Shown here: piece after piece, positions 1-64,000 of the stretch
How positions within the stretch are numbered: the first letter of the stretch is position 1
How the letters are laid out: each line of letters begins with the position of its first letter
NCBI GenBank assembly: GCA_021806605.1
Contig: JAJZQY010000002.1
Span: 26,900 to 90,899 of the forward strand
DNA from: Pseudomonadota bacterium
GTDB lineage: Bacteria > Pseudomonadota > Gammaproteobacteria > Burkholderiales > JABEVD01
DNA length: 64,000 bases
Reading direction: 5' to 3'
Position numbers and translations under genes: made by a program
Notes under the pieces: model-generated
The model's input: the letters and a program-made list of their open reading frames with translations, nothing else
The model's database searches: none
What the model was told of the DNA's origin: nothing

Positions 1-415
1 GGATGCTGACAGCGAAGGGCTGCTGGTTCTGACCGACGAAGGGGTCTTGCAGCACAGACTGAGCCACCCCAGAGGGAAAACCGAGAAAACCTACCTGGCT
101 CAGGTAGAGGGCGAACTCGACGAGGCGGCGATCTCTGCGCTTTCTCAAGGGCTTGACCTGGGTGACTTCATCACCAAGCCCGCGAAAGCCAGAACCATCG
201 GAGAGCCGGAATGGTTATGGGAGCGCGATCCCCCTATACGATACCGCAAATCCATTCCCACTTCCTGGCTTGAACTCGTGATTTCGGAAGGGAAAAATAG
301 GCAGGTGAGAAGGATGACCGCCAAGGTCGGGCATCCCACCCTGAGACTGATTCGTTATGCGGTCGGGAACTGGACCCTGGAGGGACTCTTCCCGGGCCAA
401 TATTCAGTCCTCTGA
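1..415 (+). CDS. rluE: 23S rRNA pseudouridine synthase (RluE/RsuA family), 5'-truncated by window edge
   Basis: Frame open from the window start: D-A-D-S-EGLLVLTD, KTYLAQVEG, RDPPIRYRKSIPTSWLEL, EGKNRQVRRMTA. Confidence 0.85.
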   Translation, partial: DADSEGLLVLTDEGVLQHRLSHPRGKTEKTYLAQVEGELDEAAISALSQGLDLGDFITKPAKARTIGEPEWLWERDPPIRYRKSIPTSWLELVISEGKNRQVRRMTAKVGHPTLRLIRYAVGNWTLEGLFPGQYSVL

Positions 416-2227
416 TTTGCTGCTTCTGGAATGACGCTTCCTTTCATTTTCCGTGAGGTAGCGCTTTCTCAGGCGTATCGTTTTCGGCGTAATTTCGACG
501 AGTTCGTCGTCGTCGATGAATTCGATTGCGGATTCCAGCGTCAGCTGGATCGGAGGGGTCAGAGTTACGGCTTCGTCCGTTCCGGAAGCCCTGACGTTGG
601 TGAGTTGCTTGCCCTTGATCGGATTTACCACGAGATCGTTGTCCCGGCTGTGAACGCCGATGATCATGCCCTCGTACAGCCTGTCTCCGGGGACCACGAA
701 CATCCTTCCCCGATCCTGCAATTTCCAGAGGGCATATGCCACGGCTTCTCCCTGCTCGGCCGAAATCAGCACGCCGTTTCTGCGCGATGCAATCTCGCCC
801 TTCGCGGGCGCGTAGTCGTCGAAGACATGGCTCATCATCCCGGTGCCGCGGGTCAGGGTCATGAATTCGGACTGGAACCCGATGAGGCCCCGCGCAGGAA
901 TGCGGTAATCGAGCCGGGTTCTGCCCAGACCGTCTGAGACCATGTCCAGCATTTCGCCGCGACGCGTACCGAGGGCTTCCATGACCGCTCCCTGATTCGC
1001 TTCCTCGACATCCACCGTGAGCGCTTCATAAGGTTCGCACTTTACTCCGTCGATTTCCTTCATCACCACGCGTGGGCGGGAAACGGAAAGCTCGTACCCT
1101 TCGCGGCGCATGGTTTCAAGGAGAATGGTCAAATGGAGTTCGCCGCGTCCCGAAACCAGGAAGCTGTCGGTATCCGATGTGTCTTCGACCCGCAGGGCGA
1201 CGTTGGTGAGAAGTTCCTTGTCCAGCCTTTCCCTGACCTGGCGGCTGGTGACGAATTTGCCTTCCTGTCCTGCGAAGGGCGAGGTGTTGACCTGGAAAGT
1301 CATGGTGAGCGTGGGTTCGTCCACTGCGAGGATAGGTAGCGCCTCTGGCTTGGTCACGTCGCTGATGGTGACGCCGATGCCGATCTCTTCGATGCCGTTG
1401 ACGAGCACGATGTCGCCCGCCTGAGCCTCATCGAGCAAGACCCGGTTGAGCCCTGAAAATCCCAGAACCTGATTGATTTTCCCTTTTTTGGCCGGCTTGT
1501 CGCCGTTCAGAACAACCACTTCCTGCCCCGGCCTGATTCTGCCGCGTGCGATTTTGCCGACACCGATTCTGCCGACAAAGCTCGAATAATCGAGCGCGCT
1601 GATCTGGAGCTGAAGCGGTTCGTCGGGATTACCGGAAGGGGCGGGAACATGTTTCAAAATGGTATCGAACAGCGGACGCATGTCGACGCTTTCGTCGGTG
1701 AGGTCAAGCTTGGCATAACCGTTCAATGCTGAAGCGTAAACGACGGGGAAATCGAGCTGCTCGTCCGTGGCGCCAAGATTTGCGAAGAGATCGAAGGTGT
1801 GATTCACCACCCAGTCCGGTCGTGCGCCCGGGCGGTCGATCTTGTTCACCAGGACGATGGGTTTGAGTCCGAGGGCGAGCGCCTTTTTCGTCACGAAACG
1901 GGTCTGCGGCATCGGGCCGTCTACTGCATCGACCAGGAGCACCACGCCGTCGACCATCGACAGAACGCGCTCGACTTCGCCTCCGAAGTCGGCATGTCCT
2001 GGGGTGTCGACGATGTTGACGTGGGTGCCCATGTAATTGACGGAGGTGTTTTTGGCAAGGATGGTGATCCCGCGCTCCTTCTCGAGATCGTTGCTGTCCA
2101 TGACCCTTTCGGATACGACCTGATGGGAAGAAAAGGTGCCGGCCTGATGCAGCAGCTTGTCCACCAGGGTGGTCTTGCCGTGGTCGACGTGGGCGATAAT
2201 GGCGATGTTTCTCAAAGCGCGCGACAT
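404..2227 (-). CDS. typA: Translational GTPase TypA/BipA
   Basis: [34 protein letters not shown]-terminal [12 protein letters not shown]; ATG at 2227. Confidence 0.97.
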
Positions 2228-2382
2228 AATCAATTACTCGGTGGATAAAAACGTTGGATTATAACATGCCGGACACTATCAAATTATTTATTATTCGGTT
2301 ATAATTGCTTCGATTTGGTTGTCTTGACTTCCATTTGTTTCATCGTTCCCTGACCTTCCTTTCCAAGCGGAAATTGAAAATT

Positions 2383-2420
2383 GCCGGTTAGCGACGATGT
2401 GGTGCGCTGGCGGCTTTTTT
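2383..2420 (+). terminator. Terminator-like hairpin in the helicase 5' leader
   Basis: GCCG(G)TTAGCG...CGCTGGCGGC followed by TTTTTT, about 60 nt upstream of the likely start codon. Confidence 0.5.
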
Positions 2421-2480
2421 CTGCCCATTCAGGCTTTATCTGCCTGCGCGCGTTTATTTCATCCATTTAGGAAAAAACAC

Positions 2481-3743
2481 GTGTCTTTTGAAAATTTGAA
2501 TCTGAATTCCCTGATCCTTAAAGCGATTGCCGAGACTGGCTATACGACGGCCACCCCGATCCAGGAAAAAGCCATTCCGGAGCTTGTTGCAGGTCACGAC
2601 CTGATGGCTTCTGCCCAGACCGGGACAGGAAAAACGGCTGCATTCATGCTGCCCGCCCTGAACAGGCTGGTCGAGCCGGCCAAGGTCGCCGGAAAAGGTC
2701 CCCGCATTCTCGTTCTGACTCCGACCAGGGAACTTGCTCAGCAGGTGAGCGCTGCCGCCGCGAAATACGGCAAGCACCTGCGTAACGCCAAAGTCGTCAC
2801 GATCCTCGGCGGGATGCCCTATCCGCTCCAGAACAAGCTGCTTTCCCAGCATGTCGATATTCTGGTCGCGACCCCGGGGCGCCTCATCGATCACATCGAG
2901 CGCGGCAGGATAGACTTCTCCCGTCTGGAGATGCTCATTCTGGACGAAGCCGACAGGATGCTCGACATGGGATTCATCGACGACGTCGAAAGAATTGCGG
3001 ATGCGACCCCGAGCGGACGACAGACTGTCCTCTTTTCGGCGACTTTCGAGGGCGGCATTGCCAAGCTCGGCACCGCCCTCCTGCGATCCCCAAAGCTCAT
3101 CCAGATCGCTGCGCAGACGGCAAGGCACGAGAACATTGAGCAGCGCCTGCACTATGTGGACGACATGCACCACAAGAATCGCCTTCTCGATCACATGCTG
3201 CGCGACATCAATGTCAAGCAGGCAATCGTCTTTACTGCGACGAAACGGGATGCGGACCTGCTTGCGGACGATCTTCTGTCCAAGGGATACGAGGCTGCTG
3301 CATTGCACGGCGACATGAGCCAGAGGGAGCGCACCAGGACGCTCACGCGCCTGCGCCAGGGCAGCCTCAAGATACTGGTTGCAACCGATGTGGCGGCGCG
3401 CGGCATCGACGTAGCAGGCATCACCCATGTCATCAATTTCGACTTGCCTAAATTCGCCGAGGATTACGTGCACAGGATAGGACGAACGGGGCGAGCAGGG
3501 GCTTCCGGCATCGCCATTTCCTTCGCATCCGGGCGCGATGCCATGCATGTCAAGAAAATCGAGCGATTTACTGGCCAGAGCATCGCCCCTCATGTGATCG
3601 AGGGGCTTGAGCCCAAATTCAGGAACCGCCCTGTCGTCACCCACAAGAAAGGCTATGCGGGCAGGGGCGGGGAATTCAGGAATGGCGCTCCGCCACGGAG
3701 AAGCTCGGGCGACCGGTTCGCACGCGACCGCGGCAACAGGTAA
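2481..3743 (+). CDS. DEAD-box RNA helicase (RhlE-like)
   Basis: Q motif, AQTGTGKT, PTRELA, DEAD, SAT, HRIGRTGR; GTG start at 2481 after AGGA. Confidence 0.93.
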   Translation: MSFENLNLNSLILKAIAETGYTTATPIQEKAIPELVAGHDLMASAQTGTGKTAAFMLPALNRLVEPAKVAGKGPRILVLTPTRELAQQVSAAAAKYGKHLRNAKVVTILGGMPYPLQNKLLSQHVDILVATPGRLIDHIERGRIDFSRLEMLILDEADRMLDMGFIDDVERIADATPSGRQTVLFSATFEGGIAKLGTALLRSPKLIQIAAQTARHENIEQRLHYVDDMHHKNRLLDHMLRDINVKQAIVFTATKRDADLLADDLLSKGYEAAALHGDMSQRERTRTLTRLRQGSLKILVATDVAARGIDVAGITHVINFDLPKFAEDYVHRIGRTGRAGASGIAISFASGRDAMHVKKIERFTGQSIAPHVIEGLEPKFRNRPVVTHKKGYAGRGGEFRNGAPPRRSSGDRFARDRGNR

Positions 3744-3747
3744 TCCG

Positions 3748-3773
3748 AAAACGGCCCCAGGGCCGTTTTTTTT
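3748..3773 (+). terminator. Rho-independent terminator
   Basis: AAAACGGCCC-CA-GGGCCGTTTTTTTT directly after the helicase stop. Confidence 0.8.
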
Positions 3774-3792
3774 CGCCCTATAATAGCGTTCT

Positions 3793-5592
3793 ATGACTCA
3801 CACCACGGACCATCTCATCAGGCCGGAGCAGGCGGTGACCTTGCACGGGCTTTTCCTCGAACGCGCGCGAATCTCGCCGGAAGCCGTGGCTTACCGCTAT
3901 TTCAATGGCGGCTCCTGGCAGGACATGACCTGGATGGCCGCGAAGAAGGAAGTGGCGCGATGGCAGAAAGCACTGATTGCAGAAGGATTATCGCCAGGCG
4001 ACCGGGTAGGCCTCATGCTCAGGAATTGCCCGGAATGGGTGGTATTCGACCAGGCAGCATTGTCTCTTGGGCTTGTCGTCGTGCCGCTCTACACTGTGGA
4101 CAGGCCGGACAATATCGCCTATATCGCGAACGATGCGGAAATCAGGGTACTGCTTTTCGAAACCGAAATTCAATGGAATGCCCTGAAAAGCGTGAAGGCG
4201 CAGTTGCATAACGTGAAGCGTTTCATAAGCCTTTCCGAAATTCAGGATTCCGGCGAGCAAAGGCTGGCTTGTTCCAATGACTGGCTCCCGGAAAACGCGG
4301 AGTTGCAGGAAGGGTTCTGCAAGGATCGCGATGCACTTGCCACCATCATCTATACTTCCGGCACCACGGGCTCCCCGAAGGGGGTCATGCTTTCCCACCA
4401 CAATATCGTCTACAACGCCTATGCGGGGCTGCTCGCCTTTCCCATAGGGCAGGGGGATGTCATGCTTTCCTTTTTGCCGCTTTCGCATTCCTTCGAGCGG
4501 ACGGTGGGTTATTACATCAGCATCATGGCTGGATCCACCATCGCTTTTTCGCGATCCATCCAGTTTCTTCTGGACGACATGGGGGTGATTCGCCCCACCA
4601 TTCTGGTATCCGTCCCAAGGATATACGAACGCATCTACAATTCGGTCCAGGTGGCGCTCGAAAAGGGGACTGCGCTTTCCCGTTGGCTGTTTCAACTCAC
4701 CGAAAAAATCGGATGGGGCATTTTCGAGTACCGGCAGGGCAGGGCGGGTTGGCAAGTTTCCTTTCTGCTCTGGCCGGCACTCAGGCGCCTCGTTGCCGAC
4801 AAGGTGATGCTGCGCTTCGGAGGCAGGCTGCGCCTTTCGATCAGCGGCGGAGCGCCCCTTCCGCCTGAAATATCGAAGCTGTTCGTATCCCTGGGGCTGC
4901 CGCTCCTCCAGGGCTACGGGCTCACTGAAACGAGCCCCATCGTCAGCGCCAACAGGATGAACAACAATTTTCCGGCAAGCGCGGGACTGCCGCTCCACGG
5001 CATAGAGGTCAAAATTGGGGAAAGCGATGCGCTGCTCGTCAGGAGTCCCTGCAACATGCTCGGGTACTGGAAAAACAGGGAAGCGACGGACGCCATGATC
5101 TCCCAGGATGGATGGCTGAATACCGGGGATACGGCAAGAATATCCGACACCGGACATATCTACATTACCGGGCGCATCAAGGAGATCATCGTCATGTCCA
5201 ACGGCGAGAAAGTGCCGCCTGCGGACATGCAGCATGCCATTCTGCGGGACCGCCTGTTTGACCAGGTGATGGTATGGGGGGAAGGCAAGCCGGGCCTCGT
5301 CGCCCTTGCCGTCATGAACCCGGAAGTCTGGACGAAACTTGCCGGTGAAATCGGGATCGATCCGGATGCCACTCAGTCTTTGAAGGACAGGCGCGCCGAG
5401 AAGAAGGTTCTGGAGCGCATCGCATTTCAGGTCAGGGAGTTTCCGGGCTATGCCAGGATTTCGAGGGTTCTGCTGCTGCTCGAGCCCTGGAGCATCGAGA
5501 ACGGTCTGCTGACCCCGACGCTCAAACTGAAACGCGGCAAGGTCTTCGACAGATATTCGAAAGAGATTGAAGAGTTCTATTCAAGATATTGA
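3793..5592 (+). CDS. Long-chain fatty-acid-CoA ligase (AMP-binding, FAA1/FadD15-like)
   Basis: YTSGTTGSPKG, GYGLTET, GWLNTGD, LTPTLKLKR. Confidence 0.9.
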   Translation: MTHTTDHLIRPEQAVTLHGLFLERARISPEAVAYRYFNGGSWQDMTWMAAKKEVARWQKALIAEGLSPGDRVGLMLRNCPEWVVFDQAALSLGLVVVPLYTVDRPDNIAYIANDAEIRVLLFETEIQWNALKSVKAQLHNVKRFISLSEIQDSGEQRLACSNDWLPENAELQEGFCKDRDALATIIYTSGTTGSPKGVMLSHHNIVYNAYAGLLAFPIGQGDVMLSFLPLSHSFERTVGYYISIMAGSTIAFSRSIQFLLDDMGVIRPTILVSVPRIYERIYNSVQVALEKGTALSRWLFQLTEKIGWGIFEYRQGRAGWQVSFLLWPALRRLVADKVMLRFGGRLRLSISGGAPLPPEISKLFVSLGLPLLQGYGLTETSPIVSANRMNNNFPASAGLPLHGIEVKIGESDALLVRSPCNMLGYWKNREATDAMISQDGWLNTGDTARISDTGHIYITGRIKEIIVMSNGEKVPPADMQHAILRDRLFDQVMVWGEGKPGLVALAVMNPEVWTKLAGEIGIDPDATQSLKDRRAEKKVLERIAFQVREFPGYARISRVLLLLEPWSIENGLLTPTLKLKRGKVFDRYSKEIEEFYSRY

Positions 5593-5637
5593 TAATAAAT
5601 ATATATATAAAATAAAAATCTCGCGCTTGATTTATGT

Positions 5638-5653
5638 CGTGATTTTTATCACA
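5638..5653. promoter_or_regulatory. CRP/FNR-family-like operator upstream of surE
   Basis: CGTGA-TTTTTA-TCACA vs consensus TGTGA-N6-TCACA, in an AT-rich spacer. Confidence 0.4.
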
Positions 5654-5714
5654 ATCTTTCAGTCATCAACGGTCATTTCATGCAGATTCCTCCCTTTTTC
5701 TTCCCTAATATGCC

Positions 5715-6455
5715 ATGCGCATCCTGATCAGCAACGACGACGGCTATTTTTCTCCAGGGCTGGCCTGTCTCGCGGAGACGCTCTCCAAAATCGCGCAGAT
5801 TACCGTAGTGGCGCCGGAGCGGGACAGGAGCGGGGCGAGCAATTCGCTCACTCTTGACCGGCCGCTCAACCTCAAGCGCGCTCACAATGGCTTCTATTAC
5901 GTCAACGGTACGCCAACCGATTGCGTGCATCTCGCTGTCACCGGGATGCTGGATGAATTGCCTGACATGGTGGTTTCCGGGATCAATCACGGCGCCAACA
6001 TGGGGGACGACACCATCTATTCCGGGACAGTCGCTGCGGCAACCGAGGGATTCCTGCTGGGTATTCCTGCCATTGCGGTATCCCTTGTGAGAACCGAGAG
6101 CGGGAATTTTCAGACTGCCGCTCGCATCGTTCTGGAAATGGTGCAGCGCTACGGTGAAAAGACGATGGAGCAGCCCATGCTTCTGAACGTCAACGTCCCG
6201 GATTTGCCCTATGAGGCATTGAACGGCATCAAGGTGACGCGCCTCGGTAAAAGACACAAGGCGGAGCCTGTGGTGAAAACCAAAAATCCGCGCGGAGAAA
6301 CGGTTTATTGGGTTGGGGCGGCCGGGGCGGCCCAGGACATTGCGGAAGATACCGATTTCTATGCCGTTTCCCACAACCAGGTTTCAGTTACTCCCTTGCA
6401 GATCGATCTGACTCATTTCAACCAAATGGATGCATTGAGAAAATGGCTGATCTGA
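5715..6455 (+). CDS. surE: 5'/3'-nucleotidase SurE
   Basis: [44 protein letters not shown]. Confidence 0.97.
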
Positions 6456-7108
6456 TCAAAAGGCACAATGGCATAGGCATGACCTCCCAGCGCACACGGG
6501 CGCGCATGGTCGAACGCTTGCGCGAACAGGGCATCCGGGATGAGGCTGTGCTGCTTGCGATGAATTCCGTTCCCAGGCATATCTTCGTCGACGAAGCCCT
6601 TGCAAGCCGCGCCTACGATGATGTTTCGCTCCCCATAGGATTCGGGCAAACCATTTCCAATCCGAAAATCGTCGCGCGTATGCTCGAATTGCTCAATCAG
6701 CAAGGCGAACTGCGGCATGTTCTGGAAGTGGGAACGGGTTGCGGCTACCAGGCTGCAGTCCTTTCGAAGATTGCGCGGGAAGTCCATTCGGTCGAGCGCA
6801 TTGCGCCGTTGCTCGCGAAAGCCCGCGCTTCGCTCAAGGAACTGCGCATCCACAACGTCAAGCTACGTCACGCAGACGGCAATTTGGGTTTCAGGGAAGG
6901 CGCACCGTTCGATGGCATCGTCATGGCGGCAGCGGCGACCCAGGTTCCGAAAGCATTGCTGGAACAGCTTGCCGTTGGTGGTAAAATGGTTTTGCCTCTG
7001 GGGGGGCAGGAGCAGCAATTGTGCGTCATCGAGCGCGACGAGCGCGGCTATGTCGAGACGATCATGGATGCGGTGAAATTCGTGCCGCTTGTTCCCGGCA
7101 TAAACTGA
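6443..7108 (+). CDS. pcm: Protein-L-isoaspartate O-methyltransferase
   Basis: [28 protein letters not shown]; follows surE; start uncertain (6443 or 6479). Confidence 0.93.
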
Positions 7109-7120
7109 GGATCAAAAACG

Positions 7121-8023
7121 ATGAAATGGCTTTGTCTTGTTCTGCTGTTTCTGGCAGGCTGTTCCACGGTGCCCAACAGGGCGCCGGTCGTTCACAAGTA
7201 TCCGACTGCTCCACGCTTGTCCCAAGTGCAGGCTGGAAAGGATTGGCGACCGCAAGTCTATATCGTGAAAAAAGGGGATACCCTGTTCGGAATCGCCCTT
7301 GAGTTCGGCATGGATTACAGGGAAATCGCCAACTGGAACAACATCAACGACATCAACAAAATCACTGTAGGCCGTGAACTCAGGCTGACTCCGCCACAGA
7401 ATGTGGCCGTGACGAAGCCGCTTGCCGGCATGACGATTCCACAGCAGTCTGGCGCGCCTGTTTCGGCACAGGCCATGGCTCCGTCGGCAGATCAGAATAT
7501 GTTGAAAACCCAGCCTGTGGGGGTCGAATTGCCCTATTCAGACAAGGCGCTGCAGCAACTCCAGCCCACTGCGCCGCAGCCCGTTCAGAAGACTGAAGAA
7601 CCCGCTGCCCAGCCGGTTGCAGCGGCGGGTGCCCTGGATTGGGGGTGGCCTACGAACGGCAAGGTCGTGGCAGGGTTCAGCGAAAACGCCAACCTCAAGG
7701 GAGTGGATATTGCAGGGAAGATGGGGCAGCCGATACTGGCAAGCGCACCTGGGAAAGTGGTCTATACTGGAAGCGGTTTGCGAGGCTACGGGAAGCTCAT
7801 CATCATCAAGCACGACAAGACCTATCTCAGCGCCTATGCTCACAACAGCAAGATTCTGGTGAAGGAGGGGCAGATGGTCAAGAAGGGGGAGCAAATCGGG
7901 GAAATGGGGGACAGCGACGCGAATCAGGTCATGCTTCATTTCGAAATCAGGCGATTTGGAAAGCCTGTCGATCCCATGAATTACTTGAAATCCGGTCCCT
8001 ATGATCAAGGTGCTCATCGTTGA
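7121..8023 (+). CDS. nlpD: Lipoprotein NlpD (LysM + M23 domain)
   Basis: Lipobox LAGC, LysM VKKGDTLFGIA, M23 region GYGKLIIIKH, AYAHN, LHFEIR. Confidence 0.92.
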   Translation: MKWLCLVLLFLAGCSTVPNRAPVVHKYPTAPRLSQVQAGKDWRPQVYIVKKGDTLFGIALEFGMDYREIANWNNINDINKITVGRELRLTPPQNVAVTKPLAGMTIPQQSGAPVSAQAMAPSADQNMLKTQPVGVELPYSDKALQQLQPTAPQPVQKTEEPAAQPVAAAGALDWGWPTNGKVVAGFSENANLKGVDIAGKMGQPILASAPGKVVYTGSGLRGYGKLIIIKHDKTYLSAYAHNSKILVKEGQMVKKGEQIGEMGDSDANQVMLHFEIRRFGKPVDPMNYLKSGPYDQGAHR

Positions 8024-8633
8024 TGATCATGCCATAGTCAGGCAGGGTCTGAAAAGAATCCTGGCCGAAACACCCGACATGACCGTGGCCGGGGAGGCCG
8101 AAAACGGCGTCGAGGCTCTGAAGAAGACCAGGGAAGGGGAGTGGGATGTCATCCTGCTCGACGTTTCCATGCCTGGGAGAAATGGCGTGGATACCTTGAA
8201 ACAGATCATGCGCGAAAACAGGGGGGGAAAGGTGCTGATCTTGAGCATGTATCCCGAGGACCAGTACGCGGTCCGCCTTCTCAAAGCCGGCGCTGCCGGC
8301 TACATGACGAAGGAAACTGCCCCCGGAGAACTGGTGGAAGCGATACGCAAGGTTGCACAGGGAAGGAAATATATCAGCCCGGCGCTTGCCGAACGGCTGT
8401 TGCTCGAACTCGATATCGACGCTGAGAAGCAGCCGCACGAGAGACTGAGCGATCGGGAATACCAGGTTTTCAGAATGCTGGGGTCGGGCAGAACGGCGTC
8501 GGAAATTGCTTCTCTGATGTCCCTCAGCGTCAAAACCATCAGCACGCACCGCACCCATATACTGGAAAAGATGAAGCTGAAAAACAACGCGGAATTGACT
8601 CTGTACGCAATTCAGAACGGATTGCTGGACTAG
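8001..8633 (+). CDS. NarL/UvrY-family response regulator (REC + LuxR HTH)
   Basis: IVDDH, LLDVSMPG, GYMTK, LSDREYQV...KTISTHR; no cognate kinase in the window. Confidence 0.9.
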   Translation: MIKVLIVDDHAIVRQGLKRILAETPDMTVAGEAENGVEALKKTREGEWDVILLDVSMPGRNGVDTLKQIMRENRGGKVLILSMYPEDQYAVRLLKAGAAGYMTKETAPGELVEAIRKVAQGRKYISPALAERLLLELDIDAEKQPHERLSDREYQVFRMLGSGRTASEIASLMSLSVKTISTHRTHILEKMKLKNNAELTLYAIQNGLLD

Positions 8634-8740
8634 GGCCCGTTAACACTTGCCCGATGGGTGCGAACGTGATGAATCAGGTGACAGGGCAAGGCCGGAGCGG
8701 CGCGGTTTGGTTATTCCAAACGAGCCGCGAGGAACGCGGC
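8632..8740. mobile_element. Truncated MITE/ERIC/Correia-like element
   Basis: Begins at the CTAG stop with GGGCCCGTTAACA; GCAAGGC...GAACGC arms around a GTTTGG-TTATT-CCAAAC hairpin; no right terminal repeat seen. Confidence 0.5.
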
Positions 8741-8745
8741 AATAT

Positions 8746-9189
8746 TCATTTCGAGCGCATCAGGCGCTGCCTCTCCCTTTCCCAGTCTTTTTCCTTTTCG
8801 GCTTCCCGCTTGTCGTATTGCTTTTTGCCTTTCGCTAGGCCGATCTCCAGCTTGATCCTGCCGCTCTTGTAATGCATGTCGAGCGGGACCAAGGTATAAC
8901 CTGCGCGCTCGACCTTGCCGATCAGCTTGTTGATTTCTTCGGCATGAAGGAGCAGCTTGCGGGTTCTCAGCGGGTCAGGATGGATATGCGTTGAGGCGGT
9001 GGTTAGCGGGCTGATATGGCAACCTATGATGTAGATCTCTTTTCCGCGGATCACCACATAGGCCTCTTTCAAATTGGCCCTGCCGGCGCGAATCGATTTG
9101 ACTTCCCATCCTTCCAGGACGATGCCCGCTTCATATCGTTCCTCGATGAAGTAATCGTGGAAGGCTTTTTTGTTCTGGGCAATGCTCAT
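8746..9189 (-). CDS. smpB: SsrA-binding protein
   Basis: [40 protein letters not shown]. Confidence 0.97.
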
Positions 9190-9237
9190 GAATCGCGGGA
9201 AAATGGGATAAAATGCCATTTTACCAGCAATTGACCC

Positions 9238-9672
9238 ATGGCTTTAGTCGAAAAAACGGTACTGGTTCATCATTCCGCCGAGCAGATGTTTTCCCTGGTG
9301 GACAACATAGAGGATTATCCTTCTTTCCTGCCGTGGTGCGGTGGCGCTTCGGTTGATCTTAAAGAGGAGGAGGGCTTGGTGCATGCCACTGTCATGATCG
9401 ATTTTCATCATGTCAGGAAATCCTTCACCACGGAAAACAGACGGCAGGCGCCCCATCTCATCGAAATGAAGCTGGTGGACGGTCCCTTTGAAATACTGGA
9501 TGGCAGCTGGCGTTTCATCGCTTACGGCGATGAGGCCTGTAAGATCGAATTCCGGCTGCATTATGAGTTTTCGAACAAGCTGCTCGAAACGCTGGTAGGG
9601 CCAATTTTCAACCTGATCGCGAACAGCTTCGTCGATGCATTCGCCAAAAGAGCAGAGAAGGTATACAAATGA
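9238..9672 (+). CDS. ratA: RatA/PasT (Coq10-like START domain)
   Basis: [34 protein letters not shown]; divergent from smpB. Confidence 0.92.
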
Positions 9673-9986
9673 CAGAAGAAATCGAAGTGGAAGTCGTCTA
9701 TGCACTGCCAGAAGTGCAGACGCTGCTCAAATTGAAGGTTCCCTGCGGGACGACCGCAATGCAGGCTGTTGAGCGTTCGGGGGTCATGGGGCAATATCCG
9801 GAAATCGATCTGGAAAAGAACAAGATCGGCATTTTCGGAAAATTGGTGAAGGGTGACACTGGATTGCGCCAGAACGATAGGGTGGAAATTTACAGGGCGC
9901 TCATCGCCGACCCGAAGGAAGTCAGAAGAAAGCGTGCTGAAGAAGGGAAAGCGATGAAAAAAGGCGGGGGCGATCTGCCTACTTGA
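9669..9986 (+). CDS. rnfH: RnfH/RatB (PasI) ubiquitin-like protein
   Basis: VEVVYALP, GIFGK, DRVEIYRALIADPKEVRRKRA. Confidence 0.9.
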   Translation: MTEEIEVEVVYALPEVQTLLKLKVPCGTTAMQAVERSGVMGQYPEIDLEKNKIGIFGKLVKGDTGLRQNDRVEIYRALIADPKEVRRKRAEEGKAMKKGGGDLPT

Positions 9987-10650
9987 ATGGGTCGCGCTTG
10001 CGTCCTTTTTTCAGGTATTCGGCGCGATCCTTCCGCTTTCCCGCATAAAGCAGAATGGCCACCAATGCAACTATTCCCAGAATAATCATCAGGTAATACC
10101 CTACGTCTTCAATGGAAAAGGGCTTTATCATGACGGTATGCAGGGGGGGAGTGATGTCGTCGAGCTTTGACTCGGCAATTTTCTCCGAAATCGCATCGAT
10201 TCCTTCGGACAGCGCCTGGACCATCAATCCTTTTCTCAGGAGCGGGTTGACCTTGGCGCTCAGGATGGATTTTGCTTCCGGTTCGGTAAGCGCGTCCTGA
10301 AGTCCTTCGCCGATCACGAAATGCGCTTTCTTGTCGCCCGCGGAAGCGATGAAAAGTATATGCTTGTCCACTGCATTTTCTTCTGGATACCAGGCATTTT
10401 CGACCCGATCCGCATATTGCTGGACTGACTCCTTGCCAAGCAAAGGCACTACCACGATTTCGACGTTTGCGCCCGTGGAAAATTCCAGGCTTTTCAACTT
10501 TTCATCCAGCGCGTTGACTTGGGTTGCATTAAGAAGCCCGGCCAGGTCGGTGATGCGATTTCCTTCGGGAGGAACGTCAATTTCTGCAGATGCTATGCCT
10601 GTGCAAAGCAGCATGGCAATACCCAGCAATGGCCCGATTAGTTTTTTCAT
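9979..10650 (-). CDS. TPM-domain membrane protein (YgcG-like)
   Basis: Signal peptide, ITDLAGLL...LDEKL, GEGLQDALT, C-terminal TM helix. Confidence 0.75.
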   Translation of the reverse strand: MKKLIGPLLGIAMLLCTGIASAEIDVPPEGNRITDLAGLLNATQVNALDEKLKSLEFSTGANVEIVVVPLLGKESVQQYADRVENAWYPEENAVDKHILFIASAGDKKAHFVIGEGLQDALTEPEAKSILSAKVNPLLRKGLMVQALSEGIDAISEKIAESKLDDITPPLHTVMIKPFSIEDVGYYLMIILGIVALVAILLYAGKRKDRAEYLKKGRKRDPFK

Positions 10651-10757
10651 GTTTAGATGCCCGCCTGAGGTGATCGCATTGGATGCGATTATAACGCCGA
10701 TGGAGGGGGGGCTGTCATGAAACCATTTTTATTTTTTCCGGTTTTCCATACAGATCA

Positions 10758-10785
10758 ATTTCGCATAATGTATATTATGTTAAAT
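10758..10785 (+). other. dif: dif site (XerCD chromosome dimer resolution)
   Basis: ATTTCGCATAA-TGTATA-TTATGTTAAAT; spacer and XerD arm match the E. coli dif, XerC arm differs only at its outer end. Confidence 0.93.
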
Positions 10786-10825
10786 AAGTGAAATGGCGAG
10801 ATTGCCGATTCGAAATGCCCCTTTC

Positions 10826-10868
10826 TTGACAACGACTCTCAGGCGGACTATTAATGATAATCGATCTA
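10826..10868 (+). promoter_or_regulatory. Sigma70-like promoter with overlapping Fur-like box
   Basis: TTGACA at 10826-10831; ATTAATGATAATCGATCTA (13/19 to the Fur consensus) just before RBS AGGAGG. Confidence 0.4.
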
Positions 10869-10882
10869 TTTAGGAGGATGAC

Positions 10883-11215
10883 ATGAGATACGCCCTGATT
10901 CTGGCCCTGCTGGTGCCGCAACTGGCTCTTGCGCAAGGCGCCATCACCATCCTGTCGCCCAAGGACGGCGCAACCCTTTCCAGCGGGATGGGGAACAAAC
11001 TCGAATACAACGTCAAACTGGGTCCGACAGGCAATCACCTGCATGTCTATGTCGACAACCAGGATCCTATCGTAGACCGCAACGTGAGCGGTTGCCCATG
11101 CAGCATCGATCTTCCCGACCTTTCCCCGGGCAAGCATTCCATCGTGGTCAAGGAAGCAACCGCCGGCCATGTTTTGACCGGTTTGCAATCCGGGGTGACG
11201 GTGACCGTCAAATAG
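10883..11215 (+). CDS. Small secreted hypothetical protein, putative metal binding
   Basis: RBS AGGAGG, signal peptide ending ALA-Q, GNHLHVYVD, GCPC, PGKHSI. Confidence 0.75.
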   Translation: MRYALILALLVPQLALAQGAITILSPKDGATLSSGMGNKLEYNVKLGPTGNHLHVYVDNQDPIVDRNVSGCPCSIDLPDLSPGKHSIVVKEATAGHVLTGLQSGVTVTVK

Positions 11216-12518
11216 CCGATTGCAGCAGGTCGCTGCGAGTCAGGGGAAGCGGCAACTCTCCCCTGATCTTTTTCGCTGCCAGGATTTGGTAGACGCCCAT
11301 GTAGCCGGATTCGAACTGCAGTGCGCAGCCTGCCATGTAGAGGCGCCAGACCCGGTAAACGGCTTCGGACGCGTGATGCAGCGCATCCTGATGCCTTGCT
11401 TCCAGCCTTTTTACCCATTCCCTCAGGGTGAGCGCATAATGCGGTCTCAGCGATTCGACGTCATGGATCTCGAAATGGCTTTTCTCCATTCGCCTCTGAA
11501 TGTTGCTCACCCAGTCGAGTTCGCCGTCCGGAAAGACGTATTTGGAGATGAAATCGGTTTCGACGCATTTGTTCCAGCCGTCTTCATCGTGCGTGATGCC
11601 GTGGTTCAGGAACAGGCCGCCTGGCTTCAACAGGCGATGCACTGTCGAAAAGTAGAGGGGAAGGTTCTTCAATCCGACATGCTCGAACATCCCCACGCTC
11701 GAGACCTTGTCGTAGATTTCCGTTCCATCGAGATCGCGGTAATCTTTCAATTCGACGCTGACCTGCCCTTCAAGGCCGTTTTCTCGTATTTTCCTGTTCG
11801 CATAATCGAACTGGTTGCGGCTCAAGGTGATGCCGTGGGCCCTGACGCCGTAATGCAGGGCGGCCCACTGGATGAGCGAGCCCCAGCCGCATCCGATGTC
11901 GAGCAAATTGTCGCCTTCCTTCAGTCTGAGCTTGCGGCAGATCAGATCGAGCTTGTTTTTTTGTGCAGCATCGAGCGATTCCATTTCATCAGTGAAGTAG
12001 GCACAGGAATAGATCATGCCCTCGTCGAGCCAGAGCCTGTAGAAATCGTTCGAAACGTCGTAGTGGAAGCCAATCGCCTCCCGGTTCATTTCCCGGCTGT
12101 GTTTTGGCGCGGATTGCGTCCAGTGCCACGACGACCAACCCGCAGATTCATGCGATTCTTCGCGCATCCTGAAGGCGGTAAACAGGAAAGCGATTTTTTC
12201 CTCGACGGAAAGGCTTACTGATTTGAGATAATCCTTCAGTTCGATCGCCGGGTAGATGCTTCCTTCGATGTCGACGCTTCCGTTGAAATAGGCTTCTGCC
12301 AGACGTATCGGGTCGGAATGAAGTATCAGGTCGCGAAAAGGTTTCATTCTCTTGAAAACCAAGGTGCAGTCCGGTGCTTTTTTTCCGAAGCGCATCGTGT
12401 CCCCGTTCCACAACCGGATTGCCAGGTTGTTGCCGTAGTCGCGGAAAATGCGTGCCAGAATCCTGCCGGCCCCCTCCTGTTCGGGCATGGGCAGATCCAC
12501 ATCCATATTCAAATCCAT
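11208..12518 (-). CDS. cfa: Cyclopropane-fatty-acyl-phospholipid synthase family methyltransferase
   Basis: HYDVSNDFY, YSCAYF, LLDIGCGWG, SVGMFEHVG, YVFPDG, WRLYM. Confidence 0.88.
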   Translation of the reverse strand: MDLNMDVDLPMPEQEGAGRILARIFRDYGNNLAIRLWNGDTMRFGKKAPDCTLVFKRMKPFRDLILHSDPIRLAEAYFNGSVDIEGSIYPAIELKDYLKSVSLSVEEKIAFLFTAFRMREESHESAGWSSWHWTQSAPKHSREMNREAIGFHYDVSNDFYRLWLDEGMIYSCAYFTDEMESLDAAQKNKLDLICRKLRLKEGDNLLDIGCGWGSLIQWAALHYGVRAHGITLSRNQFDYANRKIRENGLEGQVSVELKDYRDLDGTEIYDKVSSVGMFEHVGLKNLPLYFSTVHRLLKPGGLFLNHGITHDEDGWNKCVETDFISKYVFPDGELDWVSNIQRRMEKSHFEIHDVESLRPHYALTLREWVKRLEARHQDALHHASEAVYRVWRLYMAGCALQFESGYMGVYQILAAKKIRGELPLPLTRSDLLQSAI

Positions 12519-12588
12519 CGGCTATCCCTCCTTCTCTCTTTGTATAGCTGCAATCGGCCATAATTCAAGAAAGGAGCAGCCCTCAGAG

Positions 12589-13479
12589 TCAGCCCTTGAA
12601 AAGCCAGGCGCGGTGTATCTTCCTGTTACGGAAATCTTCCGGAACGGTCTGGCTGGAGATTTCACTGTAATCGAAGCCCGAGAGCGATTCCTCGTCCAGT
12701 TTGAAGCTTTTGAGGTTGTTGGAGAAAAAAAGCTCGCCTCCCGGGGCCAGCAGCTTCATGCAGCTACGGATCATTTCCCCGTGATCGCGCTGCACGTCGA
12801 AAGTGCCGGTCATTTTCTTGGAATTGGAAAAAGTGGGTGGATCTAGCACGATGAGGTCGTACTTGCTCCTGCATTCTTCTAGAAAGACATTAACATCAAT
12901 TCTTATGTTATTGTTATTAAATATACCGTTTAGATCGAAGTTCCTTTTTGCCCATTCGAGATAGGTATTCGACAGGTCGACTGTGGTGGTGGAAATCGCG
13001 CCGCCTTTTGCTGCGTACACGGTGAAGCTCCCCGTATAGGCGAAAAGATTGAGAAAGCGCCTGCCTCGCGCCCTTTCTCCGACCATTTTCCGCATGTTGC
13101 GGTGATCGAGGAAAAGCCCGGTATCGAGATAGGCATCAAGGTTGACGATGAATCGGTATCCGTTTTCGGAAACGACGAAATCACTTCCTATCCTGCCGGT
13201 TTTCTCGTATTGCGAGTCGCCCTTCTGTCCTTCGCGCTTCTTGAGATGGATTGCTTCCATGGGCAATTCCAGCGCCTCTGCAACAGCTTTCACCGTTTCC
13301 TTTGAAAGCTCACCGGAGAGGGCCTGGAGATGGATTTTTCCCTCGTAATAGTCGACCACGAACGGAAACTCCGGGATGTCGCGGTCGTAAAGCCTGTAGC
13401 AGGATATACCTCGCCGCCTTCCCCATTTCGCCAGGTGCTTCGCATTCTTGCGCAGCCTGTTTGCGAACATTTCGGCCAC
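12589..13479 (-). CDS. rRNA SAM-methyltransferase (RlmK/RlmI-like, stand-alone RlmKL C-terminal half)
   Basis: FANRLRKN, YRLYDRDIPE, YLDTGLFLDHR, FLNLFAYTG, DPPTFSNSK. Confidence 0.85.
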   Translation of the reverse strand: MAEMFANRLRKNAKHLAKWGRRRGISCYRLYDRDIPEFPFVVDYYEGKIHLQALSGELSKETVKAVAEALELPMEAIHLKKREGQKGDSQYEKTGRIGSDFVVSENGYRFIVNLDAYLDTGLFLDHRNMRKMVGERARGRRFLNLFAYTGSFTVYAAKGGAISTTTVDLSNTYLEWAKRNFDLNGIFNNNNIRIDVNVFLEECRSKYDLIVLDPPTFSNSKKMTGTFDVQRDHGEMIRSCMKLLAPGGELFFSNNLKSFKLDEESLSGFDYSEISSQTVPEDFRNRKIHRAWLFKG

Positions 13480-13482
13480 GAC

Positions 13483-15375
13483 TCAGCCCTTTTGCGCTTC
13501 GAGTTCTTCCCATCTGGAAAGAACGGCAAGTATTTCTGATTCGATCTCGCTGAAGCGCTGTTGAAGCGCCGCAATTTGTTCCGATGGCTGGCTGTAGAGA
13601 TCGGGGTCGGAAAGTCTGGCTTCGAGTGCCTTCTGCTCGGCTTCCAGTTTTTCTATTTTCCCCGGAATGGACTCCAGTTCCCTGATTTCGTTGAACCCCG
13701 GTTTCTTCTGCTTGTTGCCGGGCAATGGGGGCTTTGGACTCTTTTCTCCGGCAGATATGGGCTGCCCCCTGACGGCATGCTTTTGCCGCACCCAGTCTTC
13801 ATACCCTCCGACATACTCCCGCCATTTTCCCGATCCTTCGGAAGCGATCACCTGGGTCACGACATTGTCCAGGAAAGCCCGATCATGGCTCACCAGAAAA
13901 AGGGTACCGGAATAGTCGAGAAGCAGCGATTCCAGCAATTCCAGGGTTTCGATGTCGAGATCGTTGGTGGGTTCATCCAGAACGAGGACATTGACCGGGC
14001 GCGTGAAAAGCCTTGCGAGCAGCAGCCTGTTCCGTTCCCCGCCGGAGAGGCTTTTCACGGGCGAGCGGGCGCGCTCCGGCGAGAAGAGAAAATCGCCCAG
14101 ATAGCTGATGACATGCTTTTTCTCGCCGTTTATCTCGATGAAGTCGCTTCCCTGGCTGATGGTGTCGGCGAGGCTTGCATCCATATCAAGCCGTTCGCGC
14201 AACTGGTCGAAATAGGCAATCTCGAGCTTGGTGCCGAGACGGATGCTTCCTGAATCGGGCTCGATTTCCCCCAGGATCAGCTTGAGTAGCGTGCTTTTTC
14301 CAGCGCCGTTGGGTCCGAGCAGCCCGATCTTGTCGCCGCGCATGATTCTGCAGGAAAAGTCATCGATGACCCTGAGATTGCCGAAGGATTTCGAAACATG
14401 CTCCAGTTCGGCGACCAGCTTCCCCGATTTTTCGCCTTCTTCGAGATTGAAGCTGACCTTGCCCTGGACTTCCCTGCGCTTCGACCGCTCTATCCGGAGC
14501 GCTTCGAGCCGCCTCACCCTGCCCTCGTTCCTTGTTCTTCTGGCCTGTATTCCCTTTCTGATCCAGACTTCTTCCTGTGCCAGGATCTTGTCGAATTTTT
14601 GCCCGTGGATTTCCTCCACTTCGAGCATCTCGGCTTTCTTCATCTGGTACTTCGAGAAATTGCCCTCGAAGCTTGCGAGCTTGCCCCGGTCCAGTTCGAC
14701 TATCCGGGTTGAGACATTGTCCAGGAAGCGTCGGTCGTGCGTGATGAAGAAAACGCTTCCCGTGAAGGCCGTGATGAATTCCTCAAGCCATTCTATGGAT
14801 GAGAAATCGAGATGATTGGTGGGTTCATCTAGGAACAGGATATCCGGCTGGGAAACAAGCGCACGCGCGAGTGCGACCCGCTTCTTCTGCCCGCCTGAAA
14901 GGGAAGAAAGTCGTGCGTCTTCAGGAAGATCGAGTCGCCTGATCGCGGTTTCGACGTGGGACTGAACAATCCAGCCATCTTCTGCTTCAAGCTTCGTTTG
15001 CACTTCGTGGAGTTGTTCCAGCAGGAGATCGGTGTCCCCTTCCCCGCTTGCCAGCTGATGCGACAGGGCATGATAGTCGATCAGCGTCTGCCTCACCTCC
15101 CCCAGTCCCTTGGCAACTTCTTCGAAGACGCTGCTTTCCGAGTCGAATGCCGGCTCCTGGTCGACCGCGGCCATTTTGAGTCCTGGGGCATGCCATACCC
15201 GCCCGTCATCGAGTTGCATCGATTTCGAGAGAACCTTGAACAGGGTGGATTTCCCCGCGCCGTTCCTGCCGATCAGCCCCACTCTTTCCCCGGGTTCGAG
15301 AATCAGCTCGGCAGCATCGAGGAGCGCATAGTGCCCGAAGGCGAGAGAAGCTTTTTCCAGCGTAATGAGCGGCAT
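13483..15375 (-). CDS. uup: ABC-F ATPase Uup
   Basis: Two ABC cassettes (GRNGAGKST, GPNGAGKST), linker EEVWIRKGIQARRTRNEGR, C-terminal coiled coil. Confidence 0.92.
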   Translation of the reverse strand: MPLITLEKASLAFGHYALLDAAELILEPGERVGLIGRNGAGKSTLFKVLSKSMQLDDGRVWHAPGLKMAAVDQEPAFDSESSVFEEVAKGLGEVRQTLIDYHALSHQLASGEGDTDLLLEQLHEVQTKLEAEDGWIVQSHVETAIRRLDLPEDARLSSLSGGQKKRVALARALVSQPDILFLDEPTNHLDFSSIEWLEEFITAFTGSVFFITHDRRFLDNVSTRIVELDRGKLASFEGNFSKYQMKKAEMLEVEEIHGQKFDKILAQEEVWIRKGIQARRTRNEGRVRRLEALRIERSKRREVQGKVSFNLEEGEKSGKLVAELEHVSKSFGNLRVIDDFSCRIMRGDKIGLLGPNGAGKSTLLKLILGEIEPDSGSIRLGTKLEIAYFDQLRERLDMDASLADTISQGSDFIEINGEKKHVISYLGDFLFSPERARSPVKSLSGGERNRLLLARLFTRPVNVLVLDEPTNDLDIETLELLESLLLDYSGTLFLVSHDRAFLDNVVTQVIASEGSGKWREYVGGYEDWVRQKHAVRGQPISAGEKSPKPPLPGNKQKKPGFNEIRELESIPGKIEKLEAEQKALEARLSDPDLYSQPSEQIAALQQRFSEIESEILAVLSRWEELEAQKG

Positions 15376-15914
15376 TATTTTGCGGACAGCCTCTTCAGAT
15401 CGTTCAACACGTCATTGACATGGGCATAAACCTGCACCTTGTCGTAAACCTTCACCAAATGTCCTTGGGGGTCGATCAGGAAGGTATCGCGCTTGGCGAT
15501 CTTGAACAGCACGAGATGCATCAGCACGCCGTATGCTTCGGCGACTTTTCCCGAAGTGTCGGAAAGCAGCGGGAACGGAAGGTGGTTCTTTGCTGCAAAT
15601 TTCGCGTGGCTGGCGGCATTGTCCAGACTGATGCCGACGACATTTGCGCCTGCTGCCGTGATTTTGGCGAAATCGTCCCTGAAGGCGCAGGCTTCCTTGG
15701 TACAGTAGGGAGTGTCGTCCTTGGGATAGAAATAAAGCACCAGCCATTTTCCCCGGTAGTCCGCAAGCTTGTGCATTTTTCCGTTCTGGTCGGGTAGGTC
15801 GAATCCGGGGGCAACCTGTCCCGGCTTTGGCATGCCTCCAGTTTTGTCCACTTGATACCAGAAATATGCCGCCAGGGCAGCCATCATGGCGACAAAAATA
15901 ATGAACCACTTCAT
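15375..15914 (-). CDS. bcp: Peroxiredoxin BCP/PrxQ with N-terminal membrane anchor
   Basis: YFYPKDDTPYCTKEAC, FPLLSD, RDTFLID; ATG at 15914. Confidence 0.85.
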   Translation of the reverse strand: MKWFIIFVAMMAALAAYFWYQVDKTGGMPKPGQVAPGFDLPDQNGKMHKLADYRGKWLVLYFYPKDDTPYCTKEACAFRDDFAKITAAGANVVGISLDNAASHAKFAAKNHLPFPLLSDTSGKVAEAYGVLMHLVLFKIAKRDTFLIDPQGHLVKVYDKVQVYAHVNDVLNDLKRLSAK

Positions 15915-15969
15915 TCGTTGCTCCAGATTCGAAGGAGGAAATGATACCACGTAAGGCAGCCGGAACGGC

Positions 15970-16602
15970 TCAGAATTCCCGCTTGAGGCCGAACGAGAAT
16001 CCGCCGGGCAGAATCTGCAGGGTGAATGATTTCTGCCTCGAATGGGCGTAATAGCCCGAGACCGTGCCCAGGGCAAAGCCTCCCAGGACATCGCTCTGCC
16101 AGTGCGCCTGGACCTTCATGCGTGCGACCATGTCGTACGCGGGAAGCGCTTCGAGAGCGTAGATCCAGGGCGTGTCCTGTCTGTATTCGAGAACGAAGGG
16201 CGTGACGAGCGCGCTCATTGCCGCGACTTCTCCGCTCGGAAAGCTATAGTGCCCGCTTCCCTGGAAAAACTGGTTGGGATCATTGGTCTGGGTCGGTCTG
16301 GAGCGAGTGAAAACAGCCTTCATGACGGCGGCGGAGCCTGAAGCCAGGACGGTCGAATCGACGGATTGCCAGAGCGTCTTGCCCAGTCTCGACTGGTCCC
16401 CTTCCCAAAGCGCTCCGGCGACATCCCCTGCCACCATCAGGGAAAGCAGGTTCTTCTGGATCTGGCGCCTGTAGATGCCGCTGTCATCGTAGCTCCATCT
16501 GTGGTCTATGCCGAGCGGACCGCCTCCTGCGGATGCGCTTTCTGCAATCATGGCAAAAAGCAGGAAAGCTGGCGTTTTTGCGCTTCGCACGGCACTTGGC
16601 AT
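15970..16602 (-). CDS. PAP2-family phosphatase, exported
   Basis: K...RSRP, SFPSG, R...HWQSDV motifs; signal peptide. Confidence 0.8.
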   Translation of the reverse strand: MPSAVRSAKTPAFLLFAMIAESASAGGGPLGIDHRWSYDDSGIYRRQIQKNLLSLMVAGDVAGALWEGDQSRLGKTLWQSVDSTVLASGSAAVMKAVFTRSRPTQTNDPNQFFQGSGHYSFPSGEVAAMSALVTPFVLEYRQDTPWIYALEALPAYDMVARMKVQAHWQSDVLGGFALGTVSGYYAHSRQKSFTLQILPGGFSFGLKREF

Positions 16603-16667
16603 GACAAGTCCTCCAAACCGGATTTATCAATCGCGCAATTTTGCTGTAAAATTGCGCTAATCGGAAA

Positions 16668-16742
16668 GCCTTCGTAGTTAAATGGATATAACGGGCCCCT
16701 CCTAAGGGCCAGTTACAGGTTCGATTCCTGTCGAGGGTACCA
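16668..16742 (+). tRNA. tRNA-Arg (CCT)
   Basis: Cloverleaf: GCCTTCG/CGAGGGT acceptor, anticodon arm GGCCC-CT-CCT-AA-GGGCC, T loop TTCGATT, encoded CCA. Confidence 0.95.
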
Positions 16743-16878
16743 CCCCCGTTTCAAGATAGTATTCCGTTCGGAAGAGATCAAACTGCATGCCCACGCCATG
16801 CTGATTCAGAAATTGCATTGACCATATGCAACTTCAGAAGGTAAAGTGGATTCCTGCAATTCACGCTGGCCCCGATCC

Positions 16879-17154
16879 ATGGACAAAGAAGACTTGAGCA
16901 AGGAACAACGCATCCTGCGCCTGATGCGCAAGACCCTGGGCAACGTCGTCAAGGATGTGACGCCGCGCGGCGGTCGAGCCAACCCGCTTTCGGACAACAC
17001 CATCCTGGATATCAGGGATTGTTTTGCCCTGATTTCGGAGCGCGAAAGAGAACTGGCCGAAGCGCTCGATTTCGATCGGGAAAGGCCCTATTTCGCAGAC
17101 GGCGAAGCGCCGAATGCGAAAGTGATCAGCATCGTCAAGCCGCCCAAAAAATAG
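16879..17154 (+). CDS. Conserved small hypothetical protein
   Basis: SKEQRILRLMRKTLGNVVKDVTP...DIRDCFALISERERELAE; coherent codon usage. Confidence 0.7.
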   Translation: MDKEDLSKEQRILRLMRKTLGNVVKDVTPRGGRANPLSDNTILDIRDCFALISERERELAEALDFDRERPYFADGEAPNAKVISIVKPPKK

Positions 17155-17261
17155 TCAGGGTGATGAATTAAAGGTGAGCAACCCGTTTTTCCGTTTGTTG
17201 TGCGTATGGATCGACGAAGGATGAACGAGCAGATAGCTCAAGAATGCATGGTGTAATCATC

Positions 17262-17588
17262 ATGGCCCGTCTCAAGCATTATCACGTCTACGTAATCGAA
17301 CTGTCGAAAGACGTCCTTCTCGAAGGCCGATTCAAGCGCTGCAATCCAGGCTACGTTCCGGGCAGGCCCTGCGTGTATGTCGGCATGACCGGCCTCGACC
17401 CCGACCTGCGCTTCGACAGGCACAAGGCAGGCATCCAGTCCAACCGCTACGTCAGGGAATACGGCTTGCGGCTATTGCCCGACTTGTACGAGGGATTCAA
17501 CCCGATGGCGCATGATGAAGCTTGCGAAAGGGAGGTCGAAATCGGCATCGACCTGCGGGGCGCAGGATTCGGCGTCTGGCAGGGCTGA
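17262..17588 (+). CDS. Stand-alone GIY-YIG-like protein
   Basis: HVYVIEL...VYVGMT...RFDRH...EREVE pattern. Confidence 0.65.
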
Positions 17589-17691
17589 GCGCATTTACGG
17601 CGGGTTGCCAATCCACGAGGACTGCGGCAAACTTCCGGGGCTGCATCTGGCAGCTGGCGCAATTGGACAAATCAACCAGCAAGCAACTGAA

Positions 17692-20211
17692 TTGGAAAAC
17701 ACAGGCAACCACACCCCGATGATGCAGCAGTATCTGCGCATCAAATCTGGCCACCCCGACATGCTGCTGTTCTACCGGATGGGGGATTTCTACGAGCTGT
17801 TCTTCGAGGATGCCGAAAAAGCGGCGAAGCTTCTCGATATCACCCTCACCCGCCGCGGCACCTCCAACGGCGAGCCGATCAAGATGGCAGGCGTCCCCTA
17901 CCATGCAGCGGAGCAATACCTCGCGAGGCTGGTCAGAATGGGCGAGTCGGTCGCGATCTGCGAGCAGATCGGGGACCCGGCGACAAGCCGCGGCCCCGTC
18001 GAACGCAAGGTCACTCGCATCATTACCCCGGGAACCCTCACCGATTCAGCCCTCATGGAAGAGCATCGGGACAGTTTGCTGCTCGCTTTCTGTTTTTCCG
18101 AAAAAAAACTGGGGCTCGCCTGGCTCAACCTCGCCGCCGGTCGCTTCAGCATTCTCGAAACGGAGCGGTCGAACCTGCAGAGCGAACTCGAAAGACTCAA
18201 GCCCTCTGAAATCCTGATCCCGGAAGATGCCGATTTCGACGACCCGCGATTTTGCACGAGGCGTCTGCCAAACTGGCATTTCGAATTCGACTCCGCATCG
18301 AGAAGCCTCTCCAGGCAATTCGAAACCCGCGATCTGGCAGGTTTCGGCTGTGAAGGCCATATCCCCTCTATACAGGCGGCGGGCGCCCTGCTCGATTATG
18401 CGAGGCTGACCCAGGGGAGCGATCTCAATCATGTGAAGGAACTGAAAGTCGAGCGCATCGATGCCTTCCTCAACATGGACGCTGCGACGAGACGCAACCT
18501 GGAAATCACCGAAACCCTCAGGGGGGAGCCTGCTCCCACCCTGCATGCGCTCATGGATGTCTGCGCGACGAACATGGGAAGCCGCCTGCTGCGCCACTGG
18601 CTGCATCACCCCCTCAAGAACAGATCGCTGATCGAGCAGCGGCTTGCTGCGGTATCCGGTCTGCAGACGGATTGCAGGTCCGTCCTGAAGCTGCTCAAGG
18701 GGTGCGCCGACATGGAGCGCATCACCACCCGCATCGCCCTGAAAAGCGCAAGGCCCAGGGATCTTTCAGGCCTGAGAGACAGCCTTGCGCTCATGCCTTC
18801 ACTCGCCGCCATGCTGGAACAGCAGGAAGCGCTGCGCCTCAGGGAGCTCGCGTCCCTGCTCGACGTGCCGCAGCACCTGCTGTTTCTGCTGAAGAGCGCG
18901 CTCCAGGACGAGCCCTCCGCGGTATTGCGGGAAGGGGGCGTGATCCGGGACGGTTTTGATGCGGAACTCGACGAACTTCGCGCTATCCAGAACAATTGCG
19001 GAGAATTCCTGCTCGAACTCGAGACCCGCGAGAGACAGCGGACCGGGATCGCGACGCTGAAAGTCGAATACAACAGGGTTCACGGTTTCTACATCGAAGT
19101 GTCCATGGCGCAATCGGCCAACGTTCCGGACGATTACAGGCGACGCCAGACGCTCAAGAATGCGGAGCGCTACATCACCCCCGAGCTCAAGGCTTTCGAA
19201 GACCGGGCGCTTTCCGCTCAGGACAAGGCTCTGGCGACCGAAAAGCGGCTTTATGAGGAACTGCTGGAAAAGCTGCTCCCCTTCGTCCAAACATTGCAGC
19301 GTATCGGGAGCGCGGCAGCGGAAACCGATGTCCTCGCCGCATTTTCGGAGCGCGCGCTGGACCTCGGTTTCGTCGAGCCGGTATTCTGCGATCAACCTTC
19401 GGTCAGGATAGAAGGCGGGAGGCATCCCGTCGTGGAAAGCCAGATCGACAGTTTCATCGAGAATGACGCGTGGCTCGACGCATCCAGAAGGATGCTGCTC
19501 ATCACGGGGCCGAACATGGGCGGAAAATCGACTTACATGAGGCAAGTCGCGCTGATCGCCCTGCTCGCTCATGCTGGATCCTTCGTGCCTGCAAGAAGCG
19601 CGCATCTCGGCGTGCTAGACCGGATTTTCACTCGCATCGGCGCCTCCGACGATATTGCCGGAGGGCGCTCCACCTTCATGGTCGAAATGACCGAAGCTGC
19701 GAACATTCTCAACAACGCCACGGAATCGAGCCTTGTGCTGATGGACGAGGTCGGGAGGGGGACATCGACTTTCGACGGCCTGGCGCTGGCCTGGTCGATC
19801 GCAAGGCATTTGCTGGAAAAAAACCGTGCCCTTTCATTGTTCGCCACGCACTATTTCGAACTGACCCAGCTCGAAACGGAATATCCCCAGGCGATCAACG
19901 TGCACCTTGCCGCAGTGGAACACCAGCATCACATCGTTTTTCTGCACAGCGTGAATCAGGGGCCTGCAAGCCAGAGCTACGGCCTTCAGGTGGCGGCGCT
20001 CGCAGGCATCCCGGGCAGCGTGATCAGGGCTGCAAAAAAATATCTCATGAATCTGGAAGAGCGGGTTGCGGAAAGACAGGGGGACCTCTTCTCGCACAAG
20101 GCACCCGAAGCTGAACCCCACCCTGCCCTGCGCCTCCTCGAGGAGACCGATGTCGACGGCCTCAGTCCGCGGCAGGCGCTGGATTTGCTTTATGAGATGA
20201 AAAAGCTATAG
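17692..20211 (+). CDS. mutS: DNA mismatch repair protein MutS
   Basis: [42 protein letters not shown]; exact start uncertain. Confidence 0.96.
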
Positions 20212-21120
20212 CAGCATTTCCTTGTGGATGCCGTTGCTGGCGAAACGCTTCCTGAGTTGCTGCAACGCTTCGATCTGGATCTGCCTGATCCTCTCCCTGG
20301 TGAGTCCCATGCATTTCGCAAGTTGCTCCAGCGTCATGGTTTCTTCCCCGTTGAAGCCGTAGCGCTTCTCGATCACTTCTCTTTGCTTGACACTGAGATC
20401 CTCTATCCATTCCACCACGATTTTCTGCATTTCGGCCTGCTCCAGCATCTTGTCCGGTGGGAGATTCTGCTCGTCCTGAATTGATTCGCCGATGGATAGC
20501 ATGGGATCGATGTCGAGCGGCGCATCCAGGGAAACCATCCGTTCGTTCTGGCGCAGCGTCCACCTGACGGTTTCGACAGGAATGTTGAGGCGGGCTGCGG
20601 CATTTTCGGCATTGTTTTCGACGTCCTCGTCGTTTTCCATGTTCCGCATCACCTTCAGTATGGCATTGAGCTCCTTGACGACATGCACCGGCAGCCTGAT
20701 GGTGCGGGACTGGTTCATGATGGCGCGCTCGATGTTCTGCCTGATCCACCAGGTCGCATAGGTGGAAAAGCGAAACCCCAGCTCGGGATCGAATTTTTCC
20801 AGCGCATGGATCAGCCCGAGATTGCCTTCCTCGATCAGGTCGAGCAAGGTGACGCCGCGATTGGCATAGCGCTTGGCGATGTTGACGACGAGCCGCAGGT
20901 TGTGCTCGATCATCGTCTGCCTGGCGTCGAAATCGCCCCGCTTGACGAGACGCGACAAATGTCTTTCCTGCTCCACGGTCAGGAGCGCCCGCTGCCCAAT
21001 TTCATTGAAATAAATCTGCGTGACATCGTATACCATATCGTCCGCGCAGAAGTCCGTCTGTTCCTCATCCATGGGAAGGCTTGCGCCATGAGTGAATTCG
21101 TCTTCGATGTAGGTGTTCAT
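20206..21120 (-). CDS. rpoS: RNA polymerase sigma factor RpoS
   Basis: [83 protein letters not shown]. Confidence 0.9.
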
Positions 21121-21148
21121 GACGCGCTCTCCTTTTCGCTTTCAGAAA

Positions 21149-21188
21149 TAATCAAAATCTATCTGTACGCATTCAACGATTTTGATTA
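21149..21188. repeat. Perfect 11-bp inverted repeat upstream of rpoS
   Basis: TAATCAAAATC-N18-GATTTTGATTA. Confidence 0.7.
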
Positions 21189-21355
21189 ATTATGATCACG
21201 CCGGAGGGGCGAAGTAATGAGCGTTTCGCTTAATCTGGGCACGGAAAAATGGAAGAGGCGGCATCGGTGTTTGTCCTATGCGCGTGGGCTTTCGCTCAAG
21301 CCCTTCACTCGGTATCATTGCAGGTTTGCATAAGATGATGCTTCGAGGAGCGCCG

Positions 21356-24043
21356 ATGGGACACAATCTTTATAATTCACTCAGACAATTCACCCTGGCG
21401 TCATCGGGAAAAACGGGAAGCTATTATTCCCTTTCAGCCCTGGAGGAAGCCGGACTCGGGAAGATCTCCCGCTTGCCCGTATCGATAAGGATCGTGCTCG
21501 AATCCGTCTTGCGCAATTACGATGGCAAAAGGATATCCGAAGCCCATGTGAAACAACTGGCCGGCTGGAAGCCTAACGATGCAAGGACCGAAGAGATCCC
21601 TTTCGTCGTCTCGCGCATCGTGCTTCAGGATTTCACCGGCGTGCCGCTCCTTGCCGATCTTGCTGCGATGCGAAGTGCCGCACGGCAGCTGGGCAAGGAT
21701 CCGGGGATCATCGAACCGCTCGTGCCAGTCGACCTGGTCGTGGACCATTCCATCCAGGTAGATCATTACCGCTCCCGGGATGCGCTTGAGCTCAACATGG
21801 CCCTGGAGTTTTCCCGCAACGGGGAGCGCTACCAGTTCCTCAAATGGGGGATGCAGGCATTCGATACCTTCAAGGTCGTTCCGCCCGGCATAGGGATCGT
21901 TCACCAGGTCAACCTGGAATATCTGGCGCGCGGCGTACTCTCTCAGGAGAATGTCTATTTCCCCGATACGCTGGTCGGAACGGATTCCCATACCACTATG
22001 ATCAACGGCATCGGCGTCGTGGGCTGGGGCGTGGGCGGAATCGAGGCCGAGGCCGGGATGCTCGGGCAGCCCGTCTATTTTTTGACGCCCGACGTGATCG
22101 GGGTGAATCTGACTGGAAAGCTGCGTGCCGGGGTGACCGCGACCGATCTCGTGCTCAACATCACGGAAAAGCTGAGGGGCGCCAAAGTAGTCGGCAAATT
22201 CGTCGAATTCTTCGGCGAGGGGGCGGTATCCCTTTCCGTGCCTGATCGCGCGACCATCGCCAACATGGCTCCGGAATACGGCGCTACGATGGGCTTCTTT
22301 CCTGTCGACGACGCGACATGCAGCTATTTCAGGGCAACGGGGCGCACACCTGACGAAATCGATGCGCTGAAATCCTATTACATTGCCCAGGACCTGTTCG
22401 GCATTCCGCTTGCCGGAGAATGCGACTACACCCGGGTCATCGAAATAGACCTGGGTGCGATCTCTCCGAGCGTGGCGGGGCCGAAGCGCCCCCAGGACAG
22501 AATAGATCTTTCCGGACTCGGAAAGGCTTTTTCCGCTCTCATCGAAAAACCGCAGGCGGAAGGCGGCTACGGCAAGTCTGGCGGTGCGCTTGGGATGCGT
22601 TATCCTGTCGAAGGCGGGGGCAGCATCGGCAACGGCGATGTGCTGATCGCTGCGATCACTTCCTGCACCAACACCTCCAATCCCGGCGTTCTGCTTGCCG
22701 CGGGCTTGCTTGCCAGGAAGGCGGTCGAAAAGGGACTCAGAGTCGATCCCAGGATCAAGACTTCGCTCGCTCCCGGCTCCCGCGTCGTGACCCGCTATCT
22801 CGAAAATGCAGGGCTGCAATCCTATCTCGATAAGCTTGGCTTCAGCCTGGTCGGCTATGGCTGTACGACCTGCATCGGCAATTCCGGGCCGCTCGAAGCG
22901 CATATCGAGGATGCGATCGTCAAAAACGATGTCGTCGCCGCAGCCGTGCTTTCCGGAAACAGGAATTTCGAGGCCAGGATCCATCAGAACATCAAGGCAA
23001 ATTTCCTGATGAGCCCGCCTCTGGTGGTCGCTTTCGCCATTGCCGGCACCGTGAACATCGATCCCGAGCACGATCCGCTCGGGCTCGACGGGGAGAACCG
23101 CCCGGTCTACCTCAAGGATATCTGGCCTTCTGGCGACGAGATCGCCGCTGCCATGGCTTTTGCGACAGATCCTGCAATCTATCGCGAACTCTATGCCGAT
23201 TTCACCAAAGACAATCCCCTCTGGGAAAAGGTCGCCTCTTCACGCGGGGCAGTCTACGAATGGGACAGGGATTCGACCTACATTCAGGAGCCGCCCTTCT
23301 TCAAGGAGCAGCAGATTCATGTCGGGGACGTCCTCGGCGCGCGCGCGCTGGGCATCTTCGGCGACTCCGTCACGACGGACCATATCAGCCCTGCAGGCGG
23401 CATCAAGGCATCTTCGCCGGCAGGAAAATATCTGACGGATCACCATGTCGGCATCGACGATTTCAACAGCTATGGTTCCCGACGCGGCAACCACGAAGTC
23501 ATGATGCGCGGCACCTTCGCCAACGTCAGGATAAGGAACCTGATGGTTCCGGGATCAGAGGGCGGTGTCACCCTCTGCCACGGAGAAACCGCAAGCATCT
23601 ATGATGCGGCAATGCGTTATGTTGCGGAGGGCATTCCCACCCTGATATTCGCAGGGGAAGAATACGGAACCGGCTCGTCCCGCGACTGGGCCGCGAAGGG
23701 AACCAGACTGCTCGGCGTCAAGGCCGTGATCGCTTCGAGCTTCGAGCGCATCCATCGCAGCAATCTGGTGGGAATGGGAGTTCTGCCCTGCCAGTTCAAG
23801 GGAGGAATGACGGCTCAGAGCCTGAGGCTCGATGGCAGCGAAACCTTCGATGTTCTGGTGGGAAGGGATATTGCGCCGCAGCAGGACGTTGTCCTGGTGA
23901 TCCATCGCAAGGATGGCAGTGTCGAGCAGGTGCCGCTGCTGCTCAGGATAGACACCCCGATCGAAGTAGAATACTACCGTCAGGGGGGTATTCTGCCCTA
24001 TGTGTTGAACAGGTTGACGGCTTCCCAGCCTGGAAAGGCTTAG
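21356..24043 (+). CDS. acnA: Aconitate hydratase A
   Basis: [54 protein letters not shown]; RBS GAGGAG. Confidence 0.96.
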
Positions 24044-24073
24044 CAGCCTGCAAGAGCTTGGCAGCCAGCAAGG

Positions 24074-24844
24074 TTAGGTCCGGATCTCCAGGCCGAAGAG
24101 CCTGGAGAAGTTCTGCGTTGTGGCTAGGGCCACCTCCTCGAAGGAAGTGGCTTTCAGCAAGGCGATTTCTTCTGCGACATGCTTCACGTAGGCGGGCTGA
24201 TTGGTCTTTCCCCTGTAGGGAACAGGCGCAAGGTAGGGCGAATCGGTCTCGACCAGCATCCTGTCCAGGGGTACCCGCTTCGCGACTTCCTTCAGTTCCA
24301 GCGCCTTCTTGAAGGTGACGATGCCTGAAAACGAGATATAAAAATTCATTTCCATCGCCGCCTGTGCGACTTCCCATATTTCGGTGAAGCAGTGCATGAT
24401 CCCGCCGACTTCCGCAGCCCCTTCTTCCCGCATGATGCGCAAGGTGTCGGCTGCGGCTTCCCGGGTGTGCACGATGATGGGCTTGCCTGTTTCTTTGGCT
24501 GCGCGGATGTGGTTGCGGAACCGCTCCCTTTGCCATTCGAGATCGCCTTCCAGCCTGAAATAATCCAGCCCCGTTTCGCCAATGGCGATCACCCTGGGGT
24601 GATGCGCAAGATTCAGGATGGCTTCGACCGAGGGCTCCGCCACTTCGTAATCCGGATGGACGCCGACCGATGCATAAACTTCAGGATGGGCTTCGGCGAT
24701 TTTCACGATGCCGGGGAAATCCTCGAGATTCACCCCGACGCACAGGGCCGCAACTACCCCGTTTTCCTTCATTGCACCAAGCACAGAGTCCAGGTTTTCG
24801 GAAAATTCCGGAAAATTGATATGGCAATGCGAATCGACCAGCAT
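24074..24844 (-). CDS. TatD-family DNase (YcfH)
   Basis: DSHCH, GVHP, IGETGLDY, HCF, ETDSPYLAP. Confidence 0.92.
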   Translation of the reverse strand: MLVDSHCHINFPEFSENLDSVLGAMKENGVVAALCVGVNLEDFPGIVKIAEAHPEVYASVGVHPDYEVAEPSVEAILNLAHHPRVIAIGETGLDYFRLEGDLEWQRERFRNHIRAAKETGKPIIVHTREAAADTLRIMREEGAAEVGGIMHCFTEIWEVAQAAMEMNFYISFSGIVTFKKALELKEVAKRVPLDRMLVETDSPYLAPVPYRGKTNQPAYVKHVAEEIALLKATSFEEVALATTQNFSRLFGLEIRT

Positions 24845-24846
24845 GG

Positions 24847-25185
24847 TTACATCGTATGAGTGGGCCGGGTGGATTTGGACATCCCGGCGAGGATCTTTTC
24901 AATTTTCGATCGCACCAGATTGCCGTTCTCGTCGTCTCCGAACCGGATGCCTATTCCTTGGACGCGGCTGCCCATTGCATTGGGCGGGGTGATCCAGGCC
25001 ACTTTCCCGGATACGGGAAGCTTTGCGGCCTCTTCCGGTAGTCCGAGCAGCATGTACACTTCGTCGCTCAGCCGGTAAGGCTTATCGGTCGGAATGAACA
25101 ACCCTCCTCCCTGGATATGGGGCATGTAGGCCGAATACAGGGCATTTTTGTCCTTGATGGCGAAGGAGAAAACATTCGGTTTCAT
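24847..25185 (-). CDS. pilZ: Type IV pilus assembly protein PilZ
   Basis: ALYSAYMP...GGLFIPT, GKVAWITP, GIGIRF, PTHTM; holB-pilZ-tatD synteny. Confidence 0.9.
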   Translation of the reverse strand: MKPNVFSFAIKDKNALYSAYMPHIQGGGLFIPTDKPYRLSDEVYMLLGLPEEAAKLPVSGKVAWITPPNAMGSRVQGIGIRFGDDENGNLVRSKIEKILAGMSKSTRPTHTM

Positions 25186-26156
25186 TGCGAATCCATCAGC
25201 GCTCGATAAGTCAACATCATTTCCTCGATGAACAGTCTGGCATTGACCGGGTGGGTGGACATCCTTTGCGCTTCGCACAATTTCCGCTGGAATCGCGCCA
25301 GTCCGATTCTATCCATCCTGGTGGAGACAGTCCTGATTCTATCCGAAAAATCCGGAAAGTAGCGTATTTTTCCGGAAAAGGCGAAGCTTGAGAGGTCATG
25401 GCACCACTTCTGCAGCCAGCGCAATATCAGGGACAGCTCCGTTTTATGGAAGGTCTCTGCGACCGAGATCGGATCGAGCGACGAGGATCCGATCTCGTCC
25501 AGAAACCTGTTTTTCAGGGAGGAATCTTCGCTCGCCAATTGGAGCGCTGCGAGCGGAGCATGGCCCGCTTCTGCAAGGAAGGAGGCGGGGTTGGTTATGC
25601 CGTTTTCGCGAAGCCACGCCTCTCCTTCGGCAGGTTTTGGAAATGGCATCGCCAGTGCATGGCAACGGCTCACCATGGTCGGCAAAAGCTGGTTTGGCCG
25701 GGAAGTCACCAGAATGAAAAGCGTTTTTCCAGGAGGTTCTTCCAGCGTTTTGAGCAGCGCGTTGGCAGCCGGCAGATTCATCGCATCCGCTGGATGAATC
25801 AGGATGATGCGGTAGCCGTTGCGATGCGTCGTCATGTTCGTGAACGCCGAAAGGGAACGGATCAGATCGATGGTGATCCGGCTCGATTTCTTGCCGGAAT
25901 CGGAAGTATCGATTTCCGGTTCGATTTTCCTGAAGTCAGGGTGCAGTCCGTTGGCGAACCACGAACAGGCCTGGCATGCATCGCAGGCTTCACCGCTTTC
26001 ATGAGGCGATTCGCACAACAGGGACTGGGCAAGACGATTGGCAAAATCCAGCTTGCCTGTGCCGTCCCTTCCCTTCAGGATAAGCGCGTGCGGCAGAGTT
26101 TCCCTGCTCCGAAGCAGCTTTTCCATGAGCTTTTTATGCCATGGATAATTTTTCAT
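25182..26156 (-). CDS. holB: DNA polymerase III delta' subunit
   Basis: YPWH, PHALIL, CDACQAC...[19 protein letters not shown]. Confidence 0.93.
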
Positions 26157-26767
26157 AAACATAATGTTGCGATAACTTCTTCAAGTCTTTCGCCAATTTC
26201 TTCTGGAGGGGCCCCGGAATCGATCACGACGAATCGCTCGGGAAAGCGCGCCGCCCGGTCGAGATAGGCATCCCTAACCCTGCCGAAGAAAGCGTCCCTT
26301 TCATGCTCGAAACGGTCTAGGGAGGCATTTTTCATCAGTCTTTTTCGGGCAACTTCGACAGGCACGTCGAAGAGCAGGGTGAGATCCGGCCGGAATGTCC
26401 CCTGAACCCACTGCTCCAGCATGGCGAGTTTCCCGTAATCGAGTCCCCTTCCCCCCCCTTGGTAAGCGAAGCTCGCGTCGGTGAAGCGGTCCGAAATCAC
26501 CCAGGTTCCCGCTTCCAGCGCGGGCCTGATGACGCTGGAAAGATGCTCGGCGCGGGAAGCGAACATCAGGAGGGCTTCTGTTTCCGGATGCATATCCTGG
26601 TGCAGCAGGATGTCCCGCAGCTTTTCACCCAGGGGCGTTCCGCCGGGTTCTCGCGTCACCAGATAGCCGATGCCGAGGCTGTCAAGGGCGGCTTCGATCC
26701 GGCTCATCTGGGTGCTCTTGCCCGCGCCGTCAATGCCTTCTAGGGTGATGAATCTGGCTTTTTTCAT
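26153..26767 (-). CDS. tmk: Thymidylate kinase
   Basis: [26 protein letters not shown]. Confidence 0.96.
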
Positions 26768-27729
26768 TTTTTCTGGTACCGGTTCACCGCGCGATTATGC
26801 TCGGCCAGGGAATGGGAAAAGTAGGAAGTGCCGTCTCCCCTGGCGACGAAATACAGCGCCGTGGAATCCGCGGGATGCAGCACCGCATCGATCGACTTCA
26901 ATCCCGGCATGGAGATCGGGGTCGGCGGCAGCCCGCCTCTGGTGTAGGTATTGTAAGGCTGATCGGCCAAGAGATCGCCTTTTCTCAAGTTGCCGTCGAA
27001 ATGCTCGCCAAGGCCGTAAATGACCGAGGGATCGGTTTGAAGCTTCATTCCGAGCTTCAGGCGGTTGATGAAAACGGCCGCGATCATCGGCCGTTCGGCA
27101 GCCTTGCCGGTTTCCTTCTCGACGATGGAGGCGAGCGTCAGCGCCTGATATGGATTGGAGAAAGGCAGACCCGCTGCCCGGCCCTGCCATTGCTTTTCAA
27201 GTCGCTTTTCCATCAGCACATAGGCTCTCCCAATTATGGAGAAATCGCTCTGCCCCTTCGCGAAATAATAGGTGTCCGGGAAAAACAGACCTTCCGGAGA
27301 GGAAATAGGCGACCCCAGCCTCGATAGAATTTCGGCGTCCGACAGTTTCGCGGAATCATGCCTGATGTCCGGGTTTTCGTCGAGCATCCGGCGAAACTCC
27401 CTGAAAGTGTCGCCTTCGACAAGCATGATCTTGCTCTGGGTGAAATCGCCTTCGGTGATCTTCTCCAGAAGCTGCAACGGGGAGGCCGGCGCATCCAGTT
27501 CGTAATTCCCTGCCTTGATGGAGGATGCCTTGCCCATTACCCGGGCGAGCATTTCGAAAGGCAGGGGATTGCCGATCACGCCGGCGTCGCTCATCTGCTT
27601 TGCGGCATGCCTGAGGCTTCCCTGCTCGAGCGTGAATGCCACCGGCGCACGGGGTATGGGATGGGGGTGAAACAGATAATAGGCGAGCGTAACAGCGCAG
27701 ATGATAAAAAAGGCCGATGCCTTTCTCAT
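26764..27729 (-). CDS. mltG: Endolytic transglycosylase MltG (YceG)
   Basis: [30 protein letters not shown]...GLPPTPI. Confidence 0.93.
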
Positions 27730-28517
27730 TGCAGCCAGTTCCTCAATGCTTCGCAGAATGCGCCCTTCTGCCAGGATGCATTTTCCAGCGAAACGATTTG
27801 CCACAGCCCGATCACGCTGTTGACCAGGAAGACTTCGTCTGCCTGTTTGAGGAAATCGATTCCGAATGGCTTGATCTCGACCGGAATGCCTTTTTCGCGA
27901 GCATATTCGAGCACGCGTTCCCGCTGGACGCCGCCCACCCCGCAAAAGGAAAGATCCGGCGCAACCAGACCCCTTTCCCGGTACAGGAAAAGGCTGCTCA
28001 TCGTGCCCTCGATGACGTTTCCTTCGGCATCGAGCAATATGCCTTCTGCAATATCAGGATCGCGCCATTCCATTCTGGCCAAGATGTTTTCGAGCCGGTT
28101 GAGATGCTTGATTCCGGCAAGGGCGGGTTGTCTTGACAGTCTGAGCTTGCAAAGGTACGCCCTGATTTCGTCATGTTTCACGCGATCAGGCATCGGACTC
28201 GTCAGGATGATGCGGGTGGGTTCGGCAGCAGCCTCGGGAAGAAATCCCCGCTCGCCGGGCCCGCGGGTGACGACGATTTTCGCCACGCAATCGGGCGTCT
28301 TTTCTGCAGCGAGATTCAGTTCATTTTCAAGAAGCGCAGCCGAAGGACAGGTTATGCCCAGAGCCGCGCAGTCACTGTTCAGCTTGAGGTAGTGGCGATC
28401 CCAATACCTGGGTACGCCGCGTTCGACGCGCAGGGTACGGAATACGCCGTCCCCGTACATCAAGCCGCGGTCGTTCGCTTTGACGGAATCGGTAAATATG
28501 CCATTTACCAGCACCAT
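27726..28517 (-). CDS. pabC: Aminodeoxychorismate lyase
   Basis: DRGLMYGDGVFRT, GIKHLNRLEN, EVFLVNS. Confidence 0.92.
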   Translation of the reverse strand: MVLVNGIFTDSVKANDRGLMYGDGVFRTLRVERGVPRYWDRHYLKLNSDCAALGITCPSAALLENELNLAAEKTPDCVAKIVVTRGPGERGFLPEAAAEPTRIILTSPMPDRVKHDEIRAYLCKLRLSRQPALAGIKHLNRLENILARMEWRDPDIAEGILLDAEGNVIEGTMSSLFLYRERGLVAPDLSFCGVGGVQRERVLEYAREKGIPVEIKPFGIDFLKQADEVFLVNSVIGLWQIVSLENASWQKGAFCEALRNWLQ

Positions 28518-28523
28518 TTCTGG

Positions 28524-29762
28524 CTAGAGTTTCTTGAAGACGATCGTTCCGTTGGTGCCGCCGAATCCGAACGAGTTAGAAATCGCCACATCGATGTTCA
28601 TCTGCCTCGCGACATTCGGAACGAAATCCAGATCGCACTGCGGATCCTGCTCGAATAGATTGATCGTCGGCGGCGCGACCTGGTGATGGACGCTCAGCGC
28701 CGAGAAAACCGCCTCGATGCCACCTGCGGCGCCGAGCAGATGGCCTGTCATGGATTTCGTCGAACTGACCGCAATTTTTCCGGCATGGTCACCGAAAAAG
28801 CGCTTGAGCGCGACCGTTTCGGCGATGTCCCCCAGGGGGGTGGAGGTGCCGTGCGCATTCACATAATCGACTTCATCTGGATTCAGTCCCGCATTCCTCA
28901 AGGCGTGCATCATGCAGCGCGCAGCGCCTTCGCCGTCTTCGCAAGGCGCCGTCATGTGGTAGGCGTCGGCGCTCATGCCGAAGCCTGACAATTCGGCGTA
29001 GATTTTCGCACCCCTAGTTTTGGCATGCTCGAACTCCTCCAACACGAGCACTCCCGCTCCTTCCCCGAGCACGAAGCCGTCTCGCCCGATGTCCCATGGG
29101 CGGGACGAGGTGGCGGGATCGTCGTTGCGCGTGCTGAGCGCCCTCGCCGCGCCGAATCCGCCTATCGCAAGCGGGCAGACCGTCGATTCTGAGCCGCCGG
29201 CCACCATCACGTCGGCATCCCCGTACTCGATCATCCTTGCCGAATTGCCGATACAGTGGGTTGCCGTGGTGCAGGCTGTCACCATGGCAAGATTCGGTCC
29301 CTTGAGTCCGTACATGATCGAGAAATTCCCGGAAATCATGTTAATGATGGTGCCAGGGATGAAAAACGGGGAGATCTTGCGCGATCCGCCTGCAAGATAA
29401 ACGTTGTGGGTTTCCTCGATAGACGGCAGGCCGCCGATTCCTGAACCGATGTTGACGCCGATCATTTCGGCATTTTTTTCAGTGACTTCCAGGCCAGAAT
29501 CCTTGAAGGCTTCCATGGCGGCGGCCATGCCGTAATGGATGAAGGTATCCATGCGGCGCGCTTCCTTGGCCGGAAGATAGGCGGTCACGTCGAATCCCTT
29601 GACTTCACCTGCGACCTGGGAAGAAAAGGAGGAGGCGTCGAATCGGGTGATTCGGGTGATGCCGGATTTGCCCGCGGTCACATTGGCCCAGGCTTCATCC
29701 ACGCCGATTCCGACAGGCGAGACGATTCCCAGGCCGGTGATCACTACTCTGCGTTTGGTCAA
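28524..29762 (-). CDS. fabF: 3-oxoacyl-ACP synthase II
   Basis: RRVVITGLG, TACTT, NAHGTST, GHLLGAAG, NSFGFGG. Confidence 0.96.
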   Translation of the reverse strand: MTKRRVVITGLGIVSPVGIGVDEAWANVTAGKSGITRITRFDASSFSSQVAGEVKGFDVTAYLPAKEARRMDTFIHYGMAAAMEAFKDSGLEVTEKNAEMIGVNIGSGIGGLPSIEETHNVYLAGGSRKISPFFIPGTIINMISGNFSIMYGLKGPNLAMVTACTTATHCIGNSARMIEYGDADVMVAGGSESTVCPLAIGGFGAARALSTRNDDPATSSRPWDIGRDGFVLGEGAGVLVLEEFEHAKTRGAKIYAELSGFGMSADAYHMTAPCEDGEGAARCMMHALRNAGLNPDEVDYVNAHGTSTPLGDIAETVALKRFFGDHAGKIAVSSTKSMTGHLLGAAGGIEAVFSALSVHHQVAPPTINLFEQDPQCDLDFVPNVARQMNIDVAISNSFGFGGTNGTIVFKKL

Positions 29763-29792
29763 CTTCTCTCCTCTGGAAAGGATTGAGGCGGA

Positions 29793-30029
29793 TCAGTTCT
29801 GATGCGCAACAACGTAATCGATCGCCTGTTGCACGGTGGTGATCTTCTCGGCTTCTTCGTCGGGAATTTCACATTCGAATTCTTCCTCAAGCGCCATGAC
29901 GAGTTCAACCGTATCGAGCGAATCGGCTCCGAGATCATCAACAAATGACGAGGCATTCTTGACCTCGGCCTCGCTCACGCCGAGCTGCTCGGCGACTATT
30001 TTCTTGACGCGCTGTTCGATGTTTTCCAT
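29793..30029 (-). CDS. acpP: Acyl carrier protein
   Basis: [20 protein letters not shown]. Confidence 0.97.
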
Positions 30030-30114
30030 TGTTGCCTCTAGCCTTTTATGTTGATTTACAAAAAAACGAACTATTTTACCAAATTTGGCACCAATGCAAA
30101 ATGCATGGGCAATT

Positions 30115-30855
30115 TTATTCCATGTAAAGTCCGCCGTTGACATGCAGGGTGCTGCCTGTAATGTAGCCTGCGGCAGGCGATGCGAGGAATGTCACGGCTG
30201 CCGCGACGTCTTCGGCCTGCCCAAGGCGGCCCAGCGGCACATGCTGGATCAGGGAGTCGCGCTGTGCATCCGACAGGGCGCGCGTCATGTCGGTATCGAT
30301 GAATCCGGGCGCGATGCTGTTGACGGTTACGTTTCGGCTTCCGACTTCGCGCGCCAGCGATTTGCTGAAGCCGAAAATCCCGGCCTTCGCCGCAGCGTAG
30401 TTGGCTTGCCCGGCATTGCCCATGGCGCCGACAACCGAAGAAATGTTGATGATCCTGCCGTATCTGGCTTTCACCATGGCGCGCAAAACCGCACGGCTCA
30501 TCCTGAATATGGATTTCAGGTTGGTCGACATGATGTCGTCCCATTCGGCATCCGTCATGCGCATGACCAGATTGTCGCGGGTGATTCCGGCATTGTTGAC
30601 GAGAATGGCGATTTCCCCGAATTCGCTCCTGATCATGGCGAGCGCAGCCTCGATCGCGGCAGCGTCGTTGACTTCAAGTACGAGCCCCCTGCCGGATACG
30701 CCAGCTTCTCCAAGGTAATGCGTGATGGACTGTGCTCCGGATTCGCTGGTCGCAGTCCCGATCACGGTCGCGCCATGCTTTCCCAGATCCAGGGCGATCG
30801 CCCTGCCTATTCCGCGGCTTGCGCCAGTGACGAGCGCAATCTGTCCCTTCAGCAT
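30115..30855 (-). CDS. fabG: 3-oxoacyl-ACP reductase
   Basis: [30 protein letters not shown]. Confidence 0.96.
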
Positions 30856-31793
30856 GCTTCCTCCCTGTTCAATGTATCGGCTGCGTCCCTGAGTGCCGTG
30901 CTGTCCGTCAATGCCAGAATGATTTGAGCCGGTTCGATGCGCTTGTTGAGCCCGGCCAGGACCTTTCCGGGGCCGCACTCGGCGGCTTGTCCGATGCCTT
31001 CTCCGAAGATTGCGCGAATGGTTTCGACCCACCTGACCGGATGATCCAGCTGATTTACCAGCGCGGCCCTGATCGCTTCGGGTTCGGCATGGGGTTTCAC
31101 GTCGACATTGTGCAGCACGGAAATCTCCGGTCGGCCGATGCGCACATCTTTCAGATAGTCATGTAGGGCCTCGGCCGCTGGCTTCATCAGGGAGCAGTGG
31201 GATGGCACGCTCATGGGAAGCATGATGGCCCGCTTCGCTCCCTTCTCCTTCGCAGCTTCCATGCCCCGCAATACCGCATCGCGATGACCGGCTATCACCA
31301 CCTGGCCAGGAGAATTGAAGTTGACCGCTTCCAGCACTTCGCCCTGCGCCGCGGAGAGGCACACTTCCTTTACGGCGTCATCTTCGAGCCCGAGCACTGC
31401 TGCGATGCCCCCCGTGCCTTCCGGCACGGCCTCCTGCATGCTCTGGGCGCGAAAGCGCACGAGCGGCAATGCGTCCTCGAAGGCAATGGCATTCGATGCG
31501 ACGAGCGCGGAATATTCTCCCAGGCTATGGCCTGCGAGGATCGCGGGGCGCGAAGCCGAGAGCTGCTTCCAGGCCCGGTAGATCGCAACGCCTGCAGCGA
31601 GCATCAGGGGCTGGGTGTTGACGGTTTGATTGAGCGCTTCCGCAGGCCCTTCGCTGGCCAGCTTCCATAAATCCTGATGGAGTATGTCGGACGCTTGCCC
31701 GAAGGTTTCGCGCACGATCGGAAAATCGGCGAATCCGCCCATCATGCCGACGGACTGGGAGCCTTGGCCCGGAAAAACAAATGCGTATTTCAT
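30849..31793 (-). CDS. fabD: Malonyl CoA-ACP transacylase
   Basis: FPGQGSQ, GHSLGEY, SVPSHC. Confidence 0.96.
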   Translation of the reverse strand: MKYAFVFPGQGSQSVGMMGGFADFPIVRETFGQASDILHQDLWKLASEGPAEALNQTVNTQPLMLAAGVAIYRAWKQLSASRPAILAGHSLGEYSALVASNAIAFEDALPLVRFRAQSMQEAVPEGTGGIAAVLGLEDDAVKEVCLSAAQGEVLEAVNFNSPGQVVIAGHRDAVLRGMEAAKEKGAKRAIMLPMSVPSHCSLMKPAAEALHDYLKDVRIGRPEISVLHNVDVKPHAEPEAIRAALVNQLDHPVRWVETIRAIFGEGIGQAAECGPGKVLAGLNKRIEPAQIILALTDSTALRDAADTLNREEAC

Positions 31794-31818
31794 CTGGAAA
31801 GATAGGTTATTGAGAAAA

Positions 31819-32778
31819 TCACCATTTCAGGAGCAGCGAGCCCCATGTAATGCCGCCCCCCACGCCTTCCATGAGCAGGGTTTCCCCTTCCCTGAAGCGC
31901 CCTTCCCGCGCCGCCTGATCCAGCGCGAGCGGAATGGATGCGGCTGAAGTGTTGCCGTGCCTGTCCACCGTCACGACCACCCTGTCCATGTCCATGGATA
32001 GCTTTTTGGCGGTTGCTTCGATGATCCTGATATTGGCCTGGTGAGGAACCAGCCAGTCGACATCGGAAGGCGACATCCGGTTGGCCTGGATGGCTTCACT
32101 GGCGACCTGCTCGAGGACATTGACGGCGATCTTGAATACGGCATTGCCGTTCATGGACACGAAGGGAGAGCCCTGTATTGTTCCGTTACAAACCCTTCCC
32201 GGTGCCGCAAGAATGGGATTGTAGCTGCCGTCGGCATGAAGATGGGAGGATAGAATGCCGGGGGTCTCGCCGCACTTCAGTACGACTGCCCCTGCCCCGT
32301 CCCCGAAAAGCACGCAGGTCGAGCGGTCCGTCCAGTCGATGATTCTGGACAGCACTTCTGTTCCGACGACGAGCGCATGCCGATATTTTCCGGACTTCAG
32401 GTAGCAGTCAGCGGTGGCAAGCGCGTAGATGAAACCGGTACAGACGGCCTGGACATCGAAGGCGGGGCAATTGTTCCCTATGCCGAGCTTGGACTGGAGT
32501 ATCGTCGCCGTGCTCGGAAAGAGCATGTCAGGGGTGGTTGTCGCAACGATCACGAGATCGATCTCGTCAGCAGCAATGCCGGCAGACTCCATCGCCCTGC
32601 GGCTTGCATGGGCCGCGAGGTCGCTCGCCAGTTCGTTTTCCCCTGCGATATGCCGCTCGTTGATGCCGGTCCTGGAGAAAATCCAGTCGTGGGACGTATC
32701 GACCATCTTTTCGAGGTCGTGATTCGAGAGAATTTTCTCGGGAAGGTAGCTGCCGGTACCGATAATTCTGGAATACAT
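31819..32778 (-). CDS. fabH: 3-oxoacyl-ACP synthase III
   Basis: [29 protein letters not shown]. Confidence 0.96.
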
Positions 32779-33803
32779 CAAACCTCTCCTGCTGGCTGCG
32801 GGTTCATGATTTGCATGCGCATGCCGAGTTCATTGAGCATCCCGCTTCTCGCTTCTTCCAGTGCCCGCTCCAGTGCGCACTGGAAGGAATAGGCATCTGC
32901 AGAGCCGTGACTCTTGATGACGATTCCTTTCAGTCCGAGAAGGCTTGCACCGTTGTAGCGGCGAGGATCGACGCGGTGTTTGAAGGCGTTGATCACGGGC
33001 AAGGAGATCAGCCCGGCAATGCGGGTGATGAGATTTCTGCCGTATTCTTCCCTGAGAAAGGTGGCCAGCATATGGGCGAGTCCTTCGGATGTTTTCAGGG
33101 CGACATTGCCGACGAAGCCGTCGCAAACCACGACCTCCGCAGTCCCCTTGAAGATGTCGTCTCCTTCGACGTTTCCGACAAAATTGAGGCCGCTGGACTT
33201 CAAAAGCTCGGCTGCGCGCTTCACCACTTCGTTGCCCTTGATTTCCTCTTCACCCACGTTGAGCAGGCCTACGCGCGGCTTTTCGATCTGCTCCACGGAA
33301 GAAACGAGGATCGATCCCATGACTGCGAACTGAAGCAGGTTTTCCGCACTGCAATCGACGTTGGCGCCCATGTCCAGCATATAGGTATGCCCCTTGAGCG
33401 TCGGCAAAAGGGTGATGATGGCCGGCCGTTCAACGCCGGGGACCATTTTCAGAACGAAGCGGGAAATCGCCATCAACGCGCCGGTATTGCCTGCGCTGAC
33501 GCAAGCCTGCGCCTCGCCGCGCTTCACGAGATTGATCGCGACGCGCATCGAGGAGTCCTTCTTGTTCTTGAGCGCGGCAGCCGGAGGATCGTGCATCTCG
33601 ACCACCTCGCTCGCAGGCTGGATGCGCAGACGCGAGGACAGGTCGGAATTCCCGACTTTCAATTCCGCCTCTATGACTTCAGCCGCACCGACCAGAACGA
33701 CCCCCGCTTCGGGATGCTCCCTGAGAAAGTTCAGGGCGGCAGGAACAGTCACGCCGGGGCCGTGATCTCCGCCCATGCAATCGATAGCAACCGTGATATC
33801 CAT
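32778..33803 (-). CDS. plsX: Phosphate acyltransferase PlsX
   Basis: [31 protein letters not shown]. Confidence 0.96.
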
Positions 33804-33872
33804 AGATCCTTGCTGAGTTCAGGCCGAAAAACCGGAACCGCCGGAGAGGACGAAAGCCATCCTGAGACTGTC

Positions 33873-34052
33873 TTACTCGCTCTTGCCCTTCGCCACTTTC
33901 TTGCCGCGATAAAATCCGTTCGGGCTGACATGGTGGCGCAGGTGGACTTCGCCCGTGGAGGCTTCGACTGCAAGCGGCGGGTTGGTCAGAAAATCATGCG
34001 CCCTGTGCATGCCGCGCTTGGAAGGGGATTTCTTGTTCTGTTGAACTGCCAT
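33873..34052 (-). CDS. rpmF: 50S ribosomal protein L32 (missed by the ORF track)
   Basis: Hand translation: [59 protein letters not shown]. Confidence 0.96.
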
Positions 34053-34076
34053 GTTCGACTCCTATATAAATGCTGT

Positions 34077-34550
34077 TTAGATCCTGTCCTTCAGGATCGA
34101 AAAAGGGGACTCCCTGACGGATTCATTGCCGCTCTCGCATGTTGCATGCCTGGGAGAGAAAGGCAGATCGAGCAGGATTTCGTCCTCGATCAGGGGCAAG
34201 ACTTCCATCTTATCCTTGACGACAATGCTGTCCACTTCCGGGTCTTCCTCCTCGATGTCCGGAAGATCCGATTCTTCCTTCACGAGCTTCAGGCCGGCCT
34301 TCAGCTCCAGCGGATATTCGATATCCTCCAGACAGCGCTGGCATCTCAGATGGAGCACCCCATCTATTGCAAGATGCAGCAGATAAGCGCCTTCCACATC
34401 GACTTCGCCGATCAGCGCATAGTCAACCTGTCCCGATTTGGAATACAATAAATCGGTCAGCCTGTCCATGCGCGAGACATCCATTTTCCCGCTGAGCGAC
34501 CTGCCCATTCTGGCAAATTCGAATCCATCGATGACGGTCAACTCGGACAT
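34077..34550 (-). CDS. yceD: YceD/DUF177 ribosome-biogenesis protein
   Basis: CQRCL, IEDEILLDLP, SPFSILK; upstream of rpmF. Confidence 0.9.
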   Translation of the reverse strand: MSELTVIDGFEFARMGRSLSGKMDVSRMDRLTDLLYSKSGQVDYALIGEVDVEGAYLLHLAIDGVLHLRCQRCLEDIEYPLELKAGLKLVKEESDLPDIEEEDPEVDSIVVKDKMEVLPLIEDEILLDLPFSPRHATCESGNESVRESPFSILKDRI

Positions 34551-34615
34551 AAGCTCGTAATTGTATATTTTTTTGTTTTTTCTGTCAAAATGAACCCCTT
34601 TTTCCTGGAGGGCAA

Positions 34616-35194
34616 TTGAGCAAGCTGATTCTCGCCTCTTCCTCGGTCTATCGCCGCATGCTGCTGGAGCGGTTGCGCCTTCCTTTCGATGTCGAATCTC
34701 CCGAGATCGACGAGGCGCCCTGCTCCGGAGAATCGCCTGAGGGCACTGCATTGCGGCTTGCCAGGGAAAAAGCCCAAAAGGTCGGGGTGGCGCATCCTGA
34801 TGCGCTTGTCATCGGATGCGATCAGGTTGCGGTTCTGGATGGCATGCAGATCGGCAAGCCGTATACTTTTGACAATGCATTCAGGCAACTGAAAGCGATG
34901 CGCGGCAAAACGGTCGTCTTTCACAGCGCGCTTTGCTTGTATAACAGACGGGAAGAACGCATCCAGTCGACCATCGTCCCCTGCTCCGTTTCATTCCGCA
35001 ATTATTCCGATGCCCAGATCGAGAACTATCTGAAAATCGAAGAGCCTTATCATTGCGCAGGGAGTGCAAAGTCCGAAGGATTGGGCATTGCCCTGATCAC
35101 ATCAATCCAAGGGGAAGATCCCACCGCGCTGATCGGGTTGCCGCTCATCGCCCTCGTCGGCATGCTCGAGCGCGAGGGAATGCGGGCGATCTGA
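34616..35194 (+). CDS. maf: Maf family nucleotide pyrophosphatase (YceF)
   Basis: [35 protein letters not shown]. Confidence 0.93.
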
Positions 35195-35281
35195 AAAGAT
35201 CGCCCGATGCGCCGCCAGGCGGCTCGGCTTCAGTTTTCTGGAGCACCTATCGAAGTCGAGCCTTCCGGTGTTTTCACGGCG

Positions 35282-35383
35282 CTATTTTCCCTTTTTCCTC
35301 GCCATAATTTCATCCAGCGAGATGAAAGACAGTATCAGGCACAACTCTAATGCGATTTCGCCGATGATTTCGTAATCGTTCAT
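35282..35383 (-). CDS. Putative 33-aa small protein
   Basis: MNDYEIIGEIALELCLILSFISLDEIMARKKGK, preceded by RBS AAAGGAG and a sigma54 promoter. Confidence 0.55.
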   Translation of the reverse strand: MNDYEIIGEIALELCLILSFISLDEIMARKKGK

Positions 35384-35425
35384 GATGGTTCTCCTTTCAT
35401 GATGGATTGAAGCCATCCATCGTTC

Positions 35426-35441
35426 AGCAATGTCCGTGCCA
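35426..35441 (-). promoter_or_regulatory. Sigma54 (-24/-12) promoter
   Basis: TGGCAC-GGACA-TTGCT on the minus strand, a consensus match. Confidence 0.75.
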
Positions 35442-35548
35442 GAAATTACCATGCTGATTTTAAAGGGAATATAAATAATGGGGCGGGAATGTCGCGTCAT
35501 TTCCGGTGCATTCGAGTGCATCAGTGCATGCTTATGGTGCCTGGAGGT

Positions 35549-36421
35549 TCATGCGAGGACCGAGTACCTGACCGAGAGTCGGTGCGATTTTCCGGGAGGG
35601 ACGATGACGACATCGTCTGCCGCATTGCAGCTCTCGACGCACAGCATGTTCAGGTAGCCGTCATCTCCGAGGTCGCCCATTTTGATCGCCTTCTCCAACC
35701 AGGGATTCCACACCACGGTCGAGCGGCTCCCCTGCTTTTCCACCCGGATGACGCGATTGTAAATCGGGTCACGAATCAGGCAATCCGACGCAGTGTCGAG
35801 ATAGATCCTGTCGACCTCGGAATTCACGGTCACCGGGCCGGATTGGCGATTTTTGCCACCGTTCACCTTGTCGATATAAGCGGCTTCCTCCAGCCCCAGG
35901 ATTTCGATTTTTCTTACGTCGCCCACCTCGAAATAGGTGTGCAGGGCGCATCCCAGTGTAAAAGGCTCAAGCCCTGTATTCCGGGTGATCAATTCCATTT
36001 CCAATGTCTTGCCTACCTTGACCCGGCATTCAAGTTCGGAAGGATAAGGCCAGAATGCCTCGTTCGGAACCAGTCGCAGAGCAACTTGGGTCGCATTCAT
36101 CAGGCTTTTCGTCCCGGCCACTTCCCACACGATGTTCCTGGCGAAACCGTGAGCGGGATAGGAAGATTCTTCCGGATGCGGCCCGAACCAGGGCCAGCAA
36201 ATCGGGATGCCTCCCCTCACGGATTTCCCCTGCACGTATTTCGCATTTTTCGAAAGCCAGATTACCGGCTTTTCGCCGGCCGGCGCCCAGGAAAGCAACT
36301 GTGCGCCCTGCAGGGCGATTGTGGCGATTCCAGCAGAATTTTTCACCTCGATCAGCTTGAACCCGTTCTGGCCTTCCACAAAATCCACTTCGCCAAATGT
36401 TGCTTCCAGTTTTGAATCCAT
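35549..36421 (-). CDS. D-hexose-6-phosphate mutarotase (YeaD family)
   Basis: RGGIPICWPWFG, HGFAR, ALHTYF, VVWNPW, MLCVE. Confidence 0.9.
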   Translation of the reverse strand: MDSKLEATFGEVDFVEGQNGFKLIEVKNSAGIATIALQGAQLLSWAPAGEKPVIWLSKNAKYVQGKSVRGGIPICWPWFGPHPEESSYPAHGFARNIVWEVAGTKSLMNATQVALRLVPNEAFWPYPSELECRVKVGKTLEMELITRNTGLEPFTLGCALHTYFEVGDVRKIEILGLEEAAYIDKVNGGKNRQSGPVTVNSEVDRIYLDTASDCLIRDPIYNRVIRVEKQGSRSTVVWNPWLEKAIKMGDLGDDGYLNMLCVESCNAADDVVIVPPGKSHRLSVRYSVLA

Positions 36422-36535
36422 GCCGCTCCCCTAACGTATTGGCCTGAATGATACCCTATCGCGTTTGTGGCGTCTCGGGAAAGACTAGCCTTCTGGCTTC
36501 TGTTAAAATGATTTTTCAATCAAAGGGGAAGGTCG

Positions 36536-37567
36536 TTGAGGGTGAGATACGAGCAGGGACGCGACGCTAGTGGGGAGATTCTGAGGCTGGTCATCCAGAA
36601 AATGGCCGCTCATCCCGCTTCCTTCACCCCATGGACTTACGCAGTGTGGTTCGAGCACCTTGTCGGGATCAATCCCGCCTTGTCAGATGCGCTCGAACAG
36701 TATCTGGATTCGGGGACCAGGCTCGACGATGAGGCAATCGAAAAACTCTATGCCGAGTATGTTTCGGAATGCAACTTGGATATCCACAAGATGCTCAGGC
36801 AGGATCTCCAGAAAATCCTGTGTAAGCTTGCGGGATTCACCGAAGAAACGGACAGGCAGGCCATGGGGTTCGGGGACAATCTTCAATCTTATGGTGAGAA
36901 GCTCAAGCAGAACCTCGACGAGTCCGCCCTGGGCAACCTGATCGGAGAGATGGTCGAAGATACCGAGCACATGCGCGGCAGCGTGCTGAACCTTCAGAAC
37001 CAACTGGAGCACAGCAAGCAGGAAGTCGAAGAACTGCATCGCGAGCTTGAGTCTGCCAAGGGGGAGGCCATGATCGACCCCTTGACCGGAATTCTCAACC
37101 GCCGCGGATTCGAAAAGGCCGCTTCCCGGATTCTGGACGAAAGCGCTTTCTCGGGAAAGGAAACGTGTCTCCTGATGCTCGATATCGACCATTTCAAGAA
37201 AATCAATGACACCTATGGGCATCTGGTCGGCGACAAGGTGATCAGGGCGGTGGCGGAAATGCTGAAATCCAACATCAAGGGGCAGGATTCCGTGGCAAGG
37301 CTGGGGGGGGAGGAATTTGTCGTGCTGCTACCCGAGACGCCCGCTGCCGGCGCATTTGCTGTTGCCGAGCATATCAGGAAAAGCATAGGGAACGGAAAAA
37401 TCCGCCGCATCGATTCGCAGGAATCCATAGGCGCTGTCACCGTTTCCATCGGCGTTGCCAGTCTCGCCGAGAACGGAGACATCAACCAATTGCTCAATCA
37501 AGCCGACAAGGCGCTGTATGCCTCGAAAGCCCAGGGAAGAAACAGGACGACAACATACGGCAGCTGA
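36536..37567 (+). CDS. Soluble diguanylate cyclase (coiled coil + GGDEF)
   Basis: DPLTGILNR, DIDHFKKINDTYGH, RLGGEEF, ADKALY. Confidence 0.9.
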   Translation: MRVRYEQGRDASGEILRLVIQKMAAHPASFTPWTYAVWFEHLVGINPALSDALEQYLDSGTRLDDEAIEKLYAEYVSECNLDIHKMLRQDLQKILCKLAGFTEETDRQAMGFGDNLQSYGEKLKQNLDESALGNLIGEMVEDTEHMRGSVLNLQNQLEHSKQEVEELHRELESAKGEAMIDPLTGILNRRGFEKAASRILDESAFSGKETCLLMLDIDHFKKINDTYGHLVGDKVIRAVAEMLKSNIKGQDSVARLGGEEFVVLLPETPAAGAFAVAEHIRKSIGNGKIRRIDSQESIGAVTVSIGVASLAENGDINQLLNQADKALYASKAQGRNRTTTYGS

Positions 37568-37672
37568 GCTTCGTCGAGAAAGGACAACGCCGCGCTGTGC
37601 CGGCCTACCTTCATCTGGAAAATCAGGGTGATTGGACTACTGTTGGGGTAATATCGCACGATAAAGCCTGTT

Positions 37673-40600
37673 ATGCCAGCCTTCCAGCGAACTGATCGCC
37701 ATAAAATCGTTTCCCTTGCCGGCATATTCACCTGTCTGATCGGCGGCACGGTTCTCACTGGCTGGGCATTCGGACTTCCCCTGCTGACGCGCATCAACCC
37801 CGACTGGATTCCCATGGTACCGGGCACGGCACTCTGTTTCGTCTTGAGCGGATTGTCTCTGCTCGGAAGCAGGGAATCCTTGCCAGCGCGCACGCTGGTC
37901 TGGCTGACCATGCTGCTTGCCGGAGCAATGGGACTTGAGATTGCTGCCCATCGGCAATTCGCTGGCATCGATTTTCTGGCGCTGGTTTGGGGAGCGCAGT
38001 TCCGGAGCGTCGGCCACATGTCGCCACAGACCGTGATGGGATTCTTGGGATTCGGAATCGGAATGCTGTCCATTTGGCGGGCTGCTGACCAGAAGATGCG
38101 GGTGGTTGCCAGCACAATGGCTGTCCTGCTGCTTGCCATGGGGTTGACAGTTATCTTCGGATACTGGCTCAAGCTGCAGTATCTTTTCGAAACGATATAT
38201 ATCGAGACGGGACTGATATGGATGTCCCTGCCCACCGCCGTCGGCATGACCCTGCTGGGTGCCGGTCTGCTGTGCCTTGCGATTCGCTGCGAAGAAAGCG
38301 CCGTCGCTGTAACAGCTGAACAAAGAGCCAGGCAGATTTACCACGCCACGGTCTTCGTGGTCATCCTCACTTCTGTCGCCATCGGCCTGACCGGGATCTG
38401 GTTTCTCGAGAAAGCCATGCTGAGTCAGGCGACACTGGACATGCAGCAAAGCCTGAGTGCGAGACGCGCGCAGATCGAAGCCGCACTCGACGACCGCATA
38501 GAACGCACGACAGTGGCGAGTCAAGACCCCGAACTCCAATCGCTGGCATCTCTCTGGTTCGGCAAAGCCAAATCGACCATGAGGCGGGACACCCCGATTT
38601 CCAGCTTGCTTGCATACGGGTTCTCCGGAATCGGCCTGGAATCTGGCACCCATAGCAGAGTTGTCGCGGGGCGTCTTGTTTCGAATAAAACCGCCTTCTC
38701 CCGTCTTAACCGGGAAGAAGAAGCCTATCTCGCTTGGGACAATGGCTACTACCTGCGCGTGCTGATCCCCGTAAAACGGGGGATTCGCAGCGCCCCGGAA
38801 GGTTTCATCGTGTTCGAACAGGAACTTCGCGATGTGAATCGACTTTTCGACGAAGCCAGCCGCTGGGGAAAGACCGGCACCATGCCGATGTGCGGTCGTC
38901 TCGACCGGAGCAGACTGCTATGCTTTCCGCAGCGTGAACAGGCTGCAATGTATGTGATTCCCGACACTTTCAATGGGAAACCGCTGCCGATGACGCATGC
39001 ACTCGCCGGCGAAAGCGGCGTTTTCTCGTCGATCGATTACCGGGGACGCAATGTCCTATCAGCCTATGGCCCCGTGGGGAATACAGGGCTGGGTTTGGTT
39101 CTGAAAATGGATGTCGCAGAAGTTTACGCCCCGGTCAAACGGGAACTCTTGATTGCGCTCCCCTTGATCGCCATTCTGGTTGCTCTGGGACTATGGATCA
39201 CCCGTCTTCGGGGCAACCCGCTGATTCGGGACCTGGCAAATGCCCATGCTTCTGAAAGAATTGCGAGAGCCCGCTTCGAGGCGGCAAGGGAAAGCAGCCC
39301 GGATGCATTCGTGATTGGCGAGAGCATGAAAAGCGAGGATGGAGACATTGTCGACTTCCGCTACATCTACGCCAATTCCCATGCGGCAGACATGGCCAGG
39401 CTACCCGTCGATGGCCTGATTGGGCATTCGTTGCTGGAACTTTTTCCGGAACAGCGGGATATTTTCGCCCAATACAGGAAAGTAGCCCTCACGGGAAATC
39501 CGCTGACCAACGAGTTTTCGCTGGCCAGTGATGGCGTAACCCAGTGGTATCAGCGCCAGGCGGTGGCCATGCCCGGTGGCGTTGCAGTCACCTTCAGGAA
39601 CATCACGCAGGAAAAACGCCTGTTCCAGCAGCTCGAATACTCGAACCGCCTGCGTACCGCGATCGTGGAAAATGCAGCCTATTCGATCATTTCCACCGAC
39701 ATCGACGGCACCATCCTCACTTTCAACAAGGCTGCAGAACGCATGCTCTGGTATGACGCGGATGAGGTGGTCGGCAAAGCCAAGCCGCTGCTATTTCACG
39801 ATGCCGATGAAATCAGGGAACGTGCTGCGGCCCTGAGCCAGGAACTCGGCTGTGCGGTGCCGCCGGATTTCGAGGTGTTCGTCGCAAAAGCCAGGAAAAC
39901 TTTCCAGGAAGAACATGAATGGACCTACATTCGCAAGGACGGGTCACGCTTTCCCGTGCATCTTTCGGTGAGCGCATTGCGCGATGAGAATGGTGTAATC
40001 CAGGGATTCATCGGCATTGCTTACGACATTTCCGAGGAAATGCGGGCCAAAGAATACATCAGGCACATTGCCCTGCATGACGTACTGACCGGACTGCCCA
40101 ATCGTGCCCTGCTTGATGACAGAATAATGGTGGCGATCGAGCAACAGCACAGAAGCAATGTCCCGTTTGCGCTGGGCATGATGGATATTGACCGTTTCAA
40201 GCATATCAACGACTCGATGGGGCATCACATCGGAGACAGACTGCTCAAAGAGTTCGTTGAACGTGTCTCTTCCTGTCTGCGGCCGACCGACACGCTTGCC
40301 AGGATGGGAGGAGACGAGTTCGTCCTGCTTCTGACCGAAACCGACGAGACTGGCGTGTCGCTCGTCGCCGGGCGCATACACAAGGCGCTGATGCAGCCGA
40401 TCAATGTGGGTATCCAGCAAGTACACATTACTTCGAGCATCGGCTTCAGTATTTGCCCCCGAGACGGCCACGACATGAATGAGCTGCTGCGATGTGCCGA
40501 TGTGGCGATGTATTGGGTCAAGGAGCATGGACGCAATGGATACAAGCTGTATTCGCGGGAAATGGACAGGGGTACGGCGAATCGGTTGAGCATCGAAAGG

Positions 40601-41383
40601 GAGCTTCATCTTGCTATTGAAAGCGGAGGATTTTCCCTGTTCTATCAACCTAAAGTGGATTTGAAGTCGAAAACCGTGCTGGGCGTCGAAGCTTTGCTGC
40701 GCATGCACAACGGAAGCGATCAGCCTGTGCCGCCTTCCAGCTTCATTCCCCTGGCCGAAGAAACAGGGCTCATCCTGCGGATCGGTCAATGGGTGCTGGA
40801 GGCGGCCTGTCGTGATGCAAAAAGAATGGAAAAGTTGCTGGGGGTGGCGCTCAAGGTTGCGGTCAACATATCACCGCGGCAATTCATGAACGGCGATCTG
40901 GTCATGCTGGTCAGAAATGCTCTCGGGCAGGCTAGTCTGGAAAGCGCTCAGCTGGAGTTGGAGATCACCGAAAGCGTGCTGATGGATGAAAGAAGCGATG
41001 TCGCCACTGCTCTGGAGGCGCTGCATGCGCTTGGGGTGAGAATCGCCATCGACGATTTCGGAACCGGGTATTCGAGCCTGAGTTACCTGAAACGCTATCC
41101 GATCAGCCAGCTCAAGATCGACCAGTCCTTCGTCCGGGATGCGACAGGAGACGCGGAGAACGCGGCTTTGATCACCGCGATCATTGCCATGGGGCATAAC
41201 CTGAAGATTCCCGTCATTGCAGAAGGCATTGAAACCGATGAACAGCTTTCATTTCTGGTCGAGAATCATTGCGATCAGGGGCAAGGATTTTACATCGGGC
41301 ACCCGATGCCTTTCGATGCGCTGCTGCAATGGCTAGTCGACGATACTCGCTGGACTCTGGAAAGACGACCAGCTTCCAGTTGA
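37673..41383 (+). CDS. Membrane sensor PAS-PAS-GGDEF-EAL protein
   Basis: Multiple N-terminal TM helices, Cache-like periplasmic region, two PAS, RPTD/GGDEF, EAL, DDFGTGYSS. Confidence 0.9.
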   Translation: MPAFQRTDRHKIVSLAGIFTCLIGGTVLTGWAFGLPLLTRINPDWIPMVPGTALCFVLSGLSLLGSRESLPARTLVWLTMLLAGAMGLEIAAHRQFAGIDFLALVWGAQFRSVGHMSPQTVMGFLGFGIGMLSIWRAADQKMRVVASTMAVLLLAMGLTVIFGYWLKLQYLFETIYIETGLIWMSLPTAVGMTLLGAGLLCLAIRCEESAVAVTAEQRARQIYHATVFVVILTSVAIGLTGIWFLEKAMLSQATLDMQQSLSARRAQIEAALDDRIERTTVASQDPELQSLASLWFGKAKSTMRRDTPISSLLAYGFSGIGLESGTHSRVVAGRLVSNKTAFSRLNREEEAYLAWDNGYYLRVLIPVKRGIRSAPEGFIVFEQELRDVNRLFDEASRWGKTGTMPMCGRLDRSRLLCFPQREQAAMYVIPDTFNGKPLPMTHALAGESGVFSSIDYRGRNVLSAYGPVGNTGLGLVLKMDVAEVYAPVKRELLIALPLIAILVALGLWITRLRGNPLIRDLANAHASERIARARFEAARESSPDAFVIGESMKSEDGDIVDFRYIYANSHAADMARLPVDGLIGHSLLELFPEQRDIFAQYRKVALTGNPLTNEFSLASDGVTQWYQRQAVAMPGGVAVTFRNITQEKRLFQQLEYSNRLRTAIVENAAYSIISTDIDGTILTFNKAAERMLWYDADEVVGKAKPLLFHDADEIRERAAALSQELGCAVPPDFEVFVAKARKTFQEEHEWTYIRKDGSRFPVHLSVSALRDENGVIQGFIGIAYDISEEMRAKEYIRHIALHDVLTGLPNRALLDDRIMVAIEQQHRSNVPFALGMMDIDRFKHINDSMGHHIGDRLLKEFVERVSSCLRPTDTLARMGGDEFVLLLTETDETGVSLVAGRIHKALMQPINVGIQQVHITSSIGFSICPRDGHDMNELLRCADVAMYWVKEHGRNGYKLYSREMDRGTANRLSIERELHLAIESGGFSLFYQPKVDLKSKTVLGVEALLRMHNGSDQPVPPSSFIPLAEETGLILRIGQWVLEAACRDAKRMEKLLGVALKVAVNISPRQFMNGDLVMLVRNALGQASLESAQLELEITESVLMDERSDVATALEALHALGVRIAIDDFGTGYSSLSYLKRYPISQLKIDQSFVRDATGDAENAALITAIIAMGHNLKIPVIAEGIETDEQLSFLVENHCDQGQGFYIGHPMPFDALLQWLVDDTRWTLERRPASS

Positions 41384-41584
41384 TCACCTATTCCAGCAAG
41401 CACGACATCGATGCCTTACGATGTTTTTGCGCCCCCTCCCCTGTTTGCCTGAGGCGGCATCATCTCTCGCCGTCCCGAGCCACTTTCGCAGCCCCAAAAT
41501 TTCGTATCTAAAACAATACGAATAATCTTCCTCTATCCTAGTGCATTGATATTATTTTGTTATATTCCTTGAGATTCGTGCGCC

Positions 41585-42538
41585 TCATGCCAGCGCCAAG
41601 CGACTGGCTTCGCTTTGCTTGAGCGACGACGTGAACATTTCGCTTCCTGCGCAATGGTTCAGAAAATGCTTAAGGTTGTCAGAAAGATATTTCTGCTTGT
41701 GCAGGATGATGTGGAATTTCCGAGTCAGCTTGGGCAATTCCGTATCCAGGATGATCAATTGACCGGTTTCGAGATAATCCGCAACGGCCCATCGCGACAG
41801 GCAGCTTATTCCGAGCCCCTCGGAGGTTGCCCGCTTGATCGCTTCCGCGCCGCCGAATTCCATCCCGATGTTCAGATGGCTAAGATGCCTCAGCAATTCG
41901 TATTCCACCGTCTCGCGCGTGCCGGACCCGGATTCCCGCATCAGCCATTGCGCCTGCTGGAGCGTATCGAAATCAACCTTGCCCTTTCTGGCTATGGCAT
42001 GGGTCGGGGAGGCGACGATCAGCAGTTCATCCTGAATCCAGGGAATGACTTCAAGATTCGGCACATGGCAATGCCCTTCGATAAAGCCGGCATCGATCTC
42101 GTAATTCGCGACTGCTTCGGCGATTTTGGAACTGTTGGCAATGTCCACGCGCATGCTAGGCACCGCTTCGCATTCTCCGAATTGCTCCCTGCGGCAGCCG
42201 GCAAGCAGGGCGGGCAGAATGTAGTTGCCAATGGTCGTGCTCGCTCCCAAACGGAGTTGCGAAACCATCCCGGTCCGGGCAGTCGAAAATTGCTGTTCGA
42301 GATCGATTGCCCCTTCGATCAGGGCAAGCGCATTTGGCAGGAGCAGCCGCCCGTTGTCATTGAGCACGAGGCGCTTTCCGACTCGATCGAACAACTGGGT
42401 GTTGAGCAAGCTTTCTATGTCGTTGATGGCAGCGCTGGTTGCAGACTGTGAAAGGGGCAGACTCTTTCCCGCCTCGGTTGTGCTCGAGGTGCGCGCGACG
42501 GCGACGAAAATCTGCAACTGGCGTAACGTGATGCGCAT
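41585..42538 (-). CDS. LysR regulator, YeiE/FinR/CysL subfamily
   Basis: MRITLRQLQIF...SQSATS...QLFDRVGKRL, GASTTIGNY, RESGSGTR. Confidence 0.88.
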   Translation of the reverse strand: MRITLRQLQIFVAVARTSSTTEAGKSLPLSQSATSAAINDIESLLNTQLFDRVGKRLVLNDNGRLLLPNALALIEGAIDLEQQFSTARTGMVSQLRLGASTTIGNYILPALLAGCRREQFGECEAVPSMRVDIANSSKIAEAVANYEIDAGFIEGHCHVPNLEVIPWIQDELLIVASPTHAIARKGKVDFDTLQQAQWLMRESGSGTRETVEYELLRHLSHLNIGMEFGGAEAIKRATSEGLGISCLSRWAVADYLETGQLIILDTELPKLTRKFHIILHKQKYLSDNLKHFLNHCAGSEMFTSSLKQSEASRLALA

Positions 42539-42724
42539 GCTGATTCCTTCGATCTATTTTGCCGGTCGATTATACCCGCGTAATTTGTAATGCATCTATA
42601 CTCATCCTGTATAATTCTGGGACACCCTAAAATGGGAATGATTCAACGCCCAGGGCGGGCACAGGGCATGTCGCGAACCAGCACGGCCCGGCATTGACCA
42701 TCACAACAAAGGAGAATACCGATC

Positions 42725-43510
42725 ATGGATTTGACGCGTCGAGATATGTTGGGCATCGTGGCAAAAACTGGCCTCGCAGGCGTAGCTTTGGGAAGCGGCA
42801 TTGCCCAGGCAGCGGAAGCCCCTCTTTCTTCTTTGGAGCCGGATGGCGCGAAGACGCTGAAGGAATTGACGAAGGCTCTCGCAAAGGCGCCTCGCCGCCG
42901 GGACTTCAAGGAAGTGCCCATGATCCTGACCAAGGAAGATGAATGGGATCATGAAGCCCTGACCATCCTCATGAAGTACAAGGGCAAGGTCAAGCAGGTT
43001 TGGGACAATACGGACATCTCGGGCCCCTGGCTCAATCTCATGAGAAACTCAATGAATGCCCAGATCTGGTCATTCAAGCATCCCGACTTCCTATGCGTTT
43101 CGGCGACCCATGGCCCCGCTCATCTGGCGCTCTACGATCAATATCTCTGGGACAAGTACCAGCTTTCCAAGCTGACCGGAGACAAATTCAAGGAAAACAC
43201 CTTCCTGAAAGTGCCTGCGGCAGCGCACGCTGACCCGAAAAACTTCGAGGACGAGGAAGGCGTGTTTTCACCTGCAGATAATTCCATAGCCTCCCTACAG
43301 GCAAGGGGTGCGGTTTTTCTGGCCTGCCACAATGCGATTTTCGAGATTTCGCACATGCTGAACAAGAAGGGCGTCAACCCTGACAAACTCAGTGTGCCGC
43401 AAATGGTTGCCGAATTCACCAATCACCTGATTCCGGGCGTGATCCTCACCCCAGGGATCGTGGCCACCTTGCCGGAACTCGGCGTGCATGGCTTCCAGTA
43501 TGCGAAATAA
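42725..43510 (+). CDS. Tat-exported protein resembling Acidithiobacillus-type thiosulfate dehydrogenase Tsd (DsrE-like C-terminal motif)
   Basis: TRRDML Tat signal, PRRRDFKEVPMIL, CVSATHG, RGAVFLACHNAI; no CxxCH; RBS AAGGAG. Confidence 0.65.
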   Translation: MDLTRRDMLGIVAKTGLAGVALGSGIAQAAEAPLSSLEPDGAKTLKELTKALAKAPRRRDFKEVPMILTKEDEWDHEALTILMKYKGKVKQVWDNTDISGPWLNLMRNSMNAQIWSFKHPDFLCVSATHGPAHLALYDQYLWDKYQLSKLTGDKFKENTFLKVPAAAHADPKNFEDEEGVFSPADNSIASLQARGAVFLACHNAIFEISHMLNKKGVNPDKLSVPQMVAEFTNHLIPGVILTPGIVATLPELGVHGFQYAK

Positions 43511-43520
43511 AGGAAACCAC

Positions 43521-44468
43521 ATGAACAAAAAGCTGATTTCATCGCTCATGGGGCTGGGGTGCATTCTGGCGACGGCACAGGCCGTCGCGGATGTTTACCC
43601 GCCATGGAGCGAAGGAAGAAACAACCCGGTCACCGAAAGAGGCCTGGAATTCACCGTTCCGGAAGTCGACAATCTGCCGGATTTCCACGGCAACCCCATG
43701 GATGCCAAGCTGTCGGTTTTCGTCGGCGGAAACTATTATTTCGCCATGGCGCCGCTAGTCGCAGAATTCGAAAAGGAACATCCTGAGTACAAGGGCAAGA
43801 TTTACTACGAAACCATCCCTCCCGGCTTGCTTGCTACCCAGATTGAAAAAGGCGGCACCATCACGGTCGGAAACATGACCTGGACGGTGAAGGCGGATGT
43901 TTATGCCGCAGGCATGAAGCGCGTCAAGCAGATGGTGGACAAGGGTTATGTGAAGGCGGTCGAGCCTTATGCGACCAATGATCTCACCATCATGGTACCG
44001 AAAGGCAATCCCGGCCACATCACCTCGCTGAAGGATCTCGGCAAACCCGGCGTCAAGCTCGTCATGCCCAATCCCGCATTCGAAGGCATCGCACGGCAAA
44101 TCAAGGCAGCGCTGAAGAAGGCTGGTGGAGATGAACTGGTGAAAGCCGTTTATGAATCGAAAGTGAGGAACGGCGAAACTATCCTTACCCACATCCATCA
44201 CCGCCAGAGTCCGATGTTCCTGATGCAAGGAAAGGCAGTTGCCGGCGTGACATGGGGCTCGGAAGCCGTTTTCCAGGAAAGACATGCTGGAAACCCCATC
44301 TCGTTCGTGAAGATTGCGCCCGAGCATAACTCGACCGCAATCTATGCGGCAGGGGTGCTCAAGGATGCGCCCAATCCTGAAGCGGCAAAAGCCTGGGTGG
44401 AATTCCTGAAATCCTCCAAGGCACTGGCGATTTTCCAACAATACGGCTTCAAGCCTTATCGCCCGTAA
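43521..44468 (+). CDS. ModA/PBP2-like periplasmic oxyanion-binding protein
   Basis: Signal peptide, NDLTIMVPKGNP, MPNPAFEG, EAAKAWVEFLKS...QYGF; no permease or ATPase nearby. Confidence 0.8.
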   Translation: MNKKLISSLMGLGCILATAQAVADVYPPWSEGRNNPVTERGLEFTVPEVDNLPDFHGNPMDAKLSVFVGGNYYFAMAPLVAEFEKEHPEYKGKIYYETIPPGLLATQIEKGGTITVGNMTWTVKADVYAAGMKRVKQMVDKGYVKAVEPYATNDLTIMVPKGNPGHITSLKDLGKPGVKLVMPNPAFEGIARQIKAALKKAGGDELVKAVYESKVRNGETILTHIHHRQSPMFLMQGKAVAGVTWGSEAVFQERHAGNPISFVKIAPEHNSTAIYAAGVLKDAPNPEAAKAWVEFLKSSKALAIFQQYGFKPYRP

Positions 44469-44470
44469 AG

Positions 44471-44506
44471 ATGCTTCGGCCGCTCTCGACCAGAGCGGCC
44501 GAGCAT
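44471..44506 (+). repeat. Strong intercistronic stem-loop
   Basis: ATGC(T)TCGGCCGCTCT-CGACC-AGAGCGGCCGAGCAT. Confidence 0.7.
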
Positions 44507-44629
44507 GTTCATTTGAACACTATCTCTCGGGATCGAAGCCGGTATCCCGTCCAATTTGAAATGGCTCGAGCCAGAGCTCTTTTTGCATATTTTGAGGCCT
44601 ATTTGGTCGAAACAAGATGGAGTGAATAC

Positions 44630-46666
44630 ATGAAGTTGGGAATAGCCTCGCTGAAGTTGTTGGGTGCCGCATTGGCGACAATGGTTGCAAGCTCCGCGCT
44701 GGCTGCAGCGCCTTCATCCAATGATCTGGTCAAGCAGGGCGAATACCTGGCACATCTGGGCGACTGCGTCGCCTGCCATACCGCGCCTGGCGGCAAGCCG
44801 CTGGCTGGCGGCCTGGAAATGAAAACGCCGTTCGGCGTCATCCATTCCACCAATATCACACCCGACAAGGTAGATGGCATCGGCGCCTATACTTTCGAAG
44901 AATTCGACCGCGCGATGCGCCGCGGCGTTGCACGGGATGGACACAATCTTTATCCCGCCATGCCTTATCCTTCATTCGCCAAAATCGCCCAGAACGACAT
45001 GAGAGCCCTTTACGCCTACCTCATGCAAGGCGTCGAACCGGTTGCTCAGCCCAACAAGCCCAATGCCATGAAGTTTCCCTTCAACATTCGCCTGGGGCTC
45101 GCAGGCTGGAACATGGTGTTCCTGGATAATCAGCCCTTCCGTTACGATCCTTCGCACACCCCGCAGTGGAATCGCGGCGCATATATTGTAGAGGGACTGG
45201 GTCACTGCGGCTCCTGCCATACTCCGCGCGGCATCGGTTTCCAGGAAAAGGCCATGAGCGACTCGGGCAGCGACGGCAAGGAGTTCCTGGCAGGCGCAGC
45301 CGTCGAGCACTGGCGCGCCGTCAATCTGCGCAATATCTGGACCGGCCCTGAAATCGCCCAGTTTCTGAAGACCGGTGAAAATGGCCGCGGAACGGCCTAC
45401 GGCGGCATGGCCGAAGTGGTCCATTTCAGCTCGCAGCATTTCACCCAAGGCGACCTCGCCGCGATCGGCGAGTACATCCACGCGCTTTCGCCCAATTCGA
45501 ATGAGCGGCCGGATCGTGATGCCGTGTCGGTGGATGTCGCTCAAACCAACAAGGAGATCTATGCAACCCGCGGCGGCCTCGGTTACGTGCAGTTCTGCGC
45601 AACTTGCCATCAGATGGACGGCAAGGGTGCGACACGCTTTTTCCCGCCGCTCGCCGGCAATACTTCTATTCAGGCCAAGGACCCCGCATCCCTCATCCAC
45701 GTCATGCTGACGGGCTCCGCCTCGCCCCTGACCGCCTCCTCACCGCACGCCTTCGCGATGCCCTCCTATTCCGTGCTGAATGACCAGGAAGTCGCGGAAA
45801 TAGCGACTTTCGTCCGGACCCATTGGGGCAACAAGGGCAGTCCGGTGACTGCCGAACAGATTCACAAGATGAGGAAGGCGCTGGAAATGAAAAAGGCGGC
45901 TCCGCCTAAATTCAATCCGCCGCGCTATGCAGACATGCTGAAAAGCGCCAACGCAGCCGAGCTGATTTACGGCATGCGTCTGATGCGCGACACCAAGCGA
46001 CTGCTGCCGAACTATGTGGGCGATGGGCTGAACTGCGACAGCTGCCATATCAATGGCGGAACGATGGCGCTTGGCTCTCCTTATGTCGGTGTGGCGGCCC
46101 AGTTTCCCAGCTACAATCCCCGCGCCGGGCGCATCATCGACTTCAAGGACCGCGTCAACGGCTGCATGCTGCGCTCGATGGCAGGCAACCCGCTTGACAA
46201 GAATTCCAAGGAAATGAACGCTATGATCGCCTACATGGATTGGATGCGCAATGGCTATCAGATGAAGCAGAAGATTCCCGGGCGCGGGATCGGCAAGATC
46301 AGCAAAAGCATCGTGCCGAACGCGGCGAATGGCAAGGAAGTCTACAATCATTCCTGCGCCGTTTGCCACGGAAAACAGGGCGAAGGCATCAAGCGCGCCG
46401 ATGGCAGCTACCTGTTCCCGCCGCTGTGGGGCAACGACTCGTACAATATCGGCGCAGGGATTGCCAAGACCTACACGGCAGCCGCGTTCGCCAAGAATGT
46501 CATGCCGCTCTCGAATACCTTCTCCTTTCCGATTGGCCAGGGTGGCCTGACGGATCAGCAGGCGGTGGACGTCGGCGAATATTTCAGCCACATGCCAAGG
46601 CGCGATTTCCCGGCCAAGGTCCATGACTGGCCCAAAGGCGGCAAGCCGAGCGACTCGCGCTATTGA
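44630..46666 (+). CDS. Pentaheme cytochrome c: ADH/GADH-type triheme domain fused to a TsdA thiosulfate dehydrogenase domain
   Basis: CVACH, CGSCH, CATCH with STNITPD and YPAMPY; then CDSCH, RVNGCMLRSM, CAVCH, PPLWGNDSYNIGAG, NVMP. Confidence 0.85.
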   Translation: MKLGIASLKLLGAALATMVASSALAAAPSSNDLVKQGEYLAHLGDCVACHTAPGGKPLAGGLEMKTPFGVIHSTNITPDKVDGIGAYTFEEFDRAMRRGVARDGHNLYPAMPYPSFAKIAQNDMRALYAYLMQGVEPVAQPNKPNAMKFPFNIRLGLAGWNMVFLDNQPFRYDPSHTPQWNRGAYIVEGLGHCGSCHTPRGIGFQEKAMSDSGSDGKEFLAGAAVEHWRAVNLRNIWTGPEIAQFLKTGENGRGTAYGGMAEVVHFSSQHFTQGDLAAIGEYIHALSPNSNERPDRDAVSVDVAQTNKEIYATRGGLGYVQFCATCHQMDGKGATRFFPPLAGNTSIQAKDPASLIHVMLTGSASPLTASSPHAFAMPSYSVLNDQEVAEIATFVRTHWGNKGSPVTAEQIHKMRKALEMKKAAPPKFNPPRYADMLKSANAAELIYGMRLMRDTKRLLPNYVGDGLNCDSCHINGGTMALGSPYVGVAAQFPSYNPRAGRIIDFKDRVNGCMLRSMAGNPLDKNSKEMNAMIAYMDWMRNGYQMKQKIPGRGIGKISKSIVPNAANGKEVYNHSCAVCHGKQGEGIKRADGSYLFPPLWGNDSYNIGAGIAKTYTAAAFAKNVMPLSNTFSFPIGQGGLTDQQAVDVGEYFSHMPRRDFPAKVHDWPKGGKPSDSRY

Positions 46667-46701
46667 TACGGGCAAAGACTCATTCAAGCCTGTCAAAATG
46701 A

Positions 46702-46738
46702 AGCGCTCCTCTCCGCTTCCGGGAGGGGCGTCTTTCTT
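46702..46738 (+). terminator. Probable terminator of the sulfur operon
   Basis: CGCTCCTCTCC...GGGAGGGGCG followed by TCTTTCTT. Confidence 0.55.
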
Positions 46739-46798
46739 CATGCTGTCATCATGGATGATATACAATGAATCAGCCAGTCACAGCGGGAGGTTCAAGCC

Positions 46799-47146
46799 AT
46801 GTATGCAGTTGATCGTAGCGTCGCCATCGTCAAGCCCCGGGAGCCTTTCCTGGAATGGATCAAGGCACTGCCCGGCGCGGAAATCGACATCACCCTGGAG
46901 CAGCTGAGGACGGATTCCACAGTCTATCTCATTCCTGATTTCGACGAGATCGAGGATGCGCTGGCCGCGATAGATCATATCTACGGCAATATCTTCGAAG
47001 CCGAGCTTTCCGAATGGTCGGAGGAAGAAAACACCTGGCCGGCAGACAGGACACTCAAGCTTTTCTGGAAGTGGTTTGACGTTACCCTGCATTCCATCGT
47101 CATCGACGCAGCCGAAGACATCGCAGGAGAAATCACGATCAACTGA
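46799..47146 (+). CDS. Conserved hypothetical acidic protein
   Basis: RBS GGAGG; [17 protein letters not shown]...IFEAELSEW...WPADRT...WF. Confidence 0.75.
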
Positions 47147-47208
47147 AGTCGAATGGCAAAATCCATCCTGTTTACTACAATGGGTTCAAACAGCATGGAG
47201 ACTCAGCT

Positions 47209-47661
47209 ATGAAACTGATGAATAAGCTTGCCGCTTCGATTCTGGTCGCATCCCTCGCATCCTGCAGCAACCAGCCTTCCAAGCAGGACGTTGGCACCGT
47301 CACCGGCGGGGTGCTCGGAGGCGTTCTGGGGTCACAGGTGGGCAAGGGAACCGGACGGGATGTCGCCATCATAGCCGGGGCGTTGGCGGGGGCCTATCTC
47401 GGCAGCGCGATAGGAAAATCCATGGACGAGACGGACCGTCTGAAGACGGCACAAGCCATGGAAAGCAACCCGACAGGAAGAGCCACGAGCTGGCGAAATC
47501 CGGACACGGGGAACACCTATACCGTGATGCCGACAAAGACCTATGAGACGGAGACAGGTCCCTGCCGGGATTTCACGACGAAAGCCATCATCGGCGGCAA
47601 GCAGGAAACCATTTACGGCACAGCCTGCAGGCAGGCTGATGGAAGCTGGAAGACGAAGTGA
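47209..47661 (+). CDS. Glycine-zipper lipoprotein (17-kDa surface antigen family)
   Basis: Lipobox [28 protein letters not shown]...ACRQADGSW. Confidence 0.85.
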
Positions 47662-47662
47662 A

Positions 47663-48070
47663 TCAGACTTTCCAGCGCAGCCAGACGCGAAGTTGCCTGA
47701 ACTCTTCCCTGTCGATTGCATCAGGCAGAATGACCACCGATTTCATCAGGCGCTTCCCCTCCTCCTTCAGGTTAAGGACGGTCAGATAAGGGGAAACGTA
47801 GCTGCTGCCGTGAAAGGCGCAGATTTTTTCGCTGCCGCCGCGCATGGAAAACATGCAGGACTTTTCTTCAAGCTTGAGGGAAACGATGGAGTCGGGAAGC
47901 TGGATGAGCGCATAACGCAGGATCGAATAAGCCATGCTGAATGCGAGAAGCATGACAAGGGGAAGTCTTGCTGAAATTGGAAGCACGAGAATCAGGGAAA
48001 TCGCGCCAAGATGGGCTGCTGCGAGTATGGCGGCAAGGCTGATCGAAGGCCTGAGGGAAATCGGGATCAT
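47663..48070 (-). CDS. YgfX/CptA-like membrane protein
   Basis: LRPS...AAHLG, two TM helices, C-terminal ILPDAIDREEFRQLRVWLRW. Confidence 0.75.
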   Translation of the reverse strand: MIPISLRPSISLAAILAAAHLGAISLILVLPISARLPLVMLLAFSMAYSILRYALIQLPDSIVSLKLEEKSCMFSMRGGSEKICAFHGSSYVSPYLTVLNLKEEGKRLMKSVVILPDAIDREEFRQLRVWLRWKV

Positions 48071-48360
48071 TTTTCCTTCTGCTGGGGAGAAGATTTGATC
48101 ACCTGGAAAAAAATCTCGTCGTCCTTCACCATGCCCAGCTTGCTCCTTGCGCGCTCTTCGATCGCGGCATAACCCTGCTTAAGATCTTTCACGTCAGCAT
48201 CGATCGCTGCATTTCTTTCCTGCATTTTCTGGTTTGCTTGCTGCTGTGCCCTGATCTGCCTGTCCATATCCCGGACCTGAAGCCACCCTCCCTTGCCCAG
48301 CCAAAGCGAATATTGTACCAAGGCGATCAGGGAGAGCAGAATCAGGAGCAGGATTCGCAT
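48067..48360 (-). CDS. ftsB: Cell division protein FtsB
   Basis: QYSLWLGKGG, coiled coil, IEERARSKLGMVKDDEIF. Confidence 0.95.
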   Translation of the reverse strand: MRILLLILLSLIALVQYSLWLGKGGWLQVRDMDRQIRAQQQANQKMQERNAAIDADVKDLKQGYAAIEERARSKLGMVKDDEIFFQVIKSSPQQKEK

Positions 48361-52198
<3,838 letters not shown>

Positions 52199-53068
52199 CT
52201 ACCTGTTGCGCGCTTCGTCAACCTCGCTGCAGAAAAGCTGCGCGCCCTGCAAAATCCGTGGCCCGGGCCTGCTGATGAGATCGGCAGGAATGAAAAAAAG
52301 ATTATCTTTCCTGGATGCGGCGATGTTCCACTTTTTCCAGTCCAGCAGCCAGGGAGGCGGCCTGCTCCCCTCCCCGCTTGCGATGATGGCTTCCGGATCT
52401 GCCTGCAATACCGATTCGAAATCCAGGGTGGGGGTCAGAATAGGCAATTGCCCAAAAACGTTTCTTGCGCCGCAAAGCAGCATCACGTCAGAAATGATAT
52501 GTTCGTGATTGACCGTCATCAGCGGAACTGGCCATATTTCATAGAAAACCGAAACTGGCTTCTTGCCGGAATAGCGACTACGCAAGCGCTCCATTTGCTT
52601 CCTGAATGAGGCTGCCGAAAGCGCTGCAGCTTTTGCGCTTCCAGCGAGTATCCCGAGCCTTTCGATATCCAGGGGAATGTCCGAAAGGTGCCTGGGCTCG
52701 GCGTAATAAATCGGGATGCCGAGCTTTTCAAGCTGCGCGATCTGCCCCGACGAATTGCCGCTTTTCCAGGCCACGACGAGATCCGGCTGAAGAGATGCAA
52801 TTTTCTCGATGTCGAGCGCCCCGGCCCCGCCTACTCTGGCGATCTTCAGGGCCGAGGCGGGGTAATCGCTGTAGTCGACCACCCCAACCAGCCTTTCTCC
52901 GGCTCCTGCAGCATAAAGCAGCTCGGTGATGCTCGGTGCGAGGCTGACGATCCGCCTGGCCGGCTTGTCCAATGAAACCACAAGCCCCTGGTCATCCTTT
53001 TCCAGGATGCCTCCTCGCGCCGAAATCGGCACAAGGATGCAGCACAGCATGAGGAGCAAGCGAATCAT
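52199..53068 (-). CDS. btuF: Cobalamin-binding periplasmic protein BtuF-like
   Basis: RIVSLAPSITELLYAAGAG, SDYP, PDLVVAW, RPGPR; downstream of btuB. Confidence 0.8.
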   Translation of the reverse strand: MIRLLLMLCCILVPISARGGILEKDDQGLVVSLDKPARRIVSLAPSITELLYAAGAGERLVGVVDYSDYPASALKIARVGGAGALDIEKIASLQPDLVVAWKSGNSSGQIAQLEKLGIPIYYAEPRHLSDIPLDIERLGILAGSAKAAALSAASFRKQMERLRSRYSGKKPVSVFYEIWPVPLMTVNHEHIISDVMLLCGARNVFGQLPILTPTLDFESVLQADPEAIIASGEGSRPPPWLLDWKKWNIAASRKDNLFFIPADLISRPGPRILQGAQLFCSEVDEARNR

Positions 53069-53072
53069 GGCT

Positions 53073-54914
53073 TCAGGGTTGGTAATTCACGCTTGCAAAG
53101 ACAGTTCTGCCGTAGGTATTGTACGGATAGACCAGCATATAGTTCTGATTGAACAGGTTGCTGATGCGGGCATTGACGTTCCAGTGCTTTGTCCAGGCAT
53201 AGTTGGCAGTCAGGTTGACCAGATTGTAGCTTTGCAGCGTGATGGGCACTGCGGGATAAACAATCGAGTTCGAGGCATCGCGAGAACCGCTGTGCTGCCA
53301 CTGCCCGCCCAACTGCAATTTTCCGTATTGCTGCGTCGCGCCCAGAGTCGAGTAGAACTTGGCTCTGAGCGGCAGAGTCTGACCGGTCAGGGCATCTCTC
53401 GGATTCTGGGCTGTCAGTGAGGCAGTCAGCCCCGTGTCGCCGAATTTTCCATCATAACTCAACTCCTCGCCATCTATCTTGGCCTGATTGATGTTCACCA
53501 TGGTGGTTCCGGCGGCATTGCTGGTGATCAGGTTGTTGATATTGTTGTTGAAGTAGATGAAATCCACTTTCTGGCTGCCCCGATCATAATGGAGTCCCGC
53601 TTCCGCATTGCGCGAGCGTTCGGGCTGCAGATTCGGGTTTCCCTGGTAACCAAAAGTCAATGGGTAATAGAGATCATTGAAAGTGGGGGCCTTGAATGCA
53701 GTCGAATAATTGACCGTGGCGCGCCATGCGCTGGTGAAGCGGTATCCATAGCCCAGAAGCCAGGTATTGGCCGCGCCGAAGTCGGAATAATCATCCTGCC
53801 TGAGATTGGCTTGAACCTGATTTGCCCCATAGTTTCCATCGTAGCCTGCAAAAAGACTGTTCACGTTGCGCCTCGTTTGCGTGAAGAGCGTGGTGGACGA
53901 AACCAGCTGGTCGAGTTTTTCCGCACCAATCAGGAGCTTGCTCTCCGGATTGAGCGTGACTGTATTCTGCCAGGAAGCCTGCTGGTTGTCGGTCTGATAC
54001 AGATCGCTCTGTGTCCCGTTCAGGAAATCCCGCTCATTGTCCTTGCCATCGGCAAGCATCAGTCGGCTGTTCCAGTCGGAAGTGATGCTGTCCTCTTCGA
54101 CAAGGGACAGTTTCTGTATGGATGAGATATTGTTGTAGGCATCTGTCGGAGAAGCGGCAAATGCGTTGGCGTAGGCATTGTTGCCGCGGCTTTGAAAGCC
54201 CGAAAAGGATAGCTTGTGGTCTTCATTGAAACGGTGACTCACATTCGCAGACAGCGAAACGTTGGAATAGCCATCTGCAGCGGGATTCGCAAGCGGCGCC
54301 AGGGCCGTATTGACGGCAGGAATTCCGTCGGTTGCATACTTGGATGCCTGGATCTGGAACTGGTTGTTTCCAACCACGCCCCCGAATCCGGACGAAAGCT
54401 GCCTAGAATTGTAGGATCCATAGCCAGAACTGAAGTTGAAGCTCGGTTTTCCAGCCCCTTTCTTGGTGAATATCTGGATCACCCCGCCTATTGCAGACGA
54501 GCCATAAAGGCTGCTGGCATTGCCTCTCACCACTTCGATATGATCGATCTGATCGAGCATCAATTGATCGACTTCGGAAGTTCCGGCCGTTGCCGAATCG
54601 ATGCGAACGCCGTCGAGCAGCACGAGCACATGATCGGAATTGGTGCCCCGCATGAATATGCTGCTCTGCTTGCCGATGCCGCCACTTTGCGTGACTTCAA
54701 CACCTGCAAGGTTGCGAAGCAGGGTGAGCACGTCAGGCGCACCGGATGAGCGGATGTCCTGCTGGGAAATGACCGATATGTCTTCAAGCGACTGGTCGAT
54801 GGGCTGAGCAATTCTGGATGCTGTGACGACGACCTCGCTGCCGTCGAACAATGAATTGTCGTCGGCCCAGACTGGCAGGGAAAGGAAGGGGTAAAACAGG
54901 AAAAGGCGCTTCAT
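53073..54914 (-). CDS. btuB: TonB-dependent cobalamin receptor
   Basis: EVVVTASR TonB box, RGTNSDHVLVLLDG, IEVVRGNASSLYGS; B12 riboswitch upstream. Confidence 0.88.
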   Translation of the reverse strand: MKRLFLFYPFLSLPVWADDNSLFDGSEVVVTASRIAQPIDQSLEDISVISQQDIRSSGAPDVLTLLRNLAGVEVTQSGGIGKQSSIFMRGTNSDHVLVLLDGVRIDSATAGTSEVDQLMLDQIDHIEVVRGNASSLYGSSAIGGVIQIFTKKGAGKPSFNFSSGYGSYNSRQLSSGFGGVVGNNQFQIQASKYATDGIPAVNTALAPLANPAADGYSNVSLSANVSHRFNEDHKLSFSGFQSRGNNAYANAFAASPTDAYNNISSIQKLSLVEEDSITSDWNSRLMLADGKDNERDFLNGTQSDLYQTDNQQASWQNTVTLNPESKLLIGAEKLDQLVSSTTLFTQTRRNVNSLFAGYDGNYGANQVQANLRQDDYSDFGAANTWLLGYGYRFTSAWRATVNYSTAFKAPTFNDLYYPLTFGYQGNPNLQPERSRNAEAGLHYDRGSQKVDFIYFNNNINNLITSNAAGTTMVNINQAKIDGEELSYDGKFGDTGLTASLTAQNPRDALTGQTLPLRAKFYSTLGATQQYGKLQLGGQWQHSGSRDASNSIVYPAVPITLQSYNLVNLTANYAWTKHWNVNARISNLFNQNYMLVYPYNTYGRTVFASVNYQP

Positions 54915-55044
54915 ATCGGTCTCCGAGCCGCATGCGACCCCGCATGCGGAATTCAAGTATGGACATCTCGGGAGCAACGACAGGAGAACGCATATCCGAA
55001 AGGTATGGGCACCGGCCTGCCGCATCCCCGCGACATCCTCGCAA

Positions 55045-55215
55045 TGTTCCAGGCCGGTCTCCGGGCTCGAGAAAAACCATCGCCTTCCCATGAAATGATT
55101 CACAGTGGCAGCATGAGGGTTCACGCTTCTCTTACCGTTGCGGGGGCAGCACAGGCATTTCACCTGTTTCCCGTTTCACCCGGCTTCATGACGAAGCCGG
55201 ACACCTGAAGCGCTC
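55045..55215 (-). ncRNA. Cobalamin riboswitch
   Basis: Minus strand: AGGTG...GAAACGGGAA..GGTG..AATGCC..GCTGCCCCCGCAACGGT..GCCACTG..GGGAAGGC..AGCCCGGAGACCGGCC. Confidence 0.93.
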
Positions 55216-55238
55216 GAATGATATCAGATCGATGGACG

Positions 55239-55272
55239 AAAAAAAACCCGCCACCTTTCACAGGCGGCGGGT
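55239..55272 (-). terminator. Rho-independent terminator of the act operon
   Basis: ACCCGCCGCCT-GTGAA-AGGTGGCGGG followed by a T run. Confidence 0.85.
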
Positions 55273-55295
55273 GTTGGATCCATGACTTTCCGGTA

Positions 55296-56303
55296 TCAGG
55301 CCTTGATCAGCTTGTATTTCTTCATGGTCATTCTGACAATGGTGAATGCCGCTCCGAAAACAATCGCCGTGACGCCGATGTCGAAGAATGAGGTCATGGG
55401 CATATGGGCCGAATTGGAGGTGCCTGAAATCCACGTATAGCGCTCCAGCCAAGTCCCAATCATGATGCTTGCAGCAACAGCCAGGATCGAATAGATGCAG
55501 TGCCTGTTGAAGGGAAAAACCAGCATCAGGAACGGAAACACGAACTTCATGGCAAAGAAAGTCCAGAAGAGCCCTCCGTAATTTCCATACTGCATGTGGA
55601 AAATACGCCCTGTTTCGTCAGGCAGATTGCCGTACCAAATGATCAGATATTGGGCGAAGAAGGTGTAAATCCAGAGAATGGTAAATCCCAACATCATTTG
55701 CGCTAAGTAGTTGTATACGTAGTCGCCGATCGGCTTCGAAAGCGCACCCGAGTTGTTCAGGAAATAAATCAGCGTAACCGTGAATGCGAGGAACATGCCG
55801 AAATTACTGACGAAGAAATACATCGCATATATGGAACTTCCCCAGTATGGAGTCAGCGTCATCTCGTAATCCCAGGCGAACATCGTTCCAAAGAGCACGT
55901 AGGCAAATGGAATCAGCAGCGCCACATTACGAAATATGATCTTGCTGTCCGGATCCTTGTCCGCCTTCGCCTGATATTTTATAAAAATTGCGCCCAGAAT
56001 GCCGATGATGATAAAAGCGACAATTTCCCTAATCGCGAGGAAGGTAAGATTATTCCACAACGGCTTCGGTTCGATCGAGGTAACCCATGGAAAAGTAGTC
56101 TTGCCCCCCCAGAGCAGTATCAGCAACAGGATAAATGCAAGCGGATAGAGGGAGAAGAAGGATACGGTTATGAATCTCACATCATAACGCCACTTGGCAT
56201 TCACCAGGTGCAATAAGGCCGCAAGCGTAATACCGCCAAACGCCAAATAAAAAACAATCAGGAAATCCACGGTCAATACAGACCAGCTGGCAAAAGAAAC
56301 CAT
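55296..56303 (-). CDS. actF: Alternative complex III subunit ActF
   Basis: Polytopic membrane protein; WDYEMTLTPYWGSSIY, QYLIIWYGNLPDE, WLERY. Confidence 0.8.
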   Translation of the reverse strand: MVSFASWSVLTVDFLIVFYLAFGGITLAALLHLVNAKWRYDVRFITVSFFSLYPLAFILLLILLWGGKTTFPWVTSIEPKPLWNNLTFLAIREIVAFIIIGILGAIFIKYQAKADKDPDSKIIFRNVALLIPFAYVLFGTMFAWDYEMTLTPYWGSSIYAMYFFVSNFGMFLAFTVTLIYFLNNSGALSKPIGDYVYNYLAQMMLGFTILWIYTFFAQYLIIWYGNLPDETGRIFHMQYGNYGGLFWTFFAMKFVFPFLMLVFPFNRHCIYSILAVAASIMIGTWLERYTWISGTSNSAHMPMTSFFDIGVTAIVFGAAFTIVRMTMKKYKLIKA

Positions 56304-56318
56304 AATTACATTACCCCT

Positions 56319-56900
56319 TTATTGTTTACCGCCCTTGTCCGTATAGTCATAGTGGCCTTTGTCAGCACTGTAATGCGTCTTGAGCCAGTTCTGAGAGTAT
56401 TGCAGCAAACCATGACGGACGAAGTTGACGATATCCCAGCGTTCGTTCGGATACAGATCATTGGCGTAGGAAGGCATCACCGCCCCTCCGAACGTCATGT
56501 AGCCGAAAATGTGTCCTTCGGTCACCTCATGCTGAATGCGATCGGATGTCAGGTCGAAAGGCTGCAATGTCAACTTCATGCCGACGGGGCCGTCACCCTT
56601 GCCTGAATAATTGTGGCAAGGAGTACAAATGACCTCGAACAGTTTCATCCCGTTATGGATCGATTCTGGCGTTGCCGCAACCGGGTTCTTGGTTGCGTCG
56701 GCCTCGTCCATGTCAACAATCCGCGACGAAGTCTTGGTGCTCGGAATGGGTACGGAATGTTCCGGGAAAGGCCGAACACCCATCGGGCCATGCTGCGGCT
56801 TGATGCTAATCTGATCCATCATGTCGGTAGACCACGGCCAAGCCATGGCAACAGATGGAATAAGTGTTGCAATCACCGCGAACCATCGCAACTTTACCAT
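56319..56900 (-). CDS. actE: Alternative complex III monoheme subunit ActE
   Basis: DMMDQ, CTPCH, GDG, MPSY, RWDIVNFVR. Confidence 0.82.
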   Translation of the reverse strand: MVKLRWFAVIATLIPSVAMAWPWSTDMMDQISIKPQHGPMGVRPFPEHSVPIPSTKTSSRIVDMDEADATKNPVAATPESIHNGMKLFEVICTPCHNYSGKGDGPVGMKLTLQPFDLTSDRIQHEVTEGHIFGYMTFGGAVMPSYANDLYPNERWDIVNFVRHGLLQYSQNWLKTHYSADKGHYDYTDKGGKQ

Positions 56901-57425
56901 TTAGTTATCCCCTCCCATGATTTCCAATGGGTTGTGTCTTGTAAACAGATCCTTGATGGCCGGCATTATAGCGTCCTCTGCTTTGATGAGAATGCCGATT
57001 TGATCTTCGGAAACCCGGGCGTTGTACAGCTTGTTTCTTTTCATCGGCAATTTCGCACTGATGAAAAAACCGAGCACCGTCATGTACACCCCCCCAAGAA
57101 TGAAAAATTCATAGGTCAGAACAAAATTTGGCGGGAGCGGGATTACCGGCTTACCTCCTTTTGGCTGCAACAGGAAGGTTGCTTGCGACGAAGCCACAAA
57201 CAAGAAACCCAGAAGCGGCACGAACAATGCGCCAAAGAAGGTGAAGATCCTGACATACACAGGACGCTTTCCGAGCAACTCCTCAATTTCAGGGTGCTCG
57301 ATCGGCGATTTTAGCGTCACGTCATCCAATTTGAATCCCTCAAAATTTGAGGATTTAAGGTCCCGAATTGCCTCGGAGGCCTGATCGAAATCGGAAAACA
57401 ATGCCAGCATATGCGATTTACTCAT
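56901..57425 (-). CDS. actD: Alternative complex III subunit ActD (DUF3341)
   Basis: SPIEH, two TM helices, GGKP...YEFFIL; operon position. Confidence 0.82.
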   Translation of the reverse strand: MSKSHMLALFSDFDQASEAIRDLKSSNFEGFKLDDVTLKSPIEHPEIEELLGKRPVYVRIFTFFGALFVPLLGFLFVASSQATFLLQPKGGKPVIPLPPNFVLTYEFFILGGVYMTVLGFFISAKLPMKRNKLYNARVSEDQIGILIKAEDAIMPAIKDLFTRHNPLEIMGGDN

Positions 57426-58879
57426 GATGCAAGCCCTCCCTCAACTGCCAAATCTGGATTAATCGCGGGATCCCGAGCAGTTGCTACGTTGGTACTTTTA
57501 AAGAATCTACGCTCATGAAGCATTTCCTTTACCTCATACATTGAAACTGAAGGAAATATCTTGCAATACAACATGAAAAGCATGTTGAACCAGCCAAAGC
57601 TGCCGGCAACAATTCCCCATTGGACAAAGCTTGGCCATTGATCGTCGTCCCAGGTCCAGGGATAAATTCCGTGTGCCAAGGTCGGGGAAATAATCATCCA
57701 GCGTTCCAGCCACATCCCGAAATTGATGAAGATAGACATGAAAAGCATTACAGGGATACTCGCCCTTACTCTTTTGAAGGTGAGTGCGAAAGGAAGCACC
57801 GACCCAAGGAAGTTCATCATCCACCACTCGGGGGCAAACGGACCTGTAGCGCGATATATCAAGGCCTGCTTGGCGTACATGTCATTGCCATACCATGTCG
57901 TGGCATATTCGATGAGATTCAGGTAAGTCCATACCATTCCCGCTGCAAAAGTCAATTTTGCGAGCTTTTCGAGAATCGGCATGGTCATGTATTCCTCGAA
58001 TCGGAACGTATATCGAAGGACGATGAAGAGTGTGATAATCACGGCCAGCCCTGAATATATGGCCCCTGCGACGAAGTAGGGAGGGAAGGACGTGATGTGA
58101 TAACCGGGTTGCTGTGATGCAGCAAAATCGGTCGAAACGATGGAATGCACAGAAACAGCAAGGGGCATCAGAAAGCAGGCCAGAGTCAAATAAGTGACGC
58201 GGAAGTTGGCCCATTGCCGATCGGTTCCCATCCAGCCAAGCGACATGAAGGTATATAACTTCTTGCGGATTCCAATGGCATTGTCACGGCAAATAGCCAG
58301 ATCCGGAATCATCCCGATGTAAAGGAACAGGAGCGATGAAGTGAGGTAGGTTCCGATCGCGGTTGCGTCCCAGACCAGAGGAGACTGAAAGTTAGGCCAT
58401 GTCCATCTTTCATTCGGATAGGCCACCACGTAGTAGAACTGCCATATCCTGCCCAAGTGAACCAAGACGAAGAGCGCAGCAGTCAGCAGTGTGAATGTGG
58501 TCATCGCTTCGGAATATCGGTAAATCGGCTTGCGCCAGTCTGCATGCATGATATGCAGAAGGGCTGAAAGCAGCGTTCCGGAGTGCCCCATTCCAATCCA
58601 CCAAATGAATGTCGCAATATAAAGCCCCCACACTTGCGGGTTATTCAGGTTGGCGACGCCCAGGCCAGTTTGATATTGGTAGACCTCGCAAGAGACGCCA
58701 ACCAAGAACAAGGCAAAAGATGCAATGAAAATCACCCAGAATATCGGCCTTGGACGCTCCAAACTGCGCAGTATGTCCTTATTGATTTTTGCCCATGCGA
58801 TATCAGCATTTATATCAAGCGGTTTCGGGACAAATCGCTTCTCTACGGCGACTTCTGTTTCTTCGTATGTATTGACCAT
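57422..58879 (-). CDS. actC: Alternative complex III quinol-binding subunit ActC (NrfD family)
   Basis: WGLYIATFIWWIGMGHSGTLLSA, HLGR, PNFQSPLVWD, SVHSIVS, GMWLERW. Confidence 0.88.
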   Translation of the reverse strand: MVNTYEETEVAVEKRFVPKPLDINADIAWAKINKDILRSLERPRPIFWVIFIASFALFLVGVSCEVYQYQTGLGVANLNNPQVWGLYIATFIWWIGMGHSGTLLSALLHIMHADWRKPIYRYSEAMTTFTLLTAALFVLVHLGRIWQFYYVVAYPNERWTWPNFQSPLVWDATAIGTYLTSSLLFLYIGMIPDLAICRDNAIGIRKKLYTFMSLGWMGTDRQWANFRVTYLTLACFLMPLAVSVHSIVSTDFAASQQPGYHITSFPPYFVAGAIYSGLAVIITLFIVLRYTFRFEEYMTMPILEKLAKLTFAAGMVWTYLNLIEYATTWYGNDMYAKQALIYRATGPFAPEWWMMNFLGSVLPFALTFKRVRASIPVMLFMSIFINFGMWLERWMIISPTLAHGIYPWTWDDDQWPSFVQWGIVAGSFGWFNMLFMLYCKIFPSVSMYEVKEMLHERRFFKSTNVATARDPAINPDLAVEGGLAS

Positions 58880-58946
58880 TACAAAATTCCTTGAAGTAAA
58901 AACATTACCTATAAGAGGAACACAAGCAGTTAACGCGAGATCAATC

Positions 58947-59795
58947 CTATGCTTCCATATCTCTTACTCGCTCCAAGTACATCACTGACGGGAACGGTCT
59001 CAAATCTTCCAATATCCTATATCCACGAACCGAGTTGTCCTTTTCCTGCATGTCTTTGTAAAGATCGACCTGCTGATTCTTCCACATCATTGCAACCTTC
59101 GACTTCGGGTCAACTATATTGCCAAAGGTGATCGCGCTTGTCGGGCAAGCCTGGACGCAGGCAGGCACGACTTCTCCGTCCCTGACGAGACGATATTCCG
59201 TTCTGGCGCGGCTCTTGGCTTCATTCAGTCGCTGAACGCAGAACGTGCACTTTTCCATGATTCCCTTGGTGCGGACTGTCACATCGGGGTTGAGCTGATC
59301 CGGAAGGGGTGCCGGCCAAGCGGTAGAAGGGTAGTTCCAGAAATTGAAGTATCTGACCTTGTAAGGGCAGTTTACCGAGCAGTATCGGGAACCGACACAC
59401 CGGTGATAATTCTGGGAATTCAAGCCGTCGTTGGTATGGCTGGTTGCACCGACAGGACAAACAGTTTCGCAAGGGGCCTCCTCGCATTGCTGGCACATCA
59501 TGGGCAGGAAAGATGCGCCTTGCTCAGGAAACTCGCCCATGTTCTCATCCCAGTAGCGCTCAATCCTGATCCAGTGCATCACATGTCCCTGATTGAAACG
59601 CTTCTTGCCAACCACCGGAAGATTGTTTTCTGCATAGCAGGCTGTCGTGCATGCGTTGCAGCCCGTACAGATGTCAAGGTCCAGCGCCATTGCCCACTTG
59701 TACTCGCTGTACTGCCTATTGAGATCGTATTGACCCTGATAGGGACGCTTTTGCCTGTAGAAAGACCAGTTGTTCAAAAGATTCGTAATCGACAC
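58947..59795 (-). CDS. Alternative complex III Fe-S subunit ActB2
   Basis: CTGCNACTTAC, CQQCEEAPC..VCP, CVGSRYCSVNCPY, EKCTFC..PACVQACP. Confidence 0.88.
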   Translation of the reverse strand: MSITNLLNNWSFYRQKRPYQGQYDLNRQYSEYKWAMALDLDICTGCNACTTACYAENNLPVVGKKRFNQGHVMHWIRIERYWDENMGEFPEQGASFLPMMCQQCEEAPCETVCPVGATSHTNDGLNSQNYHRCVGSRYCSVNCPYKVRYFNFWNYPSTAWPAPLPDQLNPDVTVRTKGIMEKCTFCVQRLNEAKSRARTEYRLVRDGEVVPACVQACPTSAITFGNIVDPKSKVAMMWKNQQVDLYKDMQEKDNSVRGYRILEDLRPFPSVMYLERVRDMEA

Positions 59796-59797
59796 TT

Positions 59798-62014
59798 TTA
59801 AATCTCCTTGGAAAGCTGAGCGACGTCAGCAGGTAACGTCACAACCAGTTTGCGCCCCATTTGCGTACTGACGGGACCTTCATCCTTGACAACAATTTCA
59901 GATTGACCGGTTCTCTTTACAGATACGCGAGTGCCAAACATGGCAAGCTCTCCCGTATTCTTTTCAAATACCGGATTCAGTATCTTAAACGGATTGACGC
60001 CAACGCCTTTCGCAAACCTTCCCAGCGATTCATGTCCTTGTCCAAGCGGAATCGAAATTGCATCGGGATGGATGCCTGGGAAAAGGTAGGCCTTCACCTT
60101 GATTGTGCCGTTCTGAGAGGAAACTTCCAGATAGTCTCCTTCGTGAATTCCCATGCTGGCGGCAGTTTTTGGGTGAATTTCAGCCCACGAATCCCAGACT
60201 ACGGTGGTAAGCGGATCAGGAGATTCCTGCAACCAACCACAGTTTGCGTGTCTGCCGTCTCTGAAATAATGACGTTCGGATGGAATCAGATAGAACGGAA
60301 ATTTTGGATCAGGTGAATTTACCGTCGTCGGAAGGTCGAGCATCTCTGTTGAAAAGTTCTCCGCGATCTGCTGTTGCGGCGCATCGACATGAATCACGCC
60401 ATGACTCAGGGTGTCGTACCAGAAATGCTCGTCAGTATCCGTATATTTGACTGCGGGCTTGATGTTGGTGACCGCCGTTTTCAGATAGGAAAAGAAATTG
60501 GGCCATGCCTTATATTCGTCCGCACGGCGCTGCTTTACGAGATCAAGCATGATATCCCCCATGGAACGGGTATCCGAATAAAGCTTGTCCATGAGCGGCT
60601 GCTGCATGGTGATCTCGACACCCTCGGGCTGATACCAGGCGACATGCGAGCCGAAATCCTCGACTGCAGTATAAATGGGCAACACGAGATCGCACTCTTC
60701 TGCAGTCTCGTCGACCGCATTGACGAAAGCCACCTTGAAAGGCACTTTTCTGAGGTTATCCCTGAATCCCATAAAACTGGGCGTTGTGAATACTGGATTT
60801 GCGCCATAGATAAAGACAGCCTTGTACGTTCCAGCGCCCATTCCATCATTCATTGCCTTCAAGGATGCGAAGCTTCCTGTTGCAGGCGCGAGTTGCGGGA
60901 AAGGTGATTGCGCTTGACCATCAACAGTTTTCCCCACATTGCCGAGTATTCTATTGAGGATCTGGATCGCTGCCGCATTCTGAACGCCATGAACATGTCC
61001 TTCGACGGATGCGCCAGAAATGACGAGACTCGGCGACTTCTCCCAAAGCAACCCCGCCAAATGGCCAATCAAATCCGAGCGCACGCTCGTAATGCTGCTG
61101 ACTGTGTCGAGATCGTACTTGCCAACGAGGTTGACGATATCCGCAGGTACGGTTTTGGAAAAATCGTCGTGCTTGAGAAGCTGATTAGCCACACCCAGCG
61201 CAAGCACGCCTTCCGTCCCTGGGATGATCGGGATCCAGCGATCGGCATTTGCGCCGGTCATGGTCATTTTGGGTTCGATCTGGATAAGCGTTCCGCGCGG
61301 TGCCTTCCTGAATTTCGCATATTCCTTCGCAAAATGAACCGGGGATGCGCCGGTTCCGAGAAAATCACTTCCGAACGAAAGTATAAGCTTCGCCTTGTCG
61401 AAATGTAGCCTCGGCATGTCAACGCCGTAAATTTGCTTGTTTGCGGCAAAACTGACTGCTGGGGAAAGTGCTTCGTAAACAAAATGGTTTTTGGAACCCA
61501 GGCTATCCAGGTAGTTCTGTACCAGCACCTTGAGATGGCCGCTCATGGCGCCAGTCATGAATGCAAATTCATTGCCGTTTATGCCGCTTTTGGGCCCTGT
61601 CTTCTCTTCGAGCAATGCCATCGCTTTATCCCAACTGACAGGCTGGAGGCTATCTCCTACCCGCATCATCGGCTGAGTCAAGCGATCGGGGTTATACTGA
61701 ACCTGGACTGCAGCCTGTCCCAGCCCGCAAATTTTTCCACCGCTGATCTTCGACTCTGGGTTGCCTTCCATCTTGAGCACACGCCCTTCGCGGACGCGCC
61801 CCATGACACCGCATGCAGAGCCACATTGAGTGCAGGTTGATGCATAGAAAACACTGAGACCTGGCACCACAAAATCTTCGGGGTGAACGTTCGGCATAAT
61901 GATCTCGTCACCTGATCGAATGTCTGTGTTTCCGCATCCCGTGAGCGCAAGGGTGCTTCCGCCCAGCCCAAGCACCTTCAGAAAATCCCTGCGATTAATG
62001 CCACTATCACTCAT
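59798..62014 (-). CDS. Alternative complex III subunit ActB1 (molybdopterin-oxidoreductase fold, Tat lipoprotein)
   Basis: NRRDFLK...LTGC, CTQCGSACG, EGNP..CGLGQ, YNPDR, DGRHANCGWLQESPDP. Confidence 0.85.
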   Translation of the reverse strand: MSDSGINRRDFLKVLGLGGSTLALTGCGNTDIRSGDEIIMPNVHPEDFVVPGLSVFYASTCTQCGSACGVMGRVREGRVLKMEGNPESKISGGKICGLGQAAVQVQYNPDRLTQPMMRVGDSLQPVSWDKAMALLEEKTGPKSGINGNEFAFMTGAMSGHLKVLVQNYLDSLGSKNHFVYEALSPAVSFAANKQIYGVDMPRLHFDKAKLILSFGSDFLGTGASPVHFAKEYAKFRKAPRGTLIQIEPKMTMTGANADRWIPIIPGTEGVLALGVANQLLKHDDFSKTVPADIVNLVGKYDLDTVSSITSVRSDLIGHLAGLLWEKSPSLVISGASVEGHVHGVQNAAAIQILNRILGNVGKTVDGQAQSPFPQLAPATGSFASLKAMNDGMGAGTYKAVFIYGANPVFTTPSFMGFRDNLRKVPFKVAFVNAVDETAEECDLVLPIYTAVEDFGSHVAWYQPEGVEITMQQPLMDKLYSDTRSMGDIMLDLVKQRRADEYKAWPNFFSYLKTAVTNIKPAVKYTDTDEHFWYDTLSHGVIHVDAPQQQIAENFSTEMLDLPTTVNSPDPKFPFYLIPSERHYFRDGRHANCGWLQESPDPLTTVVWDSWAEIHPKTAASMGIHEGDYLEVSSQNGTIKVKAYLFPGIHPDAISIPLGQGHESLGRFAKGVGVNPFKILNPVFEKNTGELAMFGTRVSVKRTGQSEIVVKDEGPVSTQMGRKLVVTLPADVAQLSKEI

Positions 62015-62077
62015 AACTAAATCTTCCCATAGCTAATTTTCGGGTGGAAATACGTCCGCGATTGATACCGCAAACCC

Positions 62078-62686
62078 TTATTTGTGACACTGCCAGCATT
62101 CTCCCGGGCCGTGGCTTGTTTTCATGTTCGTATCGCTTTCCTTGTGGTCCTTCTGGTGACAGCTGATGCACCAACCCATAGACAGCGCCTTGACGCGCCT
62201 GTCGACGGTCATGTTGGCAACGTCGCCATGACAATACCCGCACACCTCGCGCACCGGCCTGTTTTGCCTGAAATAGAAGCGCTGTATATGGCGTTCGTGG
62301 TTGAATCTGACGTAATCCGGAAGGTCATTGACTTTTTTCCAAGGAATGGGCTGCTTCTTGTCCCAATATTCGAACAGCTTCTTGATTCTGGGCTTGTTCC
62401 TGACCGATTCGATGTTTTGATGGCACCCGATGCATTTGTCGATCCTTGGAATCACCGACACATATCCCCGCCTTGCACCGGTGTGACAGTACATGCAGTT
62501 GATTCCCATGTCGCGCGCATGCCTGTAATGGGGAAACTCGATGGGTTGCTTGACTACCGGCCCCAACGCATTATAGCCATCGGGAGTCTGCGACCCGATG
62601 GGGCCTCCCTGCACGAAAGGTTCCGCACCAGCAGCAGTTCCAAAAAGGAAAGCAAAACACAGCGTCGCCAGCAAACGATGGATCAT
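62078..62686 (-). CDS. actA: Alternative complex III pentaheme cytochrome ActA
   Basis: QPIEFPH, CMYCH, CIGCH, FNHERH, CGYCH, MGWCISCH, CWQCH. Confidence 0.88.
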   Translation of the reverse strand: MIHRLLATLCFAFLFGTAAGAEPFVQGGPIGSQTPDGYNALGPVVKQPIEFPHYRHARDMGINCMYCHTGARRGYVSVIPRIDKCIGCHQNIESVRNKPRIKKLFEYWDKKQPIPWKKVNDLPDYVRFNHERHIQRFYFRQNRPVREVCGYCHGDVANMTVDRRVKALSMGWCISCHQKDHKESDTNMKTSHGPGECWQCHK

Positions 62687-62820
62687 GTTTCCCGTCCTAA
62701 GAGTATTAAAGCAAGTCATAAAATGATATCCATTGAATTTGACCATTCGAAATTCAGCCTACACCGATCACCCCACCCAGCAAGGCATGCAGCCTTACGC
62801 CTCACCACCGATAGCAAAAC

Positions 62821-62839
62821 GATAATGATAATGATACTT
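62821..62839. promoter_or_regulatory. Fur-box-like sequence in the act leader
   Basis: GATAATGATAATGATACTT, 15/19 to GATAATGATAATCATTATC. Confidence 0.45.
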
Positions 62840-62882
62840 AAAAGCGGGCGCTACGAAATATTCCCCCATCGAGGAAAGCACT

Positions 62883-63020
62883 TTACCTCGCAGCATTGAC
62901 AACTACTGTTGAAATATTCTGGTATTGCGAAAAAATGGCGGGAAGGAAATGCCGACCTGCACAAGACAGGCATCGAATTTCCTGGGCAACATGAACGTTG
63001 CTTCTAGACTTGACCTTCAT
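62883..63020 (-). CDS. Putative 45-aa upstream ORF with CxxC
   Basis: RBS GAGGAGGGAG; MKVKSRSNVHVAQEIRCLSCAGRHFLPAIFSQYQNISTVVVNAAR. Confidence 0.4.
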   Translation of the reverse strand: MKVKSRSNVHVAQEIRCLSCAGRHFLPAIFSQYQNISTVVVNAAR

Positions 63021-63098
63021 GCTCCCTCCTCATTAAACCTACCTTGATTATTATCGCCGAATAGCCATCGACCCGGCTCTATCAGCATATTTTTCCAA

Positions 63099-63128
63099 AG
63101 TATAACTATGGGATAGTTTTCGGGTCAA
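63099..63128 (-). promoter_or_regulatory. Sigma70 promoter with a palindrome in the spacer
   Basis: TTGACC-N18-TATACT; AACTAT-CCC-ATAGTT between the -35 and -10 boxes. Confidence 0.6.
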
Positions 63129-63192
63129 GCGTTAGTTCTCTTAATTTTATCTGTTTTAGCGATAAGCAGAGTAACTTTAGTTTCCCAAGCTA

Positions 63193-63732
63193 TTAAGTGT
63201 CATGTTGCTCGAGTTGAGGCTCTATGTTTTGCAGTGGCGGCAAATCGGATATTGATCTCAAATTGAGATCATCCAGGAACCTCGATGTCGTTGCATAAAG
63301 CGAAGGCTTGCCGGGCACATCGCGATGCCCGATCACCTCTATCCAGCACCTCGATTCGAACATTTTCAGAATCTGTGTGGAAACCGCAACCCCCCGGATT
63401 TCCTCGATATCCCCCCTCGTGACAGGCTGTTTGTAGGCGATGATGGCAAGCGTTTCAAGCGCCGCCCTGGAATAGCGCTGCGGCTTTTTAGGGTCAAGGC
63501 GATCGAGAAATTTTTGCATTTCCGGTCTCGTCCTGAAACGCCAGCCGCTTGACACCTCGACAAGCTCGAGACCCGATCCCGCCCACTTGCAACGCAGCTC
63601 AGAAAGCATATTTTCGATATCACGAGGCGCCAATTCGCCTTCGAACAGCTTGGCCATTTCAATAATGGGAATGGCGTCTTCAGTTGTCAGCAACGCGGCT
63701 TCGAGAACGATCCCGGCTTCGTCAGAATTCAT
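63193..63732 (-). CDS. scpB: SMC-Scp complex subunit ScpB
   Basis: [44 protein letters not shown]. Confidence 0.95.
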
Positions 63733-64000
63733 TGTTCGCCTTCACATAGATCGTCCCGAAAACATCAGTCTGAACAATCGAAACCAAACTTTCGCGCGCG
63801 AGTTCGAGCAGTGCAAGGAATGTCACGATGAGAATGGCAAGCCCTGCGCCAGCTTCGAACAATTCGACGAACTCGGCAGCGTTCCGCCCTTGCAGTTTTT
63901 TCAGAATTCTCGCCATGTGCTCACGGATGGAGAGTTCCTCGCGTTCCACCTTGTGCGAATTCATCATTCTCACCCGAGAAGCAACGCTCATCCAGGCCCG
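63722..64000 (-). CDS. scpA: Segregation/condensation protein ScpA, C-terminal part
   Basis: [26 protein letters not shown]...FGTIYV; overlaps the scpB start. Confidence 0.9.

Follow-up and report, generated by a model that had tools for sequence, protein, structure and literature searches.

Organization of the locus

The window, a 64,000-nucleotide stretch of DNA, contains a locus in which a YeiE-type LysR gene is divergent from three co-directional genes closed by a terminator-like hairpin (Table 1). This layout, described in an initial annotation made from the sequence, was confirmed in the window, and all four of its open reading frames were found where it had placed them. The Tsd stop codon is separated from the SBP gene by 10 nt. 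The gene arrangement recurs in other genomes and thus extends beyond chance. Most holders of this DNA stretch are metagenomes from mine drainage and tailings.

Table 1. Features of the locus (window coordinates).
Feature	Position	Strand	Remarks
YeiE-type LysR gene	41585-42538	minus	317 aa; divergent from the operon
Divergent control region	42539-42724	none	three conserved elements
ATTA-N8-TAAT, LTTR-box-like candidate	42569-42584		sequence and conservation across related loci
TATAAT	42610-42615		sequence and conservation across related loci
Near-palindrome GGGAATGATTC	42634-42644		sequence and conservation across related loci
Tsd, Tat-exported haem-free thiosulfate dehydrogenase (AFE_0042 family)	42725-43510	+	261 aa
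Tsd Cys201 codon	43325-43327
SBP, orphan periplasmic ModA/sulfate-binding-like protein (AFE_0043 family)	43521-44468	+	315 aa
G+C-rich 12-bp hairpin	44475-44503	+	between SBP and cytochrome genes
Secreted five-haem cytochrome c	44630-46666	+	678 aa, five CxxCH
ADH-type trihaem module	44660-45877		residues 11-416
TsdA dihaem module	45944-46609		residues 439-660; active-site Cys512
Intrinsic-terminator-like hairpin, T-rich tail	46703-46731	+	operon end

The three blocks of the control region were conserved in an alignment of eight related loci, including two of the DoxDA type (L010 and L011); a promoter scan called no sigma-70 site in this region. The G+C-rich hairpin starts 7 nt past the SBP stop, inside the 161-nt spacer preceding the cytochrome gene. 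It is kept in the window and in four related loci (L007, L001, L002 and L004), with a compensatory G-C to A-T change, and occurs only once in the 1.95-Mb assembly. It has no T-run, and was therefore rejected as a canonical terminator. At L003, where the cytochrome gene is absent, a counterpart of the operon-end hairpin and its tail directly follows the SBP stop.

A LysR regulator with a sulfite-type pocket

The regulator matches the Pfam HTH_1 and LysR_substrate families and scores above the cut-off for NCBIfam PRK10837 (334 bits, cut-off 281) but below that of the YeiE equivalog (373 bits, cut-off 480). Its regulatory domain aligns with YeiE 7erp_A (E 4.6e-51). At the positions lining the sulfite pocket (S100, T101, N135, S136, E154, R201, S205 and T207), seven of eight residues are identical to those of YeiE and one is conservative; the sulfate-excluding Glu is kept. 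The initial annotation had linked YeiE regulators to sulfite, in agreement with the account of YeiE as a sulfite binder in the excerpt of PMC8931317. The link between this LysR and the Tsd module is lineage-specific: the gene was present in 9 of 78 Tsd-seeded loci (the best 78 of 478 relatives). L010 and L011 carry the same LysR (73-76% identity) with Tsd-SBP-DoxDA.

Tsd and the orphan binding protein

Tsd bears a twin-arginine motif (TRRDML), exceeds the cut-off of the NCBIfam equivalog NF052225 'thiosulfate dehydrogenase' (393.9 bits, cut-off 300) and is 64% identical to a protein of Acidithiobacillus ferrooxidans F221; a search of Pfam by sequence gave no match, DsrE included. An AF2 model (pLDDT 88.4) superimposed on 2pd2_A with a Z score of 12.9 and an rmsd of 1.3 Å over 105 of the 108 residues of 2pd2_A. 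Ranks 1 to 9 of the structural search were all DsrE/YchN/TusBCD proteins (Z 12.9 to 7.8), after which Z falls to 4.9, and the top five natural matches found by Foldseek belong to the same family. Aligned by hhalign, Cys201 pairs with the Cys of a member of Pfam DsrE (probability 37.6%). Both C201 and H202 are invariant across 16 sequences and nearly so across 30. The model thus assigns Tsd to the DsrE sulfurtransferase fold, with a conserved Cys201-His202 pair.

SBP matches PF13531 (1.2e-56) and scores slightly below the cut-off of modA TIGR01256 (61.8 bits, cut-off 62.5); its model resembles structures of ModA, PEB3 and sulfate-binding proteins (E 1e-16). No ABC permease or ATPase open reading frame was found within 39000-50000, and the protein is indeed an orphan oxyanion-type binding protein, as first annotated. 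The SBP family has invariant motifs, including HHRQ, and a mean column identity of 61%. Its gene directly follows Tsd in 64 of the 78 loci, across phyla (best 78 of 478 relatives), and at L077 SBP and TsdA are encoded as a single 628-aa open reading frame.

A five-haem cytochrome fused to TsdA

The longest open reading frame of the cytochrome begins at 44471. The likely start, however, is the ATG given in Table 1, because it is preceded 9 nt upstream by GGAG, opens a signal peptide (MKLGIASLKLL...) and is where homologue N-termini align. CxxCH motifs are found at residues 46, 193, 323, 469 and 576. The trihaem module aligns with 8gy2_B, the ADH quinone cytochrome c subunit (E 1.3e-103), and generally with cytochrome subunits of quinone-reducing ADH, GDH and FDH (E 1e-103 to 1e-78); the second module aligns with TsdA 4wq7 (E 6e-44). 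In the alignment with the A. vinosum enzyme, its active-site Cys is matched by the Cys of NGCMLRSM and its haem-2 Met by the Met of KNVMP; both, together with the CxxCH motifs, are invariant among 10 fusion proteins. The residue preceding the haem-2 Met is Val, a position that is Lys in the oxidising A. vinosum TsdA and Asn in the reducing C. jejuni enzyme (PMC5146829), thus the catalytic direction is not given by the sequence. The signal peptide is the sole hydrophobic segment, with no transmembrane or C-terminal hydrophobic segment in the protein; coupling to the membrane and quinone would be by analogy to the relatives of the trihaem module.

The fusion is an independent, widespread family, mostly found without Tsd. 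Among 80 metagenome loci seeded on the fusion, 24 carried fused copies, with Tsd beside 1, SBP beside 5 and neither beside 19; SBP adjoins the fusion without Tsd in four loci of this set. Of eight congeners, only four have the fusion and seven have Tsd. In congener G008, unrelated genes surround the fusion, which is 26 kb away from Tsd-SBP; L003 is the Tsd locus of this genome, and there SBP leads directly to the terminator. The fusion is also common in neutrophilic facultative anaerobes, e.g. Azospira, Rhodoferax and Zoogloea.

DoxDA and TsdA-type cytochromes are mutually exclusive neighbours in the surveyed loci

The initial annotation had compared Tsd and SBP to the A. ferrooxidans proteins encoded beside doxDA, a neighbourhood that agrees with excerpts of PMC6335251 and PMC2754497, and had placed an unrelated trihaem-TsdA fusion in the doxDA slot. 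Both points held: Tsd and SBP are clear homologues of AFE_0042 and AFE_0043, and the five CxxCH motifs, the alignment of both modules and the survey of the DoxDA position all agree with the fusion. The survey covered the 78 Tsd-seeded loci, the best 78 of 478 relatives. Within this sample, the gene after Tsd(-SBP) was DoxDA in 22 loci and a TsdA-type cytochrome in 33, one or the other being present in 55 and both in none, which bears out the mutual exclusion that had been suggested and reveals conserved three-gene synteny elsewhere. The 33 split into 17 trihaem(+TsdA) cytochromes and 16 TsdA proteins without a trihaem module. In a further 21 of these 78 loci, Tsd-SBP has no neighbouring oxidoreductase, five of them ending at contig edges.

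On the Tsd tree, the label of the third gene switches 12 times or more. The close relatives L010 and L011 have the LysR-Tsd-SBP unit with DoxDA replacing the cytochrome, and in four loci the trihaem module and the TsdA module each have a gene of their own, side by side. In the clade of the window cytochrome (the beta-clade of the fusion), 8/8 members adjoin SBP. No DoxDA was found in the window; at 82% completeness, the genome could have a DoxDA that was not assembled.

A proposed periplasmic module and its alternatives

From the gene identities, folds, conserved catalytic residues and synteny pattern, we infer a mechanism that is, on balance, probable: a sulfite-responsive periplasmic module would perform the first step of the tetrathionate-intermediate (S4I) pathway (two thiosulfate to tetrathionate), with the five-haem protein in the role of DoxDA. 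The LysR would sense sulfite or a close sulfur oxyanion and activate the divergent operon, and SBP would capture an oxyanion substrate or product in the periplasm. Cys201 of Tsd would be where thiosulfate or tetrathionate is handled, probably in the form of a Cys-S-thiosulfonate, such as DsrE3A makes from tetrathionate (excerpt of PMC4175335). Haem-linked oxidation would take place at the Cys512-ligated haem of the TsdA module, and the electrons would leave through the trihaem module, most likely for the quinone pool and cytochrome bd oxidase (CydA in this genome, 568 bits). Through these two activities, the five-haem protein would do what DoxDA (thiosulfate:quinone oxidoreductase) does in tsd-sbp-doxDA clusters of the Acidithiobacillus type. 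The same protein may also be the missing physiological acceptor for the electrons of Tsd: with purified TSD, neither ubiquinone nor horse cytochrome c is reduced, and a 2024 review marks the acceptor of this enzyme with '?' (excerpts of PMC6335251 and PMC10859504). The module of this acid-mine bacterium thereby points to a testable electron route for the poorly understood haem-free Tsd.

Alternatively, Tsd and the five-haem TsdA could be separate thiosulfate dehydrogenases under a shared promoter, with e.g. different pH optima or affinities, sharing no electrons, sulfur intermediates or contacts, SBP serving either or neither. In A. vinosum, TsdA (PDB 4wq7 family) is a complete enzyme on its own, Tsd is missing beside 23 of the 24 fused copies from metagenomes, and the distant fusion in G008 and the 21 of 78 loci without neighbouring oxidoreductase, five at contig ends (best 78 of 478), would fit such independence. 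We nevertheless consider it unlikely, as it leaves unexplained why DoxDA and TsdA-type genes never occur together while one is present in 55/78 loci (same best 78 of 478), why SBP is fused to TsdA at L077 and adjoins the whole beta-clade, and why purified TSD has no known acceptor in the excerpts of PMC6335251 and PMC10859504.

The module could also run in reverse as a tetrathionate reductase, quinol electrons passing through the trihaem module to the TsdA haem while Tsd and SBP would serve to bind tetrathionate or to clear thiosulfate. TsdA enzymes work in either direction, and one serves C. jejuni in tetrathionate respiration (PMC5146829); the oxidation-biased A. vinosum enzyme has a Lys ligand that is missing here, DsrE-type proteins react with tetrathionate (excerpt of PMC4175335), and the fusion is frequent in the facultative anaerobes named above. 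That the equivalent slot is filled by the thiosulfate-oxidising DoxDA, that the Acidithiobacillus cluster is induced in sulfur oxidation (excerpts of PMC6335251 and PMC2754497), that the DNA comes mostly from mine-drainage and tailings metagenomes and that the genome has an oxygen-reducing bd oxidase make this direction rather improbable.

It is very improbable that sulfite is the true substrate, detoxified or oxidised by Tsd Cys201 and the cytochrome. TsdA is inhibited by sulfite, and thiosulfate at acid pH decomposes to sulfite and sulfur, so that sulfite can serve as a proxy signal. The conserved LysR pocket and the YeiE regulons that protect against sulfite (excerpts of PMC8931317 and PMC12880088) speak for sulfite handling; both enzyme families, however, are characterised with thiosulfate, and the regulator is restricted to 9/78 loci (best 78 of 478). 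Finally, that SBP is a stray component of molybdate or sulfate uptake and has nothing to do with the redox genes, as its ModA fold and near-cut-off modA score could suggest, is scarcely credible for a conserved protein with no permease or ATPase nearby (39000-50000) that adjoins Tsd across phyla (64/78, best 78 of 478; 61% mean column identity), is fused to TsdA at L077 and lies beside the fusion without Tsd in four metagenome loci.

Comparison with known systems

The LysR resembles YeiE proteins (Cronobacter 7erp, Salmonella and E. coli YeiE) in its regulatory domain and sulfite residues, including the Glu145 equivalent, but scores below the equivalog cut-off, and its putative target, instead of yeiH or cysJI, is an operon for respiratory sulfur metabolism. 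Tsd shares its fold (Z 12.9 to 7.8) and a conserved Cys at the strand end/helix start with DsrE-family carriers (DsrE3A of Metallosphaera cuprina, DsrEFH, TusBCD and YchN). It differs in being periplasmic and Tat-exported, and larger (about 65 residues of insertions and an N-terminal extension); moreover, DsrE3A carries tetrathionate-derived thiosulfonate, whereas Tsd is reported as a dehydrogenase, not a carrier.

The C-terminal 240 residues of the cytochrome align with TsdA/TsdBA (A. vinosum 4wq7, M. purpuratum 5lo9 and C. jejuni; E about 1e-44), with both haem sites, the catalytic-haem Cys ligand and the haem-2 Met retained. Unlike these enzymes, it has Val for Lys/Asn before the haem-2 Met, its gene is tied to Tsd-SBP, and its fused electron-transfer partner is an ADH-type trihaem module (about 420 aa) in place of the dihaem TsdB. 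Residues 11-416 align end-to-end, with three haem sites, with dehydrogenase cytochrome c subunits (ADH 8gy2_B, GDH 8hdd_B, FDH 7w2j_C and ALDH 8gy3_A; E 1e-103 to 4e-62); the window, in contrast, has no gene for a catalytic subunit with PQQ or FAD, TsdA is the fusion partner of the module, and quinone reduction by the module would be as in these relatives.

In the tsdB-tsdA-soxB system of Erythrobacter flavus, a TsdA-type cytochrome supplies tetrathionate to a SoxB-like hydrolase, in an account whose excerpt (PMC7608252) does not mention Tsd or SBP. Alphaproteobacterial relatives of the window module likewise have a SoxB-like gene directly after the fusion, whereas no SoxB was found in the window or its genome.

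The closest likeness is to A. ferrooxidans, where tsd (AFE_0042), sbp (AFE_0043) and doxDA (AFE_0044) lie in one sulfur-induced cluster (excerpts of PMC6335251 and PMC2754497), the AFE_0041-0046 operon (tehA-like, tsd, sbp, doxDA and rhodanese genes) being up-regulated on sulfur (excerpt of PMC2754497) and linked to sulfur oxidation. L049 and L069 have a comparable layout (SLAC1-like, Tsd, SBP, DoxDA, rhodaneses). The window shares the haem-free Tat-exported Tsd and the orphan SBP, in the same order and orientation, but lacks DoxDA, rhodanese and SLAC1-like genes; it has instead the five-haem TsdA fusion at the DoxDA position and a YeiE-type LysR upstream. The window is thus a variant of a known cluster type, tsd-sbp-doxDA.

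Organization of the gene cluster

All four genes named in the initial annotation were present in the ORF list: a LysR-type regulator and, on the opposite strand, Tsd (a haem-free thiosulfate dehydrogenase), SBP (an orphan ModA-like binding protein) and a five-haem cytochrome that fuses a trihaem module of the alcohol dehydrogenase (ADH) type to a TsdA module. The G+C content is even over the region (0.51-0.60).

Features of the LysR-Tsd-SBP-cytochrome unit, with positions in the window
Feature	Position	Strand	Basis
LysR gene	41585-42538	-	ORF list
Gap of 186 bp, LysR to operon	42539-42724		
Tsd, 261 aa, N-terminus MDLTRRDML (twin-arginine signal)	42725-43510	+	ORF list
SBP, 315 aa, start 10 nt past the Tsd stop	43521-44468	+	ORF list
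Cytochrome, 678 aa, five CxxCH motifs	44630-46666	+	Likely start ATG 44630
Terminator-like hairpin with T-rich tail, closing the unit	46703-46731		

The longest ORF of the cytochrome starts at 44471, which falls at a strong hairpin (44475-44503). The start in the table is the likely one, since GGAG lies upstream of it, a signal peptide begins there and the N-termini of homologues align at this position. The hairpin itself, 12 bp and G+C-rich, lies 7 nt past the SBP stop. As it lacks a T-run, it may control the ratio of tsd-sbp to cytochrome transcripts or may be a protein-binding palindrome. It is kept in five related loci with compensatory change, and a dispersed REP-like repeat was ruled out, as the genome holds one copy.

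Adjoining the LysR gene, positions 37673-41383 encode a 1236-aa membrane protein whose translation, the sole basis for this assignment, shows the signature motifs of GGDEF and EAL; GGDEF-EAL genes confirmed with Pfam adjoin Tsd at four of the loci surveyed in other genomes and metagenomes as well (L055, L067, L070 and L073). Thiosulfate oxidation is reportedly under c-di-GMP control in Erythrobacter. Past the terminator lie genes for a conserved 115-aa protein without a family (46799-47146) and a lipoprotein of the glycine-zipper 17-kDa-antigen type (47209-47661), and both hold the same place in relatives with or without the cytochrome gene.

Tsd is a thiosulfate dehydrogenase homologue with a predicted DsrE fold

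Tsd matched the NCBIfam family NF052225 'thiosulfate dehydrogenase' with 393.9 bits (equivalog cut-off 300) over its full length, residues 5-261 aligning with positions 1-259 of the 259 in the profile, and it shares 64% identity with a protein of A. ferrooxidans F221 across 99% of its length. The homology to the Acidithiobacillus protein proposed in the initial annotation was thus borne out. Its account of the A. ferrooxidans genes was also correct: tsd (AFE_0042), sbp, doxDA and rhd are reported as one thiosulfate cluster (Wang et al. 2019, PMC6335251), and Quatrini et al. 2009 (PMC2754497) place AFE_0041-0046 in a single operon with higher expression on sulfur. According to the 2019 review (PMC6335251), TSD in purified form fails to reduce ubiquinone or horse cytochrome c, conversion of thiosulfate to tetrathionate at acid pH is established solely for the purified enzyme of A. 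ferrooxidans, and the structure and catalytic mechanism of TSD were still to be clarified; a later scheme draws its electron acceptor as '?' (Kanao 2024, PMC10859504).

The twin-arginine signal of Tsd (TRRDML, then a hydrophobic stretch and AQA) predicts export to the periplasm, and R5 and R6 were invariant in 16 sequences. A Pfam search returned no family at E <= 0.01, PF02635 included, and neither Tsd nor its 30-sequence profile matched PDB sequences below E 0.2. The Protein Atlas gave a DsrE lead at 0.81, with which the structure search later agreed. When an AlphaFold2 model built on the 30-sequence alignment (pLDDT 88.4, pTM 0.81) was compared with 48,161 chains in VIA-align, the top nine matches all belonged to the DsrE/YchN/TusBCD family: 2pd2_A gave a Z of 12.9 and an rmsd of 1.3 Å with 105/108 residues aligned, further scores were 11.5 for 1l1s_A, 9.4 for YchN, 8.5 for DsrEFH and 7.8 for TusBCD, and the first unrelated match had a Z of only 4.9. 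The five best natural matches in Foldseek were DsrE family members too, at E 0.003-0.12 and none at <= 0.001.

In the model, the DsrE-like core comprises residues 88-261, with insertions, and Cys201 sits at the junction where strand 197-201 ends and helix 202-214 starts. Cys201 and His202 were invariant in 16 sequences and nearly so in 30; hhalign placed Cys201 on the Cys of two PF02635-positive proteins, at a probability of just 37.6%, and some JGI records name members of the Tsd family 'DsrE/DsrF family'. Going by the model, Tsd has a DsrE fold, with Cys201 as the candidate catalytic cysteine. DsrE3A of Metallosphaera is described to form a Cys-S-thiosulfonate from tetrathionate (PMC4175335), which by analogy makes similar cysteine chemistry plausible for Tsd.

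The five-haem cytochrome combines an ADH-type and a TsdA module

Residues 11-416 of the cytochrome aligned end to end with residues 20-435 of 8gy2_B (E 1.3e-103), three haem c sites included. They match the cytochrome c subunits of dehydrogenases that are membrane-bound and quinone-reducing, namely those for alcohol, glucose, fructose and aldehyde. Residues 439-660 matched A. vinosum TsdA (4wq7, E 6e-44), and this module scored 48.4 bits against PF21342 (cut-off 27). Its haem sites are C469xxCH and C576xxCH; Cys512 (in NGCMLRSM) aligns with the active-site Cys of A. vinosum TsdA, the axial ligand of haem 1, and Met625 (in KNVMP) with the haem-2 Met of that enzyme. Ten fusion proteins, drawn from two classes of Proteobacteria, all keep the five haem sites, Cys512 and Met625. 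TsdA of A. vinosum, which is biased towards oxidation, is reported to have Lys just before the haem-2 Met, and the C. jejuni enzyme, biased towards reduction, has Asn there (PMC5146829). The window cytochrome has Val, neither of the two, at this position, so the catalytic direction cannot be read from the sequence.

No partner gene for a PQQ or FAD catalytic subunit was found in the window between 39000 and 50000. In a look for a C-terminal membrane anchor, twelve trihaem-only homologues from metagenomes had no C-terminal hydrophobic window, and the sole such windows were N-terminal, in three of the twelve. The five-haem fusion is possibly a haem-based thiosulfate:quinone oxidoreductase or a quinol:tetrathionate reductase. 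The literature searched yielded no experimental study of a five-haem or trihaem TsdA fusion.

Tsd and SBP are found with DoxDA or with a TsdA-type cytochrome

A survey at one genome per species gave 478 relatives of Tsd, of which the 78 best loci were analysed, a sample that leans to closer relatives; the third gene was called by tblastn together with Pfam-checked representatives. SBP directly followed Tsd at 64 of the 78 loci and was missing at 12 despite room, the remaining two contigs being too short to judge. After Tsd(-SBP) came DoxDA (thiosulfate:quinone oxidoreductase, TQO) at 22/78 loci, a trihaem(+TsdA) cytochrome at 17/78 (an intact fusion at ten of these, a copy truncated at a contig end at one, neighbouring but separate trihaem and TsdA genes at four and fragments at two) and a TsdA-like cytochrome lacking the trihaem module at 16/78, often behind a TsdB-like dihaem gene. 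TsdA lay solely far upstream at 2/78, and 21/78 had neither DoxDA nor a TsdA-type gene, contig ends truncating five of the latter. Not one of the 78 loci combined DoxDA with a TsdA-type gene, as expected if they are mutually exclusive third genes, the pattern put forward in the initial annotation. A quick maximum-likelihood tree of Tsd requires 12 or more changes of the third-gene label, compared with a lowest possible number of 3 and a mean of 41 after shuffling. Two loci (L010 and L011) have a divergent LysR gene, 73-76% identical to that of the window, followed by Tsd, SBP and a DoxDA gene that begins 3-7 nt past SBP.

Several loci showed further arrangements. At a planctomycetotal MAG locus (L077:7644-9530), SBP and a TsdA dihaem cytochrome form one 628-aa ORF directly after Tsd. 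Alphaproteobacterial MAGs (L030, L038, L041, L044, L052 and similar) have LplA-like, radical-SAM and geranylgeranyl-reductase-like genes before Tsd-SBP-fusion and a SoxB-like gene of the 5'-nucleotidase family after it; the preceding set is similar to the genes for lipoate maturation in sHdr sulfur oxidation. Methylobacterium and relatives (L046, L047, L061, L074 and L076) have Tsd-SBP-(dihaem)-TsdA, then genes for a COX1-family oxidase subunit (660-870 aa) and a CtaG-like protein, which suggests a dedicated oxidase outlet. In a genome of another family (G036:C96:3358-4563), a TsdA-like ORF of 271 aa, 47% identical to the TsdA module of the window, is immediately preceded by a weak Tsd-like match (29 bits, under the cut-off).

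The fusion cytochrome is widespread and movable

Eighty metagenome loci seeded on the cytochrome comprised 24 with the fused form and 56 in which the trihaem part alone was matched; Tsd stood beside one of the 24 fused copies, SBP beside five and neither beside 19. Searching a database for the fusion, with matches limited to long proteins, gave 470 clusters. The best 120 were almost all 660-700 aa long, bore the names 'c-type cytochrome' or 'thiosulfate dehydrogenase' and included Azospira oryzae, Rhodoferax ferrireducens, Zoogloea, Massilia and Sulfuriferula (Azospira, Rhodoferax and Massilia being cultured). Given these 470 clusters and the fact that most fused copies have no Tsd beside them, the fusion is an independent and widespread family.

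In a tree of the TsdA module, the window belongs to a well-supported clade of eight in which SBP adjoins every time (8/8), in the order Tsd-SBP-cytochrome in five and cytochrome then SBP in three. The latter order is that of the metagenome loci L085:4941-9950, L086 and L088. After SBP, at least two of them, L085 and L088, encode a DsrE-family protein (PF02635) with a Sec signal, so that a canonical DsrE protein occupies the position held by Tsd in the window; L085 and L086 encode a YeeE-like 'Sulf_transp' membrane protein. Tsd-SBP always adjoins in an alphaproteobacterial clade of twelve, and neither gene does in another clade of twelve.

Among the eight other species of the window's genus, Tsd was found in seven and the fusion in four. 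The fusion adjoins Tsd-SBP in congeners G003 and G006, and probably in G001, where two contigs (L004 and L165) break within the spacer. In a further congener, G008, it lies 26 kb from Tsd-SBP (C13, L164:4771-6810; 91% identical), in unrelated surroundings with an EAL-domain gene on one side and a Maf gene on the other, and at the Tsd locus of this genome (L003) a homologue of the window terminator directly follows SBP. This separation and the position of the terminator mark the cytochrome gene as a movable module.

SBP, the LysR regulator and the genome context

SBP matched PF13531 (E 1.2e-56) and scored 61.8 bits against modA TIGR01256, just short of the 62.5 cut-off; no transporter genes (modBC) were found near it, between 39000 and 50000. 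The regulator has LysR domains (Pfam), passed the cut-off of subfamily PRK10837 (334 bits; cut-off 281) and missed that of the YeiE equivalog (372.6 bits; cut-off 480). The sulfite pocket described for CsYeiE is made of S96, S97, N126, S127, E145, R191, S195 and T197, with E145 keeping sulfate out (PMC8931317). Aligned to 7erp_A, with the Glu position fixed by the E145S mutant structure 7fdf_A, the window LysR has S100, T101, N135, S136, E154, R201, S205 and T207 at these positions. The LysR-Tsd intergenic region holds an ATTA-N8-TAAT block, a TATAAT block and the near-palindrome GGGAATGATTC, and these are common to eight related loci, DoxDA-type ones among them. LysR beside Tsd is limited to the window's lineage (9/78 loci); the regulators near Tsd in other lineages are of ArsR type or two-component.

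The assembly is a 1.95-Mb MAG. At 82% completeness, tblastn with two DoxDA proteins found no DoxDA in it, the sole DoxD-domain match (23.7 bits) being on another contig, and SoxB was not found; the genome encodes a cytochrome bd quinol oxidase. It also has a second, small (143-aa) SoxA/TsdA-domain cytochrome c, on the minus strand of contig C82 (L081:1471-1902), beside a SurA/PpiC-type rotamase gene. The DNA runs that held at least half of the stretch's sampled words were three labelled mine drainage or mine tailings and one labelled plainly 'metagenome'; no RNA run was listed as containing it.

Discussion

On balance, we lean towards the reading that the unit is a periplasmic module for the conversion of thiosulfate to tetrathionate. 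Sulfite would induce it, SBP would bind the oxyanion in the periplasm, Tsd would act on thiosulfate or tetrathionate through Cys201, and the five-haem protein would take over from DoxDA as electron-output enzyme. Our observations comprise identities, folds, residue conservation and synteny; substrate binding, contacts between the proteins, catalytic direction and quinone coupling are what we infer.

Tsd and the five-haem cytochrome could instead be co-regulated enzymes that work independently. Fused copies mostly stand apart from Tsd, and the clade of the window keeps SBP adjoining throughout; we regard this reading as unlikely, if still a serious contender. It seems improbable that the module is a tetrathionate reductase. 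We give very little credence to a role in sulfite handling, with a YeiE-like pocket in the regulator on one side and two thiosulfate-related enzymes in the unit on the other. That SBP, ModA-like and directly behind Tsd at most loci, is a stray transport protein is scarcely credible.

There is also a broader and more speculative scheme, which we consider rather doubtful as a whole. Tsd, as a periplasmic cysteine protein of DsrE fold, and SBP would form the conserved substrate-handling core of a modular thiosulfate:acceptor oxidoreductase with interchangeable electron-output modules (DoxDA, TsdB-TsdA or the quinone-wired five-haem fusion); bacterial TQO activity would need Tsd and SBP, the acceptor of TSD would be the product of the neighbouring gene, and thiosulfate would be passed on as a protein-bound Cys-S-thiosulfonate.

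The gene families and the tsd-sbp-doxDA layout are already known and in print. The literature searched contained no mention of a DsrE fold for TSD, of an either-or choice of partner, or of a five-haem TsdA fusion in the DoxDA place under a regulator of YeiE type. So far, no fold, mechanism or physiological electron acceptor has been known for the haem-free TSD of A. ferrooxidans, and our analysis supplies a predicted fold and a candidate catalytic cysteine. It adds that Tsd and SBP are accompanied by one or the other of two electron-accepting thiosulfate oxidoreductases, which are unrelated to each other, and never by both (78 loci), and that there is a compact four-gene unit which could be reconstituted for testing the electron route. 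Thiosulfate is the key intermediate of pyrite dissolution, and its oxidation route thus shapes acid production in mine water.

Compared with the tsd-sbp-doxDA clusters of Acidithiobacillus, the window likewise has SBP directly after tsd, whereas DoxDA is absent from the cluster and none was found in the 82% complete genome. The regulator has the pocket residues of the sulfite-sensing YeiE, yet its equivalog score is under the cut-off, and SBP differs from the molybdate-binding protein ModA both in falling below the equivalog cut-off and in having no adjacent modBC. The cytochrome shares end-to-end trihaem homology with the ADH subunit II type and keeps both CxxCH sites and the Cys and Met ligands of TsdA, a SoxA-family dihaem protein; unlike stand-alone TsdA or TsdBA, its TsdA module is fused to the trihaem ADH-type module.

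Follow-up and report, generated by a model that had tools for sequence, protein, structure and literature searches.

To which acceptor would a thiosulfate dehydrogenase pass its electrons if it were built in one chain with the cytochrome subunit of an alcohol dehydrogenase? This question is raised by a single gene in the stretch of DNA analysed here (the window, 64,000 nucleotides), the product of which joins three haem-binding sites of the alcohol dehydrogenase (ADH) type to the dihaem domain of TsdA. We propose, with a probability of about 60 per cent, that it is a reversible, periplasmic and membrane-associated thiosulfate/tetrathionate:quinone oxidoreductase, probably working in the oxidative direction in this organism, and it is likely the haem-only counterpart of DoxDA. 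The gene and its parts are as follows.

44630..46666, + strand: pentahaem fusion gene (trihaem module and TsdA), 678 aa, from the open reading frame and from domain and structure matches
44630..44707, + strand: likely Sec-type signal peptide, residues 1-26, ending ALA-A, with the cleavage site placed by eye
44708..45889, + strand: ADH/GDH/FDH-type trihaem module, residues 27-420, from sequence and structure matches
45890..46663, + strand: TsdA dihaem domain, residues 421-678, from CxxCH motifs 469 and 576, alignment and a structure match

The five CxxCH motifs are found at protein positions 46, 193, 323, 469 and 576. The start at 44630 was preferred to a longer reading from 44471 because GGAG stands upstream of it at 44619-44622. 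Judged from its sequence, the protein is likely exported; it has no transmembrane helix (best 19-residue hydropathy, 0.88) and no lipobox, a lipobox-like pattern being present in one of 121 aligned sequences. The preliminary description of the locus had recognized three N-terminal CxxCH motifs with the signatures STNITPD, YPAMPY and WNRGAY, followed by a dihaem TsdA domain with NGCMLRSM, PPLWG..SYNIGAG and NVMP, and had proposed a comparison with Allochromatium vinosum TsdA and the Gluconobacter ADH subunit. All these motifs are present, the last two as PPLWGNDSYNIGAG and KNVMP, and both halves align: residues 11-416 match the ADH cytochrome subunit of G. oxydans (8gy2_B, E 1.3e-103) and residues 439-660 match A. 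vinosum TsdA (4wq7, E 6.2e-44). The protein also matches PF21342 (48.7 bits, cut-off 27).

The architecture is not confined to this assembly. The 120 homologues listed among 7931 matches (a total that includes trihaem-only proteins and was not used as a count of fusions) align over 95-100% of the query's length, with identities of 56-96%. Five CxxCH motifs are found in 120 of the 121 aligned sequences, and the spacing between M377 and C469 is 92 residues in 116 of them. An artefact of assembly or gene calling, merging two neighbouring genes, could be imagined from the Paenochrobactrum genome L026, where a trihaem gene is directly followed by tsdA. However, the reading frame contains no stop, the spacing is constant and complete isolate replicons are among the carriers of the full-length homologues; because of these near-full-length homologues and their five motifs, the chimera is refuted and we give it practically no credence.

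The fusion is widespread but patchy. Its carriers include the laboratory strains Cupriavidus metallidurans CH34 (pMOL30, RMET_RS30050), Azospira oryzae PS and Ideonella dechloratans. Six natural relatives lack haems 1 and 2 and consist of haem 3 and TsdA; such forms arose several times, and the quinone-facing half is therefore dispensable in some lineages. The hypothesis that the 28 five-haem TsdA domains form a strict clade was rejected (p-AU 0.006), since three-haem derivatives nest inside it. In genome G327, the fusion has a distinct tsdB-tsdA-HiPIP set as its neighbour, and this suggests that its role is not redundant. No description of a fusion with five haems, or of a trihaem module with TsdA, was found in the open literature searched, although key TsdA papers or their supplements may mention such fusions. 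Database entries name the proteins ‘c-type cytochrome’, ‘alcohol dehydrogenase cytochrome c subunit’ or ‘thiosulfate dehydrogenase’.

By alignment, the active site of TsdA is complete. R498, R508, C512, S516 and M625 are found in 121 of 121 sequences. C512 (codon 46163-46165) aligns with the active-site Cys of A. vinosum TsdA (AvTsdA) and would, by its position, be a haem ligand; R498, R508 and S516 are equivalents of Arg109, Arg119 and the TsdA-specific Ser127 of that enzyme (PMC4423706), the equivalent of Gly221 is present as well, and G610, K622 and V624 were also mapped by alignment. The modelled domain resembles 4wq7 (TM 0.86), and shares with the TsdAs of A. vinosum (4wq7/4v2k) and Campylobacter jejuni (CjTsdA) the fold, two CxxCH motifs, the Cys ligand and the distal Met. 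It differs from them in the three haems added on a 390-residue N-terminal module, in a Lys at the non-essential Arg224 site and in a Val at the Lys208/Asn254 site. The Met of the NVMP motif (M625, codon 46502-46504) was correctly taken as the distal one and corresponds to the TsdA haem-2 ligand, with the refinement that the preceding residue is Val, versus Lys in AvTsdA and Asn in CjTsdA. Over the 121 sequences this position holds N in 108, V in nine, D in three and A in one. The site before the haem-2 Met is known to vary among TsdAs. An identity as SoxA was rejected (TIGR04484, 56.7 bits against a cut-off of 110; TsdA-specific Ser516 present).

The TsdA-like domain could nevertheless act on another substrate, or be a mere electron relay like the C. 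jejuni paralogue CccC, the sulfur genes nearby being incidental. Val624 is unlike the residue found there in the characterized TsdAs compared, and seven of 21 loci outside the genus, including that on C. metallidurans pMOL30, have no recognized sulfur neighbour. CccC, however, has a Met replacing the Cys, whereas Cys512, Arg498, Arg508 and Ser516 are invariant in the fusion family, and at the other 14 loci the neighbours include sulfur-linked genes of five kinds. We consider this explanation improbable.

The N-terminal half has its closest solved relatives among the subunits of membrane-bound dehydrogenases. Its model fits 8gy2_B (TM 0.80), and structure comparison with the ADH-type subunit gives Z 28.2 and rmsd 3.2 over 399 aligned residues. 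The trihaem subunits of ADH, ALDH, FDH and GDH (8gy2_B, 8gy3_A, 7w2j_C/8jej_C, 8hdd_B) are all similar (E 1e-103 to 1e-62, Z 26-28) and share three His/Met haem sites, and probably the hydrophobic segments described below, with the fusion, in which the probable distal ligands M111, M260 and M377 are found in 121 of 121 sequences. Such subunits of membrane-bound dehydrogenases reduce ubiquinone (PMC9171043). Unlike them, the fusion probably has the TsdA of its own chain as catalytic partner, in place of a subunit apart that carries PQQ, FAD or Mo, and their C-terminal extension of about 40 residues is missing, replaced by TsdA. No gene for a PQQ, FAD or Mo catalytic subunit adjoins the fusion gene, and the GADH/FDH small subunit (PF13618) was found in none of five genomes searched. 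The PF13360 match in genome G000 is a single lipoprotein-like ORF inside a housekeeping cluster, and no TetH was found with this probe. Three segments of the module may contact the membrane.

44825..44836, + strand: hydrophobic hairpin tip T66-P-F-G69, probably membrane-facing; conserved, altered in 9x0q_B
45074..45124, + strand: aromatic helix F149-L165, probably membrane-binding; conserved, replaced by Gly in 9x0q_B
45230..45241, + strand: hydrophobic loop G201-I-G-F204 after haem 2, probably membrane-facing; deleted in 9x0q_B

This role is read from the sequence of the shortened ADH chain 9x0q_B. The hairpin tip is well conserved in the 121 sequences (T 118, P 121, F 110, G 121), as are W/F149, F151, R154, L157, W160 and F164 of the helix.

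In a model of the complex, TsdA is predicted to dock on the haem-3 domain with a score of 0.84 (best control, 0.00), through contacts that include residues 578-579 of the haem-5 motif and the loop 628-635. The mark applied is reached by 116 of 157 solved pairs and two of 215 mismatched pairs; at least 87% of contacts recur between runs, and the partner pLDDT is at least 85. In 8hdd, too, it is the haem-3-type domain that binds the catalytic subunit. The two input pieces were the halves of a single chain, supplied with their own alignment, and the result may echo TsdBA (5lo9). This tetrahaem fusion of Marichromatium purpuratum likewise has an electron-transfer cytochrome N-terminal to TsdA, but its TsdB partner is dihaem and sends electrons towards cytochrome c oxidase (PMC9774590). 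The present protein has five CxxCH motifs and an ADH-type trihaem half without a TsdB match; 5lo9 matches only residues 423-656, and the overlay of the two is loose (Z 21.9, rmsd 6.9, 403 aligned).

The main competing explanation is a TsdBA-like thiosulfate dehydrogenase with a vestigial quinone site, in which the trihaem module is no more than a wire or buffer towards soluble cytochrome c, HiPIP or alternative complex III. The loose overlay on TsdBA, the absence of both a transmembrane helix and the C-terminal tail, and the repeated origin of forms without haems 1 and 2 speak for it. Against it, 120 of 121 aligned homologues retain both extra haems together with the hydrophobic segments, and tsdBA and the fusion coexist in G327. 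The neighbourhood of the gene bears further on the choice.

41585..42538, − strand: divergent LysR regulator of the YeiE type; NF008095 above cut-off, NF040889 at 372.6 bits, below 480
42725..43510, + strand: tsd, a twin-arginine protein of 261 aa; NCBIfam NF052225, thiosulfate dehydrogenase, 393.9 bits, cut-off 300
43521..44468, + strand: sbp, ModA-like sulfate/molybdate-type binding protein (SBP_bac_11), by profile match
44475..44503, + strand: hairpin of 12 pairs, lying between sbp and the fusion gene
46703..46731, + strand: terminator-like hairpin after the fusion gene, consensus match only

The regulator also matches the YeiE structure 8sbh (E 1.9e-50). We take tsd to be of the Acidithiobacillus AFE_0042 type, an assignment made without aligning it to AFE_0042; its structure model is poor (pLDDT 58.3), and all its Foldseek matches are weaker than E 0.001. 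Homology of tsd to DsrE proteins of 161-169 aa found no support, with an hhalign probability of 9.3% over 29 columns. DsrE proteins of this size accompany the fusion in two other families. No ABC permease gene lies beside sbp, and the promoter search at the locus found no sigma-70-like promoter.

The operon follows a pattern, lysR / tsd-sbp-X, in which X is the fusion in genomes G000, G003, G004 and G006 and DoxDA in G002 and G005 (DoxD and DoxA above Pfam cut-offs). Among nine genomes of the genus, six carry the fusion, two DoxDA and none both. The latter two form one clade, have the operon at a different chromosomal site and are 88-89% complete; the swap within the genus is thus a single event, since they belong to one clade. 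The order tsd-sbp-doxDA is also found on four of ten metagenome contigs and in A. ferrooxidans (PMC6335251). The place of the fusion in the slot of DoxDA makes it likely a second, unrelated design linking thiosulfate to the quinone pool. The two are not homologous: the protein has five c-haems, no transmembrane helix and no DoxD or DoxA Pfam match, and by inference shares with DoxDA, the thiosulfate:quinone oxidoreductase (TQO), the net reaction in addition to the slot after tsd-sbp. On our reading it would work like TQO, yet be no member of its family. A DoxDA query found nothing in G000, the lone DoxD match there being a 137-aa DoxX protein. The slot is filled in other families by tsdB-tsdA (G399, G151, G228) or tsdA (G393), and no gene was recognized in it in G008, G300 and G394. 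As tsdBA can stand there, the slot marks the reaction and not the acceptor, and this identical position favours the wire or buffer.

A full cytochrome c oxidase subunit I was found in none of six fusion-bearing genomes of the genus; the two that are 99% complete have CyoB and bd, and G003 and G008 possess quinol oxidases only, which argues against the wire or buffer. However, SoxA is above cut-off in four of these oxidase-less genomes (G001, G003, G004, G008), and as a donor at the level of cytochrome c it implies that a cytochrome c route exists without cytochrome c oxidase. The window also holds an alternative-complex-III-like cluster, and in all nine fusion-bearing genomes from five other families there are additional full-length haem-copper subunits, their size being that of cbb3/aa3. 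SoxB was not found in G000 (82% complete), and System II haem maturation (ResB) in none of five genomes. The uphill energetics given below also favour the wire or buffer, which we hold to be an unlikely but serious alternative. The quinone-linked function suggested in the preliminary description has gained from the DoxDA swap, the membrane-facing segments, the haem-3 docking and the quinol-only oxidases; it is held back by TsdBA in the same slot and by SoxA in the same oxidase-less genomes, and is thus partly supported.

In TsdA, thiosulfate is bound by Arg and Ser, an S-thiosulfonate forms on the Cys and a second thiosulfate releases tetrathionate (PMC4423706). By analogy, the quinone-linked enzyme would bind thiosulfate by R498, R508 and S516, form the Cys512 S-thiosulfonate at haem 4 and free tetrathionate with a second thiosulfate, and two electrons would leave through the His/Met625 haem 5. 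Haem 5 is modelled as packing against the haem-3 domain, from which electrons may pass through haems 3, 2 and 1 to ubiquinone; residues 66-69, 149-165 and 201-204 would make up the hydrophobic face where it is reduced. The bd and bo3 quinol oxidases would then reoxidize the quinone pool.

The potential of ubiquinone is +100 mV at pH 7. That of tetrathionate/thiosulfate is +198 mV (PMC5146829). By our calculation, thiosulfate oxidation to ubiquinone is downhill only below approximately pH 4-6, depending on concentrations, and uphill near neutral pH; at pH 6-8, each of the three concentration sets tried makes the transfer of electrons from quinol to tetrathionate downhill. The enzyme could work mainly in reverse here, as a molybdenum-free quinol:tetrathionate reductase for low-oxygen respiration, to which we assign the smaller share of the probability of the quinone-linked reading. 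The K-x-N-M motif of the family (K in 119, N in 108 of 121) is the same as K252/N254/M255 in the TsdA of C. jejuni, an enzyme biased towards reduction (PMC5146829), and a TtrS-like kinase adjoins the fusion at five of 21 loci outside the genus. These kinases, however, reach 318-339 bits where the cut-off is 750, a search of G000 for a TtrS-like sensor domain found none, and the TtrRS of Vibrio also drives the thiosulfate-oxidizing tsdBA (PMC11293645). The ttrR box of Vibrio (GTGG-N4-CCAC) was not found upstream of any of the 16 fusion genes. For the slot partners tsd and DoxDA an oxidative role is described (PMC6335251), and dsrA is present in all five genomes of the genus tested. From pH, we put the odds at about 2:1 for thiosulfate oxidation in this rDsr-bearing genus, probably of acid habitats; in neutrophiles with TtrS-like neighbours, quinol:tetrathionate reduction is more likely. 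The direction probably differs with the pH of the habitat.

More tentatively, the fusion may represent a third kind of thiosulfate/tetrathionate respiratory enzyme, a reversible quinone oxidoreductase encoded by one gene, haem-only and interchangeable with DoxDA, serving thiosulfate oxidation in acid habitats and Mo-free tetrathionate respiration in neutrophiles. In the modular lysR-tsd-sbp-X operon the Acidithiobacillus-type TSD would have an accessory part in sulfur handling, and the redox step would fall to X (DoxDA, TsdBA or the fusion). This, if true, would account for the failure of purified TSD to reduce either ubiquinone or cytochrome c (PMC6335251). With an interchangeable third slot, the question of which electron acceptor Acidithiobacillus TSD uses becomes directly testable.

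In the literature consulted, the electron acceptor named for TsdA is the cytochrome TsdB, and thiosulfate-quinone coupling is ascribed to DoxDA, the mechanism of which is described as little known (PMC9774590). If our reading is true, an all-haem single chain that couples the well-understood chemistry of TsdA to quinone would offer a tractable model. Because the fusion is annotated as a cytochrome, an ADH subunit or a thiosulfate dehydrogenase, it may be misfiled when the sulfur cycle of mine waters is surveyed by scoring doxDA or stand-alone tsdA. For heterotrophs of soil and freshwater, it may also be a hidden route of tetrathionate respiration.

The preliminary description had read the gene as a dehydrogenase-type trihaem subunit joined to TsdA, to be aligned with Gluconobacter AdhB and A. 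vinosum TsdA. That five-haem fusion is borne out by sequence and by modelled fold, in both halves. The features concerned are:

44619-44622: GGAG, upstream of the fusion start
44630-46666, + strand: fusion open reading frame, 678 residues, stop-free
46703-46731: terminator-like hairpin after the fusion gene
55296-62758, - strand: alternative-complex-III-like cluster, its NrfD protein recognised by PF03916 scan

The N-terminus is signal-peptide-like and CxxCH motifs stand at residues 46, 193, 323, 469 and 576. Residues 11-416 resemble the trihaem subunits found in membrane-bound dehydrogenases (ADH 8gy2_B, E 1.3e-103; GDH 8hdd_B, 8.5e-95; FDH 7w2j_C, 9.9e-78; ALDH 8gy3_A, 4.1e-62), and residues 439-660 match A. 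vinosum TsdA (E 6.2e-44). An AlphaFold2 model built from 107 sequences (pLDDT 82.6, pTM 0.83) recovers both folds, with TM 0.80 against 8gy2_B (Z 28.2, rmsd 3.2, 399 aligned) and 0.86 against 4wq7 (Z 20.2, rmsd 2.4, 223 aligned). A 12-pair hairpin at 44475-44503, inside the 161-base gap between the gene of a ModA-like binding protein (sbp) and the fusion, could act in transcript stabilisation or attenuation.

Passages of Grabarczyk et al. (PMC4423706) name Arg109, Arg119, Cys123, Ser127, Gly221 and Arg224 in AvTsdA. In the 121-sequence family alignment the first four correspond to R498, R508, C512 and S516 of the fusion, each present in 121/121; Gly221 corresponds to G610 (120/121) and Arg224 to K613, a position occupied by Arg in 82 sequences and Lys in 38. 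Both the active-site Cys and the distal Met of the NVMP motif were thus correctly recognised: C512 aligns with Cys123, and M625, likewise found in 121/121, is the haem-2 Met of TsdA. Before this Met stands Lys in A. vinosum TsdA and Asn in the C. jejuni enzyme; the residue helps to set the direction of catalysis, as stated in part of PMC5146829. It is Asn in 108/121 and Val in the source gene and eight close relatives. M111, M260 and M377 are also invariant and are probable ligands of haems 1-3.

All 120 listed homologues span 95-100% of the query, at 56-96% identity. The distribution is patchy: the fusion occurs in at least 9/392 genomes of the order outside the genus and at least 2/400 of the phylum sample, both lower bounds because scoring was limited to two candidates from each genome (the unpublished genome G283 counts solely towards the sub-cut-off tally and the order-search denominators, and supports none of the claims). 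With a cover of at least 80%, it is present on 11 of 72,556 plasmid records, from Burkholderia, Cupriavidus (pMOL30), Ideonella, Thioclava and Rhizobium, and also on Pseudomonas chromosomes. On pMOL30 of C. metallidurans CH34, a well-studied metal-resistance plasmid, the gene (L092:6749-9001, RMET_RS30050) adjoins an integrase and the czc cluster, with no sulfur neighbours.

In the TsdA-domain tree, 28 five-haem fusions group with six three-haem relatives in a single clade (SH-aLRT 99), and a split pair from Paenochrobactrum falls outside it, which suggests a single fusion event followed by repeated loss of haems 1-2. In that pair (L026:5857-8123), possibly the operon ancestral to the fusion, tsdA lies directly 3' of the trihaem gene. 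Three-motif proteins number 14 among the 120 hits; the six used as relatives carry their own signal peptide, and the remaining eight look like fragments. These six (P0187, P0207, P0211, P0215, P0282 and P0294) consist of signal peptide, haem-3 domain and TsdA, two being named from Syntrophobacteraceae and Anaeromyxobacter, and all nest among five-haem fusions.

Upstream of the fusion lie a divergent YeiE-type LysR gene, tsd, whose twin-arginine product exceeds the cut-off of NF052225 'thiosulfate dehydrogenase', and sbp. According to part of a review (PMC6335251), A. ferrooxidans has tsd, sbp and doxDA together in a single cluster, and TSD reduced neither ubiquinone nor cytochrome c. We equate the source tsd with the AFE_0042 type by model name, size and context rather than by alignment. 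Among the nine genomes of the genus, tsd is present in eight, the fusion in six (one truncated by a contig end) and DoxDA, a thiosulfate:quinone oxidoreductase, in two; none has both fusion and DoxDA. The position after tsd-sbp is held by the fusion in G000 (the source genome), G003, G004 and G006, and by a 355-357-aa DoxD+DoxA protein in G002 and G005. In G001 tsd-sbp and fusion parts terminate two contigs, which are joined in the near-identical metagenome contig L069; in G008 tsd-sbp stands alone, 25 kb from the fusion. The DoxDA swap within the genus is one event, G002 and G005 forming one clade at a different chromosomal site.

Outside the genus, tsd exceeded the cut-off in six more of the 401 genomes, followed by a dihaem cytochrome and tsdA in three, by tsdA in one (tsdB unexamined) and by nothing recognised in two. 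Ten metagenome contigs gave DoxDA (4), the fusion (2), half of DoxDA without sbp (1) or an early contig end (3). In Burkholderia sp. IDO3, the single plasmid tsd record opened of 25, the fusion directly follows tsd, which clusters with a tsdA-linked tsd (98/96), away from the genus. That one slot accommodates three enzymes, unrelated or wired in different ways, argues strongly for the reaction and weakly for the acceptor.

The tsd product (42725-43510) has one invariant Cys (FLACHN, 20/20 homologues) and no haem motif. Its weak fold matches include a DsrE/DsrF-like entry, and in two other families its place next to fusion-sbp is taken by true DsrE proteins. The tsd product may carry sulfur rather than act as a redox enzyme.

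Beyond the genus, we inspected the neighbours of 21 fusion loci, after removal of two duplicates and with G646 left out. A TtrS-like kinase adjoins the fusion at five, with a response regulator where checked; TtrS was the best model for the four scanned (318-339 bits against a cut-off of 750), and the fifth was identified by tblastn and Pfam. Four loci carry fusion-sbp-DsrE, accompanied in three cases by a YeiE-like lysR; an ArsR-rhodanese occurs at three loci, each from Pseudomonas; one carries tsd, and one tsdB-tsdA-HiPIP, sulfur transporters and rhodanese. No recognised sulfur neighbour was found at the other seven. As Vibrio TtrRS governs both tetrathionate reduction and thiosulfate-oxidising tsdBA (part of PMC11293645), a TtrS-like neighbour leaves the direction unfixed. 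An AGGG-N3-5-CCT-type palindrome, a possible regulator box, lies about 100-140 bases 5' of the gene in L094, L095 and L096; the pattern, picked after viewing the sequences, occurs at 3/5 loci with the kinase and 1/14 without.

Ubiquinone has a potential of +100 mV at pH 7, shifting by 59 mV per pH unit. For tetrathionate/thiosulfate, part of PMC5146829 gives +198 mV. In each of the three concentration sets, thiosulfate oxidation to quinone was calculated to be uphill at pH 6-8 and downhill at pH 2; the sign changed between pH 3 and 6. From the label 'mine drainage metagenome', borne by runs listed under the same study and by some close homologues, we infer an acidic habitat for the genus. All five genus genomes tested carry dsrA; SoxB was not found in G000 (82% complete). 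That assembly has no CcmF/CcmC-sized hits, and since both are present in 5/5 relatives its haem maturation genes are probably unassembled rather than missing. We lean towards thiosulfate oxidation in the source organism and expect reduction in neutrophile carriers.

As to the acceptor, part of a review (PMC9171043) describes ubiquinone as reduced by the three-haem subunit in ADH and GADH complexes. Chain 9x0q_B is the ADH subunit of G. oxydans in a form where three hydrophobic stretches have been substituted or deleted, from which we infer that these bind the membrane; they correspond to fusion residues 66-68, 149-165 and 201-204, conserved and hydrophobic in the family. A two-chain model of the halves gave a docking score of 0.84, against 0.00 for the best control (116/157 solved and 2/215 mismatched pairs attained the mark), runs sharing at least 87% of contacts with partner pLDDT of at least 85. 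TsdA is contacted by the haem-3 domain (311-390) only, at sites including the haem-5 motif (578-579) and loop 628-635. The model supports docking of TsdA on the haem-3 domain, although these are halves of one chain and the result may echo TsdBA. In 8hdd, too, this domain is the fragment to which the catalytic subunit binds.

No full cytochrome c oxidase subunit I was found in the six fusion-bearing genomes of the genus; CyoB exceeds the cut-off in G003 and G008 (99% complete), and bd oxidase is present in 5/5 genus genomes tested. Against quinone stand SoxA above cut-off in four of these six genomes (G001, G003, G004, G008), further full-length haem-copper subunits in 9/9 fusion-bearing genomes of other families, the repeated loss of haems 1-2, and the absence from the fusion of both a transmembrane helix and the C-terminal extension of ADH/FDH/GDH subunits. 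In those four genomes with SoxA, quinol oxidases alone or no full haem-copper oxidase were found, so the cells must drain cytochrome-c-level electrons by some route, perhaps the alternative-complex-III-like cluster. Besides NrfD, we take its subunits to be a five-CxxCH cytochrome, a molybdopterin-type and an Fe-S protein, a monohaem cytochrome and another membrane subunit; the source genome yielded no cytochrome c oxidase. Proteins of about 170 aa adjoin small cytochromes at G000:C63:7893-8393 and similar loci in relatives; their match to the COX1 profile is confined to its last third, and they hit no NCBIfam entry. A 153-aa monohaem cytochrome (G000:C82:43970-44428), with similar matches in other genus genomes, weakly resembles the TsdA/SoxA haem domain. 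On balance, quinone coupling of the fusion is slightly favoured.

No description of the trihaem-TsdA architecture was found in the literature searched, supplements aside, although it may have been mentioned in passing in a printed paper; the relevant portions of PMC9774590, PMC9237845, PMC5937911, PMC8348568 and bioRxiv 10.1101/708438 deal with TsdA, TsdB or TsdBA only, or with nothing relevant. The fusion is a real, conserved TsdA variant, apparently uncharacterised so far, and we put the probability that it carries out thiosulfate/tetrathionate chemistry at about 0.9.
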